Assembly (NCBI GenBank): GCA_022813865.1
Contig: JALDZX010000008.1
Coordinates: forward strand, 186,001 to 250,000
Length of the DNA stretch: 64,000 nucleotides
Direction: 5' to 3'
Source of the DNA: Xylographa opegraphella
Lineage: Eukaryota
In this document: positions 1 through 64,000 of the stretch, one piece after another
How positions within the stretch are numbered: position 1 is the stretch's first letter
How the letters are laid out: every line of letters begins with the position of its first letter
Translations under genes and position numbers: made by a program
Notes under the pieces: model-generated
Told to the model about the DNA's origin: nothing
Seen by the model: only the letters and a program-made list of their open reading frames with translations
Database searches by the model: none

Positions 1-45
1 TTTGCTATTACTAGCGAAGGGATTGGTGAGAATTCTGACTGTTCA

Positions 46-1144
46 ATGTTAACAATCGAGAGAGTCAAAGAAGCTAGCTTACGACACAATACCGACCCAA
101 ATATTACATTTTTAACTACCTCTTGTTTCGGAGGTGGTTGGGTGCAATCCCTTTACCTAAATACAACCGGGGTTAACGACGATCAAGAACTTCTCTCGTG
201 GCCGATATCCGAGTCACTGTCTCGCTGCTGTGGGCCTAGATTTGCGAGTGGTATTGCATGGGCGCTGATAAAGCAAGAGATCCAAGGCATTCGGCGGGCC
301 ACTGATGAAGGCGAAGAGTTGAGACAATCCCCTACATTAACTTCACTAGTAGCCACAACCCACCAGACTTTGAAGGAAAAGGTTGACCCACGAGAACCTT
401 ACAACAGCTCATATTCTGCCAAAGACGATCTGTGGGGTACTGACTATCGGGTGCGAACTGGACTGCCGCTAGCCAGCTTTGAGCAGCGGTATAATACCTT
501 AAAATATGTTACCGAAAGGCAGCATGGATCTGGGTCAAAATATCCCACTGTTAGATTTACAGAGTTAGTGAATATATTCATATATGCAACAGAATACCGA
601 CTCAAGCGCATGGCCCTGGAGTATTTGAACAGCAAGCCAGGACCCGAAGAAGCAGCGACGAACCACTCTGTGCACCACAACTACAGACATCATAAACAGC
701 AAAAGCCTACCGCTCAAGAGCTTGGATACCTGTTGGCAGAATTGATATATCGCCTCAAGACTGTCATTGTACGTGCAACGGAATACAAAGATCGCCTTGG
801 CCTGATTTACCCAGATTGCCTCGAGTGCGACGTATGGGAATATGCGTCGAGAAATGCAACAGATCCAGAAACGGATGCCAGATGTGACGAAATTTTTGAC
901 ATGATAAACCTCCGAGAGCTCTTCGATGAGCCGTCCGACCACGAAAGTCACGCCTTTGCTTAGAGCTGCAGTTACCTCGCTATGGTTTGGACCGAGTCCA
1001 GGTGGAGCACCACCCAGATTGAAGTGGCTATGGACGGCTTGGCCGATTTCAACGAAGAGCAGAATCGCCACCTTCGCTGCGAGATGCTTTAGGTTTTGGC
1101 AGAACCAAGATGTGCGGGCCAGGCTCGGCACCTTCAAGTTGTAA
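46..1144 (+). pseudogene. Disrupted, 5'-incomplete fungal hypothetical protein gene
   Basis: 305-aa ORF stops at TAG 961-963, but protein-like sequence continues in the same frame (*SCSYLAMVWTESRWSTTQIEVAMDGLADF) and later appears to shift frame. Contains a TTSCFGGGW motif. The true N-terminus is probably outside the window. Confidence 0.5.
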
Positions 1145-1905
1145 CTGCAACAGTATTTCGAGTATAAGAGAGAAGTTCAGTCAAAGGCGAAGGAACTCAT
1201 CGTTGACACGCCTCTTCTGTGGATTTTCCCGAAACAGCATATAGAATAAGTTGTGGAAGAAGAGTAACGCGTTGAAGATCCTAGGGGGCTTGGAGGTCTA
1301 TTTTATTATAGCAGCAAAAATAGATGATCAAATTGCGGATTGGTCCATGGAAAGTCTATAGACTTACGAAATATATAACTGTACGTTTAACGACTTTTCC
1401 AACTCGCGTATTGCAGAAAGAAATATATAACTTATTAATAAATTTTTCGATTACGAAATTCGCGTACATGCTCGGACATAAGCTGGTGCGGTTAGATATG
1501 CCGGTGCAGGTTGTGGAGAACGCCAGATCAAAGAGATGTCTGGGGAGTTGGGTTCGATAGAATGCTATTGTTGGGGCGCTTGGTATCCACTGCAAGGGGA
1601 TCTATCGTTGCTGGATTCTATAAGTTAACAGATACATAATGCGTAGCTTTACGGATATCATTACGGTGTTTAACAACTGTATGACATTGTATTATGACAA
1701 GAGACCCCTTGTTCCATAACGAGCTTCTTGAGCACGCGAATATGGTCGAGCCTAGTCCCAATAAGGCTGAAAAGGCAAACCCGGAGCGGAACAAATCTCC
1801 TCCAGTAGATAGTCGTAGCTTTTTGTATTCCCCCATCGTCCGCCTGAAGACATTCACCATCCAGCGCACCTTGCCAAGCCCAAGACTCCAGCTTCTCGAG
1901 GTTCA

Positions 1906-2588
1906 ATGTCACTCGCCAGAGCACCAACTGGCCCCCGACCAGCCCAAGAACTCCAAGGCGGTGTGACTCTTCCGCCCACTCCTGGTAAATTCTGCCATGC
2001 ACCCCCCCCTCTTCCGTCCCGCACCCCCCCACTAAAACCCGCCCAGAAAAAATCGCCGCCAAATTCGACCTCTCCATCGCACTCACGCTCTCCGCCTGGC
2101 CAGCGCTCTCGCTCGCGGTGCAAAACTCCTGGGGCGGTCCGGACTCAGCCGAGAAGCGCGAGTGGTTCGCGGGCGCCATTTCGGAGCTGCTGGCGGCGAC
2201 GCCGGACGCGGATGTCGACTACCTCGAGGAGTTCATGCTGCAGGTGATGAACGACGAGTTCGACGTGAATCTGGAGGACGGGAGTGCGGAGGAGGTGGCG
2301 GCGAAGATTGTGGGGCTGCGGAAGTTGACGGCGAGGGGCGATTTTGGGATGGTGGATGAGATGTTCGCGCGGTGGGAGGAGAGGCAAAGGAAGGGGGGAG
2401 GGGAGGTGGGGGCGAGGTTTGTGGAGGAGGAGGAGGAGGAGGAAAGCGACTTTGATACCCAGGATTGGGAGGATGGCGTAGATGTGGAGATGGGGGAAGC
2501 GCCGGATCTCGTAAAGGTGCCCGTTGAAAAGCCACCACCTGAAGTGGATGACGAGGGCTTTACGAAGGTGACGGGGAAGAAGAAGTGA
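1906..2588 (+). CDS. TSR2: Pre-rRNA-processing protein Tsr2 (eS26 escortin)
   Basis: Exon 1 1906-1984, intron 1985-2046 (GTAAAT...CCCAG), exon 2 reads EKIAAKFDLSIALTLSAWPALSLAVQNSWGGPDSAEKREWF...DEFDVNLEDGS. WGG motif, acidic tail and DDEGFTKV C-terminus are typical of Tsr2. Confidence 0.92.
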
Positions 2589-3028
2589 TGACGGCCGCAA
2601 GATCTGATTTGCATGGGAGTGGCGCAATAGCTGGGAAATAGAGCCAACTGCATTATGAGAAATTCGGGGCTCGACCATGTATATAATATCTTTCGGAGCC
2701 GTTGCTCAAGAATTGTACTCAATCTAGGCTTGATTGCACAGACAAAGTTTGGTAGAGCCAAATTCTCTGATGGCTCAGTGCTACCTAAACTCAGCAGGGT
2801 ATCTATCGCGGTATCCTTCAGTGTGAAGTAACAACCCAAAGTCCCCAAACAATTTCCAGACACCAGTCAATTAAGACTGCGGGTTCTTGGTGCATTACCG
2901 CCGATATCCTTCCAGATGCATTTACTCTATCGTCTGAGCGTTGTTTTCCAAGTCATTTCAATCATAAAATAGCACGAAACTCATCAAGTATCCCGGTATA
3001 CAGAGTTGATACATAGATCAGAATATCG

Positions 3029-6000
3029 CTAGACCACCTGACGAAGAACAGGATATTGTTGGATCAGAGCGGGTTGGTTTTGGTATACGAATTTCACAAG
3101 CTGCACAAGTTGCTCTCGTGTTGTAGTCGTCAACTGAGCCTCTGGTGGACCCATGACGTGAGCGACGATAGGAAGAAGCTGTGGCGTCAGACCGAGCATG
3201 GTATCGTTACCAGAAGAGTCTAGAATGGTGCAAGTCAGATACAAGTAGATACAAGTATGGAGGATCATCGATGTGAAAACTTACAGAGCTTTATAATCAT
3301 GCTGAAAATTGGCTCGTTTTCCTCATAATCTTCCTTCAGAGGAAGAAGGCTGATGAGAGCCGGTAGAACTTCGCCGAGAGGAATATTTTCAGGATGCTTC
3401 ATGATCATCCGGCTTATACAACCCGCAGCGTTGTCCAGTTGCCTTGATTCTTGTGTCTGGAGGAGTGGTTCAAGCTTCATGAGAATTGGATTATATGCTC
3501 GCTTGATCTCATTGTCCTTATCCGAGTACTCGACGAGAAGTCCGATAGCGAAAGCAGCATTAGATTTAGCCAAGGGATCCTCGTCACTCATACGATGCAG
3601 TAAGACTTTGAGTAGGGTAGAAGTGAATGGGGTGACAGCTTTGCCCATTCCACGTATAGCGTCAGCAATAGTCCCTATGGCAGCGCTTCTTTGAGCGTTT
3701 TCGCTGCTACTGGCGTACTGTAGCAACGGCTTTTCTAGAACCTTCCACAATGGTGCGAATCGGTCGCCAATGGCGGCGGCGAGAGTTGCTATCACGTCCA
3801 GTGCTGAGTCGACTATGTACCAATCATCTTCCGAAGATTCTTGGGGGATATCGCCTTCCTCTGGGTCATCGTCGTCCTCCAATTGACATGGATGTGTCTT
3901 CTTAAGGAGCGCAAGCAGCACTTCCGCGGCTTTCTCGATGGTTTTATCCTCCGAGACTATGGCTGGCCCGCAAAGCTTGAGTGTGTCTGCAAGGCTGCGA
4001 TTGATCTCCAATATGACACTACTATATGCCCCGGTGATCAGTATCTTCGTAAGGTTATTGCCAAGTATGTGATAGTAACAAGGTATAGATTCAGGAACAG
4101 ATTCGTTTTCGCATCAATCGCAATTAGCGTCTGAGTGAGCTGGGATTAACGACATAGATGTCATCATAATACAAATTCACGCACAATATGCGTACTCTAG
4201 TTGACAGAAAAAGAAGGTGCGCTTACCTATCGTCCTCTTCTTTCCATAACTCAACGACAGCTTTCATCACAACATTGCCAAGTTTCTTGATATCATCTGA
4301 GGGTTGAACTTTCAGAGGCAACCCTGGCTGCCACTTCTGAAGATGTTCGTCCTGTAGCTGCCAAAGAGTCGCATAGGCTCGGAAAAGTGTTCCGATTGCG
4401 GCTCGTCTTACCAATTCGTAAGAACTACCCACAAGTTGCAGAATCAACTCGATACTCTTTGCCAAGTATGGAAGATACTCTTTCTTCGTGTGAGAGATGA
4501 GGTCCGCCATGGCTTCCAGAGCGACCTCCTGCTCTTCCACGACCGTTGAGATACCTGCCAGATCATCCCAATCAGCATCTTCGTCGTCAGTCATCTCGTC
4601 CATCTCGTCATATGAGTCGTCCCCGGAAATCTCGTCACCACTCTTGGACCCTACAACTTTCACCTTCTTTCCGGCAATGACGACTTCTTTACCAATAAGG
4701 TCATCGGCTGTTTCGCCCAACTCCACATCCACAGGTTCATCCACCTCTTCTAATGTCTTGAACAGCGCTTGTACCACACCTGGCAGGAAGGATTTGAAGT
4801 TTTCCTCATAAACTTTTGCCAAAGTACCCCAGAACAGATATCCAGTTTCTTTAAGCCTGGAATTGTCAAGATGTAGCCCTTCTTCAGTAGATTCCATCAA
4901 AGGTTGGACATAACGCTTGAATGCTTCTGGTCCAACTGCCGAAGCTAAGTTACCCATAGCATCAAGCGTCATACAACGTAAATCTAACTCTTCGTCGTCC
5001 TCCTTTATGTGAACAAATTCGGAAAGAGAGTTCATAGTCTGCTCAAAATAAGGCAGAAACGCGTCTTTGGCGCACTCGGCAATAGAGCCAACAGCACCAA
5101 TAGCAGCTGACTTGATTTTGTTTTCCGGATGAGCGAATAAGCGACTTAGATGTGGGACGATTCCGGGAAGATATTCCTTGATATCTTCAGGTTCCAAACC
5201 GTCGACCAGCGAGTCGATAGCGGAACAGCAATTGACAACAATGTTTATGTTGATTTTACCATCAGGTCCATCCAAATTGCCCATGGCGGCATTGAGGTTA
5301 TGTACCAATGCGGAAATATACTTTTGATGCTCTTTGCCCATGGTTTCGGAAAGGTGATCAGCAAGCAATTTTACTCCGTCTGTAGCTGCTTCGCGGACTT
5401 TGATCTCAGGGTCCTCTAGCAGTCGAAGTATGATCGGATTCAATTCCGTGAGCTGAGTATCAATGAATTCTGGCGCGCCTTCCGTAGAAGTACCCAACGC
5501 TGCAATACCGGCTTGTCTCTCGCGAGTGTTTGCGCTTACGGAGTACACCTTGAAAATCTGAAGCAAAGGAACTATAATCTGGCTTGGTGGAAGATTTTGA
5601 GCCATGAAAGTTATCAGGCTCAAGACCAGGAGGGCCGTTGAGAAGCTATCATCAGCGTCATCAGAATGATCTGCGGCCTCGGCCAGAATCTTCAGAAGAA
5701 CTGCAGTCAATTGCTCTCCGACTCTCAAACCTTGAAACTTGAGTTTGCGGTACAAGACACAATTGATCAAGAAATTTAATGCTTGACCGCGGGTCTCTTT
5801 TCCCAGACTCACTTCTGATGAGAGCTGTATCATGAACTGCACAAGGTCCCGGAAGTGCACATTCAAAAGTTTGGAATCGCAATCAAGCAAAGACTGGAAT
5901 ACTTCAAAGCCACGCATTATCCTGTCTTCGTCCCCGGCTTCAATTGCTTGCTTGAGTGTTGCTACCATGTTTGGCAGTGCACTTTGAAACATCTCGAGAG

Positions 6001-6660
6001 ATTCCTCATCATTGTCAGCATCGAGCAGGAAGCCCAGCTTACTGAGAGCCAACATGGTATTCATCCTAACATCTGCACTATCAGGGTCATGGATGGTTTT
6101 GCTGAACAATCCAAAGAGCTCATGGAACCGATGCATGAAGCCATCACCGATGGACTCAAGAATGGTGAAGAGAATATATGTGCTGACTTCCCGCTCCTCG
6201 GGACTCCCAGTCTCCGCAGCGTGTTGCAAAATTTCGGGAAGATCAACCCATTCCCCATTTTCAACGTCTATCTTTGCAATTTCAGAAATTACACGGGCAG
6301 CAGCATGGCGGACTATGGCAGTTCGTTCGCTGAGTGTTGACTGTAAAATATGGCCACGTATTTGTGCTTTGAGGGCAGCGGGCACTGCAGCCCAGTGTCT
6401 CCCGACAAGGGAACGCGCCTGAGTTGCAGCAAGTTGACGTAATTGGGGTGAATCATGCGAGGAGAGGATTTGGAGTAGAAGCGTTAACGATTGGGGGGAA
6501 GTGTAGTAATCTTTGCGTAGCGTATCTGTTGCTGCTTTGACGCGTGTTGTATCGGCTGTAGCAACGCATCAGCACTTTTGTAGAGTACTTCATTGGGCAC
6601 AAGACTCGACTTACGTGCCAGCACACTCTCGAGGAGTTGAAGAAATTTTGCCTGATCCAT
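3029..6660 (-). CDS. KAP123: Importin beta-4 / karyopherin Kap123 (HEAT repeats)
   Basis: Start MDQAKFLQLLESVLAPDTTRVKAAT at 6660. Introns 6614-6556, 4226-4022 and 3284-3220. HEAT-repeat helices, acidic insert, C-terminal DNAAGCISRMI and LPLKEDYEE motifs. Confidence 0.9.
4088..4172 (-). ncRNA. snR71: Intronic box C/D snoRNA, snR71-like (predicted guide for 25S rRNA Am2946, yeast numbering)
   Basis: Minus strand: box C ATGATGA (4167-4161), guide CCCAGCTCAC (4144-4135) + T + D' box CAGA (4133-4130), C'-like GATTGATG, box D CTGA (4094-4091). The guide is complementary to conserved LSU rRNA GUGAGCUGGG, and the D'+5 rule points to the A. Lies in the 205-nt KAP123 intron. Confidence 0.85.
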
Positions 6661-7061
6661 GGCTGAGAGTACTGATCCCCGAGCAACAAAGGATAACGAC
6701 AGGTATCAGTGGTCAGAACTTTCAGAGCATCAAAGGGTCAACGACAGTCAGAACAGCCGCATTGCAGAATGTGTGTTGTGCGTTGCGAACTTTTTTGTGC
6801 AGACGATTGCAGGGATGGTAATCTACACCGAGCACTAAGCCGCTTACAGCAAGTGTGAAAAATGGTAAGGTACGGTAAGGAAAGGTAGCTCGGGTAGGTA
6901 GACACTAGCAGTGCACATATCAACTAGGCCTTTGTCTGTATAGCTGGTATAGTTGTCGTCCACAAAATATGTAGATCACATAAACCATTGCATACGTCTA
7001 TTGTGTCTACATACAAAAAGTCCGATATTTCATTGTGAGCCATTTCTAGCAGGTATTGAAC

Positions 7062-10000
7062 TCAGTAGTCATCGGAATCGTAGTCTTCTTCAGGTAGCAG
7101 TGCTCTATATCGTCTTGCAGCCATATCCTCGTCCAAACCACCATCAGACTCTGGGTCCCAGTAGCCTAGATTTGGCACGTTAGCCAACGTCGTCATACAG
7201 GAACTAAGCAAGAATGCATGGGTAGGATTGCTTACCGTCGCCTCCTACCAAGCTCAAAGCGACAGGTAGGAATATCAGTGCGTGTGTTGCTGCCCATCCG
7301 ACGAGCGCCAGCCAAACTCTAAAGTAGTAAATCTCGAAGATTTTGCTGCGTGTGAAGGCTAGCACTGACACTCCCAATAGTTTTGTTACAGTAATTCCGC
7401 TGAAAACGCTCCCACCAACATTTACAAGCGCTGCCCAGGCTCTGGCATCTCTGCCGTGGAACTGATTTTTGGCCGTCTCCATGACAGTACGCGATGGGAA
7501 CATGAAAGCGCGAGCTATGTGGGCGCAGAATTCGACACCAATCCCTACGCAGATAACGAGATTGACCAGTGAAATTGCATTCAAAGAAACATTCGCGAGC
7601 GCCATAGTGCCGATGATGTCGACAACTATCATGATGACAGTGAGGGTAATCACGGCTCCAGTGGCAAGGGAACCGAGTAGAATCGAAGAAATAATCAGTA
7701 TCAGCGTAAGCGCACAAGCTAGTAAAGAAGCTGTGAGATCAATGATCGAGGCGTATTGGTCGAAAAAAACGTAGAATTTCGAGTACGGGAAAACGGAAAT
7801 GCTTTGATCGGCACTAATGCCATCCGCAATCCGACGCGCAGAAGCATAGGCTGCTATGAATTCTGATTGAGTACGCAGAGGTGTATGGAAAGTTCGGAAA
7901 TGCGTTGCTGGTGTCGTGGTTCGGTCTGTATCGACAACAAGTGCAGTACTGTACGCTGCATTTCCCGCCAATGGACATGTATCAGTTGTGGGGGCTTCGA
8001 GCCATTTTTCTAGATAATGGATGAACTCGCCACCTTCCGGCATACCGTAAAGGGATACGTTCCAAGGCAGTGTCCGATCTTCGAAACATCCCTTTCCATG
8101 CTCCTGGCAGCAATTGTCACTTGACTCCACAGCAGGCTTCAGCCAATAAAAAAAGTCATCTATCCAGCTTGCAGTAGATCCTGAGATGTACGATACGTTG
8201 GATCGCTTAGATTCTTGTTCAAGGACATTGGCCAAAGAGAAAGTTTTGCAAGTTGAGAAGCGACCGCAAAGTTCTTGCTGATGCGTTCGATCGGTGACAT
8301 TGATGTCTCGTGTAACAAAGTAGACAGGCGGACCTGTATTGAAATACTTGTCCAAATCATTGAAGTAGTCAATCAGGTACGAACCAGTAGGTAAGGCAAT
8401 TCTTTGATCGAGCCCTAAGGCCACCTCGGGTATCAAAGATATTCCGGCTGCAAAGAATCCCAAGAACACGACCACGATACCAACTTTGACCTTACGATCC
8501 AATATTGTTGGCGCATAGGTCTTCCGTATAAACCGTTGGAGCATACTCTCGTCGTCCGACTTACAGCCAGCACCACCATGAGCTTGAAGGCCATTTGCTA
8601 CTCTAATCTTGATGAAAGGAACACAATCAACACGGTTGCTCTCGACGCGCCTCTGGTTCAGAGCAAGCACAGCCACAAACATTGTAACTTGTAGCACCGC
8701 ATTGATAAAAACAGCTCCTGCTGCGTATGCTGCAAAATTCTTCACGGCTGGCATACCCACGAACACACCAAGCGCGAATGCTATAGTTTCCGTGGAGGCT
8801 GACAGCAAGATACTTGGTCCCATTCTTCCAAGTGCTTTGGCGATTCGCGAGTCAATCTCCTCATCGGGATAAGCCTGATTTACTCTTTCAAACTCATGAA
8901 CAATAAGGAATATATTATCAACTCCTACAGCAAGAACGAGAAAAGGAATGACTTCGGCAATTATAAGTGTGACTTTTATGCCAGCCGCAGAAAACAGTCC
9001 CACAGATGCTGACACAGACATTAGAACAATAACGATGCCTGCGACTCCAAGGGAGAACTTCGATTGTACTACAGTGTTGCCTGGATTGTTTAGTAGAGAT
9101 CGGAGGGACAAACTGGCAGATCCCAACGCGAAAGAAGCGTAGATGAACATTATAATGTAGCTTATCACCACAATATTGGCATCCGTATTGGTGGATTGGT
9201 TCAGCTCTTCTTCCAGACTGATTTCGGTCGAGAACGACAAACGAAGACCTTTGTTTTCTGCTTCCTTCTGCACAGTCTGCAACAGTTCTTTCAACCTCGA
9301 CTCCCACTTCATCGCACGGCTTTCGGCTTCCGAACCTTGAGGATGATTCGAGATAACCCAAGTCACAATCATGGAATGAGAGTCTAAGATATCTCCAGTA
9401 CTCTCCCAGCCTCCAAGAACGATATCTTTGTCGATAGGTAACTGAAATGCAGGACGGCACGCTGTATCGCCTGGCGATTCTACACATTCTTGGATGTGTT
9501 TCCTCCATTGATGCGGGTAAGTCTTTTTAAAGCCCCCATCAGAATAGAAATAGCCTGTCACAGATTGCACCACACATGCATCTCCTGTCGGATTGAAACA
9601 TACATCAGCGAAGGACACGTCTCCATCTTCTGACTTGAGATTTGCTACTCTTTCTTCTACGTCTGCCCACCATGCCAAAGTGTTGAAAGACAGTACGGGC
9701 CCAGGATTCCCTGCTTGTGAATCGTTTGTAAGAAAAGCTTGTTCTGTCCTATAGAAGGGGCCGAAGTTTGTGTCAAAGAATACTTTTTCCTTGGCAGCAG
9801 CCGAAGATGGGCTGACCCACAAGTGTACAGGATCTGTTTCAATTTCGAAATTGAACCAGCCAAGACTGAGTAACCCGATAATAGCAACACTGATACCGAT
9901 TGTCATCAGCGGATATTGAGCGCAGCTGCTGCCTATTCTGCAGAACAATCTATCACAGTATACATTCAACCAGTATTGCCTTTGTGTACGATCAGAAATG

Positions 10001-11051
10001 ACTGAGTTATGGATAACGTCTCCTTCATCTTCGTCGTCGCTGGGAGCCGCGTCTTGAAGTAACTGCAGTCGTTCGCTTCTTCTCTGACTATGCCTTCGGT
10101 ATGCTACGTGGCCAATGACGGCGGTAATAGCTAAAAGCAGGAATACGCTGTAAATTAGAACAGCTGAGAAAGAAAGACAAGGTAGGACTCCAACATGGCA
10201 GTATCGCTCCGTTACTATCTCTGGCAGCGTCGGACAGACAGCTGGACAATCCACACATGTGCAGCGGAACGCTTCATCAGTGTCATTGCAGGATTTAGTG
10301 GGTAGATCGGACGCTTTCATGCCATCGAGCTCTCGACCTTCAGGTCGAGGGAAGTTGATCTGGAATGGACTGCCAACAAATTTTTTGTCCCCAAGGAATT
10401 TGAGGAACTGAGTATAGTTCTTGGCACCTCCTCCAATGAAGTCCATTGCTTTACCACCAGTTGCCCCGAACTTGATGTCTTTGCAGCTGTCGTAAAATGC
10501 TTTCCCATAATTGTCAGACCAAAGATTGTCCAACTCTGTGACGACCGTTTTCTTCGATGTTGACTGAGCAGTTTCGGTAACATTGACAAAAAGGGACTGG
10601 TCAGGAGAGCAAGTGAAGGTACAAAACAGATTGAAGAAGTTTTCTTTGCAAGCGGGGCATGAGGAGATTATGTTTTCCGCGCTTTTGAGGTTGCTGCCAA
10701 GTGCTTCAATCTACCAATACTTGAGTCAGCCTAGGATTTTAAGGAGATTTCTTGGGACTCTACCTGTTCATCATCGCAACATATGGCACCATCATTCCAT
10801 TTTTCTCCACAAATACCAACCAGTTTCTTCCTTGTTGCTTCGGTAGGTTCCTTTGCGAGGTCATTGTCTGGGCAGGGCAGCTGTTTGCCAAGGAACCCTG
10901 TTTTTCCACACTGTCCTCTAATGGCACACCTGCCAATCTCGTGTTTTATAATCGGCTCATCCCCAAAAACCGGAGAGCATAAGCTCAATAAGACCAGAGC
11001 GGTGAGAAGTAGACAGGATATAAGCCTGGGAGTGGCCGACGATTCCTCCAT
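7062..11051 (-). CDS. NCR1: Niemann-Pick type C1-related sterol transporter (patched/RND, sterol-sensing domain)
   Basis: Signal peptide and Cys-rich N-terminal domain (RCAIRGQCG...LPCPDN), EVIPFLVLAVGVDNIF SSD motif, GIGVEFCAHI motif. Introns ~10763-10711 and ~7235-7167. Last exon ends ...DYDSDDY* at 7062. Confidence 0.95.
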
Positions 11052-11224
11052 TCCGTCGCTCAGGAACAATATGATCCACTTGGATTCGACCTGACTGGTG
11101 CTTTGCACGGTAGAAGAACCTCAAACCATCACATGCAGGAAGCTCTTTTGTGGATAAGAGTACAGTGGCGACGTTGGGCAAAGTCACAACGCGAATCCGA
11201 GACAGCACGAAACGAATGTCGCGT

Positions 11225-11253
11225 GATGCAGATGCAGATGCAGATGCAGATGC
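11225..11253. repeat. Hexanucleotide microsatellite (GATGCA)n upstream of NCR1
   Basis: gatgcagatgcagatgcagatgcagatgca seen directly. Confidence 0.85.
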
Positions 11254-11874
11254 ACAATATACCTGGGGTGATATATTAGAACACTAATGTCGAAATACTT
11301 CAATAAATAGATGTGTTCGTAGTAGCTGCGTACCGCGTGAGCTTTGTCCCTGACGTGTCGACTCGATGACAAGGCAGCACCTTCCCGAGCGAGCATCCTT
11401 AGGATATACTAAAGCCACACCTGTCGTCGATCTAACTTTAAAAAAGTCCGGGGCAAACGCCACAAATGCAGAGCCTCAATTTGCCAGGTCACCACCAACC
11501 ACATCACGAATTATTGAATCTGATCAGGTGTTCCCTGTTCCGAATGTATGATCATGGTGCAGAGAGGATCGAGCAACATGCTTTTCCATCGCTAGAGTAC
11601 ATAGACTACGCCTCAAATTACACAAGCGCTAATCCAGCCATTTGACCTTCTGCCTCAGATGGCTCATTAGCTGTACAGAAGACATGCTAAGCTAGTAGCA
11701 AGATCCCATTATCCTCACCAATCGCCCGCTTTGAACCAGATCCGCAGTTCTTTCTAACTCTAAAAGTGACAGACAAAAGATGTAGTAACCAGACAATCAA
11801 GTGAAACCTTCGAGTGGCCACGATCCTGTTGAAACGAGTCGGAAAACAAAGTCCTATTCACGGAGCTCAGTGTA

Positions 11875-14392
11875 TCACCATGTAGGTCCGTCCTTCTCGG
11901 CGGCAGGTGCTGCTGTTGTTGCAGCTGGACCAGAAGAAGGTGCTGACGATCCTTCTTCACCACCAGAAGCGGTCTTGTTGTTGTAACTCCCTCGAGCGCC
12001 GCCGCGGCCGCCTCGAGATCCACGCTCATTGCCCCGTCCCCGACCACGCCCAGCAAATCCTCCACGTCCCCGACCACCCTCACTGTCACTTGCTCCACTC
12101 TGGTACCCCCCTCTCTGACCGGGCCCAGCACCTCCACGATTGCTGGCTTGCCAAGCGCCAGCGCCTTGTCCTCCTTGGTTTTCACGTGGTTGGAAATTTT
12201 GACGAGGTCCGCCACGCTCATCATACCATTTTACGTTTGGCTTCCGTGGCTGACCAGGCGCGGGAGGGCCGGAGCCACGTTTGTGATCCATAGGCTGACG
12301 CTCCAGGGCTGCCTTTGCATTCTCGTGTGTGTCGAAGTGAACTACATGGTTAGTCTTTCCATGCTTTTCTACTCGTTTGATGTTGGCTTTGTCCTCTTCG
12401 GGAAATATGTCACGAACGGCAGATTCGTTCTCAAGGTTGTGGATAAAAAGACCGGTGCTTGGCTTCTTCTCTACAGCGGGGGACGCCGACTTCGCTTCAA
12501 CTGTTGGAGTTGCTTTTTCGGTGTTCGTGGTACCATTCTGCGCCGGCACGGCAGGCTTCTCTGACGAAGCAGGTGGCATGTTGACAGTAGTGCCACTTGG
12601 CTGGGGCGTTGCAGGTTTCACTTGGCTGGGGGTTGGTGCAGGTGAAGGTGCTGCCCGTGAAGGTGCCGAAGTGCCTTTGCTTTGTTGCGCTTGTGACTGT
12701 GATGGCTGTGCAGCAGCAGGGGCTGGAGGCTGCTGAGTTCTTGGTGGCTGGTTCGGCTGTGGTGCCTGGCTGATTTGCTGGCTCGACTGGGTGGAAGGTG
12801 CCACTGGTGGACGATTTTGCATCGGCGCGCTTGGTGCGGCATTATTTGAAATATTCGGCCCTGCTTGTACATTGTTCACAACACCTTGACCGCTTGGTAT
12901 TGGCTGAGGGATCTGTTTCCCGCCAGTGCTGCGGTGAGCAAAGTTGAAGCCTTGGGCTCTCATTTCAGTCCCGATTCGCCCGGACTCAACTTCTAATACA
13001 AGGTAGCCGAACGCAGCATCTGCAAGATTAAAATTCCACATGTTCTTGAATGCGCTTTCGTCAACTTGACCGGCTGCAGCTTGGCCAGTTACATTTCCTC
13101 CAAAAGGGTTGCCTCCATTGGCTACGGTTGGCATCTTTTCAACAATCTCAAGCGCATTTCTCAGTAAGGTCTTCTGCGCTTCGTTTTGGGAAACTGCTGG
13201 CTCGACCTCGCTCTTGACTGTCTCCCAGACATCATTAAATGATGCTTTCGAAGCTGCAAGCTTCCCACGATAATGATCTAGTGTCGGATTCACACTAAAC
13301 TCGTTGTATGAGCTACCGTAGCGGAAATGAAGACCAGCGGAAATTGAGAAGTCGGCCTTAAGAGTGACTGAAAGCTGATTGAGAAGCCCTTCTCTGGCAG
13401 GGGATGCATGGGTAACAAACACTCGCGTTTCTGTGGGATCGTAGACTCGATTTGCTGTATCGACAAGTTCACCCATTTGTAGAAGAGTGGTCCACATTGT
13501 GCCTTGACCACCAGCAATCGTTGTCCTTCCTTCTCCATTATCGAAAAGCTTATGCATAACAACAGCACCGCCTAGTCCAAGTAGACGTAACTTAATTCCC
13601 CCTACGTCAAGTAGTCTCGAACTAGCTTCGTCAATGATGTGAAGATTATGGACTTTGTACTCTGCGGATCGAAACTTCTCCAGTACCCGAACATCTTCAC
13701 ATGCACCCCAAACCGTATAGACAGGCACATCAAGGGTAAATTTGCCATTGATGAACGAGGATAATTCGGATAGCGGTAACTGGTCAGGCGGGAATCGCTG
13801 TTTCAGATTGGCCTGCTGCGGCGGCATGCTTTGAATCTGCCGTTTAACATTTTCTGAAAGTAGCGGAGAGTATTGAGCAACATGTTTCAGAGTTCTAACG
13901 CAATTGACGTCAATGTCACTTCTTGCGAAAGTGGTTTTGGTGATGGTGAGCTTACTTCTCGGCAATCCTCTCCAAAGAGCTATCATCGTAAAAACCAAAG
14001 TCGCCAGTGTGAATGATGTGTTGGGCATTTGCTTGTTTGGCGAGGTCGTTCAAGGATCGTAAGTTCCCTACGTTTGACTCTGTCAGTTAAGGTCTTCAAC
14101 ACACTTGATCGAACCTGTGGAGAACAGACCTCTCACATCCGCAACGCACAAGATACGCGCACCTCCACTCTGAATTACGCGACCATTACTTTGGAGAGAG
14201 CTTGGAGCCATTGGTGGTGCTACTGTGCCACCTTGCACACCAGTGGCACCGTTAGGGAGGTATCCTTGGTTGTTGAATGTGTGAGGACGCGGCTAGAATA
14301 ATGAACAGATTAGTTGAGGCGGGTGAATTATGAGATAGACATATAGTTCAGAAGTTTTGGAAATCCGCGATTTCAGCACTTACAGAAGCCAT
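11875..14392 (-). CDS. Calcineurin-like metallophosphoesterase with Q/P-rich linker, RRM-like segment and RGG tail
   Basis: Micro-exon ATGGCTTCT (14392) spliced to PRPHTFNNQGYLPNG. Motifs ILCVADVRG, IIHTGDFGFYD, VWGACED, VTHASP and SAGLH. Introns near 14383-14293, 14128-14067 and 13953-13893. C-terminal GRGRGG repeats. Confidence 0.8.
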
Positions 14393-16632
14393 GAGTTCAA
14401 GTCAAAAATGTTGATAGTAGTTGATAGTTGAGCGACGATCACTGAAGTGCAGCTGCTTAAGGCTGTACTGGTCAAAAAGAAAACCAGTGAGGATGGATTA
14501 AGTGAAAATGAGGGAGAAGAGAGGGGCGGAGGACAGCTTAGCGTGCCGTGGGAGTGATATGAAGCCGGAATGGTGTTGATGGTCCAAAGAGCATTTGTCT
14601 GTACTTCTGTAAGATCTTTTAGTGACCCCTGCTAGCGTGTTTGCGCCAAAAGTGGCTCAGTTCTTATACGAAGTACCTAGAACTCACATCTACATTTTAG
14701 GTATACTACAGCGCACTGTGCCTTCGAGTGAATTACAGATGAATAACTATTATATACATGTCTGCAAATTGTATGCTGTTCCGTGTTTGATGTTCTGTCC
14801 ACACTAAGATCGCCTTTGTTTGGTTGCGTGGTGTGCTTCTACTATCTACCGAAAACGATACGCAATCTCAATGTCCATGCGGCGTCACTGACTAAGTTTG
14901 CTGTTGCTATTCCATAATGTCTACGTACCAGTGTTGTATCTGTATTCATGGTTGGTGACTTCATATGAGATCATTTGATCAGTGGCGGAAGGCTAGGCGT
15001 CCAATATTGGTACGAACGATTCTACATAGGATCCACAAATCACGTGCCAAAGCTGATCCGAGAGCTTTTACTATGGACTGATCCTTAATATGCTCGCATT
15101 CTCTACTGGGCCGTAGCTTACCCTGAATGCTATAAGCAGTCAAAGCTGCGAATGGTATCACTATATCATCGTCCGCTATCTAATTGATCTTGATCCTGTT
15201 CAATAGAGTTGTTTTGAGCATGGTTAACATTTGATTTGTTGTCTATAGCAGAGCTAGGCCTGTATAAGCCGATGTTGGCCAATTCAATATACAATTGATT
15301 AACAACCTCATAACGTTAGCTCGTTTGACCAAGATTGCAAGCATTGTTATCCAGATGTGTGCTCACTCGAAACTGCAGAGAACTGTATTCGAAAGAGGCT
15401 GGGCAGAGCTGTCTGAAAGATTCTGGCATACGACTTGCGATATGGCGGACCACTTGTGATATGGCGCAACTACAGTTCATTTATGTATCTCAGTCTATCT
15501 GATGTGATCAAAGCCAAGCTCCGAAATCCATCAGTCACACTACAGTCCTGGCAGTAAGACCGCTCTGTCAAGCTGTAAGAACATATAGTCATACCAACAG
15601 CATTTACGCAGACTACCAGCAAGCGAGTACGAAAAAGTCAAGCCCATCGGAGGCACCAAGTTTCTGCAAAAGTAGCCATTGTGGATATTGCCGCAAACGT
15701 TCGTCAAAGTGAACCTCGACAATCATCCACTGACAACGAAATATATGGGATCAGTTTCAAAGTCACTAGCCGCAGTTATAAGCGCAGTTGTATCTCCTCG
15801 GTCTGATGTGATGGTAGGTTTATGGTGATAATTTTTCCGAGCTTCATCTATTTCGGTGTTCGTGGAACTACTTACATGGATCCCTGCTCATTGCGTGCGG
15901 GTTGTATCACCGGACGGACAGTCGAGCTGGAGCACTGTCATGCAAGGGACCAGAGATTATGAAAGTCATCTACCTAAACCATCGAGGTAGAAGGCGTAAG
16001 CCATGCATTGACCGTTCGAAACAAATCACTTCATTGAGAGAGCCCAAGCTCAATGCATTCGGTAACGTGATGTAAAAGAAAGCAATACTTCTCCCACCAC
16101 CGTTCCGCTCGATATGGCGACGCTGAGCAAGGTACAGGCTGATTGTGCAGAAAGTCCATACCCTACTGCCCTAAGGTGCCGCATATAGTGGCAGAAGGGA
16201 ATTCCCAGCTTGCCATCAGCCTGGTCATGACACAGATGTCCGGAGAGCTGAAAGATGCCCATTTATACCTCATAATTAGGGTCTGAAATTAGCCAACTGA
16301 CACTACTTTATCGCTGTGCAGGCCAAAGCTTGTGACTTTATAGGCCATTGTGGGTCTATAGCTTGGTGTCAAAGTCATGTTTATACCCCCACTGATTCAT
16401 AAAGATTTACTCATGTCTTAGACTCAGTGATTTCTCCTCCAAGTGTTCCTCGCGTGTCTTCGCGAATTGTCCTTTATGTCTTTCTTCATCATCGCCCTTC
16501 TACTTTGTGACCTCCTAACCCATCAGGAAGCGCATTTGAATGTGATTACTCCAAACTATCCAAGTTCGATATCACACAGGACAGCACGGCCTTTTCCTTA
16601 TCCTGCCTCCGCATTCCAGTGTCGAAATAACG

Positions 16633-17589
16633 ATGCCTCCTGATGGATATGCATTACGCCCAAGAGTAGCCAGACAGCCTCTCAGGCAACGCTTCATTCC
16701 TATTAAAAAACTCAGCGTTACCAACGGCGTCTTTAATGCTGGTATCCTTAAGGTTCAAGACCTAGAGCGTAACAAGGTGTGCATCGAAAAGCGGTTCAAA
16801 CCGCAGGATGTCCTCCGAGGCATATTTGATAACGAGACCCACATCCTGGGTCGTCTCTACCACCGTCACGTTGTCGAATATATCCATGCCTTCGTCGTGC
16901 ATACTGGCCCCCGACCTAGTGCCAGCATCTACATGGAATTATGCGACCTGGGCTCTTTGAATGACATGATGGAAAAATATGCCCGTGAAGGACGTGGCTT
17001 CTGTGAAGACTTTGTGTGGAGCGTGTTCCACCAGATGGCTTGTGCGCTGGGCTACATCCAGTACGGCATCAACGACGTGACAAAGGGGACTGAATATAGG
17101 AATCCCGACTGGGCCATGATCATCCACAACGATATCTATCCAAAGAACGTATGCCTCATAAACCGCGGCGACCAATGGCCCCGCCTCGTGCTCGCCGACT
17201 TTGGTGTTGCTAGAGAAATCCCAGTGGGACACGCAGGCTGGCAATCAGGCATAGGCCATGGTCGCCATAGATTCGGGCCCCACCTTTGCATGCCTCCTGA
17301 GGCGACTAAAAACGCTGGACCAGATTGGGGCGCACAAAGTGACATCTTCCTGCTGGGCGCCATGATATCTACGACATGCAGCCTAAGGGGCCCAGCAGAG
17401 CGCTGGGGAGTCGGCGACAGGAGACGTGGGTGGCAAGTGGGAGCAGCGTACTCGATGCAGCTGAAGGAAGCCAGAGACTCGTTCCTGCGACGTGAGTGGC
17501 GAGCGCGGCCGAGGATCTTGACAATCGCGCCGCGGTTGACGCGTCTAGGACTGGAGGCGAAAGCTGCCTTCGATCGATGCTCCCGGTAA
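16633..17589 (+). CDS. Atypical protein-kinase-fold protein (NEK-like N-lobe)
   Basis: CIEK (subdomain II), IYMELCDLGSL hinge, IIHNDIYPKN catalytic loop, LADFG, MPPE, SDIFLLG. Single exon, 318 aa. Confidence 0.8.
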   Translation: MPPDGYALRPRVARQPLRQRFIPIKKLSVTNGVFNAGILKVQDLERNKVCIEKRFKPQDVLRGIFDNETHILGRLYHRHVVEYIHAFVVHTGPRPSASIYMELCDLGSLNDMMEKYAREGRGFCEDFVWSVFHQMACALGYIQYGINDVTKGTEYRNPDWAMIIHNDIYPKNVCLINRGDQWPRLVLADFGVAREIPVGHAGWQSGIGHGRHRFGPHLCMPPEATKNAGPDWGAQSDIFLLGAMISTTCSLRGPAERWGVGDRRRGWQVGAAYSMQLKEARDSFLRREWRARPRILTIAPRLTRLGLEAKAAFDRCSR

Positions 17590-18027
17590 GGAAATTATTG
17601 TTTGAACGGGACAGGATGGCTGTAGGTGTTCTCCGGACCTTCAGTGGAAGGCCTCTGCATGCGGGATATACACGTAGCTTGTGGCTTAGCGCTACTGGAG
17701 TTGTATGCATGTATTCTGCATGTGTATGCTGTGTGTATGTAGAACAGATGTTGAGTATGGAAGGAATGAGGTGTTCGAATGAATGTATAAATAGTGGATA
17801 ACGATATAGTTGTCGATAGTTGTTGAGAATACATTTCGTAAAAGTGCATAGTGATTCTGTATCCTGGTTTCATTCTTCCGTACAGACCTGCGACCGGCCA
17901 GACTTAGAGCGAAGATCGTTATTCAGAGCTCGTACCGAATGGCCTATCAAGATTAGAGATAGTATCGCTGACATCGTTGGCAAGTAAGTGTTCTCCCAGC
18001 TCTACGAGGCATCCGAACCTCTAAGCA

Positions 18028-19083
18028 TCAACGCCTAAGCCGCCTCAACGTCCTCTCCTGCCAGTCCAGAAAACCGCCCTCCCTATCCTCTATCCTCCGC
18101 TCCACCACCGGCGGCTGATTCTCCTTCCCCTCGCCCCGGGGCACGCGCCTGGGATCAGGATTCGCGTTCCCGGACGCCTCCTGCAGGACGCGCGCCTCCC
18201 TCTTCTCCAGCTTCTGCAACAGCCTCTCGCAATGCCTGCTCGCGTCCTTCAACCGTTGTTTCTGCGCCTCCCACGCCATGATCAGGGGATAGGGTACCGT
18301 CAACGGCTCGTCATCGCAGAGAAACTCCAGACTGATCCACGCCCTCTGGAGCCTGTACTCCATGGTGGCGATCCACATCTCGATGTATCCACCATATAGG
18401 TAGTCGCTCTCCATGATCACGATGGGCGGCTCGTCCGTGCGAGGGTCGACGAGCATGTCGAGGGTGACCCAGTTCTTCTCCAAGACCAAGTCACAGAGCT
18501 CGGGGAAGTGCCTGAAGACCTGCTTGGTCATGAAAGCCTCGACGCGGACGCAATTGCTTTTCTCGAACGCGGTGAGCCCCGAAGGACGTATGGATTTCAG
18601 GAGATACCATTTTAGGACGAGGCTGATCCACTGGATGGTGTATGATTCGTACGGATGGGTTTTGTCCTTCATAAGCCAAAGCCAGTAGCCGAAGTGCTTC
18701 ACGATTGCGCAGGCCAAGAAGCGGGCGCGGGATGGTTGTCGCTCCGGGCTGAGAAGGATGTAGCTTATCGTGGCGCGGAGATCATGGTCGACTATGCGGA
18801 GGGATGCTTCGTCGTCTGCAAACCACTGTGTTGCCTCCTCCGGTGACGGACAGGCTTCGATGGTTCCGTCTGAAGCGATATAGGGGCCTGCAGGATCGTG
18901 CATCCTCAGAAGAATGACCCGATTGTCATGTCCCGCGGCGTTCTGTTCAAGCAGTGCCGTGGAGTCATCATATATAACGAATGGGGGTGATGGTGTCGGA
19001 CTTTCTTCCTGGGGAACTGGAATGGGAAATGGCTGCCCTATGATCTGTTCGACATTCATAGTGGCCATTTCTGCACGACACAA
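18028..19083 (-). CDS. Hypothetical protein
   Basis: 351-aa uninterrupted ORF with coding-like composition and a short C-terminal coiled coil. No recognised family. Confidence 0.55.
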   Translation of the reverse strand: MCRAEMATMNVEQIIGQPFPIPVPQEESPTPSPPFVIYDDSTALLEQNAAGHDNRVILLRMHDPAGPYIASDGTIEACPSPEEATQWFADDEASLRIVDHDLRATISYILLSPERQPSRARFLACAIVKHFGYWLWLMKDKTHPYESYTIQWISLVLKWYLLKSIRPSGLTAFEKSNCVRVEAFMTKQVFRHFPELCDLVLEKNWVTLDMLVDPRTDEPPIVIMESDYLYGGYIEMWIATMEYRLQRAWISLEFLCDDEPLTVPYPLIMAWEAQKQRLKDASRHCERLLQKLEKREARVLQEASGNANPDPRRVPRGEGKENQPPVVERRIEDREGGFLDWQERTLRRLRR

Positions 19084-19558
19084 GAGAATGGCAACTCGGG
19101 TATATAATTGTATGCAGTAAAATCGCCGCTTATTCGCACTTCAGGAGACTGAGACAGTAACAACTCTTTTGTAGTCAAAGGATTTGATGAGACCAGGAGA
19201 ATGGGCATTGCGCGAGGAGAGATACATCTATTTATCTTGGCAATGTTAAGAATCGGACTGGATGCTAGAGTAGTAACTTACGTCGATTTTGAAAACATGC
19301 TCGTGCAGTTGGAATTCAAAAGTCGCAAAACGTGAAATAGCAGAAACACAATTTGCCATAATAGTGCTACATTTTTCAAGAACACTTCCCTTCATTGAGC
19401 TCAATGTGATGTCCTTGCAGGCTGAATAGTAATGCTATGATTTCTCAGTTGATAGAAGATTGCACACATACAAGTCCCTTGAAAACATGTTCATAGAATG
19501 ATAAATATAACCAAGGCATGCAAAGGCTACCGTGCGATCGATTGGCTAATGCCAGATC

Positions 19559-20101
19559 CTAATGGGATGGAGCATCATCCTCGTTGTAGCCAAACCCTGT
19601 TGGTCCCAGACGACGCATCATACAGATTCCGTTCTTCCCCTGCTCCAACGGCGTCATCCCCAGCTTTTTACGATAATACACGTCGCCCTTACCCTCGGAC
19701 GCAATCAGCCACGCTCCACGCAGATCACCCATTCCATCCAGCACCTCACCAATGCACTCTATCAGCCAATTGCCAAGTCCCTTCCCTTGCTCCTGAGGCG
19801 CAACGTAAACATCCGTCAGATATGCAAATGTAACAAAGTCAGTGATTATGCGGGCCAGGCCGATCTGCTCGGGTTTGGGCGGTGTGGCAAGCCCTACTGG
19901 ATGGAGTTTGGTAACGTCTAGGTAGAGGCCGAGGCAGTAGGAGTTTTTGAGCATCGTCTCAAGTGCGGCGGGTCGTAATGGAGTACACCAGTACATGGCT
20001 TTGCTTCCAAAGGCGGCATTGATAGCACTGGGATCAAGGAGTGATGGATCGGACGAGACAATGTAGTGGTCTCGTCGTCGTTCGAATACTGTGGTAGTCA
20101 T
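19559..20101 (-). CDS. GNAT family N-acetyltransferase
   Basis: QIGLARIITDFVTFAYLTDVYVAPQEQGKGLGNWL acetyl-CoA motif A, and YYRKKLGM motif B. Confidence 0.92.
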   Translation of the reverse strand: MTTTVFERRRDHYIVSSDPSLLDPSAINAAFGSKAMYWCTPLRPAALETMLKNSYCLGLYLDVTKLHPVGLATPPKPEQIGLARIITDFVTFAYLTDVYVAPQEQGKGLGNWLIECIGEVLDGMGDLRGAWLIASEGKGDVYYRKKLGMTPLEQGKNGICMMRRLGPTGFGYNEDDAPSH

Positions 20102-22477
20102 TTTGACTGATGGGCAAGTGTTTGGGAAACGCGTAAAAGCAGAATATTATGGACGATCTGCGGAGGTGTGTTTGTGCGATAGTTAGCATGTTGCGTATCA
20201 GAGCATTTATATACCTGAGAGAAGGTATGACTCCGATGTGTAAGTTAGTCACTCGATTGCTAGATACGTCATGTTTGTATGGAGGAGAGACGTTGTGGAA
20301 GACATTGGGAGAAGACCGGAGGTGGGACACACTAACTTAGGCCCTGTCTCTATTCCTATCTGAGTCTAGCGACAGAGCTTGAGCTGTAGAATTCCCTAGC
20401 GCGGGGCCAAAATACTTGCCTTACTTAATGCTTCGAAGTAAAAACTCATATTCGGAAGTAATCTAACTTATTGTTTCATTGTTTGCTATCCTGACGCAGG
20501 TGGAAGCTGGAACATCACTGCTTGGTAATAAAAACAGTTTGTTGACCGCATTCGCCTTGTCTCTGACCAGAATCCTGCACCACCCGCGACGTTGTGGAGG
20601 GTCCACTTGCTATGAACGGCATGGGACAGGCTGTTTATCGACGGTCTCCTAAACAGCATGAAGAAGGTGTGATTACAGACCACTTGACAGGAGCCAAACG
20701 CTGTTTCTCTCCAAATTTCTACGGAACACAGAGGACGAGAAATTTGTATACTTTGAACAACTTCAGATCAACTATTTGACGACGTCGAACTCCGCTTATT
20801 CGGCTTCGGCATGCTCAACAATGATTTGACGTCCGGTTTGATGAATCTCGTTCCGTAACAAGTATATCAACCTATCATCCTATGAATCTATTTCAATACA
20901 TGATTCACTGAGCTCTTGCCAGAGATAGTGCACTGACGAAAGCTAAGAACTCGATGGCTGGCTGCAGTGGTCAGAACCAGTTTGGATACCTACAATAGGC
21001 TGGTCTCGCCAGCACTTATGACCGATAATTGCCTCCGAAAAGTCTCGCACAGAACTCCAGCGACGGGAGCCTGGAGCCGTTCTGTCTATACTGACATCCA
21101 GGGACTGATGTAACCTACCTAAAATCTGACCGAATCTCACACTGGTTGCCTGTCCAGAGATGAGCAATAAAGATGAGACATTTGGCAATCCTGATCTTAA
21201 GAATTGGAGATGACTCTCGACTGTTTGTTAGGAAAGCCCCGAGGGAGTCATCTGTGGTCGGTATTATGTATGACCCTGTAGTGTGTATTGGGGAAAAGAC
21301 AATCTGATGAAAGGTATTCCGTATCTTGTTGAGAATAGTGTAGCTTGAGAGTATTGTTTGGAGGTCCTGATCCTAGATCCAGATCAATAGCTTCCCCTCG
21401 TACTCCATATTATTGCTATACGTAGAGTGTAAAATACTCTCGACAGCATACTTGAACCAAGTTGCACTCCTTGCCACGGCTCAAGCACTGTCTTCATGAT
21501 CATTACGAGAATATTAATTGACCATCTTGGATAATGATTTCTTAATGTAGAGGTATCGTTCTTTCCCACCACTGTTTCATCAGCTAAATATACGACGACT
21601 CATATCATTAATTCAATATCTTAACTTTGGAACCGGGTCACGAAACATGAAAAGGACACTTTAATTTGCCATGGGCTCCCATCTCGGAGATCCTGTGTCA
21701 TCGCAGAGGACCAATCATCATTTGAGGAGTTCGGAGGAATGTCAAGAATAAGTAGAATGTGCCGAACGGCGTTCACGACGCTGTTCAGGATATTCTTCAT
21801 GGACGTTCTCATCGGGACTATGCTAGCGCGAGCCCAAGCCGGAGAAGCTTTCAGCTTATCCTTGACCCGTCGCAGTTGTGTAAACAATATCCAGTGACGT
21901 TTGAATGGGAGATAAGTCGTGTCAGAGCAAAGTTTCGAGGCTTTGCGGTAGCAACACGTCTCTCCTCCGCGCAACCATTTTGACGAGTAGGCGTACAACG
22001 AAGCTGATACTGTTTCAAGCTCAAACTCTCCATGTGGAGCGTATTTGGACTCACAATAAAATCTGCTGTTATACGGACTGGTCTCAAGCCGATCTATCGA
22101 ACACCGAATGAAGTCTAACTCCAGGGGAGTGTACGAAGGGAGATTCCAACGCTGGCCGCAAGTACTGCCACTTGCTTCACTTCGATCTCATTAACGCCTA
22201 CGGTACTGGTGCGCTTTGAATTCTTCGCAATATGACGATGTACCTTGCAGAGACCACCCCAGATCCTCGAATCTTCCTGTTGCTATGATATCCAGAAATG
22301 TCGCGAGAACCTCGCGGATACATACATGTCATAACAAGCTGAATCACGCTCGCTGATGCGTCTGGGTAGTGTAACATGTCCCGTGTCAGACAAGGCCATA
22401 TTGAATAGGTCGATTTACACAATACATGGCTATATCCAAAAGTTGATGTCACTCATGCCTTCTTATTCATTGTCGTA

Positions 22478-24102
22478 ATGTATACTTCATTTCTATACCA
22501 ATGGAACATTAGCCTTTATTTTCTTATTCATCTCTCTACTCTAGCTGTATTTATCAACTGCCGTGCAGTCCAAAATAATGTTTCATTGGATACATACAAT
22601 GGAGATTACGCTACAAGTCCAACCCTTCGTGCAATCGAACTTGATCTCTCCCGTCGGACTCTATCGCTCAGAACTCATCAACTTGATTTTCCTGGTACCG
22701 GCATTAAAATCACGATGAACATCAAAAATTCGGTCCTGAGCGCTGACAGGAACCCAGCTCAGGTACTTGCACAGAAGATCCTACAAGATGCACGGAGCTT
22801 GACTGCAAATCAAAACATCGGGCACGCGTACGATGTTTGGCCTCAATCGGATAGAGTTGTGAAATTTGAGCTGCGACGCCTTCAACCGCTCGTCAATGTG
22901 CCTATCCTCGGGCGTCAAATCCTTGAGATACTAAGTCAAACGATCAGGAACTCCTTCAATGACGCCGAGTACGGTTTTATTTTCGCCGGCTTTGACGGAA
23001 TAATCAGCTTCTTTGGAGACGAGCGCTTCTCTTTCAGAGCTTTCGCATTGCCCAAGAGCATTGTCTTATCGGAGAAGGTACCAGGAGTTGACTTTGGAGC
23101 GCAAGACCTCGATGCGATTTTCAGCATCAAGCTGGCTTTGTTGTCGCTGACCACTACAGATGACCTGCTCATATTTGTGGGCAATACAGGACGGTAAGAT
23201 TCCTAGCACCCACATCTGTGGATATATCACATTTCCAGAAGCTAATATCTTATTTTTTGTGTGTTTCAAGATATATACTACCTGCTTTCTCCTCTACGGA
23301 TCCCCCAACTTATCGTCGAAAGGTTGCTTTCATACCCGTGAGTGGGCTTGGAGCCAGTTGGATGACTACCTGGACAAGAAGTGGGGTCGCTAAGGAAACT
23401 GATGCCGGTAATGCGAATTTTCTCAATACAGTGTTGCGGCCCATTTTCACCGACAAGAGTCTGATGCCTACTAATGCCGGCCGTATCATTTTTATCGATC
23501 ATGTCCGCACTGGACAGACAATTAACGCATTAAGTGTCGACATCGAAGAACACAACCTTATTCCATTTTCTGATCCTAGACTGAGATACATTAACCTGGT
23601 ATATAAGACGCAACATGAACCCCCTATGAACGTATGGGGCGCGCGATTGTTGGCGAATATCCCTGTGGAGGATGCACAGATGGCACGACTTGACCTTGCC
23701 CAAGTGGGTAGGATCACCCCATACTACTGTAGTCTGTACTGGGAAAACAACTGGGAAGTAATTCCGTATCCAGACAAGCTGGGTGCTCAGAGAATCCTCG
23801 ATCAAGTCAGCGCACGAGCAGTGATCTGGGCGAGAAATCCTCCGTCAATACCACCACCACCGTCTGTGCCTCTGCCCGCACCAAGAGCAGGACCCCCGCC
23901 ACGACCACTGACATCGCCCTTTGAAAGGCCACCGGGTCAGGGTTCAAGTACAACAAGTGCATCAAGGCCGGGATCCCAACAGCCGATATCGCCCTTTGAA
24001 CGGGCCGCAGCAGAAGCGCGCTCACGCGGACAAGTTAATCCTCCGGCACCTACGGTCAACACAGCATCTGGATCGAGACCGCTGAGACTTCTTGGATCAT
24101 AA
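22478..24102 (+). CDS. Putative secreted protein (~515 aa) with PRTase-like motif and Pro-rich tail
   Basis: Two ORFs join in frame via intron 23194-23270 (GTAAGA...GCTAAT...CAAG). Hydrophobic N-terminus, IIFIDHVRTGQT motif, Pro-rich C-terminus. Confidence 0.7.
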
Positions 24103-24387
24103 GATCTCCGCAGAGGATTGGCTATTTACTGTTTGCAAGGCAGCTGTGTGCCACGAGCTCGCAATGTTATAATCGGAAGTACTAGCCGGAGTACGAGAAG
24201 CCAGAAATGGCTCTGTGAAGTAGTTCATTCGTACCCACACCCACGGGACAGTGCCGCATTCATCCATCGAGGCCTTTCGAGTTCAGATTTTCATGTGGCC
24301 TTGTGGTTTCACCAAATCTTTGGAATCCGCCTCGTCCCTCTCACCTCATACCCTTACTGCCACGACCAGGTATCCGTCACCTCCAGC

Positions 24388-24954
24388 CTAGCCGGCAGCT
24401 CCGCCATTTCCCACAGAACCAGCATGACCAGCACCTCCCTCCCGCTGTCCCAGCACATGCAGCCCATCGCGACCCATATCCACCAAGTGCTGCTGCTCCA
24501 CACAATACGCCGTCCCATACTTCTTGTACCAGCGCAGGAACAACAACGCCGGGTTGGGCGGCGTGTACGGCCCGTCGACGCAGATCTGCGTCGGCGTGCA
24601 ATACCCAATGACGTACTCCTCTTGATCGGCGGCCACGAGGCCCTCCAGCATCGACGGCGTGCCGGGCGCGCGGCAGTCGATGCGGTACCGGCGGAAGTGA
24701 TACGGCGCCTTCACGATGCTGTTGCGCACGCAGTGCGATTGTTGGAACGTCCAGCTGTCGTGGGCGCCGGCCGGGCTGTGCTCGTTGTAGGAGAGCCGGC
24801 AGTCCGTGAGCGCGTGGGAGGTCTCAAGCACGCGGCGGTGTAGGGCGGTGGGGGAGACGGCGGGAGGGAATGGCGCGTTGGAGGAATGAGCGAGTGTGAA
24901 TGGGAAGGCGGAGATAAGGTGGAAGATGACCGAGAGGAAGGTCGGGGCTCGCAT
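24388..24954 (-). CDS. Small secreted Cys-containing protein (candidate effector)
   Basis: Signal peptide MRAPTFLSVIFHLISAFPFTLA, LHRR Kex2-like site, six Cys, GC-rich codons. The C-terminus is uncertain. Confidence 0.6.
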   Translation of the reverse strand: MRAPTFLSVIFHLISAFPFTLAHSSNAPFPPAVSPTALHRRVLETSHALTDCRLSYNEHSPAGAHDSWTFQQSHCVRNSIVKAPYHFRRYRIDCRAPGTPSMLEGLVAADQEEYVIGYCTPTQICVDGPYTPPNPALLFLRWYKKYGTAYCVEQQHLVDMGRDGLHVLGQREGGAGHAGSVGNGGAAG

Positions 24955-26093
24955 TCTAGAAGTGCGAGGGTAGTGTGTTGGGGGGAAAACGCGCGATATT
25001 GACAGTGAAAGTTTGTGTAGACTATCTAGCTAGGGAATTTGTGAGATCTGTGGCGTTCGTTCGAACGTCAGAACAGACGGATAGATAGATATACGGATGC
25101 GACAGGAGACCGGACCCCACGCTTGCGGTGTCGAGCCATACATATAGCCGCCACGTCTCAGCACAAGATGCCAGCTCGCCTTGGCTGGTTCTCGTTCCGC
25201 AACTCGTCATTGCGACACGCTGTTGCGGTCTAGGCACTTTGCTCTCCGTGCTGAACTTGATAACCCCCAGATCGATCCATGTGCCTGATTCCGCTGGTGC
25301 GCGATACGATACCCAGGCCACATGCTCTGCCCGCTCTTCCTCCGTCCAGTATCCCAGGTGCCTTAGGATACCCTAGTGCGCTACGCCCACAACGCAATTA
25401 TCTTGCCATGGTATATCGGCGTGCCCCTGACCCTACCGTCCGAGTCTCCATCTCACCATTCCACCCCCACCGCCCCCCCTTCCGACGGTCCTCCTGGCCG
25501 GTCGTCACCAGGGCATCACCCCCACTACCACCATTGTCATCATACGTAATATAGGTAAGGTAGCTAAGGTCAGTTACCTACCTACCTTACCTACCTTATC
25601 TTATCTGTATTCGAACTCCAAACTAGCGCTACCCTAAGCGTGCCCATTCACCCTAACCCACCACCCCCCCCCACCAGCTTCAGCGCCCCCTCGCCGTTCT
25701 AGAACTTGCCATCTCCCCTGGCCATGCGCTGGCTATGGGCGTCTACTTCTCTACTCCCTACTCCCACCTCCCTACTCCGCCGTTTGTTAAGCAAGGTGAG
25801 TCGGCGATGTGGATGATTTAGTGTAAAGATAAGGATAGTCACCGAGTCGGAACTCCGCTTTGAGAGGGGGTGGGATAGCGAGAACGACGGACGGGGTGTG
25901 GAGTATGGTGGTATACAGTACACTGTATGCCCAACCCTATCAACACGACACGGTGATGCAGTCTATAGCGTATCTCAGCCGTTCGCATGCCGAAGGTTTT
26001 CTCGCTTCTTCGCAGCGCATGCTTTCGTACTGGCTCAGTACCGGGATGATATACACAGGACGACCACCTCCTCTCCTTCAAGCAAAGATGCCC

Positions 26094-27485
26094 TCACCCT
26101 CTCCACGCCCGCGTCATCTCCACCCTTCCCCGTGTCCCCGGTCCTAGCGGAGGGTGCGGACCGACGGCTCTTTCCTCAACCTCCACGCGCTTCGACCCAT
26201 TCCCGATATTAGTCAGCTGCACGAAGCCTTCTTCATTGCTGTTATTCATCCGCCGACCAATGGCAATAAAGCGATTAGTCAGGCCGTTGTTCGGATCCGC
26301 GGCTGACGAGTGCTGGCCGTCGCGCGGGCTGGCGGGGTGGACGGAGCCGGTGGCGACGGCGCGGGGGAGGGGCCAGAAGGCCGGGACGGAGGCGGAGACG
26401 ATGCCGATGTGGACTTCGATGTTGGTCCAGATGCAGGTGGGGACGTATGTCCCTGTTGGATGTGAGCTGGGTTATGTGGAGCGCGAAAAGGGAGTGAGGG
26501 GATGAGATGAGGGAGTGGGTATGGCAACAGACATACATGTGACGTCCTGGTTTGTGAGGTTCAGTAGTACGGTCAGGCGGATGATGGAGACCACAGCGAC
26601 GCTGTTGATTTGGTTAGTTGTTTTCGTGTATCGCTGCCACGATCCGGTATGTCCTTACAATCCACCAAGCGTGAAAACCAATATGACAGCGATCTTCTTG
26701 GGCCACGCTACTTGCAGCCACCATATGTATGGCAGCGGCATCGTCAAGAGCGCAATGTCAGTGACGATATTGGGTACCGCAATGCCGATGAAGAAGCTGT
26801 GGATGTTGATACAGCGACCTGTAACGCTTGGATCCCACATGGCGTTCACGGGTACGTACGAAAACATTGCTGCGCCCTCCTTTGTACATGATCAGCGATT
26901 GGCGCCCCTGGTGTCGTCACCGGAGATATCTACCACGTATAGCACCCAGCAACCGATTAGGCCTGCGACAAGGTAAAGAGGTATCTGGAAACTGGGGACT
27001 TGGAAGATCCGACTATAGTAGAAGAGGATGGAGAATTTAGTTGCAGCAATAGGTAATGGGTATAGTATCTCGAAGGCGTAAAGACACTTGTAGAACGTAA
27101 GGACCGAAGGAGCGCCAGCGACCTCGGCATGTTGGCCAAAGTTGTGTGATACCACTATATGAGAAATGAGCTCGATGACAATTTGGATTTGCAGGTATTC
27201 TTGTGGGCCCTACAGTAGAGGGTCAAAGCGAGAGGTCCCAATGCAAGTACCTGGAGACACAATGTCAGGATTTGTCTTCGATGACAGGCGAATGCGGCAT
27301 ACAAGAGCAAGAAGAATCACAAAGTCGTCCCACCAGAACGAAGCCTTGATCACAGCACGTGAAAGGAACCGCAAGCAGACAGCGATTACTGCCAGCGAGA
27401 AGCACATGATTGCGATGATATCAAGCTTAGGCCCTTGAGTAGCATATAGATCCTCGGAGGACAGCGTGCTCGTATTCGAATCCAT
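26094..27485 (-). CDS. PTH11-like (fungal rhodopsin domain) integral membrane protein
   Basis: Multi-exon. VCLRFLSR...WWDDF, TKFSILFYYSRIF, NIVTDIALLTMPLPYIWWLQ...KKI, WTNIEVHIGIVSASVP. Several short GT-AG introns were traced. Confidence 0.8.
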
Positions 27486-28916
27486 AAAGAGTAGTCTAGT
27501 GACCTTCAGTCGGCCGAGGCAGATGATTGATATAAATGACGACGAATCCTCTTGCGCATGGCTGTGGAATAGGAAGACAAGATAGAAGACAACGCTATAC
27601 AATGCGATACGGAGGACATGATATATCCCGCATAAACCCCAATCGCGGGGAACAGATGCCGGTTGGGTCAGGGACGAGAGCAAGATAGAAACCACACAAC
27701 CGGGTTCAGAGAATCTATGAGTGACATGAAACCACCCTGTAGTCAGGTACGTGGTGGCGAGGGGGAGCTTCGAAGGCCCATAGCCTAGAAATGCGGCCAC
27801 TGTTCAGCTTCCCCGCGAAATACGGGAGCCAGAAGTCGTTTGTGGGTGCGGCCACGGACGACCTTGAAGCTTGGTCATGCTATATGAAGAGATACTTCCG
27901 AGGCTAAGCTTTAGGTTGATGGAGGATGCCTTATCGTATACAAGCGTGCTGAAGATGCCGCGAACAATGTTTCCATGGAAAGCGGTCCACCGCACCGAAC
28001 CAGTGTGATCGAGCAGAAGTATGCCACCCAGCTTTCGTGGGAACTATTTGACTTCTGTGGGTGATTGCATGCACATCCTTGCCATCAGAGCATCAACTCA
28101 ACCCTGAAGTTGCTTACATGAAGTGGAAGAGTAGACTTTAGCGAGTCTTGGCAGGGCAGGCGCTTTTCTTATATCATTCCATATTTTAATTCCGTTCTTG
28201 AGACCGCGTCTACGCAGACACTAAGGGAACGTATGAAGATCCACATCGCAGATGAAATCAATACCACCGCCTACGATGCCGACGAGCTAGCAAGGGGCGG
28301 GCCCTTCAGACTACGACATCCTCAAATGGAAGGTGACTGTGCTGTATTGGTCCAGCGCCATGAAGCACGGAAGCGCAAATCATTCCAAATTATTTAAACA
28401 GCATGAGAAGTGTCATCCTTTTTTCCATAATATCACACAACGGATCCTCGGCATGCTTTATGTATCATAGTCCAAATATACCTTCACGGCTGTATTGCCC
28501 AAAGTAGATATATACCCCGACGCCCATGCCGTGGTCGACCTAGGGTGGCGTTCTCGTGGTACATCAGCGCTTTCAAATGCTCAAACCAGATATTGCGATG
28601 TGCTTTTGGTAGTGCTCAAGGTCTGAGCATGATGTCGTGTTTCCTGCTCTGTATATTATCGTATACCTGCCAATAAGAACCCGTCTTGCCATTCGCGTAT
28701 ATCTGCCGCAACTTTCAACTTCATGATATGAGTTGTGTGCCACAAATGCTCTCGAAAGATCAGTGACCACTTCAAAACGCCGATTGTCGAAACGGAGCGG
28801 CCTTGTCACTCAATGTACAGGAACCCTACCCAGTCATCCTCCTAATTTATGGTTACGAATCATGGCACGAATGCCGGACCGTGTGCAGCATTGACAGTTT
28901 CCGATTGTATCAAACG

Positions 28917-30291
28917 CTAACTGCTTGCACCCATCACGTGGCTCTCCTCAGGATAGGCATGGAGATCTTGAGATACATAAACCTCGTTCGAGGCAGGTAT
29001 TTCATCGTAGAGTGCCGCTTCCGAATTCGAAAAATCAAACGGCTTAAAGACTTCGTCCATGATGACGGTGCTGAGCATTGCTCGCTGATGAAGCGGGACC
29101 GTATCGCTGATCTGCCGTTGGTGAAGGGAGGGCCCGCTATGCATCTGCCCATACGTCCCAGATGGCTTGTTTCGCACTTGCCGCTTTGAGGGGCCTGCCG
29201 AGTTTTCAGACCTCGTGTACAATGCCCGGAAGGATGCGAGACACGCAACTATGATAGCTGTATGGAAGAAGCAGTCAGCGCCGTTCCGTCGCGGATCGTC
29301 GCTACTCAACACCACGATGGACGACTGACCGACTGACGATTCTACGCCACCCCACAGGATGAGCCAGGTCAAGTCCAAGGTATCATCCTTTGTGGATATG
29401 ACCACTCGAATGATGGCGACGACGATGACGAATACCGTCAGGGAGCAGATTCCCACCAATGCAAGCTTCTTCCGCAGGTTTATCTTTATGTTCCAGAGTA
29501 TGTTGGTCGACACTAGAATGACTATGATTTGAGTCAGCTTGATACATTCTCAAACGAGCGACTATCCAATATACTCACTCGAGACGTCGGTCAAGATGTC
29601 GAGAGAGGTCGACAGCCGTAGGGCTAGATACTCCATGTCCACTGTCCTTGTGCTTTCGCAATATTCTATTGCATATCAGCCTCACAATCAGTGGTCATGG
29701 CACATCAAACACGCACCGATGATGTATGTGACCGAGCTCGCTAGGCACAAATAGTCCAGCGTACCAATACAAACTGCGAGCGAGGCCAGAACAAATGCCA
29801 TCGCGGTCCACCAAATGATCCTCTGTCGTTTCACATTGCGGCCGAGACCTCGAAAGAAAAAGAGAAAGGAAAGCTTGACACTCCACAACGTTGTGAATTG
29901 TATCAGGTAAGCGGCAAGGAGCGAACGCAAAAACGTTTGCATTTCGGAGAAGAAATCGGTTGGGAGCGCCACTGATTCTCCACTGGCGACGGCAACACCC
30001 AAGTATAACTGCTTCCTTGCGGCCTGCCAAATGGACGCGCTGCCGAGAGACATGATCCATGCGGCTAACAAGAAGCCGTCGTCCACCGACACCCGGTGGA
30101 AGACCTTCATGCGAACATAAATCCGGAAGACAAAGAAGCAGAACGAGACTGCAACTCCAGCCCAAAGCACAGCCTAATAAACCAGAGATCAGCCTCTAAC
30201 CACTTCCACGAAACCGTCACCAAATTACCAGCAGTGTGTCCTGGGAGACCCGTGCTGGGGTTGTGTTCGCCGTAGCATCCACAGACGCCAT
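28917..30291 (-). CDS. PTH11-like (fungal rhodopsin domain) integral membrane protein
   Basis: Multi-exon. FRIYVR...VDDGFL, WSVKLSFLFFFRGL, ILWNIKINLRKK, WGGVESSV/AIIVACLASFRALY. Start MASVDATANTT at 30291. Confidence 0.85.
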
Positions 30292-31072
30292 GATGTAGTT
30301 ACTTGCAACGCTACCGAAGCCTGGACGTCTTCCCGAACGAGGGTTTTCACAGCAAACAGAGACTCCGATTCACCATGCAAGAAGTAGAACGGACGAACGA
30401 TGGACGTAAAACACAAAGAGGAAACGAAACGTCCACGACAGGAAGGAGACCAGACATGATAAGGCGCAAAACAAGCGGCACCAGGGCACTGCTCCTACGG
30501 TGACAAGTGAGATGATGCAGCATTGATGCAGTTTACCTGCAGGAGCTGAAACGCATCTTACACCACGTGAGATGCCTTTGCCGTAAAGTTAGCAAAAGTA
30601 TCACAAATAGTATGTGAGTGTGGCTAAGGTTGAATGGTTCACATTCCGTAGGTAGACTCGGGAAAGTCGAGAGTTTCCCGACTGACGTGGTTTAAGGCAC
30701 GCGGAAGCTTAGCTAGACCGTCAAATTGCGCTGCTTGCTTGGGGGGGCCGGAGCTGTTTTAAGGCCCCCAAACCAGATTTTAGCGAGGGGAAGCCGTTAA
30801 TTGGTTGTCACTCAGCCTCCGAACGGCCTGTTGCTTGCCGCGGCCTAAAAGATGACATGCAGCTTCCAGCCAGGTTCCCGTGCGCAGCCTCGAAAGTCAA
30901 AATAGGGTAAGCCGTTGTATCCAGATGCCGATTACTAGGTACCTTACCTTACCGTTCTCGAATTCGGTGGACATCGAAAACAACACCTTTCACGTGCTGA
31001 TTCAACAAAGACGGATCTTGTGGGTGAGTGGGGTGTGGATGTCGGGGATAGCTTCGAACATCAGGCTCAATA

Positions 31073-32403
31073 ATGGGTCTCCATCCAGTCATACTCTTTG
31101 CAGTGCAAGTGACTATCAGCACTATTGTCCTTGGCTTCACACGTCCAACCTCCTACGTTCGACTGGGTGCCCTCCCGTTCGTACTGGTATGTGTGTCAAT
31201 GCTTATCGAAAGCTGCAACGAGCTGAAGATACGAAGCGCCTGGGCAGCGATACTGAGTGGATTCGCCGTGACGTTCCTGTTCCAGTATCTGGATGTTGCA
31301 TTGCTCAGTAGCTGGAGCGCGGAGTCGGGCGCGCCAGCAGATGTACCGGCAGAGCAGTCCAAGTCTGTGTCCGCTCACCATGTCACAGAGCACGTCGACC
31401 CGACCCTTCAGACCCAAGCGAAACACAACGAAGCAATCGCGCATTCTTGGAAGTCTCGCATTGTCCTCGGAGCATCCATTCTTTGCTCGTTTCGCTTTAT
31501 CGGAACAGCATTCGAGGTGAAGAATATGACTCGTTCCTCCAGTCGGGATTCCTACGACAAGCTCGGTACAGCCAGTCCATTGATGCAGTTGGCTATTACC
31601 ACAGTGGTCTGCTATTTACTCTTGGACTTCTTGGATTTCAATTCGGATGATCCGATGGTACATACATACTTTTCATCTCCAAACATCCCATTCTTTGCAC
31701 GCGCGAAACATATCTCAATCACAGAGCTGGCCATGCGAATCTCTGCCATGGTGGGCTCGGGGATCGGCACGATTTGTGTCCATCGAGGTGTCTACAGTTT
31801 TGCCGCGTTCGTCAGCGTTGCTTCGGGACTCGATGAGCCAGCAGCTTGGCCACCGCTCTTCGGATCGCCATTAGAAGCCTACTCTCTGCGCCGGTTCTGG
31901 AGGTAAGGTCACCTATGTCTCGTTGGATTGAAAAATGAGTCGCTGAGGCACGGTGTAGCATGTTCTGGCATCAAAACAACACGAGGAAATTGTCATCGCT
32001 CTCACGCTTCGCCGTACATGAAGTGCTGGGATTTTCAGAAAGAGGCTTGACAACAAAGTACCTGCGAGTCTTGACAACCTTTCTGGCTTCGGGAATCATG
32101 CATCTGCTCATGGACCTCGCCGCGGGTATTTCACTCCAGGAATCCGGAGCTGTTCGTTTCTTCTGCACTCAAGTCGTCGGCATTGCGATCGAGGATGTAT
32201 TCCTAAGTGCATATCGCTCCAGGTTGAACACTACGCAGCAAGTGCCGTTCCTGTCGGAGAGACTGGCTGGATACATCTGGGTGGCGGCCTTCCTGACATG
32301 GTCCAGTCCCGTTTACATGTATCCAATCATGGAGCGCCGGATGACCGACGAGACCAGCACCGTCGTGCCATATAGCTTCGTCCAAGCGTGGAGCCAGAGA
32401 TGA
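31073..32403 (+). CDS. TRI7-like membrane-bound O-acyltransferase (MBOAT_2 / wax synthase domain)
   Basis: WPPLFGSPLEAYSLRRFW|SMFWHQ and FLASGIMH motifs. Intron 31903-31958. Confidence 0.88.
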
Positions 32404-32788
32404 CAGCATCGAGGCCGATTGTCGCGCGAAGCATTACAGGGAAAGTCTGCATGATAGAACAAAAGCTATAAAGTGGTAATCAGTCGCTGGGATCTTGGGC
32501 ATGATGAAAAGATGATGTGCGTAGATCATAGAACACGGCGAGCATAAAAGACACCGAAAATAAAAACACAGCGGAAATCATGGGCCAGATTGAATGGAAT
32601 ACCGAGCGATGGAGAATATTCCTATCGTCACCGTCACTAAACCGTACAGCCGCGGAATGCCTCGGTGTGGGCCCGGTGTGGGCCTGGTGACGTGGTTTCA
32701 GCAGCCTAGTTGAGTAGGCAAAGGGGTAGGCAAAAGGATTGGATCGGGGTCGCAGCTAGGTCAAGTCTTTTCTGAATAAGGTCACTAT

Positions 32789-32789
32789 N
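32789..32789. other. Ambiguous base / possible contig join
   Basis: Single N in the sequence. Composition becomes AT-richer shortly after it. Confidence 0.9.
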
Positions 32790-32929
32790 CGTCCGACAGA
32801 GAGTGAAAAGAAGAAAAAACGAATTAGCTGCCGTTGTGGCTCTGCTGCTCTATCGCTAGATGTAGATGCGTGAGGAAGGAAGCTCGAAATCAAAAAGCGC
32901 CCAAAAGACCCGCCCCGAATCCACCACAC

Positions 32930-33160
32930 TAAAAATTTAAATATATTTATAGTTTCAGATATTTAAAGCACTCGTTTGCAAAAATTAACGATATATTCGC
33001 TAGTAAGCTGTTCCTTGAGGTTATTTAGTTTAGCTTGAACTTTATGCCTGTTGATTGGTAAAACGTAAAGGCTTGCTATCCACTTTTTAACTCGATAAGA
33101 TCTTTCACCCCTTCTGGGGCAAAATCTTTTTTTATAGCACGGTTTTTTTTTTGACTCTTA
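32930..33160. repeat. AT-rich, TpA-rich segment (probable degenerate/RIP-mutated repeat)
   Basis: aaaaatttaaatatatttatag and poly-T runs, no ORF, sharp contrast with flanking composition. Confidence 0.4.
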
Positions 33161-33508
33161 GTACGGCCTCTGACTACCCACGTCTCCTGCCTGAGTGATG
33201 ACACATGGAAGGTTGCCACGAGGGTTGGTACCTCCGATCAAAGCAAGCACATGGTGTGATCTCGAAAGTGTATCTAGAGATAGTCTCTGGGAGATGTGAG
33301 CATGGAGGTACGAGGTCAAACAGATAGATGAATTCGTATCCTTGGTTATAATTCAGCTGTAGGAAAATATATTGTCATTGAATCGCGAGTATACCCCGGA
33401 ACCTCCGCAGAACCACGACTGTTCCGGACTGGTACACTAGGCTAATCTTATAGGTACCGAGGGCTATTTGATTTATTCTAACCCACCTGAACTTGTTTCT
33501 CTTTTATA

Positions 33509-35653
33509 ATGGAAGCTATACCAGAATTAGTAGATGTCGCGGCTGATATATGCGTACTTTGTCGATATTCTGTACTCATCAACGGAGACGGTAGAACAGC
33601 TTGGGATGTCGTTGCTGGTATGTTTCCCGCATCTGTTTCTTCCAGTAATGATTGGTTGATATTTCTAATAGTTGTTGGCTCTACGCAACATCTTGGCCGG
33701 ACAGGTTCTTTCACACTTTGCTCGGACAAATATGAGCGGCAATCGATCCTGGTCCATTGGAAAGCCACTGGTCGAGCTTCAGAAGTGATTTTCCGACAAT
33801 GCCCAAGGAGACAATGCCACCATCGGAAACATGATTATCTCGCAATATGCTTCCACGTAAACTGCTACAGTCTGCTACAACGGTATTTCACTCGCCCAGT
33901 CAGCCAGATCTATGGTCCGACAATGCAAGAGATATGGCTGTTAGGGAGATCAAGGCTGTGGCTATCAGTTCCAAAGCCCGAACGACTTGAAGAGTATATG
34001 ATATCCCTCGTCTCCACTGCTTGTTGTGGTGATATGCAACGGGCAATGCAAAGTTTTACGATTTGCTCGACCTCCTTATCTTACCGTTTGTTCTCAAGGC
34101 TTCCCAATGAGTTGAAGCGAATTCTGATCTTACAGACCTGGAGACATTATTTCTTTGCCCCCATGATAGTCCTTAACGACAGTCGATTGCATGTTCAGAG
34201 CCTGCGGCTTCTCCATCCGTATAAAGAGTATCTCAATGAACCTATCGGCGGGGGCCCTTGAGAAAGATTTACGTTGGTCGGACAGCCTTCAATAACCATA
34301 CATACGTTACATACATGTCCAACAAGGCTATCCTACCTAATGAGTTGTTTATCGAACAAACTTCGGAGACGTTTTAGCTCCGGCTCACTTTTGATGAACT
34401 GGCACTTCGTGGAGTTGAGTTTCTTGGTAAGTGTACCTACTCTAAGTTCTATCAAAGATCTATTCCGGCGAAATTATGGTACAGAACTCTTGAACCGCTC
34501 CACGGGAAAGCTATTTCTCAAGTACAAAGAATTTCGGATGTGCGTCACATCAGGTCCTAAGAAAGCGTTTCATTTGCTCACGTATTTTAGGGATTTCTCA
34601 TTCGGGATGTTGACATTTGCCAAGAGCCTTTGGTAAATCCAACTTTCAATAGAATTCTCGAATGGGATACTCCCGAGTCTCCCTCCGTCGAAGATCAATA
34701 TTGCTATAAAACGAATGATTCAACGAGACAGGCACAACCAGTACGCATGAAATGGTTGCCTATGAAGCCTGGAGTAGTAGGAATTATCGCTGCGCATGGG
34801 TTTGACGGCCTTCTGGAACTGCAGGCTTGGTACGATAGATCCGATGCCCAACAAATCTACGAGACAGTGTCAAGCCACGATAATGCCGACGACGTTCTAT
34901 GGACATTCTGTCCAATCTCTCCAAATGAGCATCTGTCAGATATTTGGGTTCGCTGACCACTACACGATGGCCTTCCACTAGCTATTTTGGTATGACCTTA
35001 CACCGGTAATTTGGACGTGCCTAATGATGTTAGCTCCATACAACACTGGGAAGGTCGATCACATTCGGACCCTACATCCATCCCTTGCACTACTTACAGT
35101 ACCATTTCCACTCCCTGAACCAGAACACAGCCGGCACAATCTCTGGGCTTTATTATAATGCGATAGGATTTCAACAACGTGCTATTCTAGATATTGGTGT
35201 CACATGGCAGGAATCTCAACCCTCGCAGACACCACGCATACCTCCTAATCATCCGCTCTTTATAGGTCATCCAGATGATTCGTTGAGCTCTAGATGGTTT
35301 GTCTCGTCCGCCTCGTTATCGAACATCGAGTCCATCCAATTATGCATCAACGAAAGTCATGTACGACGAAGATGTATTGGGTTGTTATTCTGTTACCGAG
35401 ACCACCTCTGCCAAAGCGTCGGGCAGTGGCGTTGGGACTTTGATACAACTAGAATCGTGAAAGTTCATGAAAATTCTGCTCGAATCTGTTTGCACTAGGA
35501 TCATAACAATCCCTTTATCTTCAATGTCGAAATAGAGTCGTCAACCGAGGAGTCCATAAAGTGCGGCTCATCCAGATGGGAATGCCATGGTCTGGTGGGT
35601 CAACTTGCATGGTGGTTCTACGGCTCAGAGGATCGCATAGTATTTCAGCCGTG
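33509..35653 (+). pseudogene. Disrupted fungal F-box-like hypothetical protein gene
   Basis: N-terminal CxxC and F-box-like LFSRLPNEL. One protein can be threaded through a frameshift at ~34250, in-frame stops at 34375, 34954 and 35496, and two short introns. Ends ...QLAWWFYGSEDRIVFQP*. Confidence 0.7.
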
Positions 35654-35670
35654 ATAACGAAGTCGACGAG

Positions 35671-37929
35671 CTATATCCTTTGCTTGGGAGACTCGGCTCG
35701 CTTTCGTTTTCTGTTTGGTGACACTTCTTGCATAGCTGTTCTCGCGACGAAACCACCATTCTGAGTACCAATGATCCTTCCAGCTCGTTCAAAGTCAATA
35801 AGCATTACCCTTTTTACTTCTCGATTCCACAGAATATTAGGCGAGCGGATGTCCAAATGGTTTACCCCTTCAAGTCCAACCTGGGCCACTGTTCGCTGGA
35901 TCTCGCTGTGTAGCCATGGTAGCCTGCCTAGCGTTCCTACTTCGTCCCCCCCCCAGGACATCAAAAGCATGTGAAGTATTCTGACGTTCAAATCAAGGTC
36001 ATACCACTCCAGGAGGTCAACGTTCCCCAAATACACTGGAACTGCGGTTCCTTGGATGGCCGCCATTTGTCGATACATCGCACCTTCCTTCTTCAAATCG
36101 CTTACAAAGGCCTTCACCGTCCCCTTGCCAACAAATACATAGCCATATTGAGCCAGAGTGATCCTGAAAAGAGCCCCTCGCGCACCCTGTATACCTAGCG
36201 GCTCGCAATTATGATCAAGGTCGTCCGCGAGCTGTTTTTGAACGAGACTGGTGAAATCGAGTGTGGAGATGGCGTGATTTTCACCATATCTGCGATGTTG
36301 CAACACGTTGGGGCAATTTCCGTCCAGCGGCAGCCTTCGTGATATACCTAGTAAACATCGTTGTGTGCAGTATGACGACTGTATACTTTTACCACCGTTC
36401 ACACTGCTGCTGCTGCTGCTGCTATTATTGTTATTACCACCATCTCTTCTCTCATTGTTGTCTTTAGCCCCTCCATCCTTCCTCTCTTTAGTCGTGTTAC
36501 CATTGCCTGCACTGGATATGTCCCTCCTCGGCTTCCCGGAATCCCTTGACGCGTCCGGATCGTCTTGTCGATCATTTCGAGATTCATGTAACTTATCGTC
36601 GAGACATTTCTTTCTTGCCCTGGTGAGTACTGGAGATGACCGGCCGCTTGGATCCCTTCGTCCTTTGTAAGCAGATGGTGGTGTGAGCTTCCTTTCGCTT
36701 TCAGGGATTTGCCGGAGAATGTTCTCGTAATCGACGTCGTACTTTTCCAACTTCTTTTTAGCCTCTTTTCGCCACTTATGACTCCTCCGTACTGACCGAC
36801 AAGCCATCACACACAAAACTATCACTTGGCTGATAGCTGTTCGTGCATAAAGAAAGCCGGCCTCGTTGTCGTCAACTTCATCATCCGGAACAGCCACATG
36901 GTAGTACAAAGTCGTTGGATCGTCAATCTTGATATGCAGAAAAACGAATGCCTTCCCGGTTGTGAGGTAGCTGTACTCAAGACCAGTTTGAATCATATAA
37001 TGGAAGGCTTGCGTTGCCACAGCTGCGACCAGTTTGTCTGCATTGTATTGTAATTTTGCACCTTCTTCAACCGGAATTGTGATCCGTTCGATAACTTCTT
37101 CCTTCACATTCATCTCTCGGAAACCTGCTCGAATGTTACCGACCAGAAGCTTGTGCGGTGGCTTATATTCAACGATGAACAACAACTGACGCAGGCCATC
37201 CATATTTTTGTACACGCAGAACTGATCTGCATAGGGCCGCACTAATTTTGAATCGATACTGGACCCAGAGTTGGATGATGAGAACGAGGACGATCGAGAC
37301 GACTGTGGGCTCGTTTGAGGGGTTTGGATGTGTAAACGCTCTCGGACTTCTTCTGCCGTATCGCTAAGGGAGTTCGCATGGTTGTCAAATATAATACCCT
37401 GCCCAAGCTGAAGTCCTTGCTGGGCATCCTTTCCGTTGGTCATCTGGCTGATAACGTCACTAACCATGTCTTCTACTGCTACCCGCTCGTAATGCTCCAG
37501 ATCCTGTTCACTTGCAAGACTTCGGCGGCAGATCTTCCGACCTGTATCTTGAAGGCTGATGATGGGACTAAATAGTCGTGGGGCTGGCCCATTTGGCGGA
37601 TGAAGACACTTGTATACACTATCAAAGGTATCTTGCTGGAGCTGTGGAAATTCTTCCCATTGCCTCAAAGTCTTGGGGAAGTATTTGTTGCTCGGATTTG
37701 TAAAGCCTCTCGTTGTTAATCTCTTATCAGTCTCAACAACAAGTGGCCCGTGAAGATGCTCGTGGCAAGCTTCTAAGAACTCCTCGAAGGTTGTCTGTTG
37801 AGTGCGCTTGTGTTCTTCCTCGGCGCGTAGGACTGCTTCGCGTCGAGCTGCCTCTGCTTTGTCGGCACGGAGATTTGCTTCGTTGAGAAGCTGCTGAAAA
37901 TGCTGGAGCTGTGCTGCTTGAGAGGACAT
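35671..37929 (-). CDS. Intronless coiled-coil + PD-(D/E)xK nuclease-like + kinase-like protein
   Basis: N-terminal coiled coil (EANLRADKAEAARREA), ADQFCVY...FIVEYKPPHK (D...ExK), YCTQRCL Cys motif, C-terminal kinase-like QGARG...FVGKG...HLDIRSPNILWN...LIDFE. Confidence 0.8.
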   Translation of the reverse strand: MSSQAAQLQHFQQLLNEANLRADKAEAARREAVLRAEEEHKRTQQTTFEEFLEACHEHLHGPLVVETDKRLTTRGFTNPSNKYFPKTLRQWEEFPQLQQDTFDSVYKCLHPPNGPAPRLFSPIISLQDTGRKICRRSLASEQDLEHYERVAVEDMVSDVISQMTNGKDAQQGLQLGQGIIFDNHANSLSDTAEEVRERLHIQTPQTSPQSSRSSSFSSSNSGSSIDSKLVRPYADQFCVYKNMDGLRQLLFIVEYKPPHKLLVGNIRAGFREMNVKEEVIERITIPVEEGAKLQYNADKLVAAVATQAFHYMIQTGLEYSYLTTGKAFVFLHIKIDDPTTLYYHVAVPDDEVDDNEAGFLYARTAISQVIVLCVMACRSVRRSHKWRKEAKKKLEKYDVDYENILRQIPESERKLTPPSAYKGRRDPSGRSSPVLTRARKKCLDDKLHESRNDRQDDPDASRDSGKPRRDISSAGNGNTTKERKDGGAKDNNERRDGGNNNNSSSSSSSVNGGKSIQSSYCTQRCLLGISRRLPLDGNCPNVLQHRRYGENHAISTLDFTSLVQKQLADDLDHNCEPLGIQGARGALFRITLAQYGYVFVGKGTVKAFVSDLKKEGAMYRQMAAIQGTAVPVYLGNVDLLEWYDLDLNVRILHMLLMSWGGDEVGTLGRLPWLHSEIQRTVAQVGLEGVNHLDIRSPNILWNREVKRVMLIDFERAGRIIGTQNGGFVARTAMQEVSPNRKRKRAESPKQRI

Positions 37930-38499
37930 GGCGACACGTAAGATGCGGCATGGGATCAATGAATGTGTTGTTTTTGGATGGATTTGAATCTACATTGATG
38001 CGGTTGTTGTGGTGACGTATCGTACATAGATTATATTAGTATTAGTCATCACAGAAACCCTGCGAATCAAATGACTCGCCTCTTTAGCATTCTGTACATC
38101 AACTAATCCTCGAGCATCCATGGAGAAGTCTTCCAGACTATATGGTGCATACATTCCAATGCAAGTAAACATTCTCAGGTTTCCCCCATAGTTCCTCAGT
38201 GCTTGCCATTGACCGTAAAGTCATCAAAAAGCGTGTCGAGAAATGCAAGCGGGCTGTAGAGGGCAAGACAAAGACGATAGAGAGCTACGTATTTACGACC
38301 ATGAATGATAGTTAATGGTCCTCCTATTCCCAGAAAACCCAGTTCTCATAGCTTCTGCGCGCCCGCTCCATTTAATGGAGTAGGTCATCCTTACTCCACA
38401 CCGGGTTGTACTATGATAATGCTACCTTGGAAGGAGTTGTTAGCTTTGATTACGAGGAACTGCTGCCCACCCGAAGACGTATTCAATTGCAGGTAGTGA

Positions 38500-39030
38500 C
38501 TGATAATCTTAGCCCAAAGTTTATTCCAACGTTCGTAATAGTTCGCATGTATTTAAGCAGGTGTTTGGCCCCTATTAAGTAATATTCTGCTAGGTCGCTT
38601 ATATATTAATTTTGTTGAAAATCAGGGCGTTAGCAGTCTGTGTTGTTGGTCCTTTACTATAGCCGATTAGGCCTAGCTTAGTGCAGAACTAGAGGAGTCT
38701 TCTGGAGCCCCGTGTCCAGAAGAACTCTTCACCTTCTTAGTGATTAAGCAATGCACTGTTACCTGCTGCCATTACCTGTGCCTAGTGATTAGTTTCAATA
38801 ATTTCCTTTATATAGCAGTCATGTTCAACTTATGTTATAATAATTTTAAAATAGTAAGCTTTAATATAATTACTGTACGATGACTATTACTTTTGGAGAA
38901 CGATTAGCTTGTTACTGTGCCTTTCTATTTATTTATTAACGAATCAACCCAGATCCTTAATCGAACTATACTAGTGAGAAGCAGGATCGTAACACTTCCG
39001 TAGCTTAGTATCATTATTAATAGATTTGTA
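38500..39030. repeat. AT-rich, TpA-rich segment (probable RIP-degenerate sequence)
   Basis: ttatgttataataattttaaaatagtaagctttaatataattac etc. Many TAG/TAA triplets, with an abrupt return to C-rich sequence at ~39035. Confidence 0.5.
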
Positions 39031-39351
39031 TGGTTGACCTGACTCTGCTGTGACCCCGCTACATCGGCCCCTAACCAGCCCCAGCAAAGGCGCCAAGAGA
39101 AATCACGTTTACCGCACCCGCTCCACAGCTCGTCTCCACTCCACAGTCCCAAAACCTGATACTTCGTACTTTCCTCATCCTCAACCCACCTCAACATCAC
39201 CACCCCAAAACATACAAACATCCTCTCTCACACCCACAATTCCAAAGCCTACTCCACCCATCCACCAAACCCCCTCCTCACCCCCCAAAACCACCAGTAC
39301 ACAACCACAACCACCTCACACAAACCCCCCCCCCCAAACCACCCCGCAAAA

Positions 39352-39525
39352 ATGTGCACCGCCCCCGCCTCCCCACCCATTAACGGCGTCATCCCCACCT
39401 CCAGCAGCAGCAGCTCCGTCACCACAGTCGGCAAGCCGGCCGGGACGGAGCCCGGCAGGACGAAGTGCATCGAGTGCGACGGCTACGAGTGCTGCTGCAT
39501 CCCCATTCCGTGCACGGTCATGTGA
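39352..39525 (+). CDS. 57-aa Cys-rich peptide with C-terminal CaaX prenylation box
   Basis: MCTAPASPPINGVIPTSSSSSSVTTVGKPAGTEPGRTKCIECDGYECCCIPIPCTVM*. Strong start context (CAAAAATG), C/A-rich leader, C/G-ending codons. Below the ORF-track length cut-off. Confidence 0.8.
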   Translation: MCTAPASPPINGVIPTSSSSSSVTTVGKPAGTEPGRTKCIECDGYECCCIPIPCTVM

Positions 39526-40129
39526 GCGGTCAGAAGGTGGGATGCCGTGGATGGGGAATGCACGAGATACGAATTGCGGGATAGGGAAAGGGTATGATAA
39601 ATTTCTTGGGGGGTTTTTATTATGATTCGCATGGATTACGATGGATGGGGTGAGTGGATGGCAAGAGTCGATGATGGGGAGTGTGGTTGGGGATGACATA
39701 CTACAATTGGCAATTCTACACAACTGATTTCGCGTGGGGGGTGACCAATAACGACTCTTCATGTGGCAGTTTGAACAATACGACTCTTCATGTGACATAG
39801 AAGGTTCTTCAATCCATACAAGCACAAGCCATCTTTTCCGCGTGCTGTATAACCATGAGCAGCCAGAAAGACGCTATCCCAAACAACTAAAGGAAGTAAG
39901 CACTTCGCACAATGTACGTAATGACTGAAGACGAAACCATACAATGCAAGGGTATCCGCAAAATACGCTTCAAACCATTTCATGAAAACCAAATTCTCCC
40001 AAGCCATACAACCACATAATCCGGTGCCGGGTTAACGATAGTAATCTGTGTGGTTCCCACAATTAAAGAGTCTCCGAACTCGACGCTACTAGTGCGGTGA
40101 ACACCCATGCAGCTGACACTCCGCAATGA

Positions 40130-43100
40130 TCATGGCTTTGGCGATCCCAGCGAGAGACTGGTCCTGGAGCCGGTAGCCTTCGAAAGCATCGTCACGAGCC
40201 TGAATGAATGTGAGCAATCGGATAGCGAGCAAACAATACTGCGCTCTCACCTCTCGGACTCGCCAATCATATCCTCATTCACTCCCTCAAGTTGGCGGAT
40301 CTGCTCCTGAATACCCGCCATCTATCACATCATAGCGTTAGCAAGTCTGTCCTAGTCGTCATGCCCATTGACAAGAAAGCTCAGTGTAGGAGAGGTAAGA
40401 GGACAATCGAAGGAGATAGGAGTAGATAGAAAGGGTGGTCCCACAGTTCCTTCGATCGACGAACCCAGCTCCTCGGCTTCCGCTTCTCTTTCAACTTCCA
40501 CGAAGCCATCATCATTGGAATCCGCTGGCCATCTGCTGGTGCGCAGCCCCTTCTTCGACACCGGCGTGGCGGCAAACTCTTTCCCATCACTTCGCTTGGT
40601 CTTCATTTCCGTCAGCTCGGCCGTAGTGACTTTGAGTGCAGCTTCCATCTCGCGGACACGCGTGGCATGAGCTTCAGCGGTCCTACTGATTTCGGCTATC
40701 TGCTTCTTCAGCCTATCGTTCTTGTCACGCTCCTTATCGGCGATTATCTGCAGTGCATCGAGCTCTTGCATGATTTCGGAGCCTACTGCAGTCTGACTGA
40801 GTCGCCTGTTTTTCGCTGTTGTCATTTCCGCTCGGACTTTCTCAAGTTCTGCTAAAGCGTTCTGGTGACGGTCCTCATGCTCTTTCGCTGCTAGAAGAGC
40901 TTTCTCGTGTTCTGCAGTCAGATCTTTTTGACGCGTCTCTAAATCTTGTACAAGTGCAAGATTCGTATCAAGCTTTGCTGACATCACTGTTTGTTGGTTT
41001 TCATGCTCCTTAATAGCTGCACTCAACTTATTATGGGCATCCTGCGCCTCTTGTCGGGCAACCTCTGCAGCATGCAGATGCTCTTGAGCAAGATCCTTGG
41101 CTGCTGGGAAGTCCGTGCGGAATTTCTCCAGCTCTGCCAACTGGCCGACCAGCCTATCCCTGACCTCTGCACCTTGCTTCCTCTCCTTTTCGCGCTTTTC
41201 TGCCTCAATACTCATCGTCTCTTGAAGCTTGGTCAATTCGAGTTCATGACTTCGCCGTAGCGATTCAAGTTCTTCCTTCAGCGCAAGGGCCTCCGAAGCG
41301 TCAGAGCGCATTCTGTCCGCCTCCTCCGATACAGCAATTAACTTTTCGATAGTCTCCTTGTCTTCTGCGAGCAAGTTTCGTAGATCTTCTAGCTCTATTG
41401 ACTGTTGCGAATTTACGGCCTCAATATGCACTTTCTCCTCCTGTAGCTTTTCGAGTGCCAGCTGGCTTTGTGCAACATCCCTTTCGGTTATCGTGATTTG
41501 TGATTGAAGCTCTTCGAGCTCCTTAAAATGTTCGTCCCGAGTTTCACGCTCGATGCTGCTATGTAATTCTCGACTGGATTGAAGTTCGTTTTCTGCATTC
41601 GCTAGATCTTTGCGATGTTGGAGTACTTGCTCTTGTAGGTCCGAAAGGACCTTCTGGTGGCCTTCTCTGATAGCTGTCAAATTCTCGCCATGCTGACGCG
41701 ATAGGTCATTGATAGATTCCCTATGTTTCTCCGCAGCCTTTTCCACTTCCTGAGCTGCAGCAGTTTCGACCGTATCTCTAGCTTGCTGAATATAGCTTTC
41801 ATGACTTTGCTTGAGCTCCTCGAGCTCATGGTTGTGTGATTCTGTCATTTTGCGCGACATTTCAGTGTGCTCTGCCTTGAGACGGTTGAGAGAAGCTTCC
41901 GAGTTATCTTGCGCCTGCTGCAAATCTCGCTTCAGTAAGTCGTACTTCTCTTGTAGGTCTTTAAGTGCGCCGTCTGCCTTTCGCACGCTTTCAGCCTTCA
42001 TTGCTTCCACCTCATCAGCATGGTTCTTGCGAACGCTCTCTAATTCTGCTCTGTGTTTCTCCGTGAGATTGGAGCTCTCTGAACTTTTCTCTTGAAGTGC
42101 TCGTGCTGTGTGTTCCAGGTCCTCTTTCATTTTGCTAATGATGGACGCGTGTTGCTCTTCCTTTCCTTGGCTATCTTTGTCGAAAGTCTCCAAGACCTTT
42201 TTCAAGCTGGAAATCTCTCCGGAAGCATCCTCAAGGGCCTTTTCAAGCAGTGTTTTTGCTTCAGCATTGGAACTACTCTGGGCGCTGACGTTTTCTAAAT
42301 CTCGTTGCAATTTCGATTTAGAGGCAGACAGAGCTGATAATGCTTCATTATGCTCTTGTTTGACTTTTTCAAGATCCGTCCGCAGACGTTGCAGCTCTTC
42401 GTTATGATCAGAAGCTGCACTTCGGCTTCTTTGATTCAAATCATCTTTGGCTGCTTGCAAGGCCAACTCATGCTCGGAATGTACTTTGGTCATAGTCTCG
42501 TCATGCTCTTGAATTAACCGCACTTTCAGAGCATCAATTTCACGATCCTTGCGTTCTTTCAAAATCTGTAACTCATCCTGAAGACTTTCGATGACCTGAC
42601 CCATGCTGTAAATCTCACTTCGTGTGGTTAGCTCAATGTTTTGGCGCTCATCCATCGTTGTAGCTAAATCGGCTTCGAGCTTGCGAATTTGTTGTCGGGA
42701 CTCTTGTTCGACTCGTTGTAGCTCCACGACGTGCTGAGAAGTGGTAGCTTCTGCATCCTCCAGCTCATGGTTGTGAGTGATTACTAGTTGCTCCAGCTCG
42801 CGCTGCATAGTTAAAGTGTCTCCCTCTTTCATCTCGATCAATTCGTCCTTCTCTTTCAGAATGACCTCGAACTGTGTCTGAGCATCCTCCAGCTCATTTG
42901 CCTTTCTCTGCTTTTCTTTCTCAATTTGACTCTTGAGTATTGACAACTCTGATAGTAGGGTTTCTACTCTTGAAGCTGCAGCGGAACCACTGATCTTTTC
43001 GGCATTCAATTGATCATGTAGAATTTTAAGTGACTCTTCATGTGCGCGCTGTTGGTTTTCCAGAAGCCGAGCGGCGTCCTGTGAACCTTTTTCGACCGAA

Positions 43101-44585
43101 GATGTTTTGGCTTTTTCTATATCCCGTAAAGATCTCTCGATATATTTTATGTGTTTGGCTTCTGCTTCGCCAAGCTGACTGCGCAAAGCTTCGGTTTCGG
43201 CTACGTGTACAACAGAAAGCTCTTCGATTTTGGAGCTGTGCTCGAGGCGGAGGTTCTCAGTAGTAATCTCAAAGTCTTTTGATGCTTGTGCCACCTTTTT
43301 GCTATAGTCGTTCATTTTGTTCTGCGTATACTCCAGATCGGCTTCCAATGTCGCAATCTGTGCGGATAATTAGTCAATATATCAGCACAATACCTTAGGA
43401 GGCTGGTTTACTTACCTTTTCTTGGCTGGCGGTAAGCGCCGAGTTGAGTTCTTCGATCTGCTTCTGGGCTAAGGTATCCGGTATTACATTTAGATCCGAG
43501 ACGTTCGTGGGCAGCTGTTCCTCTCTGATTGGGGGTGTGCCGTCGGTTGAACTGAGAGGCGGCTTACCCTCCTTACGTCGGGCTTCTTCAAGCTGTTCGC
43601 GCAAGTCGGCTAGAGTCTCGTCCACTTTTCGGCCATACTCTTCTTTAACCTCATCGCTTTCCTCGCCATCTTCAGCCATAGCAATTTTGAGCATCTCATT
43701 CACAAGCTCCATCTCTTGCAGTCTTTGCTCGATTGTGACGGACATGGTTGATTTGCGAGGACCCAGACCAGGCCGTACATGTCTCATAGCCGGCGCAGGT
43801 GAAGACTCCGCGGAATCGGTTGATTTAATAGCTGGTAGTGGTGCTGGAGATGCAGGAATAGTACTCAATCTCTTCTTGGAGGCATCCACCGCTGAAGCAC
43901 TATGAACACCTCTGGTTGAGCTGAGAGGAGCCCGTCCACTTCGCACTGTGCTTGAGGTAACCCCGGTCCTTGCTGGTATTGTAGCAGACTTGATGGCTAC
44001 CGTCGTAGGACTTGTGACAGAAGGTCTACTTGATGATATGTTCTTGTCACTTAGAGCAGCGCTACCGAGTGTGGAGCGCCGGTCTGCAGATGTCAACGAT
44101 TTATGGCCAGTGGACTTGGTCAAGGCAGATGGAGCAAGTGACGCTCGCTTTGCCGCACTGGAAACTATAGGCCTCTTGTTTTCCGTCCCTTCAGCTGCAG
44201 GCATTTTCCTTGTCTCATCTACTGAAGTAGTCGACAGCCTCGGCTTGTGAACTGAACTTGACGCTGTCGATGTCACTACCCCGGGGACGGGTCTCCGAGC
44301 AGAGGATGTCGCTATAGGACGAGACGGTGGCTTACTGAGACCATTACCGACAGTTGACCGAGTGTTTGGAATAGGGTTGGTATCCGATGTTGGCGCCGAT
44401 GCTTCTGTACGCTTGATAGTACTTGTTGGACGTTTTGGAGGTATACCATTCCTTCTCGGAGAGGATATTGCAGGTTTGTTGCCTTCTCGGGAACTTGCAT
44501 CCCGAGTAGTCAACGTCGGACTCTCGGGGAGCCTCTCCTCAGCAGGAGGAGTACCCAGGGGAGTCTCGGAGCCCGTCGAAGTCAT
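40130..44585 (-). CDS. Large coiled-coil protein with basic Ser/Thr/Pro-rich N-terminus
   Basis: Exons ~44585-43415, 43358-40445, 40322-40251 and 40200-40130. About 1000 aa of heptad-rich E/K/L/Q sequence, RKSTMSVTIEQRL motif, C-terminal GLRTSRW and MAGIQEQIRQLE. Confidence 0.8.
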
Positions 44586-45359
44586 GGCTCCGGGGATATT
44601 TTCTTGTACCTTTGACCAAGTGGTATACTCAATAAATGAGCCGGCTCTCCTGTAGCCAATGAATTACTAAATGGAGCGTGCAAAGGGATGTATGTTTATG
44701 CAACAGCTCTAACGGATGGATTTTCGAAAAGAAATGCGTATCAACATATCAGACGTGTGCCTAGTTCTCGACGCGGGCAGAAGCCACGAGATGTGCGAAT
44801 GGAGCTCCAACGAAGAAGCTGCGACTTCAAAATGCGAGTCCATTAATCTCCTTGACCGCTGAAGGGGAGTCGCGTCGGATCATAAAAGTCCAGCAGGGGT
44901 GTCGCTCGGCCACGCAGCTGGTTCCCGCGTCAAGCAGCAGTCGCGGGGGCCGCTAATACTGCAGGTCTACCTTATTTTGCCTTTAACCCGTTCGATGACT
45001 TTAATCCAGACAATGGCCGTGCCACATTGGCTTGGCACCTGAACCGGCGGTGGAATGAGCGGAGAGTCGTACACGATTCATCACATTCTACGCACCTGCA
45101 TGCATGGGGCAATCATGAGAGCAACACCTCCGCCGGCCTAAGACTATGTTCTCTCCACACTACACTAATATGACTACTGGGGAAAATGCTACGTGTGGCT
45201 TCCACAGTGGCCCAAGCCATGAGATCATAAGAATCCCGCGCAAGGATTGTCTACACGGAACATAACGTATTTATAACAAACCTGATTTTGTTTCCTAGGT
45301 CGCAGATAATAAAAAGGTAGAACTCTGTATTTCTCTGACTAGCGACCGATCATGTCTTT

Positions 45360-47853
45360 CTATACAAGGCTGCTCACCCATTCGGGTATGCGTAAGCCGC
45401 TGAGTACAAAATTGCTCTCTATCGCTGGTTTTAGTATGAGGGCGCGCCTCCTGATATGTTCCGGTAACTTATTTTGAAGGAGAGGACTATTGAGTGTAAT
45501 AAGATAGCGCCGTTCCGCTTGAGATGGTGTAAGCATTAGACACCTGCAGGGACAAGTGGAACGAAGATACATACCTGGAAGATCTTCAAGATTCCACAGT
45601 AGTCGCAGAAGCTCACGATCTTGGGTTTCCGTCCACTGATCCAGTTCCAAAGGATTCTGGCGGTGTTGGCGTATGAACTTGTCGACTACATGTCCTCCTG
45701 ACAGTCTCAGAACGTCGTCTGCGGCCTGCCGTTGCTTTCGCTCCCGCTCCATTTGGTTCTTCTCCCGCTTCGTCTGCAACCTTGCTTCTCTTGCTTGGTA
45801 ACTCTTTAACAGGGCCCTTTCATCTGCCACCCTCCGCTTTTCATCTCGCATCTCGCTCAGCTCCGTCTCAATGGTATCTCCGATATTTCGAAGGTAAGGT
45901 AGTATTTTCCGGCTTGTGGCCCCTTTTATGGGCAGTTTCTTAATAGGGAGGGTTTGACCTTTTTTGTCCGCGGATTCACTGAAGGATTTAACTTTCTCGC
46001 ACAAATTAATCACAAGGCCCTGGACACCAAGAACATGCTTTAAAGACTCTATCTCCTCACCAGCCGAATAAAGCCTTGATTGCGCATTGAGGGTGTTCTT
46101 GAGAAGGAACACCATTTGAGGAATTGCGTGGACATAAATATCCTGGATGCGTCCTACATTCCTAGTCGCATCGTTGGAAGAGCGAATCTCCTCGATTGCC
46201 AGTTCAAGCCAGAGTGAATAATCTCGCAGGCGCGAACGAAGGTTGTGTTGGCTTTCTGTATTAGTGTACTCGATGGAATTGGCTTGCTGGCAGCAGAGGC
46301 TAACTTTCTTGACTTTCTCCAGGAATCTCTTGATAGCGGCCGATAGAAGTGAAATTTTGTGGTCTACGCGCCGCTCACCCGATACCGATCTTCCTTTTTT
46401 CAAACCGACACTCCGAGCGGCTTGAAGAACGCGCTTAAACTTCTCATCTGCGCTAAAAATCTCCAAAGCCATTGCGGCGCCTCTAGCTTCTGTTTCTAGT
46501 CTGGGATCAACTGGTTGTACATCCCGATCATGTAATGTTTCACCTTCACCTTGAATGCTGGTTACCCCTTCCTGTAGCTCTAAACGATCGGATTGCGCAA
46601 CGAAAATTTCCTCGGTCTCCCCTGGATCCTTCCCCATAGACTCGATAGAGCTTGCATCATCATCACTGGATGATTCTTCGTAATCCTCAGTTCTAGAACC
46701 TTCAGCTACCTTGCTGGGAGGTGTGTTCGTCTCCGTGGAGATCTCTGAAGCTCTGACTGAAGCCTTCACAGACTCTAAAGATATACGTCCTGCCCCCGAT
46801 GTAATTGATGAAGATCTACTTGGCATGGAACACTCCTCTATCTGAGGCTTTGTTTTTCCAGGCACCCTGGTATTGGGTAACCTTTTCGCTTTCACCATAA
46901 TATTCGCGACCTTTTCGGGCAGATCTGAGTGTTCGAGTGATGAACCTGACCGAGAAGCATGAGCATCAATAGAAGCCGATAGTTTCTTCTTCTCATTATG
47001 TGATGAAATTTTCATATTGCCTTTCGGTGGTCGACCACGCTTTCTGGGCAGCACCAAGGTTTTATTATTTGCCTCTTGTGGCTCACTTGTAGGTTTTACG
47101 ACCATACTGCGACGACGATCATCAGCAGTGTCTTCTCGGCTCTCTTGTACCGCATTGTTATTTCCGTGAAGAGATAGCGTTGATTTTGTTGGCTTCAAAG
47201 GGGAGTCTTCTGGGACGTCGTAAATCTCCTCAGCTGTACGAGCTTTTGGGATTCCACCGTTATTGCGAGTAGGTCTCTGCGTGGGCCTCTTAAGCCGGCC
47301 ATTGCCGGATGCTGGAGGGGTCAACCGACGAATAGGCCGCTCAACAGCTACTGCTTTTGGAGGACGACCTCTCAGCCGCTTGCTTGGGGATTGTAAAGCA
47401 TCAGATGCCAGCATTCTTTTCTTGGTTGCTGTCCCGGTCGGTTGGAGAACTATCGCAGGTGCCAGCTGGCCAGACGCATTCCTTGAATGTTCGTCTAAAG
47501 CACTGTTGAGGATCATGGCGGACAGCTGAAGCACTTTATCGTCCACATCTTCAGGCGCATCCAGCATGCGCTGCGCCTTTACAGCCACAGCTGTCAGGTG
47601 CTCCGTTGACATAGGAGCATTGATTATGGTTTCACGGCGGAGCTGTTCACTGGGTGAGTCACCAAATTCAATAGACTGCTGTTCTATATAGCTTGTTAGA
47701 GACATCCAACATAGTAGTGTGAAATATATTACCAACGTCAGAGTCGGCAAGGTCTGTGTCCTCGTCGGATACAGTGTCCGCATCGAGCTGAGGCTCACGA
47801 AGCAATTCCTCTACTCGGGGTCTCTTGATTCCGACTAGTGAGGGCTTAGCCAT
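45360..47853 (-). CDS. Putative nuclear AT-hook protein
   Basis: Two RGRPP AT-hook motifs (LRGRPPK, KRGRPPK) and a C-terminal WTETQDRELL Myb-like helix. First exon MAKPSLVGIKRPRVEE at 47853, with probable introns ~47736-47680 and near 45573-45522. Confidence 0.7.
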
Positions 47854-48104
47854 CCCAGTTGACGCGTACGGACTTATATCCGTCTTGTGCCTATACACAG
47901 CAATTCAAAATCACATTACATCCGTAGAATACAGCACTTTCTCACGCGTAGTTTAGAGTTTCTACCTGCTGCCTCGTGTTTCAAACGGTTACGAGATGAG
48001 CTAACCTGTTTCGGCCGGCATGCTCAGCCCTAGGTATTCTAGTCCTCCATATCCCATACACAGAATGGTTCGTTGCCATTCTGAATACATGCTGTCTTTA
48101 CTAT

Positions 48105-49710
48105 ATGGCTAGTCACTTAGACCGTGGCCTCTTTGGCTTGGAAAGGCTGGATGACTCTGTACAGCACACTTTTATTGCACCAGTGAAAACGATCAACAAC
48201 GGTCAAGATGTTACGGCTTTTTTAGTGTCTCGAGCATATCATGATTTGATGACTTTTCTTATGCAGCTGAACAAAGCAATGTTTCCTCGTTATTCTGAAG
48301 GCCCAAGACCAGACCAAAGGACTACACAAGTGTTTGAGACTAATACTTCAGTCGTTACATTCTCGGAGACCATTCTGCAAATACAAGGACTAATACGTAC
48401 ACTTGGCGAAATCATAGACGAAGTGCCTTTGGATACCGGGCCTAGAAGATTTGGGAATGTAAGCTTTCGGAGGTGGCATACACACATTGAAAGCCGAGCA
48501 GATGCATTGCTCCATCAATTTCTGCCCTCACAAGTTTGTTCTTTCAACCACGAACCGGATTCAGGCCCATTATTAGAGTTGCGTGCATACTTCCTTGGCA
48601 GCTTTGGTAGCGCAGAGAGATTGGATTATGGAACTGGCCATGAGCTAAGTTTTCTGGCCTTTATTGGATGCATTTGGAAGCTTGGTGGCTTCCCTAGCTC
48701 AAGACCAGGACGTGTAGAGAGGGAAATTGTACTCGGTCTCATTGAGCCGTAGGTTTTGATAAAAGAAAGCTGAATTTCGCCAGAGGTGCCACTGGCTAAT
48801 GCCGGATACCTTCCAGATACCTAGCTCTCATTCGTCGCTTGATCTTGACTTACACTTTAGAACCAGCGGGATCTCATGGGGTCTGGGGCTTGGACGACCA
48901 TTCATTTTTACCTTATGTTTTTGGCAGTGCACAGTATGGTCCGCCAATTACAGATGCAGATCAAGTGCCTACGGAAGGCTCGCTCGTTGGGGCTCCTGAT
49001 CCTGCTAGTGTCATCAAACCGGCCTCTGTGGAAAGGGAAAGAAAGTCTAATATGTATTTTGGAGCCATTGGGTTCATATATGATGTGAAAAAGGGGCCAT
49101 TCTGGGAGCACTCTCCAACATTATACGACATATCTGGAGTGCGGACAGGGTGGGCAAAGATTAACAAGGTAACAATTGCGACGTCTCCGCATGACAATCG
49201 CTGATCCCAATATAGGGCATGATAAAAATGTACAACGTTGAAGTATTATCAAAGTTTCCGGTGGTCCAGCATTTTCCTTTCGGCTCGCTGTTCAGCTGGG
49301 ACCGAGACACCAATGCCATTGAACAACCAATGAGCGTGCACTCGTCAAGTCAACCCACACGGGAAAGCACTGCATCGGTCTCAATTAGCTCAGCTTCCAT
49401 GCGCTATCCCGTGCAGGAGAGCACGCAAGCACCCTGGGCGTCTTCAAGGATGAATCATCCAGAGATGGTTGGTGGAGTCAAAGCTCCATGGACAAGCGGG
49501 CAGCCGGATCCAGTTGCTGGCCATCTGAGACCAGTAGAACCTGGCCTGATACCTGTACGACGTGCAGGCCTCCAACCCTTTCGCCCCGTTGCGAGTGCTG
49601 CGAATCATATGAACATGCCACCAATGCAACCTGCTAGTAAAGCTGTCGGTGACACGGATAGCGACATCGCCTCTATGCCTCGGCCAGCAAACGGCCCGTG
49701 GCCCAAGTGA
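48105..49710 (+). CDS. RRD1: Protein phosphatase 2A activator (PTPA)
   Basis: [71 protein letters not shown]. Introns ~48749-48815 and ~49169-49215. Confidence 0.93.
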
Positions 49711-50704
49711 GTCAGAAGGGGAGAGCCGTGGTGAGATATGGACACCGCTTGGAAGTAGCTGCTGCATCCAATACTATGCAAAACAATCCAGGGGCATTAA
49801 GAGGACGAGGACCTCGGCCAACAACAAATTTCGGAGTCCACCTCTCCGTAGCTTCGCGTCAAGGTACCAGTTCTTCGGGTTTATAGCAATTGTAAAGTCC
49901 GGCATCAGGCGGTGCACGAGTGTGGCAAAGCAATGGCTGGGTCTATAATTGGTGTTGGCGGCGCACGACGACGTAATGCACCTCAAGACAGGTCGTCCAA
50001 GCGTGCTTCATGTCTAAGCTTCACTGCCCTTCTCATTTAATCACCAACCAGAGCTCGCAGATTGAGCAGACGATGAAACAGAGCTTGCAGCTACGAATCT
50101 TGTGTTATCTGTAGCCACGATGCTTGCTTCCCCATGCGATAATCAAGCGCATATTGGCCCATCCTGACCTGTCATATGAAGCTCATTTTTGCACAGCCCG
50201 CACCGAAACAATCATGCAGCGCTGGAGGCCGCCATGAGTAGAAGTTGAAAAATGATAAATACCAATCACTATCCTTGGGCGCTGTCCATGTTGTGTATTG
50301 AGCTAGGCAATTGGTATCACCATCACAACTATGCCGGGTGTCCGTGAGTTTGCCATTCCGCCATGAAGCTATCGTCACGCGACAAGGCGGGCGCATCGTA
50401 CAGCCCTTCGTATTCTGTGTTTCGCTGACACTGTTGTACTGTAGCTCCAGATGCTCTTGCTCAAGTCAAGAAGGGCTTGAAAGGTCTCTTCTCTCGCAAA
50501 AAGAGAGAGAGATCCCGAGCTGAACAGGGAGCGCCCAATGCATCCTCCAACACAACGTATTCCAGTACAGGTGTGACAAACGCTTCAATCTATGGTACGC
50601 ATTGCTGGATCAGTTGGTGACTCGCAATCTGAGCTGACTTTATCTAAGGGGCCGAACAAGCCACGCGGTCGGGCGCTGGCCATGACTCTACCATTCCGCA
50701 GATC

Positions 50705-51097
50705 ATGGAGCCTAACAATGTTGAAGAGTCCAGGAACATCGATCTCAACCCAGCGTCGGAGAACGAGCTGGAACAAACTCAAGTAGACGCGTCTACGGAT
50801 CATGAATCTCTTCTACCTAAGCTGGAGCCTATGGAACCTAAGCTCCCTGCTGAGGGCATGAGTGCTACCTCGGGGCCATTAAGTGATGATCTAGGCTACG
50901 GAGGTACAATGGGCTCGCCGGTAGAGGACAAACAGCTACAACTGCCAAATACAGATGCTGCCACTACAAAATTGGAGAACAAAGGCGAGACAGTGGAAGG
51001 GCGTGAAACCGAACCTACAGCACAAGCTGCGGAAAAGCCTATAGCTGCAGACCAACAGCATATTAATCAAGCTTTGCATGCAGAACCGAGTAACTAG
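50705..51097 (+). CDS. Hypothetical acidic, disordered protein
   Basis: 130-aa E/P/T-rich ORF. No family recognised. Confidence 0.3.
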   Translation: MEPNNVEESRNIDLNPASENELEQTQVDASTDHESLLPKLEPMEPKLPAEGMSATSGPLSDDLGYGGTMGSPVEDKQLQLPNTDAATTKLENKGETVEGRETEPTAQAAEKPIAADQQHINQALHAEPSN

Positions 51098-51196
51098 GAA
51101 CTCCGTTCTAGCAGGTAAAGCTCTTCGGTTTGCATTTCATTATGATTGATGCCAGATATTACCTCCATCTGTCTTACATGCGCCATATCTCGTGTC

Positions 51197-51887
51197 TCAT
51201 GCCGTATCTCCCTCCAAGACTCTATTTGAGCTCATCTCTCTCTTATCATGATTCTCGTTATTTTCAGCTTCGAAGGCCAGCTCCATGAGTTCATAGTCAT
51301 CCTCCGAATCCATTCCTAGTTCCTGTAAGATTGCATCGAGACTGTCACTCCTGTCTTTCATGCACTTTTCAACTCGCGGAGGAGTCTTTGGTACGTAGAG
51401 ACCGTTTTGGCGCGCCTCGAGCGCCTTTTTCTTGATCCTGCGGCAGCAACACCATCAGCATGTTCTCTAGTCCCAATTAAGGCAGTCTCTATGAAATAAC
51501 TAGAAACAACAAAAGATTGAATCGAGCTTCAACTAACCGAATCCTCGCTCGAGCCTCCTCCATTTTTATCATTCTCTGGACAAATGGTGCCAACGACTTT
51601 CCATCCCCAACATCTGAATTGGCGGCCGCCTCCCGTTTCACTTTTAGTATCGACTTTCCTTGGGTCGCCTTGGTTCTCTCCTTTCTGATATCCCATATCT
51701 CTTTCTTATTCTCGGGAAATTTCGTATTGAACTGTTCCTGAACTCTCTCTACCAAGGCTCCCGCCAGACAGACTGTTCTCAGAAAGGCGCGCTGTTCAGG
51801 TGTATAGTCCGGGGCTTTTGTTTTGTGAGCTTTACCCTTGCCACCCCGACCCCTATGTGACTGGGTAATAGAGGTGTCATTCCCCAT
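51197..51887 (-). CDS. Hypothetical protein (probable 2 exons, basic N-terminal helical domain)
   Basis: MGNDTSITQSHRGRGGKG...DYTPEQRAFLR...QFNTKFP (HTH/Myb-like feel). Probable intron ~51536-51438, then an acidic exon. Confidence 0.35.
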
Positions 51888-53215
51888 GCTTACACGTGAA
51901 AGAGGAAGGTTGTGTACAGTGTCAACTGATTTGACTACGGTGTTTTGAAGACCTCTGAGTATGCTGGCGTGTTGGTTGGAAATTGTGGAGAAGGAAGAGT
52001 TTGCGTGGAACATGAAACTCGAGAGATCATATAGTCCGAGGTGGCGGTAGTGAATGCTGCTGGAGATGAGTCGAGAACGGACGTGAAGTGAGATGGGGGT
52101 TGCGAGACATGATTCACACGCGGAGTGAAATCGCCAGAGCCGCGTTGTGGTGACGCGGCGGCTATGTCGAGGGAAGTGATGAGTCGAGCTGTTTACAGTG
52201 AGAACGCCAGTGTTCACTGGAGACGAACAGAACGTTGAAATTCCATCGTCAACACAACAATAGCTACCCGAAGGTACTAACGCAGCTGCAAGGCGAAGAG
52301 AACGACAAAGAACGCCACATCGGTACCTCGCAACAGACCGAACTCGACAAAGATATATGGACACATACGAACTTCGGCGCCGGTACCCAAATCGAGTGTT
52401 TCTCTCGTGGTTTCTTGTCGGCAAATCTGGCTGCCTCTCTTTGCATCCATTGCTGATTCTGTTATTCTCGTTTCATCACCAGCAAGCCAGTCATTGTATT
52501 TTGGATCATGCAAACTTTCAAAGGCCAACTGACTCACCATGTGACTCTCGCTTCTTCATAACTAGCCACAGCTGATGGATATTGTTTGCTGAACCTGTAT
52601 CAGCGGGCCTCACTCTCGTGACTTAGCCCACGAACAAGGCTGGACGGAGCTGAACGCGATGAGCTATCACCTTCGGTCCTTGCTCGACTTGTTCGGCAGT
52701 CTGTGGAACTTTTGCGTGAGTTTTTAGTGTTGCTTATTGGAAAGTCTCTCCAGCAGCTCGCTATGCATATCCAATAGATTCGGCAACGTGGTAATGGCTT
52801 ATGCTAACAGTGCTTAGAGAATATTGGGATTCGCTAATCCGGAGGAGTTTTGAAACCTGGATGGAAAAGCAACGTTGGGTAGGTAATGCCCTCAGTGGGA
52901 GCTCAGGCATGCCAATCATGTGAGGTCAAGGAAGTTGTTCCGGTGGTGACCGCTTTGGGTAAGAAGTTTCTACACACAGGGTGCAGCCTTGTCTCCACAA
53001 CCACATGGGCGGGCCCTTCCGTCTTGTATGGTCAAAGATAGTCAGGCTACCTTAAGGGATTGGCTTTGGTTGTGTTCAGTACAAGAGATTTGGCTGTGGA
53101 CGATATTCTGACAGAGGCTTGCGAAATCCGGCCCTCCATAGCAGTACATCCCTGCTTATCATTCGTGAACAAGCATTAGAGACCATGTATAAAACTTCCA
53201 TTGCGGTAAAATTGA

Positions 53216-55588
53216 CTAGTCCATCCCTATGCCATTCACAGTCCCCAAGAATTCGTTTCTGGCACCTTCGCGTAGTAATTCGTCCACATCCATGCCTGAA
53301 GCAGACAGATAGGTTTCGCTTACGCCTACGTTCACGCGCTGGCTCAACAGTTCCTTTAGCTCTGCCTTCAGCGCGCCGACCTCCGCCTTCGTAAGAGCTC
53401 GTGATTCGTTCTCACTCTTTTTTCTTCCTTGCCCGCGTCCCTTTTTGCTGGCGTCCTGTGCCGCAAATTCTTCACTGTCATAATCCACGCCTAAGTCTTC
53501 AGCGGCGGCTCGTAGCCAGTTGTCTTCGTGGCCGTGCTTCTCTTTCGCTAAAGATGCGTCGGCGATTTTCTTCGACAACGTCACCCGTGATTTCAAGCGG
53601 GCGACAATGCGACGGTCAAGATCGATAGTGCGCATGAAGTGCTGCCGATCATGTTCGGTCGCTGTGTTGCGAGCGTGGACTTTGGCAACAAGGCGTCTGA
53701 CCCCGACGACTTCTTCCGGGGCGCATAAAAGGATACTTGATCCTGATTTCTCGGCTCGTGCCGTACGGCCAGACCTGTGAACGTACATGTCTGCGGCACG
53801 CGGGAGATGGTAGTGTACGATGAGCTGGACAGATGGTATGTCGAGGCCACGAGCTGCGACATCCGTTGCTATAAGAATCGAACCGGGTTGTGACGGTGAC
53901 GAGAACCGCTCAATCGACCGAAGTCGCGCCTTCTGAGGCATCTGAGAGTGAAGTGCATAGGCTGGGATATTGAGGTTCTGGAGAAAAGGTGTGAGGCGGC
54001 GGACCGAGGAGATAGAGTTTGCGAAAATCAGCGTGCGAGTGTTTGGGTGGTGCATGAGGAGCGCATAGAGGTAGAGATCCTTCTCGAGACCCGCGCACTC
54101 GACGATGCCCTCCTTCAGGCCGGATGCCATTTGAGATATCGGATTAACGTCAATAAACTTGGGCTTCTCCTCCCGGAAATTAAGTTTCTTCAACAGATAC
54201 TCCATTGATTCTTGCTTCCCCATTAGCTGACTTCCTGAAGGCTTTCCTTTCCCTGCTAGCTTTTGCTGGAGCTCTTTCTGAAAAGTGGCGGAGAAGACTA
54301 GTGTCTGTCTTTGATGTTCACCGCTTACTCTTGAGGAATATTGCTTTTGGTCTTCCTCCGTGGGTTCGTCTTGACGGTCCAAGCTGTTTAAAATCTCTTC
54401 AACTTCCTTGAAGTGACCTTCGCTGAGCAATCGGTCTGCCTCATCGACAACTAAAAATCTAATCAGTCGTAGCCAACGAAGGATTCCTTGCCCCTCGCTA
54501 ATGATCTCCCAAAGTCGGCCAGGAGTCCCAATAATGATATCTGCATTGGTCAACACACGTTGCTGTTTTTGTAATGAGAGACCCCCGGTGATTGTAGCAA
54601 TGCGCGGAGTTGTACCGCTGATTACCGAGCATAGATCGGTCAGATGCGTTGCCAATTGATGTGCAAGCTCACGCGTGGGAGACATTATTAGTGCTACCGG
54701 AGAAGGTCGTCGCTCAGATGCCTTCGATTGTTCATCTGCTACTTTGTCTTTCCCTGTAACAAGATAGTGCTCAAGAATTGGAATACCAAATGCAAGAGTT
54801 TTCCCTGACCCAGTTGATGCCTTGCCGACGACATCGTGGCCGCTGAGAATCTCTGGTATGCTGGCACTTTGAATCGGAGTAGGAGCGGTGAAGCCCAACT
54901 TAGCCAAAGACGACAATGTCTGAGATGATAGCTGTAGTGAGGCCCACGCAGATACTGATAGGATCAGTAAAGCGGAGTGCTACGGCAGTGGAGTGCTTAC
55001 CGTCTGCTTCATCATCCTCCGAGTCATTGAGAATATCAAATGCATTCGCTTTTGTAGGCAGGACATCCTTGACCTTTTTAGAAGGAAGAGTCTTCTGTCT
55101 AGCTTTTGCCTTCGGCTTTTGCGGCTTGGCATGGTCACCAGATCGGCTCTTGTTCTTCACATTCGAGGCCTTCACAATAACCTCACGATCGCTCCCAAGT
55201 CCTTCCCACTCAGCTCCCTCGATTAGATCGGCATTCTCTACTTGCCCGGGTGCATCTTGCTTGCCGGTGTTGGCATTGTTCGTCAAGTTCCGGGACGCAA
55301 GCTAGCAGGGTAAGGACAACGAAGGACTTCACGGCAGTAAGGCTGTCTGCATACCTTGTACACGATGCTGTTACTTCCCACATCTTTCACAACCTCGACA
55401 TCTTCAATCTCCTCTAAACCAAAGAATCCTTCCGCGTCGTCGAAACGATCAGGTAACGTGACCTCGTTCCACTTGAGCTGGTCAATGGAGACCACGCCGT
55501 GCAAGGGTTTGACTTCCTCAGTTGGCTTCGTCTCTGTTCTGCGCCTTTTCTTTGAAAGCTGCGCTGCTTTTTCAAGTGGTCGCTTCAT
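53216..55588 (-). CDS. MAK5: ATP-dependent DEAD-box RNA helicase Mak5
   Basis: GFFGLEEI N-terminal motif, Q motif GFTAPTPIQ, ASTGSGKT, PTRELA, DEAD, SAT, ARGLD, HRSGRTAR. Two introns near the 5' end. Confidence 0.95.
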
Positions 55589-55739
55589 ACCTTACTGAAG
55601 CCGGCACTTTTTCAACTGGACAGGGGTTTGACAATCCCGAAGAAATGGAAGTTTTATATTGGTAGGGCTGATGTCGCTTAAATTTACCGGTGATTTCCGT
55701 CATCTCATCCTAACCGAAGAACTGTCAATCTACAAAGCA
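55589..55739. promoter_or_regulatory. Compact bidirectional promoter between MAK5 and TRM7
   Basis: Only 151 bp between the divergent ATGs. Confidence 0.7.
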
Positions 55740-56861
55740 ATGGGCAAATCCTCGAAAGACAAGCGCGACGCCTACTACCGTCTTGCCAAAGAGCAAGGTT
55801 GGCGGGCTCGCTCAGCATTCAAGCTCATACAGCTTGACGAGCAGTTCAACCTCTTTGATGGCGTGGCACGTGTCGTAGACTTGTGTGCCGCTCCAGGTAG
55901 CTGGAGCCAGGTGCTGTCGCGTGTGCTTATCAAAGGTGAGAGCTTCGGCAGACGAGCCTGGGAAGAGAAGCAACGAAGGGAGCAGGCGATTATCTTTGGA
56001 AACCCCCTGGACCCGGACATCAAAGAAGGGGAACTAAAACCCAGAGACGGTGTTAAAATTGTGGCAGTGGACTTGCAACCTATGTCTTCCCTGGAAGGAA
56101 TCACTACTTTAAAGGCAGATATTACTCACCCGTCTACTATCCCCAGGATTTTGGAAGCTCTGGATCCGGAAACCTACAATCCTGAGAACGCATCCAACTC
56201 TGGCAGTCATCCAGTGGACTTGGTGCTGAGCGATGGCGCGCCCGATGTCACCGGCCTCCACGATCTCGATATCTACGTACAATCCCAGCTGCTTTTTTCC
56301 GCCCTCAATCTCGCTTTGCGCGTGTTGAAGCCCGGAAGTAAGTTTGTCGCCAAGATCTTCAGAGGCAAGGACGTCGACCTCATCTATACACAATTGAGAT
56401 GCTTTTTCACGAAAGTTACTTGTGCAAAGCCTCGCAGCAGTCGAGCAAGCAGTCTAGAAGCCTTCATTGTCTGCGAAGGCTTTACCATGCCGAAGGGATA
56501 TGTTCTTGATCCCCAGGAGCCGGTAGGACTGGGAGCAAAACTCCCGCCACGGGCCAAGGATCTTGACCTCGATGATGGGATCAAAGAGCCATGGGTGGAC
56601 GGACAACGGAGAATTGTACGGGATGACGGCATCACGGAACTGGAATTTGAGTCTGATGAAGAAGACGACGTCCGGTGGATTGCACCCTTTGTGGTGTGCG
56701 GTGATCTGTCAGCTTGGGATTCTGACGCAACCTACCATTTGCCGAAAGACCGGGTCACTTTGGACCCAGTGCAACCGCCCACAGCGCCTCCGTACAAGAG
56801 AGCTCTGGAACTACGGAGGCAACAAGGTGGAGCATATGGCAAGACGAAGCATCAGACATAA
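55740..56861 (+). CDS. TRM7: tRNA (cytidine32/guanosine34-2'-O)-methyltransferase
   Basis: [73 protein letters not shown]. Single exon. Confidence 0.96.
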
Positions 56862-58672
56862 TGATATTGCATTAGCACATCCAACCAAATGATCACTTAG
56901 GAGTCAACCATTATGCGAACGACTTTGATTCTCAACAACATTGTTATGGAATCCATGCAAGATGGACTATTGGCAGTCGTATTGTCTGAAAGTCTATCAC
57001 ACGGAACGATCCAGATCGTACCGCCATGTAGCATTTTTGCTATTCTTATTAATAGAGCCACTATATGCCGTCTGCTGACGCTGAGACTGGCTATGTTCAC
57101 CAGGAAAAGCGCCCAGGACGTTTCATGCTCCAACATAATTTCTGCAAACTCGTTAACGTCATCCATCTATACCTTGGTACCATGATGATCCATCTGCTGC
57201 ATGCCTGGTCCTCCACGAAGGTAACCCGTGCTACCTTGAATCCGAGGTACAGAGAGCAACATTAGTACAAATCCTACAGAAGCACCTCCCAGCGTTGCCG
57301 ATGCCTGCGTTTGCGCTAGGACTTAGTTGGGACGTCTCAGCAGCAGGTTTAGTTGAAACAGAAAGGGATTCTGCAGGAGAAAATGGTTTTTGGAATTTCT
57401 AGTAGTTGCGAATGGATCGTAGGACAGGCAGCGCTGGACCTGATCCATACTAGCCCTGCGTTGAGGCGACACGAGAAGAACCTCATAGCATCGGGAAGGA
57501 TGACACTTACAGCTCTGACATCGCAAAGTTGCATGCTTAAAACCAAGTTGTCTGATAAAAACCACTTCTGCTCCCGGCCAGAAAACATGTCGCTCTAGAA
57601 CGCTAGGGACAAGTTTGGAATCCACAATAGCGAGACACCAACAGCTGAGATTCCATTGATCCATCCTGCTCGCATTCAGTCACAGGAACCAGCACATTAG
57701 CAGGCCCAAAGATGGCGACACAGTCATCGCCTGGCAGATGTTCATGCGCTATTAAGCTTGCGGCTGCGCACTATTGAGCCTACAGCCTGAGCAGCAATAG
57801 TCACGGTATCGGTCCGAATTGAAACATGTCTAGTTGGCACCACAAGCACAGTTCACATGCGGGACCAGTCGTGGAGCCAGGAGACAGCTAACACCGGTGG
57901 CTCTGAATGCAAAGGCGCCAGTGCGGAAGTTTCACAGCATGTATATGGCGAGTGTACAAGAAGTGAACAGAAATGGCTCGCAGGAGAGTCACCATTTACT
58001 CGCAGGTACCAAAGGTCACGAAAGCATCGGAACAAAAGATCTGAGATTGAATCTGTAGGACAGACGAGCAAGGAGACAAACTCTCGAGGAGGTCACGTAG
58101 AAAGTGAGGAAAATAGCAGAAGAGAGTCATATGAGCGGGCCATGCCATAGATGAAGTTACAAGTAGGTATCGTGCTTGTGAAAAGACAATCCACAAAGCA
58201 CAGGAAATGTCACTATTGATTGGTGGTTGGTGAAGCTGAGTACTCTTGCTCAGCTATTGAACCTCGTAGATAGCTAAGTCTTGGTACAAGCGGGAGTCGT
58301 AGTAGAAAGTTAGCTACGTGATCGAGTGTTGAACCCATGGTACTGGAATTCCTAGACTACGGCCCACCTGATTCAGTGCCGCAGTCTGATACACTCCCGG
58401 AAACGACAATCGAGATTTGGAGTGTCTTTTAGAATTTTCCAAGAGTAGCGCTTTGCGAGTGATCTCAATCACATTACGTTACAGTTGACCACATTGGGAC
58501 GGGTCTCGAATGAAGCGTTGTCTGTCGATGTCGAGCTCTTAGCGGGTCTGCGGTTGTGGCGAAGCAGCCATCAAGAGGTCATCGCTGTAGTCGGTAAGGC
58601 ACTGTCCGCGGTGAAAGGAGATCATGAATGTAGGGGCGCTGCAGTAGCTGTGGGACAATATCATGACCGGTC

Positions 58673-59657
58673 TCACGAGAGCGGTTTGATGCCTTTGTGG
58701 ATGGCAGCAATACCTCCTGTCAAGTCCTCCCAGCCTTGCCCCGGAATCATAAATCCTGCACGCTCGATCATGCTTCTGAATTCTGTTTGACTTGGAAACT
58801 TTTCAATACTCTCCACCAGGTACTGATAGCTTCCTCGGTCAGCTGCCACAAGCTGTCCAAGTATAGGTATTGCACCAAAGCTCCATCTTTTGTATATGCC
58901 GTTGAATAGAGCATTATTGACCTTACTGAATTCCAGACACGCAAACACTCCCCCAGGTTTGAGGATGCGGTACGCTTCATGCAAAGCTCTCTGCTTGTCG
59001 GTGAAATTTCGGATGCCAAAAGCAACCGTATAGAGGTCTATAGAATTGCTTTCCACCATAGACAATTTCTCGGCATTGGCTTCGAGAAAGTTCAATCTCT
59101 CTGTTCCGGCATAAGGAGTCTCTAGACTGCGTTTTCGGCCTTCCGCAAGCATATCTGGGTTTATATCTGAGACTGTGACAGATGTCTTGGCATCGTGGTT
59201 GATTGTGGTAGCATAATCCAGCATTCGAAATGCTATATCGCCTGTGCCACCAGCGACATCTAGGATCTTCCATCCTTTACTATCGGTGGTACTTCCTGTA
59301 TTCGAGCCAGGATTGAGAGAGCGAACGAAGTGGTCTTTCCATAACCGGTGAATCCCAAGGGACATGAAGTCATTCATGGTATCGTAGGACGATGCGACAG
59401 AGGAGAAGACAGCACCCACTGTTTTGGGATATTAGTGAATGTGTATCAATTTCGGCCTGTTATCTACCTTTTGATTCCTTTGCAGATTCTGGCACTGTCT
59501 CGAATCCAAAATGCGTAGTTCTGTCATTATTTCCCGCCTGTCCTACATCTTCTTGAGACCTAAAGGCCGTATGTGACAGCAATCGGACTTGTCCTATACG
59601 TTTGCAACTTACACAAGCAGCCCTGTGAAGTGCTGATGCCCCAGAGCGTACAAACAT
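58673..59657 (-). CDS. COQ5: Mitochondrial 2-methoxy-6-polyprenyl-1,4-benzoquinol methylase
   Basis: Presequence, THFGFETV, YDTMNDFMSLGIHRLWK, LDVAGGTGDIAF, YLVESI. Intron ~59467-59419. Confidence 0.96.
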
Positions 59658-60252
59658 GGCGCTGTAACAGAAATCAACCCGATTTGGAGGGAGTTGAATG
59701 GCGAACTAATTGTCGCCTTGTAGGGCTGAGATTGGATACATCTCGTCTCATCGGTTCTCAGTGCTACTGGAGTAACTTGCGCATGGAAGAAAAAGTGACA
59801 AGATTACTACATATTCAGATAGGCACTTGCAGTTACCATCTGACTCTTGCGCTTCGAGAAATCACAGTCGACTGTTGGCGATGAGTAGTACACCGTACCA
59901 TTGAATTTTGCTACAACTGCTTCCTCATTCGTGGAGTCTAGCACTTTCCTTCGTGCTTGGTTATATGAAGTTTTGTTTCCCTTCTCAAGGATGCTAGTTA
60001 ATAATCAAGTGGCATTTCAAAGCTGTATGTCTCTGGCTGTAGTCCCCTAGTACATTTTGCTGGTCTGTAACTGTGTATGGCTGCTCAATCCGAGATACTG
60101 AGAAAAGCATCAGAGAAAGATCCCTTCCGCTGAAGCGCGCTGAACAGATACGGGCGTTATCGATTTGGGGGAGTCTTTTTCAGCTGTTGGAGAATTACTG
60201 ATATTCTGCTTCACGAGGGAACAGCATAAAAACACTACACGTCAGCTCCTCA

Positions 60253-61851
60253 ATGCCGCACCTAACGGGCTTGAGGCTTTCAAAAGCCTTGAAGAATCCC
60301 TTCATTGAGCGCTATGACCCGGTCTCTGTATCATTGGTCGGAACTACGTTTCGTAGATGGAGCTCCGTTTCCCAACGCCCGAGATCAGACCAGTCAGTAA
60401 CCTGTCCGAGCATATAGCATTCTGCCGCAGGATTTATTAGTTGATATGTTCTTAGTGTTCACTTTCCAGGGGCAGTCAATAGTAAATTCGTTACGCAACT
60501 CTCGTTCGAGCGGCCGTCAACCCGAACGGCGATGCCTACATACAGAGTCATGGATTCTGATGGTGTGATCGTTGATGAAGGAAGAAAGCCAACGGAAATC
60601 AGAAGTGAAGAGATTTTGACATGGTACAAGAACATGTTGACTGGTACGAGGCTTCTCCAAATCTCCCATTTTCGATAATAATGTGGACTTATTCCATTAT
60701 GCCGGAGTAGTCAGTATCATGGACCTCATCATGTTCGATGCTCAAAGGCAGGGCAGACTAAGCTTCTATATGGTCTGTGTTTATCACGACCTCAAGTGTA
60801 GGCCGACTTGCTGACACAGGGCAGGTTTCGGCGGGAGAGGAAGGCATAGCGGTCGGCTCTGCATCCGCACTCTTGCCTGAAGATGTTGTGTTTGCACAGT
60901 ACAGGGAGACAGGAGTCTTCCAGCAGAGGGGTTTCGGTCTCGACGAATTTATGAACCAGCTTTTCGCAAACCGCAAGGACTCCGGAAAAGGTCGGAATAT
61001 GCCTGTACATTACGGGAGTAGCAAGCTCAACCACGTAGGCCGGCTTTCAATCATTTATCAAACAACTGCTAACATGTTTGCAGCATGCGATATCTTCGCC
61101 CTTGGCCACCCAGATTCCCCAGGCTGCTGGTGCGGCATACGCCCTGAAACTCCAATCATTGCAAAATCCGAATGTGTCACCTCGAATCGTTGCATGCTAT
61201 TTCGGAGAAGGCGCCGCCAGCGAAGGGGATTTCCACGCTGCCCTAAATATCGCTGCCACACGGTCGTGTCCTATCGTTTTCATCTGTCGTAACAACGGCT
61301 ACGCGATCTCCACACCTACACTCGAACAATACCGTGGGGACGGTATCGCTAGCCGTGGTATCGGATACGGTATTGACACCATCCGCGTCGACGGCAACGA
61401 CATCTTCGCCGTCCGCGAAGTCACCAAAGAAGCTCGCCGCATGGCCTTAGAAGACGGCGGGAAGCCCATTCTCATCGAAGCCATGAGCTACCGTGTCTCA
61501 CACCACAGCACCAGTGACGATAGCTTTGCCTATCGCGCGAAGGTCGAGGTCGAAGACTGGAAGCGGCGAGACAACCCTATCACTCGCCTACGCAAATGGC
61601 TTGAAATCAATGATCTCTGGGACGAGGACAAGGAGAAGGATACGCGGTCATCGATCCGGAAGGAGGTCCTAAAGGCTTTCGCGGCAGCAGAGAAAGAGAA
61701 GAAGGCTCCGCTGCGGGACATGTTCACCGATGTGTACGAAGAGCTGACGGAGGAGAGCAAGGCGCAAATGGCTGAGCTGAGAAGCGTTCTCGAGAGGTAC
61801 CCGAACGAATATGACGTGGATGACTTCGAAGGTGGTCGGCAGGGTTTGTGA
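60253..61851 (+). CDS. Branched-chain alpha-keto acid dehydrogenase E1 alpha subunit
   Basis: VHFPGAVNSKF, AQRQGRLSFYM, GRNMPVHYG, ISSPLATQIP, GEGAASEGD...NN (ThDP motif), YRVSHHSTSDDS. Four short introns. Confidence 0.95.
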
Positions 61852-62602
61852 GACATCACGTGGTGGGGTTTGGCCGATCCTGAAGGTGTTGGAGAGCAAC
61901 AGTGACAACCTGAGAGCACGCTCAGATTGCCGCGGAACTCACACAATGCTTAGACAAAAAACATATAGGAAGATCATTACGGCCCAGTATCGTACCATTA
62001 ACCACATTGACCTGAAAAGGCGGTGCACGATGGTGTAATCATCGCAGTGGAGCCTAGGAAGAGGAAGCCTCGATCAGATATCGAAGGCACGACACAGATT
62101 TCTGAGCTCGACGAGCTGACAAAGAGAGCGAGGGTTCATCTGCTTGAGTAACAGGCAGGAATACCGGAGGAGGCAGAGACATCGAAAAGGGGAGCACTCA
62201 GGATCGATGATAAGTCGAGGGACTATCGGGCTATGAACAGACCGCCAAAGCGGCAGGGAGAAAGTTGGTACATGGGCGAGTAGGGGGACAAATAAATGCG
62301 CCCGATACACATGCATTGGAGCAAGCTAGATATACATATGTTTGTCCGTGAAGTTGCATGCGGCGGTTCGCTGTTTCGAATCATCGGACGTAAGCGAGCA
62401 CTATTTCAAATGATCAGACGCAAGTGACTATCGATTAGACATTATGGTCGCTACGCACGCCGTAATATGTTTAAGACTATTAAGCTGGACGACGGGATGT
62501 ACACCCGGGCCCGCAATATTCTACTCTGAAAACAAACGGTCAAGCAAATCCGCAAGCACGCGTCCCTCTATCGGTCATATCCCATCCCTGCAAACTCAAC
62601 AA

Positions 62603-64000
62603 CTAAACATCTTTCAAGGGCCGCAGCATCTTGGCGGCCAAAAGGCCTCTCAGCTTCTTCAACGCCGCTGCGGGGAAGCGCTTCCTCGACCCATCGCGCG
62701 CAGACACAACCGTCACCGACTGCCCCCCAGGCGTCGGCCTCTCGACGAACGTCTCCTCCACGAAGTCGCTGAACGCTTTGATATCCTTCCAGCTACTCAT
62801 AGCGCCGAGACTGACGCGAACGACGCCCGTCGGCTTCCCGAACAAGATATCAAGGTCGTCGCCGCAGCGCATGCCTTCGGTGTAGTTGCGGCGCAGCTCC
62901 GCCGCGGAGAGGTGCAGGGAGGAGGCGATGCCGCCGGGGTTGCAGACGCCGCCGGTCCGCAGATGGATGCCGCGGGCGATGGCCATTTTCTCGACGTGGC
63001 TCTTGCCGACCCAGCCGCCGTGGCTGGTGCGGATGTTGAAGGCGATGGTGGGGCCCTGCGTGGCGCTGTCGCCGTACTTCGAGCGCGCGCTTTTGTAGAT
63101 CACGCACACTGCCTGGCCGTTGGGGTGGTGGAGCGAGGAGAGGTGGGTGTACAATGCCAGCGCGAGGTCCTTGGTGTGGAGGGAGATGGTGTCCATGGAT
63201 TTGTAGAGCCGCTCGTGGACGTCCAGGGCGGAGTCGAGGGCTATGAGGCTGTGGAAGGGGAGGGTGCCGTCTTCCAGCTGCTCGTGTAGGCTGTGGTCTT
63301 TCATGGCGTGCCATGCGTCGTGCTGGTTGATCACCATGGCCACGGTGCCGCCACCGAAGTACCGTCGGCGCTGTAGCATGTGAGCGGCAGCTTTTCGGAC
63401 GATCAATGCCCCTAAGTCGGGGAAGCCGAAGATTTTGTAGAAGCTGAGAGCGGTGAAATCGGGTGCTGAGTGAGCGTCGCTCAAGTCGAGCTGGGCGGTA
63501 CACACGTACGCTGCAGCGTCAAGCAGGGTGTAGACGTTTTTGTGGGCTGGATCAAGGGACTTGCGTAGCTGATTCGACCAATTGAGAGGCAATCGACGAC
63601 CGTTCAAGTTGGATTGAGCAGGATAGGCGAAGAGCCCGCACGTTCCTGTCGGATCATTGTCATCACGATCTTTCATCAAGTCCTTATCTTTCCTTCCAGC
63701 CAGCCAATCTTCGACTTCTGTATCAGACTCAAAGCGTCTTGAGCCTGCAGCTGCAAGGCGTCGTACACCGACAAGACTGGTATGTGCATCATCGTGGTAG
63801 CCATACCAGAACCCTGCCTGGTTAGACGCGTGGGCATAGTCTTGAAAGGCGGTTGCAACGAGCCTGATAGCGGCTGTAGCATTTGCCACGAAGACGATGT
63901 CGAAATCTTCGGGGTCTGCCCTGAAGAACTGTAGGACACGCAACCGAACTCGGTCAACGCGTCTGGTCGAGAGTTCAGACGAAGGCGAAGCAGAATGAGG
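62603..64000 (-). CDS. Molybdenum cofactor sulfurase-like class-V PLP enzyme, no MOSC domain, 5' end outside window
   Basis: PHSAS...RVLQFFRADP...FVANAT, YPAQSN, LLDAAA, SFYKIFGFPDLG, EDGTLPFH, LRTGGVCNPG, VRVSLGAMS. The ORF stops soon afterwards. Confidence 0.85.
   Translation of the reverse strand, partial: PHSASPSSELSTRRVDRVRLRVLQFFRADPEDFDIVFVANATAAIRLVATAFQDYAHASNQAGFWYGYHDDAHTSLVGVRRLAAAGSRRFESDTEVEDWLAGRKDKDLMKDRDDNDPTGTCGLFAYPAQSNLNGRRLPLNWSNQLRKSLDPAHKNVYTLLDAAAYVCTAQLDLSDAHSAPDFTALSFYKIFGFPDLGALIVRKAAAHMLQRRRYFGGGTVAMVINQHDAWHAMKDHSLHEQLEDGTLPFHSLIALDSALDVHERLYKSMDTISLHTKDLALALYTHLSSLHHPNGQAVCVIYKSARSKYGDSATQGPTIAFNIRTSHGGWVGKSHVEKMAIARGIHLRTGGVCNPGGIASSLHLSAAELRRNYTEGMRCGDDLDILFGKPTGVVRVSLGAMSSWKDIKAFSDFVEETFVERPTPGGQSVTVVSARDGSRKRFPAAALKKLRGLLAAKMLRPLKDV

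Follow-up and report, generated by a model that had tools for sequence, protein, structure and literature searches.

The window (the whole 64,000-nucleotide stretch of the Xylographa opegraphella assembly that was analysed) encodes an orthologue of KAP123/importin-4 on its minus strand, of which exon 2 and exon 3 match the Kap123 structure in PDB entry 5vch at E-values of 2.5e-79 and 5.8e-33, respectively. The two exons are separated by intron 2, in which the RNA described here lies (Table 1). Splicing of this intron at 4226/4022, together with removal of 6614-6556 and 3284-3220, yields the annotated 1100-aa protein P0001 without a single difference, and the exon frames join across intron 2 as ..EEDD-S-SVILEINR. 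Intron 2 is therefore 205 nt long, or 3.2-3.5 times as long as the other KAP123 introns (59 and 65 nt), in line with the preliminary description of this DNA, which had called it about three times longer.

TSR2 (Pfam PF10273, E 1.7e-31) is found at 1989-2588 on the plus strand. Its position next to KAP123, to which the preliminary description had drawn attention, is thus real in the window but is not a conserved arrangement: of the 35 loci whose downstream flank exceeds 2.5 kb, only L005, L019 and the L001-L004/L006/L007 group have TSR2 close to KAP123, which restricts the neighbourhood to a few lineages.

Table 1 Features of KAP123 intron 2 and its flanks in the window.
Feature	Position	Strand	Remarks
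KAP123 exon 2, upstream flank	4227..6555	-	
KAP123 intron 2, snoRNA host	4022..4226	-	205 nt, GTAAGC...CTGAT...TATAG
KAP123 exon 3, downstream flank	3285..4021	-	
5' splice site GTAAGC	4226-4221	-	
Box C/D snoRNA, covariance-model match	4085..4173	-	model R1
Terminal stem	5' half 4169-4173, 3' half 4086..4090	-	4/5 positions paired in window
Box C AUGAUGA	4161..4167	-	GAUGA invariant in 34/34 orthologues
D' guide UUAAU-CCCAGCUCAC	4135..4149	-	antisense to LSU rRNA GUGAGCUGGG-U-UUAG
Guide core CCCAGCTCAC	4144-4135	-	spacer T at 4134
Box D' CAGA	4130..4133	-	one spacer nucleotide past guide
D'-C' short hairpin CGC-UAAUU-GCG	4119..4129	-	
Box C', degenerate, split (UGAUGCGA; consensus UGnnGnGA)	4109..4116	-	TGATG C'-like at 4116-4112
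Conserved element AAACGAAUC + variable tail, in D-guide position	4095..4108	-	CGA nearly invariant
Box D CUGA	4091..4094	-	GA invariant in 34 orthologues
Branch-site consensus CTGAT	4037..4041	-	branch A at 4038, 53 nt past box D end
3' splice site AG	4023-4022	-	

Anatomy of the intronic RNA

Every motif named in the preliminary description is present on the minus strand of intron 2. Boxes C, D', C' and D, the guide and the terminal stem follow one another in canonical order and spacing, with 77 nt from the first nucleotide of box C to the last of box D. The element thus shows the sequence features of a box C/D snoRNA: box C (RUGAUGA) near the 5' end and box D near the 3' end, a short terminal stem around them, and 10 perfectly paired antisense nucleotides ending next to D', with the target at the fifth pair. 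We infer a mature snoRNA of ~85 nt, at roughly 4171-4087.

The boxes vary within narrow bounds. In the 42 distinct introns compared, box C reads ATGATGA (17), AAGATGA (14), AGGATGA (8), GTGATGA (2) or CTGATGA (1), and box D' reads CAGA (26), CCGA (10), CTGA (2), TTGA (2), CTTA (1) or CAAA (1), so that the terminal GA of D' is retained in 40 of them. The guide core CCCAGCUCAC is invariant in all 34 orthologues. Box C' is degenerate and split, with G62, G65 and A68 invariant in alignment A2; split C' boxes have been described for snR69 and snR71 (PMC3116282).

The combined pattern TGATGA..CCCAGCTCACNCNGA..CTGA has a single occurrence in the window and appears in none of 100 dinucleotide-preserving shuffles. 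The bare 10-mer CCCAGCTCAC occurs twice: Its second copy, at 26462-26471, was rejected as a chance match because it sits in a short intron without boxes and without a match to covariance model R1 (see below). Folded as a single sequence the RNA is unremarkable (z -0.47), as is usual for the box C/D class.

Covariance-model searches

Searches of the whole window with Rfam returned no match at gathering score, and this includes RF00479 (snR71), RF00070 (U29/SNORD29) and the other models of clan CL00051. The snR71/SNORD29 search had been proposed in the preliminary description, and its outcome was not the one envisaged there: The best sub-threshold match is to snR69, not snR71. This match is weak (4171-4089, full model, E 0.09, 23.8 bits where the cut-off is 50), and snR69 is the sole member of the clan reported in the window at E <= 10. 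Rfam likewise gave no match at E <= 1 on 13 orthologous loci. The Rfam models RF00479 and RF00070 are built mainly from yeasts, animals and plants.

We set beside these a covariance model, R1, made from 34 distinct orthologue sequences (introns of metagenome contigs) with the window left out. R1 has a single match in the 64 kb, both strands included, and this match lies in intron 2 (Table 1) with 86.8 bits and an E-value of 1.2e-17. The clan models in Rfam miss the Pezizomycotina branch of the family, which a model of the orthologous introns finds easily.

Orthologous introns

The comparison drew on 68 metagenome loci encoding KAP123 relatives, 59 of which span both exon flanks. A gap of 179-292 nt is present at the same codon in 52 of these 59, and each of the 52 long-gap loci contains exactly one R1 match, on the KAP123 strand. 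Two further matches come from loci with the downstream flank only (L030 and L036), bringing the total to 54 matches in 602 kb, with none elsewhere. The preliminary description had read the intron as host to a box C/D snoRNA; the match to R1, its recurrence in all 52 long orthologous introns and a fixed guide register argue that this is a real and conserved one. At L061 the same site holds a 61-nt intron without the RNA, which indicates that the association between snoRNA and intron can be lost.

Among the loci that carry the RNA are Chaetomiaceae-like and Pleosporales-like contigs. L055, whose KAP123 is 89% identical to that of Chaetomium strumarium and 74% to that of N. crassa, is Sordariales-like and carries the RNA in its KAP123 intron (63.5 bits with R1). 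The KAP123 proteins of L011, L013, L052 and L053 are 87-97% identical to that of Alternaria rosae. Together with the window, these loci represent three classes: Lecanoromycetes, Sordariomycetes and Dothideomycetes.

Selection and covariation

Conservation is concentrated on the RNA: The median identity over 851 pairs is 0.76 in the snoRNA segment, compared with 0.50 in the 5' and 0.60 in the 3' intron flank. All four consensus pairs of the D'-C' hairpin show compensatory changes, and 97.1% of its cells are paired in 36 sequences. The covariation score of the whole structure is 0.353, against 0.163 in shuffles (0/500 reach it) and at most 0.081 with the partners slid. In the terminal stem, the two inner pairs covary across orthologues (CG 11, AU 10, GC 3 and UA 1 at the first; GC 15, UA 6, AU 2 and CG 2 at the second), with compensatory changes in 14 and 10 of the 36 sequences, respectively. 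The stem has one mismatch in the window, and across orthologues only 52.8% of its cells are paired in a fixed register since that register shifts between lineages.

Two roles were considered for the conserved GAAARCGAAU element in the D-guide position, and neither was established. In the window, the region of this element can form 13 pairs with LSU GACAGGUUAGUUUU, including G:U pairs and with one mismatch (z about -2.1). For extra pairing of the element with LSU GGUUAGUUUU, z values of about -2 to -2.7 are confined to the window, L009 and L047, and z averages +0.10 across 36 orthologues. An internal helix with the conserved UCGUU located 5' of the guide would pair in 85-91% of cells; its columns hardly vary (one double change) and its mean z is -0.85.

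Target of the D' guide

Aligned to nt 31-45 of the LSU rRNA fragment L069 (the start of a viral-collection contig, taken in place of the 25S rRNA of this species, with nt 1-83 identical to the Rfam LSU_rRNA_eukarya consensus), the guide forms 10 perfect pairs, one U:U mismatch and 4 more pairs, or 14/15 overall. The A of LSU GUGAGC is paired to U4138, which is the fifth nucleotide counted upstream from D'. All 42 introns keep this spacer and D' register, and the choice of this A by the D'+5 rule, already made in the preliminary description together with its assignment to yeast snR71, holds throughout. The guide thereby picks out the A of the LSU that corresponds to A2946 of yeast, as do snR71, U29 and Nc CD27. 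This nucleotide is numbered A2946 in yeast (Am2943 in older numbering), A4493 in human and A2936 in Arabidopsis in passages of two sources (PMC3511168; PMC10899779), and the latter, in the part that deals with these sites, assigns methylation of yeast A2946 to snR71 and of C2948 to snR69. From the base pairing, the window RNA should guide one LSU rRNA ribose methylation, at the A equivalent to yeast A2946.

Position relative to the branch point

In the 39 of 42 introns that contain a CTRAY motif, box D lies 50-63 nt from the branch A, with a median of 54 nt and 53 nt in the window. The distance from the 5' splice site to box C is variable, ranging from 34 to 70 nt. Human box C/D snoRNAs lie ~50 nt upstream of the branch point, according to a review (PMC5519232). 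By analogy, the tight spacing in the fungal introns suggests splicing-coupled assembly as in mammals. The coupling factor proposed for mammals is IBP160/Aquarius. With the same intron occupied in three classes and this spacing kept, the KAP123 loci offer a clean natural data set for testing the mammalian rule in fungi.

Alternative explanations

We wondered whether the RNA might instead be an equivalent of snR69, guiding the C two nucleotides 3' of the A (yeast C2948) instead of the A or besides it. The sub-threshold, full-model match in Rfam speaks for this, as does the guide pairing, which spans both nucleotides; moreover, a single element of Nc CD27 was predicted to serve 26S-Am2904 as well as Cm2906, and no other RNA is listed for the two (PMC2780460). 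However, the position selected at +5 in the window is the A, and a D' box placed two nucleotides earlier would read CUCA, as it does in the window, or CUCC, CUCU, CUUU or CGCA in other introns, in every case without the GA of a D box, whereas in the register for the A, 40/42 introns retain NNGA. The Rfam consensus of snR69 is in a different register: Its guide ends in ..CCCAGCUC-U-UCGA, with a G at +5, compared with ..CCCAGCUCAC-U-CAGA in the window. We consider an snR69 equivalent unlikely, and favour the A as the nucleotide selected.

The intronic element could also act mainly in cis on KAP123 expression, for example by governing the splicing of this intron through RNA structure or snoRNP assembly, and not as a stable trans-acting guide. 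Such a role would fit the retention of the same intron in the same gene in three classes and the tightly held distance to the branch point, and cis roles of intronic snoRNAs have been described in animals, as stated in a review (PMC11028025). Yet what stays invariant is the boxes and the stretch antisense to rRNA, not the neighbours of the splice signals, the relative in Neurospora is seen to accumulate at a length of 85 nt (PMC2780460), and the distance constraint is already covered by splicing-coupled snoRNP assembly. A role in cis could coexist with guide function but is unneeded to explain the observations, and as the main function it appears very improbable. A merely accidental grouping of motifs in a long intron, with no RNA product, would agree with the silence of Rfam at its thresholds. 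It is contradicted by the shuffles, in none of which the combined pattern arose, by the E-value of the R1 match and by the RNA in all 52 long orthologous introns with its compensatory base-pair changes. The conservation data refute this reading, to which we give practically no credence.

Proposed biogenesis and function

The intron very probably contains a canonical box C/D snoRNA of ~85 nt, as judged from its sequence and that of its orthologues. In Xylographa it would be the orthologue of Nc CD27, and in function it would correspond to snR71 of yeast and to U29 (SNORD29) of human and plants. The RNA would be made as part of the KAP123 pre-mRNA, and Snu13, Nop58, Nop56 and Nop1 (fibrillarin) would assemble on C/D and C'/D' during splicing. 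The excised lariat would then be debranched and trimmed back to the snoRNP by exonucleases. In the nucleolus, the D' guide is expected to pair with GUGAGCUGGG(U)UUAG in domain V, just 3' of the A loop, where Nop1 would 2'-O-methylate the A paired to U4138 (yeast A2946). The presence of the snoRNA accounts for the KAP123 intron being three times longer than its neighbours.

A broader scenario can be drawn. The intron of KAP123, a carrier that imports ribosomal proteins, may have been the fixed home of this guide since before Lecanoromycetes, Dothideomycetes and Sordariomycetes split, with the branch spacing of ~54 nt arising from splicing coupling; one RNA might serve both A2946 and C2948, aided by GAAARCGAAU; and host and guide might form one co-regulated unit of ribosome production. 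We regard this as decidedly unlikely. The present analysis adds an apparently unannotated snoRNA to the genome of a lichen fungus and leaves the known picture of snoRNA biology unchanged.

Comparison with known systems

Intronic box C/D snoRNAs of mammals resemble the RNA described here in that there is one per intron, located ~50 nt before the branch point (Hirose and Steitz 2001, summarized in the review PMC5519232), and differ in their setting, as the fungal introns are merely 174-237 nt long. The Dictyostelium RNA DdR11 (RF01561) has the consensus ..CAGCUCAC-A-CCGA, which is the same guide, spacer and register as CAGCUCAC-U-CAGA of the window; nothing else in the two molecules can be aligned, and the DdR11 model yields just 13.5 bits against a cut-off of 65. 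Yeast snR69 (RF00475) shares with the window RNA an overlapping antisense element, CCCAGCUC, a similar length and a split C' box. Its D' register is off by two nucleotides, as a result of which snR69 selects C2948 and the window RNA selects the A.

Within clan CL00051, snR71 (RF00479) and U29/SNORD29 (RF00070) have the same target nucleotide and the same use of the D' guide. Yeast snR71, to which the preliminary description ascribes the guide core seen in the window, is independently transcribed and not intronic, and human SNORD29 lies within a non-coding host gene.

As for the link between this RNA and its host, at the level of titles and abstracts we found no paper tying KAP123 to an intronic snoRNA, and the main text of Canzler et al. 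2018 does not mention snR71, snR69, CD27 or the host gene. In Neurospora crassa, 45 of 55 box C/D snoRNAs are intronic (PMC2780460). An intronic location is the rule in filamentous ascomycetes, and the family itself has already been cloned, as Nc CD27. The only new detail is the retention of the RNA in the same KAP123 intron across three classes of filamentous fungi.

The closest known relative of the window RNA is Nc CD27 (Liu et al. 2009, BMC Genomics 10:515, PMC2780460), an 85-nt intronic RNA recovered from a cDNA library, with a D' guide to the same snR71/U29 A and with snR71/U29 and snR69 listed as its homologues (Table 1 of that study). The reported pairing of Nc CD27 comprises 15 pairs with no mismatch, whereas the guide of the window has the single U:U mismatch described above. 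The R1 match in the KAP123 intron of the Sordariales-like locus L055 bears on this homology indirectly. The window RNA is most likely the orthologue of Nc CD27, and the two probably reside in the same host gene.

Host gene and its introns

The annotated X. opegraphella protein P0001 (1100 aa, source name hypothetical protein, Xylographa opegraphella) is 100% identical to exon 2 of the host gene (4227-6568, minus strand) and is reproduced exactly when all three introns, of 205, 59 and 65 nt, are spliced out. The preliminary description had singled out a long KAP123 intron, and that intron is indeed 3.2-3.5 times the length of the other two. Among solved structures, Kap123 ranks first, with E 2.5e-79 (exon 2) and 5.8e-33 (exon 3), and importin-4 comes next; the Pfam families present in the protein are importin-beta and HEAT repeats, and related proteins carry the source names karyopherin Kap123 or importin-4. 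These matches, families and names identify the gene as the KAP123/importin-4 orthologue of this lichen-forming member of the Lecanoromycetes, the host originally proposed.

The neighborhood of TSR2, also part of that proposal, holds in the window, where a TSR2 reading frame (pre-rRNA-processing protein, Pfam PF10273; 1989-2588, plus strand) is convergent with the KAP123 3′ end, and fails as a conserved arrangement. Downstream flank exceeds 2.5 kb in 35 loci, and few of these have a TSR2 relative within ~5 kb of KAP123: only the group of metagenome loci L001-L004/L006/L007, L005 and L019. Such adjacency is thus confined to certain lineages. An open frame at 7204-10710 (minus strand; 1168 aa stop to stop) also adjoins KAP123 and by eye contains many hydrophobic stretches.

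A box C/D snoRNA in the long intron

The box C/D snoRNA in this intron is real, of the snR71/U29/Nc CD27 type (yeast, SNORD29 and Neurospora crassa, respectively), and was correctly spotted in the preliminary description: all motifs listed there are present, on the minus strand and in the intron named. Boxes and guide in this combination were found a single time in the window and never in 100 shuffles. The single-sequence fold of the window RNA is unremarkable (z -0.47), as is usual for box C/D snoRNAs. A second copy of the bare 10-mer CCCAGCTCAC (26462-26471) was rejected as a chance match; it sits near the 3′ end of a short intron-like stretch (26452-26535, minus strand, GTATGT...CAG) that has neither C nor D boxes and no model match.

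Features of the KAP123 introns and the snoRNA in window coordinates
Feature	Position	Strand	Detail
snoRNA-bearing intron	4226-4022	minus	205 nt; GTAAGC start, TATAG end
Box C	4167-4161	minus	AUGAUGA
Guide	4149-4135	minus	UUAAU-CCCAGCUCAC; spacer U after
Box D′	4133-4130	minus	CAGA
Small hairpin between D′ and C′	4129-4119	minus	
Split box C′	4116-4109	minus	UGAUGCGA
Conserved element	between C′ and box D	minus	AAACGAAUC
Box D	4094-4091	minus	CUGA
Branch-site motif	4041-4037	minus	CTGAT; within the 205-nt intron
Other KAP123 intron	6614-6556	minus	59 nt
Other KAP123 intron	3284-3220	minus	65 nt

Conservation in orthologous introns

An alignment of 20 KAP123 proteins was used to fetch KAP123-encoding metagenome DNA (68 loci), and the intron site was located by tblastn with the 150 residues on either side of the intron. 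Both flanks were covered in 59 loci; in 52 of them, 179-292 nt separate the flanks at the codon that holds the window intron. Boxes and guide are arranged alike in all 41 distinct long introns. We built a covariance model, R1, from 34 aligned distinct snoRNA sequences, with 7 duplicates dropped and the window left out. Its sole match in the window is at 4173-4085 (86.8 bits, E 1.2e-17). Across the 68 loci (602 kb) it returns 54 matches, one per locus and all on the KAP123 strand, which comprise all 52 long introns and two loci holding the downstream flank only. Conservation in orthologous introns, a check proposed in the preliminary description, is found in every long intron.

The 14 loci without a match are seven contigs ending short of the site, six intron-free contigs and L061. 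The intron-free contigs (L008, L022, L034, L042, L062 and L063; gap of one or two codons) lack introns altogether, and their exon-exon joins coincide exactly with the splice junction of the window; two share 84-87% identity with Pleosporales proteins that have intron-bearing close relatives. Being of mRNA length, they look like transcript assemblies, an origin that is consistent with their structure and not proven, and no poly(A) tail is visible in them. If they are transcript assemblies, they show the intron spliced out in relatives. L061 has a 61-nt intron (2316-2376) at exactly the same codon with no snoRNA, and R1 matches nowhere in its 4.3-kb contig; this lineage has either lost the RNA or relocated it.

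There are signs of selection on the RNA itself: median identity between orthologues (851 pairs) is 0.76 in the snoRNA segment, 0.50 in the 5′ intron flank and 0.60 in the 3′ flank. The D′-C′ hairpin shows compensatory changes at 4 of 4 pairs, with 97% of cells paired, and in the terminal stem the two inner pairs alternate between CG, AU, GC and UA. The covariation score of the whole structure is 0.353, against 0.163 for shuffled columns (no shuffle of 500 scoring as high) and at most 0.081 for slid partners. Box C is AAGAUGA or AGGAUGA in 22 of 42 distinct introns (e.g. L035:368-374), the first U of UGAUGA being replaced by A or G; all loci matching Pleosporales KAP123 have this form.

rRNA target and guide register

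The target sequence was the start of the viral-collection contig L069, which is identical to the Rfam eukaryotic LSU consensus 2922-3004. The match of L069:1-452 to eukaryotic LSU rRNA takes in the first ~120 nt and reaches the sarcin-ricin loop region, and the remainder is AT-rich and unrelated to rRNA; the contig could represent a chimeric assembly or, alternatively, an element inserted in rDNA. Pairing of the guide with the LSU stretch begins with 10 perfect pairs, to GUGAGCUGGG, and continues through a U:U mismatch into 4 further pairs. Counting upstream from D′, the fifth nucleotide is U4138; its partner is the A of GUGAGC, so the D′+5 rule selects the snR71-site A, as first proposed. In the yeast motif, A2946 is methylated by snR71 and C2948 by snR69 (PMC10899779); the human and plant counterpart of snR71 is U29 (PMC3511168).

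At gathering score, Rfam has no match in the whole 64-kb window. When 451 bases were searched with a permissive threshold, the top match was to snR69 (RF00475; 23.8 bits, below the 50-bit cut-off, E 0.09, full model) and not to snR71, which with SNORD29 had been put forward for this check; clan CL00051 holds all three. A weaker match than snR69 is Dictyostelium DdR11, which shares guide, spacer and D′ register with the window RNA, and 13 orthologous loci give no Rfam match at E ≤ 1. The RNA is therefore not a family member by Rfam's own criteria.

In the Rfam consensus of snR69, C falls at +5 because the guide stops two nucleotides sooner; the window RNA has A there. The one-nucleotide spacer and D′ register are identical in 42 of 42 distinct introns, window included, while D′ itself varies (CAGA 26, CCGA 10, CTGA 2, TTGA 2, CTTA 1, CAAA 1) and keeps its GA in 40; a D′ shifted to select C instead of A would read CUCA or similar, without GA. 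By its predicted target, the RNA is therefore assigned to the snR71/U29 type, though the weak Rfam score favors snR69. Less probably, the same RNA would also guide methylation of the C two nucleotides downstream: the D′ register argues against this, yet such a dual target has been predicted for Nc CD27, whose single D′ element was assigned both to 26S-Am2904 (homologues snR71, U29) and to Cm2906 (homologues snR69, snoR69Y) (PMC2780460).

Conserved elements near box D

The element GAAARCGAAU is conserved after C′. Three sequences, those of the window, L009 and L047, allow it 13-14 pairs with LSU GAGACAGGUUAGUUUUA, which lies 20-36 nt 3′ of the target (z about -2 to -2.7); across the full set of 36 orthologues, its LSU pairing has a mean z of +0.10. 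With the conserved UCGUU 5′ of the guide, 85-91% of cells pair, in columns that barely vary. Extra base-pairing of this general kind has been described for yeast snR69 and snR71 (PMC3116282).

A different, well conserved element, UAGAGGCUGUUU, lies just upstream of box D in L020, L023, L044, L045, L048, L060, L067, L054 and L056 (for example L045:8442-8531). Its conservation at this position suggests a candidate second (D) guide gained in this lineage; its complement is absent from the 125-nt LSU fragment. The L045 group has a KAP123 with 88% identity to that of Meristemomyces frigidus, which makes the lineage a Dothideomycetes group other than Pleosporales.

Comparison with known snoRNAs and proposed biogenesis

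The RNA belongs to a known family, and its intronic setting is the norm for these fungi: 45 of 55 N. crassa box C/D snoRNAs are intron-encoded, including Nc CD27, an 85-nt RNA from chromosome VI recovered in a cDNA library (Liu et al. 2009, PMC2780460). The main text of that paper does not name the Nc CD27 host gene. The same KAP123 intron holds the RNA in L055, where KAP123 shares 89% identity with the Chaetomium strumarium protein and 74% with the N. crassa one; very probably, then, the KAP123 intron of Neurospora also houses Nc CD27. Since the window, L055, the L045 group and four loci with KAP123 87-97% identical to Alternaria rosae (L011, L013, L052, L053) all carry it there, the RNA keeps the same intron in Lecanoromycetes, Dothideomycetes and Sordariomycetes. 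We found no literature link between KAP123 or an importin and a hosted snoRNA in fungi; supplements might still hold one. Only two facts are modestly new: the conserved choice of this intron and the constancy of the branch-point distance.

To the anatomy, conservation, covariation and complementarity observed here, established snoRNP biology adds a likely route of biogenesis. The RNA would be made from KAP123 pre-mRNA, with core proteins assembling on the C/D and C′/D′ motifs; splicing, debranching and exonuclease trimming would release an RNA of ~85 nt, on which Nop1 would methylate the A at +5. Measured from the end of box D, the branch A lies within a narrow range (50-63 nt, median 54, window 53; 39 of 42 introns with a CTRAY motif found), whereas box C lies at a variable distance from the 5′ splice site (34-70 nt), a geometry that supports assembly coupled to splicing. 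Human box C/D snoRNAs likewise prefer a position ~50 nt before the branch point, according to a review (PMC5519232).

Follow-up and report, generated by a model that had tools for sequence, protein, structure and literature searches.

The window analyzed here, a 64,000-nt stretch of the Xylographa opegraphella genome, contains a 57-aa open reading frame (ORF) whose direct translation ends in C-T-V-M and a stop, and it raises the question of whether so short a frame is a gene at all and, if so, whether its product is an a-factor-type mating pheromone or a lipidated peptide of another kind. The first-pass annotation had described a good start context, an S/T/P-rich N terminus, a CaaX end, and five extra Cys near the C terminus, and all of these features were confirmed. 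The start (gcaaaaATG) has an A at -3 and is the first in-frame ATG, and a single further ATG occurs in the 450 nt before it; Ser, Thr, and Pro make up 19 of the first 38 residues; and Cys39, Cys42, Cys47, Cys48, and Cys49 precede the CaaX Cys54, with a further Cys at position 2. The GC content is 0.93 at third codon positions (GC3) versus 0.54 at the other two (GC12). The parts of the gene are listed in Table 1.

Table 1. Parts of the peptide gene and of its 5' leader (positions in the window)
Feature	Positions	Strand	Basis
Coding sequence without introns, encodes the 57-aa Cys-rich CaaX microprotein, TGA stop	39352..39525	+	Translation, single copy, homologues
Variable leader (residues 1-38), rich in S/T/P; contains Cys2 and a K-P dipeptide that is conserved	39352..39465	+	Alignments
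Thiol module (residues 39-53), near-invariant: C-x2-C-x4-C-C-C-[IL]-P-(I-P)	39466..39510	+	Conservation; pN/pS 0.059
CaaX box C-T-V-M and stop, predicted farnesylation	39511..39525	+	CaaX-then-stop conserved; terminal M
Putative 132-nt intron in the A/C-rich 5' leader	39166..39297	+	GTACTT donor-like at 39166, CTCAC branch-like at 39277, CAG ending at 39297

Against a chance level defined by 40 Markov-resampled windows, a CaaX-like end is found in two of the 393 ATG ORFs of 30 to 80 aa in the window (resampled mean, 0.6), and the combination of CaaX with at least six Cys in the last 20 residues in just one, the 57-aa ORF (resampled mean, 0). The gene lies at 225 kb of contig C220 and is present in a single copy in the 24.7-Mb genome (G000), as indicated by a protein search and a pattern search. 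When the last 19 codons of the window gene were compared with 19 distinct DNA tails, which came from 22 usable metagenome loci out of 24 (two were dropped for indels), pN/pS was 0.059, with a pN of 0.045 and a pS of 0.76, a level at which synonymous sites are saturated; for the tail codons outside the search pattern, the ratio was 0.066. A stop directly follows the CaaX box in all 24 genomic loci (TGA in 10, TAA in 7, and TAG in 7). Conserved homologues that keep the CaaX box, which the first-pass annotation had asked for together with a test of selection, thus exist, and the pN/pS of their tail is about 0.06.

The most skeptical reading would be that the frame arose by chance or is the shadow of a longer ORF (160 aa, 39316-39798) that overlaps it on the opposite strand. 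However, the antisense frame in register has a pN/pS of 3.6, the remaining four frames contain stops in 7 to 15 of 20 sequences, the 57-aa protein has more than 100 homologues, and its relatives are represented by spliced-form database proteins and by published RNA-seq. This reading, to which we give practically no credence, is already refuted by conservation, and the 57-aa ORF is a real, constrained protein-coding gene. With its pN/pS of 3.6, the antisense ORF was set aside as a GC3 shadow.

Upstream of the coding sequence, a 132-nt leader intron is possible, and it is proposed on the grounds of splice-like sites in the window and because one relative provides evidence of splicing in its 5' leader. 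This evidence comes from four database proteins (P0160, P0161, P0121, and P0124) that, at locus L016 (4840-4930), fuse an upstream exon to the leader across a GT-AG intron. About 230 nt past the stop, two 18-nt direct repeats, 94% alike and 29 nt apart, occupy positions 39751-39797, possibly within the 3' UTR of the peptide gene.

The encoded protein offers little to structure prediction. AlphaFold2 returned no fold (pLDDT, 45.7; pTM, 0.13) and predicted an unstructured leader, and the best 19-residue hydropathy is 0.97, low for a membrane helix. The protein has neither a signal peptide-like nor a membrane-spanning stretch, and a Pfam scan of the protein (P0001) returned no family.

The protein has relatives across filamentous ascomycetes. 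With the 57-aa sequence as the query, all 30 phmmer candidates had E values of 5e-9 or better; profile searches for the family accepted 121 of 3120 and 119 of 655 candidates and provided 44 representatives among 1.84 billion, and a metagenome scan for the module confirmed 24 of 36 pattern matches. None of the 15 pattern matches in prokaryotic genomes and none of the 29 in viral contigs were confirmed as relatives. The named matches include Choiromyces, Ascodesmis, and, weakly, Myriangium. By class, Leotiomycetes and Sordariomycetes account for most of the named matches; Choiromyces and Ascodesmis are taken as Pezizomycetes and Myriangium as a Dothideomycete, lineages having been confirmed for four species and one class. 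No Eurotiomycete names were present among the phmmer and profile matches. Taken together, these sequences point to an ancient single-copy gene of filamentous ascomycetes, whose 19-residue tail is nearly unchanged across fungal classes; gene callers often miss or mis-splice the gene.

Clean members of the family (n = 92) are 36 to 60 aa long. Their last 21 residues contain six Cys in 89 and seven in 3; a Cys occurs within the first five residues in 66, a GPG-type motif in 83, and Gly2 in one. C39, C42, C47-49, and P53 are invariant across 47 aligned members, in which a Pfam scan found nothing but one unrelated weak match. In a redundant, Fusarium-rich set of 154 stored proteins that bear the module, 124 end in a CaaX box directly after it; among these 124, the box terminates with M in 79 cases and with L in 41. 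The GY dipeptide is present in 72 and replaced in 52, and 48 have GD, GE, or GR forms after CxxC. The other 30 of the 154, which do not end at the CaaX box and are candidate readthrough or C-terminally extended forms, were read as probably mis-spliced or mis-coded predictions because all 24 genomic loci stop at the CaaX box. P0131, a repetitive protein of 678 aa, was discarded as a composition artifact, and P0134, P0164, and P0166 were weak on the module profile after composition correction. P0134 keeps the family leader in front of a shorter W-F-C-C-V-V-M tail, and locus L025 (3079-3159) carries F-P-P-I-H between the CCC and the CaaX Cys.

Judged from its sequence, the 57-aa protein is a new member of a published but uncharacterized family, that of BCIN_13g03330. 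According to its source (PMC10569646), this family is characterized by 45 to 64 aa, an S/T-rich N terminus, and a CTVM-type end, a profile that fits the protein. Its last 21 residues equal those of the Sclerotinia sclerotiorum entry in the S10 File of that paper; the length of 57 aa, the M-C start, and the CTVM end are likewise in common with the family. Proteins identical to S10 File entries there (P0005, P0008, P0021, and P0023) were retrieved by phmmer with E values of 1e-11 to 1e-9. The X. opegraphella protein differs in its diverged leader, which is closest to those of P0060 and P0077 and does not contain NGPGSAA, a motif that most members from the Leotiomycetes and Sordariomycetes have, and in a gene that is not adjacent to MED7. 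As 83 of the 92 clean members have a motif of this type, the host fungus may belong to neither of the two best-sampled classes. The label "unannotated" in the first-pass annotation therefore holds for the exact sequence, which is absent from a collection of 15 billion proteins, but not for the family, which is annotated in many genomes and published. The accessible text of PMC10569646 reports no Sordariomycete, Pezizomycete, or Dothideomycete relatives and does not contain the terms "MED7," "palmito," or "metal." Neither the tail string CCCIPIPC nor FGSG_05361 was mentioned in the literature searched, which leaned toward open-access papers.

Orthology of the family across classes is shown by linkage to MED7. 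In 17 of 24 loci, a set that includes three near-duplicate pairs, MED7 lies convergent with the family gene within 279 to 786 nt; of the seven loci without MED7, four extend no more than 420 nt downstream, and three lack it despite 5 kb. The linked loci include four (L008, L014, L018, and L020) that were classed as Sordariomycete type from their peptides. In X. opegraphella, MED7 is located at 92-93 kb of C220, 132 kb from the peptide gene, and the PAP2 neighbor is located at 276 kb of the same contig, at a distance of 50 kb. DUF747, the one upstream neighbor tested, is on another contig, and the importin, GNAT, and FtsJ neighbors of two relatives were found in the window. An intronless 752-aa ORF with a weak C-terminal Kdo/WaaP kinase-like match (35671-37929, minus strand) precedes a stretch richer in AT at 38.0-39.0 kb, and the two may mark a rearranged spot that separates the peptide gene from MED7. 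On the other side, a long coiled-coil-like gene without a clear Pfam family (40352-44585, minus strand) is convergent with the peptide gene; none of the 24 related loci has it as a neighbor.

The a-type pheromone of ascomycetes outside the Sordariomycetes has been a long-standing gap, and the BCIN_13g03330 family was published as its filler. In the screen of Wilson et al. in 2023, BCIN_13g03330 was the best a-factor candidate, with no fewer than 111 of the 124 Leotiomycete genomes carrying it (PMC10569646). On this reading, the 57-aa protein would be a precursor that is farnesylated, trimmed, exported, and sensed by Ste3 (PMC10569646). The first-pass annotation also leaned toward such a pheromone, and several features agree: the protein is short and S/T-rich, its ORF carries the C-terminal CaaX/CPAX end expected of a-factors, the CaaX box ends in M, GY is found in the majority of CaaX-ending members as counted above, and the genome has an intact STE3, on contig C13. 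The established a-factors (Neurospora crassa mfa-1, Fusarium graminearum ppg2, those of Colletotrichum and Huntiella, and Trichoderma reesei hpp1) are likewise tiny ORFs without a signal peptide that have an S/T-rich start and a CaaX/CPAX end. However, they have 21 to 24 aa with one Cys, or CaaX-bearing repeats, or 34 to 47 aa (Colletotrichum), and the CxxC-x4-CCC module is absent from those listed when compared by eye. In the 57-aa protein, the 7 residues closest to the CaaX Cys include three further Cys, whereas a mature a-factor of 6 to 11 residues plus the CaaX Cys would contain no further Cys cluster. Neurospora-type a-factors have GY directly beside the CaaX Cys, which is not the case in the 57-aa protein. 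No Pfam pheromone model matched P0001, but these models may not cover the a-factors of filamentous ascomycetes. The L ending of the CaaX box (41 of 124) was dropped as an argument against a pheromone, as Colletotrichum a-factors also end in CVIL.

The family also coexists with established a-factor genes, which lie at a different locus. In F. graminearum, FGSG_05361 is a family member (47% identity over 43 residues), while the a-factor, ppg2, is a different peptide of 21 aa with a single Cys that is encoded at the cyanase/EBP2 locus according to PMC3068285 and PMC8661429, the same sources that place a-factors at cyanase/EBP2 in most Sordariomycetes examined. In X. opegraphella, EBP2 is on contig C176 and the 57-aa gene is on C220, which is therefore not the mfa-1/ppg2 cyanase/EBP2 locus. 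The family gene is also retained where the a-factor or STE3 is lost. The Colletotrichum acutatum complex has lost its a-factor, according to the corresponding paper, but records of C. acutatum, C. fioriniae, and C. melonis, which represent strains other than those of that paper and whose annotated tails extend past the CaaX box, keep the family gene with the module intact. The gene is kept in 11 of 12 species without a functional STE3 (PMC10569646).

Expression of the relatives is independent of mating type. The first-pass annotation had suggested mating-type dependence as a check, and the published RNA-seq shows none in three Leotiomycete relatives (PMC10569646), whereas established a-factors are regulated by mating type in heterothallic species according to PMC3068285. 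In Botrytis cinerea, RPKM values range from 46 to 198 in four data sets, one of them from a MAT1-1 strain in which the gene reached 180 and ste3 was at 0, and expression is high in sclerotia and primordia; for A. resinae the value is 20, and for M. fructicola it is 0 in five of five data sets (PMC10569646). Expression is therefore not constitutive everywhere. The identity of the last 21 residues between X. opegraphella and S. sclerotiorum likewise stands against a pheromone, as mature a-pheromones differ between genera of the Ceratocystidaceae. Mating-type independence, high conservation, and retention without STE3 had been raised as doubts by the authors of the screen themselves (PMC10569646). 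Given the replaced GY, the coexistence with true a-factors, the mating-type independence, and another candidate in the same genome, an a-factor-like pheromone is not supported. We regard it as very improbable for the 57-aa protein, and the family is very probably something other than a-factor; the published assignment is probably wrong. What endures of the first reading is its other half, a prenylated, membrane-anchored peptide of unusual type, as the conserved CaaX micro-ORF with its extra Cys remains and the pheromone part falls away.

The other candidate is a separate predicted gene of the typical a-factor type on C176 (422319-422516, plus strand; L050, 1318-1515). Its two-exon model predicts a 30-aa precursor with a single Cys that starts M-P-P-A and ends N-P-Y-Y-G-C-A-V-M; exon 1 ends K-D-N-R, and the 105-nt intron is of the GT-AG type with a CTAAT branch site. 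The CaaX scan of the genome was restricted to C-[VTAIM]-[VIM]-M-stop and returned 42 sites, some of which are Ras and G-gamma tails, and this candidate is the only short one-intron gene model among them. Its neighbors are a PLD gene on one side and a Ybp2/glomulin gene on the other, and EBP2 is 28 kb away, with about seven genes in between; PLD did not turn up as an a-factor flank in the papers checked. Such proximity to EBP2 is expected by chance in about 0.2% of cases for a fixed site, and the candidate was picked before the position of EBP2 was looked up. Cyanase had no match in the genome, and a MYND scan that covered 18 of the 43 long ORFs in the surroundings of EBP2 gave none. From its sequence, the C176 gene is a more typical a-factor candidate than the 57-aa gene, and a genome that carries both offers a testable alternative to the published assignment.

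S-acylation typically takes place on Cys that shortly precede a prenylated one, as established for Ras. A CaaX box ending in M directs farnesylation (PMC3068285), and yeast CYSTM proteins bind the plasma membrane via palmitoylated C-terminal Cys (PMC10840359). Because of the CaaX-Met end, the Ras-type upstream Cys, and the palmitoylation of yeast CYSTM proteins, we infer a doubly lipidated protein of the cytosolic leaflet. In the reading that we moderately favor, the 57-aa protein would be a prenylated and probably S-acylated microprotein on the cytosolic face of a membrane, with a CxxC/CCC module that makes it resemble, without being, a CYSTM/CYSPD protein. It would be synthesized in the cytosol, as it has no signal peptide and no transmembrane helix, and prenylated at the CaaX Cys; S-acylation would then follow, probably on the nearby CCC and in many members on Cys2 or Cys3 as well, and the double lipidation would tether it to the membrane. 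The membrane-held CxxC thiols, together with acidic residues, might bind a metal or switch their redox state, and the invariant I-P-I-P stretch might dock a conserved partner, so that the 19-residue tail would be the working part and the leader a loose spacer. These steps differ in their likelihood: prenylation is highly probable, membrane retention with S-acylation is likely, and a metal or redox role is tentative. The CCC residues are candidate S-acylation sites, and CxxC is a candidate metal or redox knuckle. As PMC10840359 points out, S-acylation would draw on the same Cys as metal binding, and therefore both cannot be complete at once.

The likeness to the CYSTM/CYSPD proteins (yeast Cpp1-3, Schizosaccharomyces pombe Uvi15, and plant PCC1 and CDT1; PF12734) consists of small size, a disordered polar head, and a C-terminal patch that in CYSTM proteins has 5 to 6 Cys, 3 to 4 of them consecutive, compared with six Cys and a CCC here (PMC2804304). 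Yet the 57-aa family is not CYSTM, as it fails on three counts. PF12734 matches neither the 57-aa protein nor any of 47 family members; the acidic residue that follows the patch in CYSTM proteins is replaced by I-P-I-P-C-T-V-M; and the head is S/T/P-rich without Gln instead of P/Q-rich (both CYSTM features from PMC2804304). The CaaX end and the tail prolines are further differences. A separate gene that matches PF12734 above the cutoff is present in the same genome (C146, 304702-304809; L076). The nearest named look-alikes of the 57-aa protein in the ESM Atlas are CYSTM-named clusters at 0.76, a value that shuffled proteins also reach.

Plant HIPP proteins combine CxxC with a prenylated C terminus, and MUB/UBL3 proteins carry a lipidated, Cys-rich CaaX tail on a ubiquitin fold. 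The HIPP-like layout of CxxC plus CaaX is one reason to consider a prenylated mini-metallothionein or zinc knuckle, in which all five upstream Cys would remain free of S-acylation and coordinate Zn, Cu, or Cd on the membrane. The CxxC spacing is invariant, and the next residue is often G, as it would be in a knuckle turn (the 48 of 124 members noted above); the last 19 residues of the members contain about 2.8 acidic residues, one UniRef record is automatically named "Metallothionein," and CYSTM proteins have been proposed as metal chelators (PMC2804304). However, the Pfam metallothionein, HMA, and zinc-knuckle models had no match in 47 members, which sets the family apart from the HIPP proteins with their HMA domain; the PDB holds no relative (the one match, a proteasome subunit, has an E value of 1.4); conservation of the residues other than Cys goes well beyond what a simple chelator would require; and no report of metal induction was found in the literature searched. 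We consider this alternative unlikely.

The near-invariant non-Cys residues of the tail would fit a receptor ligand equally well, and the pattern of a variable leader and an invariant tail is that of peptide precursors. The protein might therefore be an exported, non-mating lipopeptide signal with an autocrine or community role, processed at the CaaX box, cleaved near K-T-K before Cys39, and recognized by a conserved receptor outside the mating system. In two distant proteins the module directly follows Gly-Gly, a natural cleavage point, and the high expression in B. cinerea sclerotia and primordia cited above would suit such a signal. But a dibasic site is absent in 88 of 92 members, the leader varies from about 17 to 40 residues without a fixed cleavage motif, and five extra Cys beside the prenyl site favor membrane retention, by analogy with Ras and G-gamma tails, both of which are present in the genome. 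Export is thus improbable, and the membrane-retained microprotein remains the preferred reading.

For the two distant proteins, scores came from a profile of the module that drew on 62 tails of ascomycete members, with 3000 tail shuffles as the background. P0167, from the Microbotryomycetes, reached an E value of 1e-4 and 39.2 bits (best shuffle, 12.4), and its module directly follows L-R-H-R-G-G, an LRxRGG motif. P0169, from a transcriptome of Echinostelium bisporum, reached an E value of 1 and 26.8 bits (best shuffle, 8.6); its module follows a ubiquitin-like domain that ends in G-G and matches PF00240 and PF11976. P0169 shares the ubiquitin-like domain and the Cys-rich tail with MUB/UBL3 and differs in keeping Gly-Gly before the tail. 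No Gly-Gly junction was present before the module in the ascomycete members examined. With one example each and possible contamination, the two proteins are a hint and a lead to follow.

They suggest a bolder and rather improbable idea, namely, that the 19 residues of the C-x2-C-x4-CCC-IPIP-CaaX tail form a module of ancient eukaryotic origin, shared by ascomycetes, basidiomycetes, and amoebozoa, that in some lineages would be freed by deubiquitinase-type cleavage from a ubiquitin-like or LRxRGG leader. The free lipopeptide, tethered to a membrane, would sense metal or redox state and have a conserved partner of its own. If true, it would represent a class of lipidated peptides distinct from pheromones, CYSTM proteins, and metallothioneins; the "Leotiomycete a-factor" would be misassigned, and the real a-factors outside the Sordariomycetes would be small spliced genes near EBP2/PLD, like the one on C176. 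In the ESM Atlas, the basidiomycete relative scored 0.92 against a CYSTM-named cluster, a name that was given automatically and has no Pfam support.
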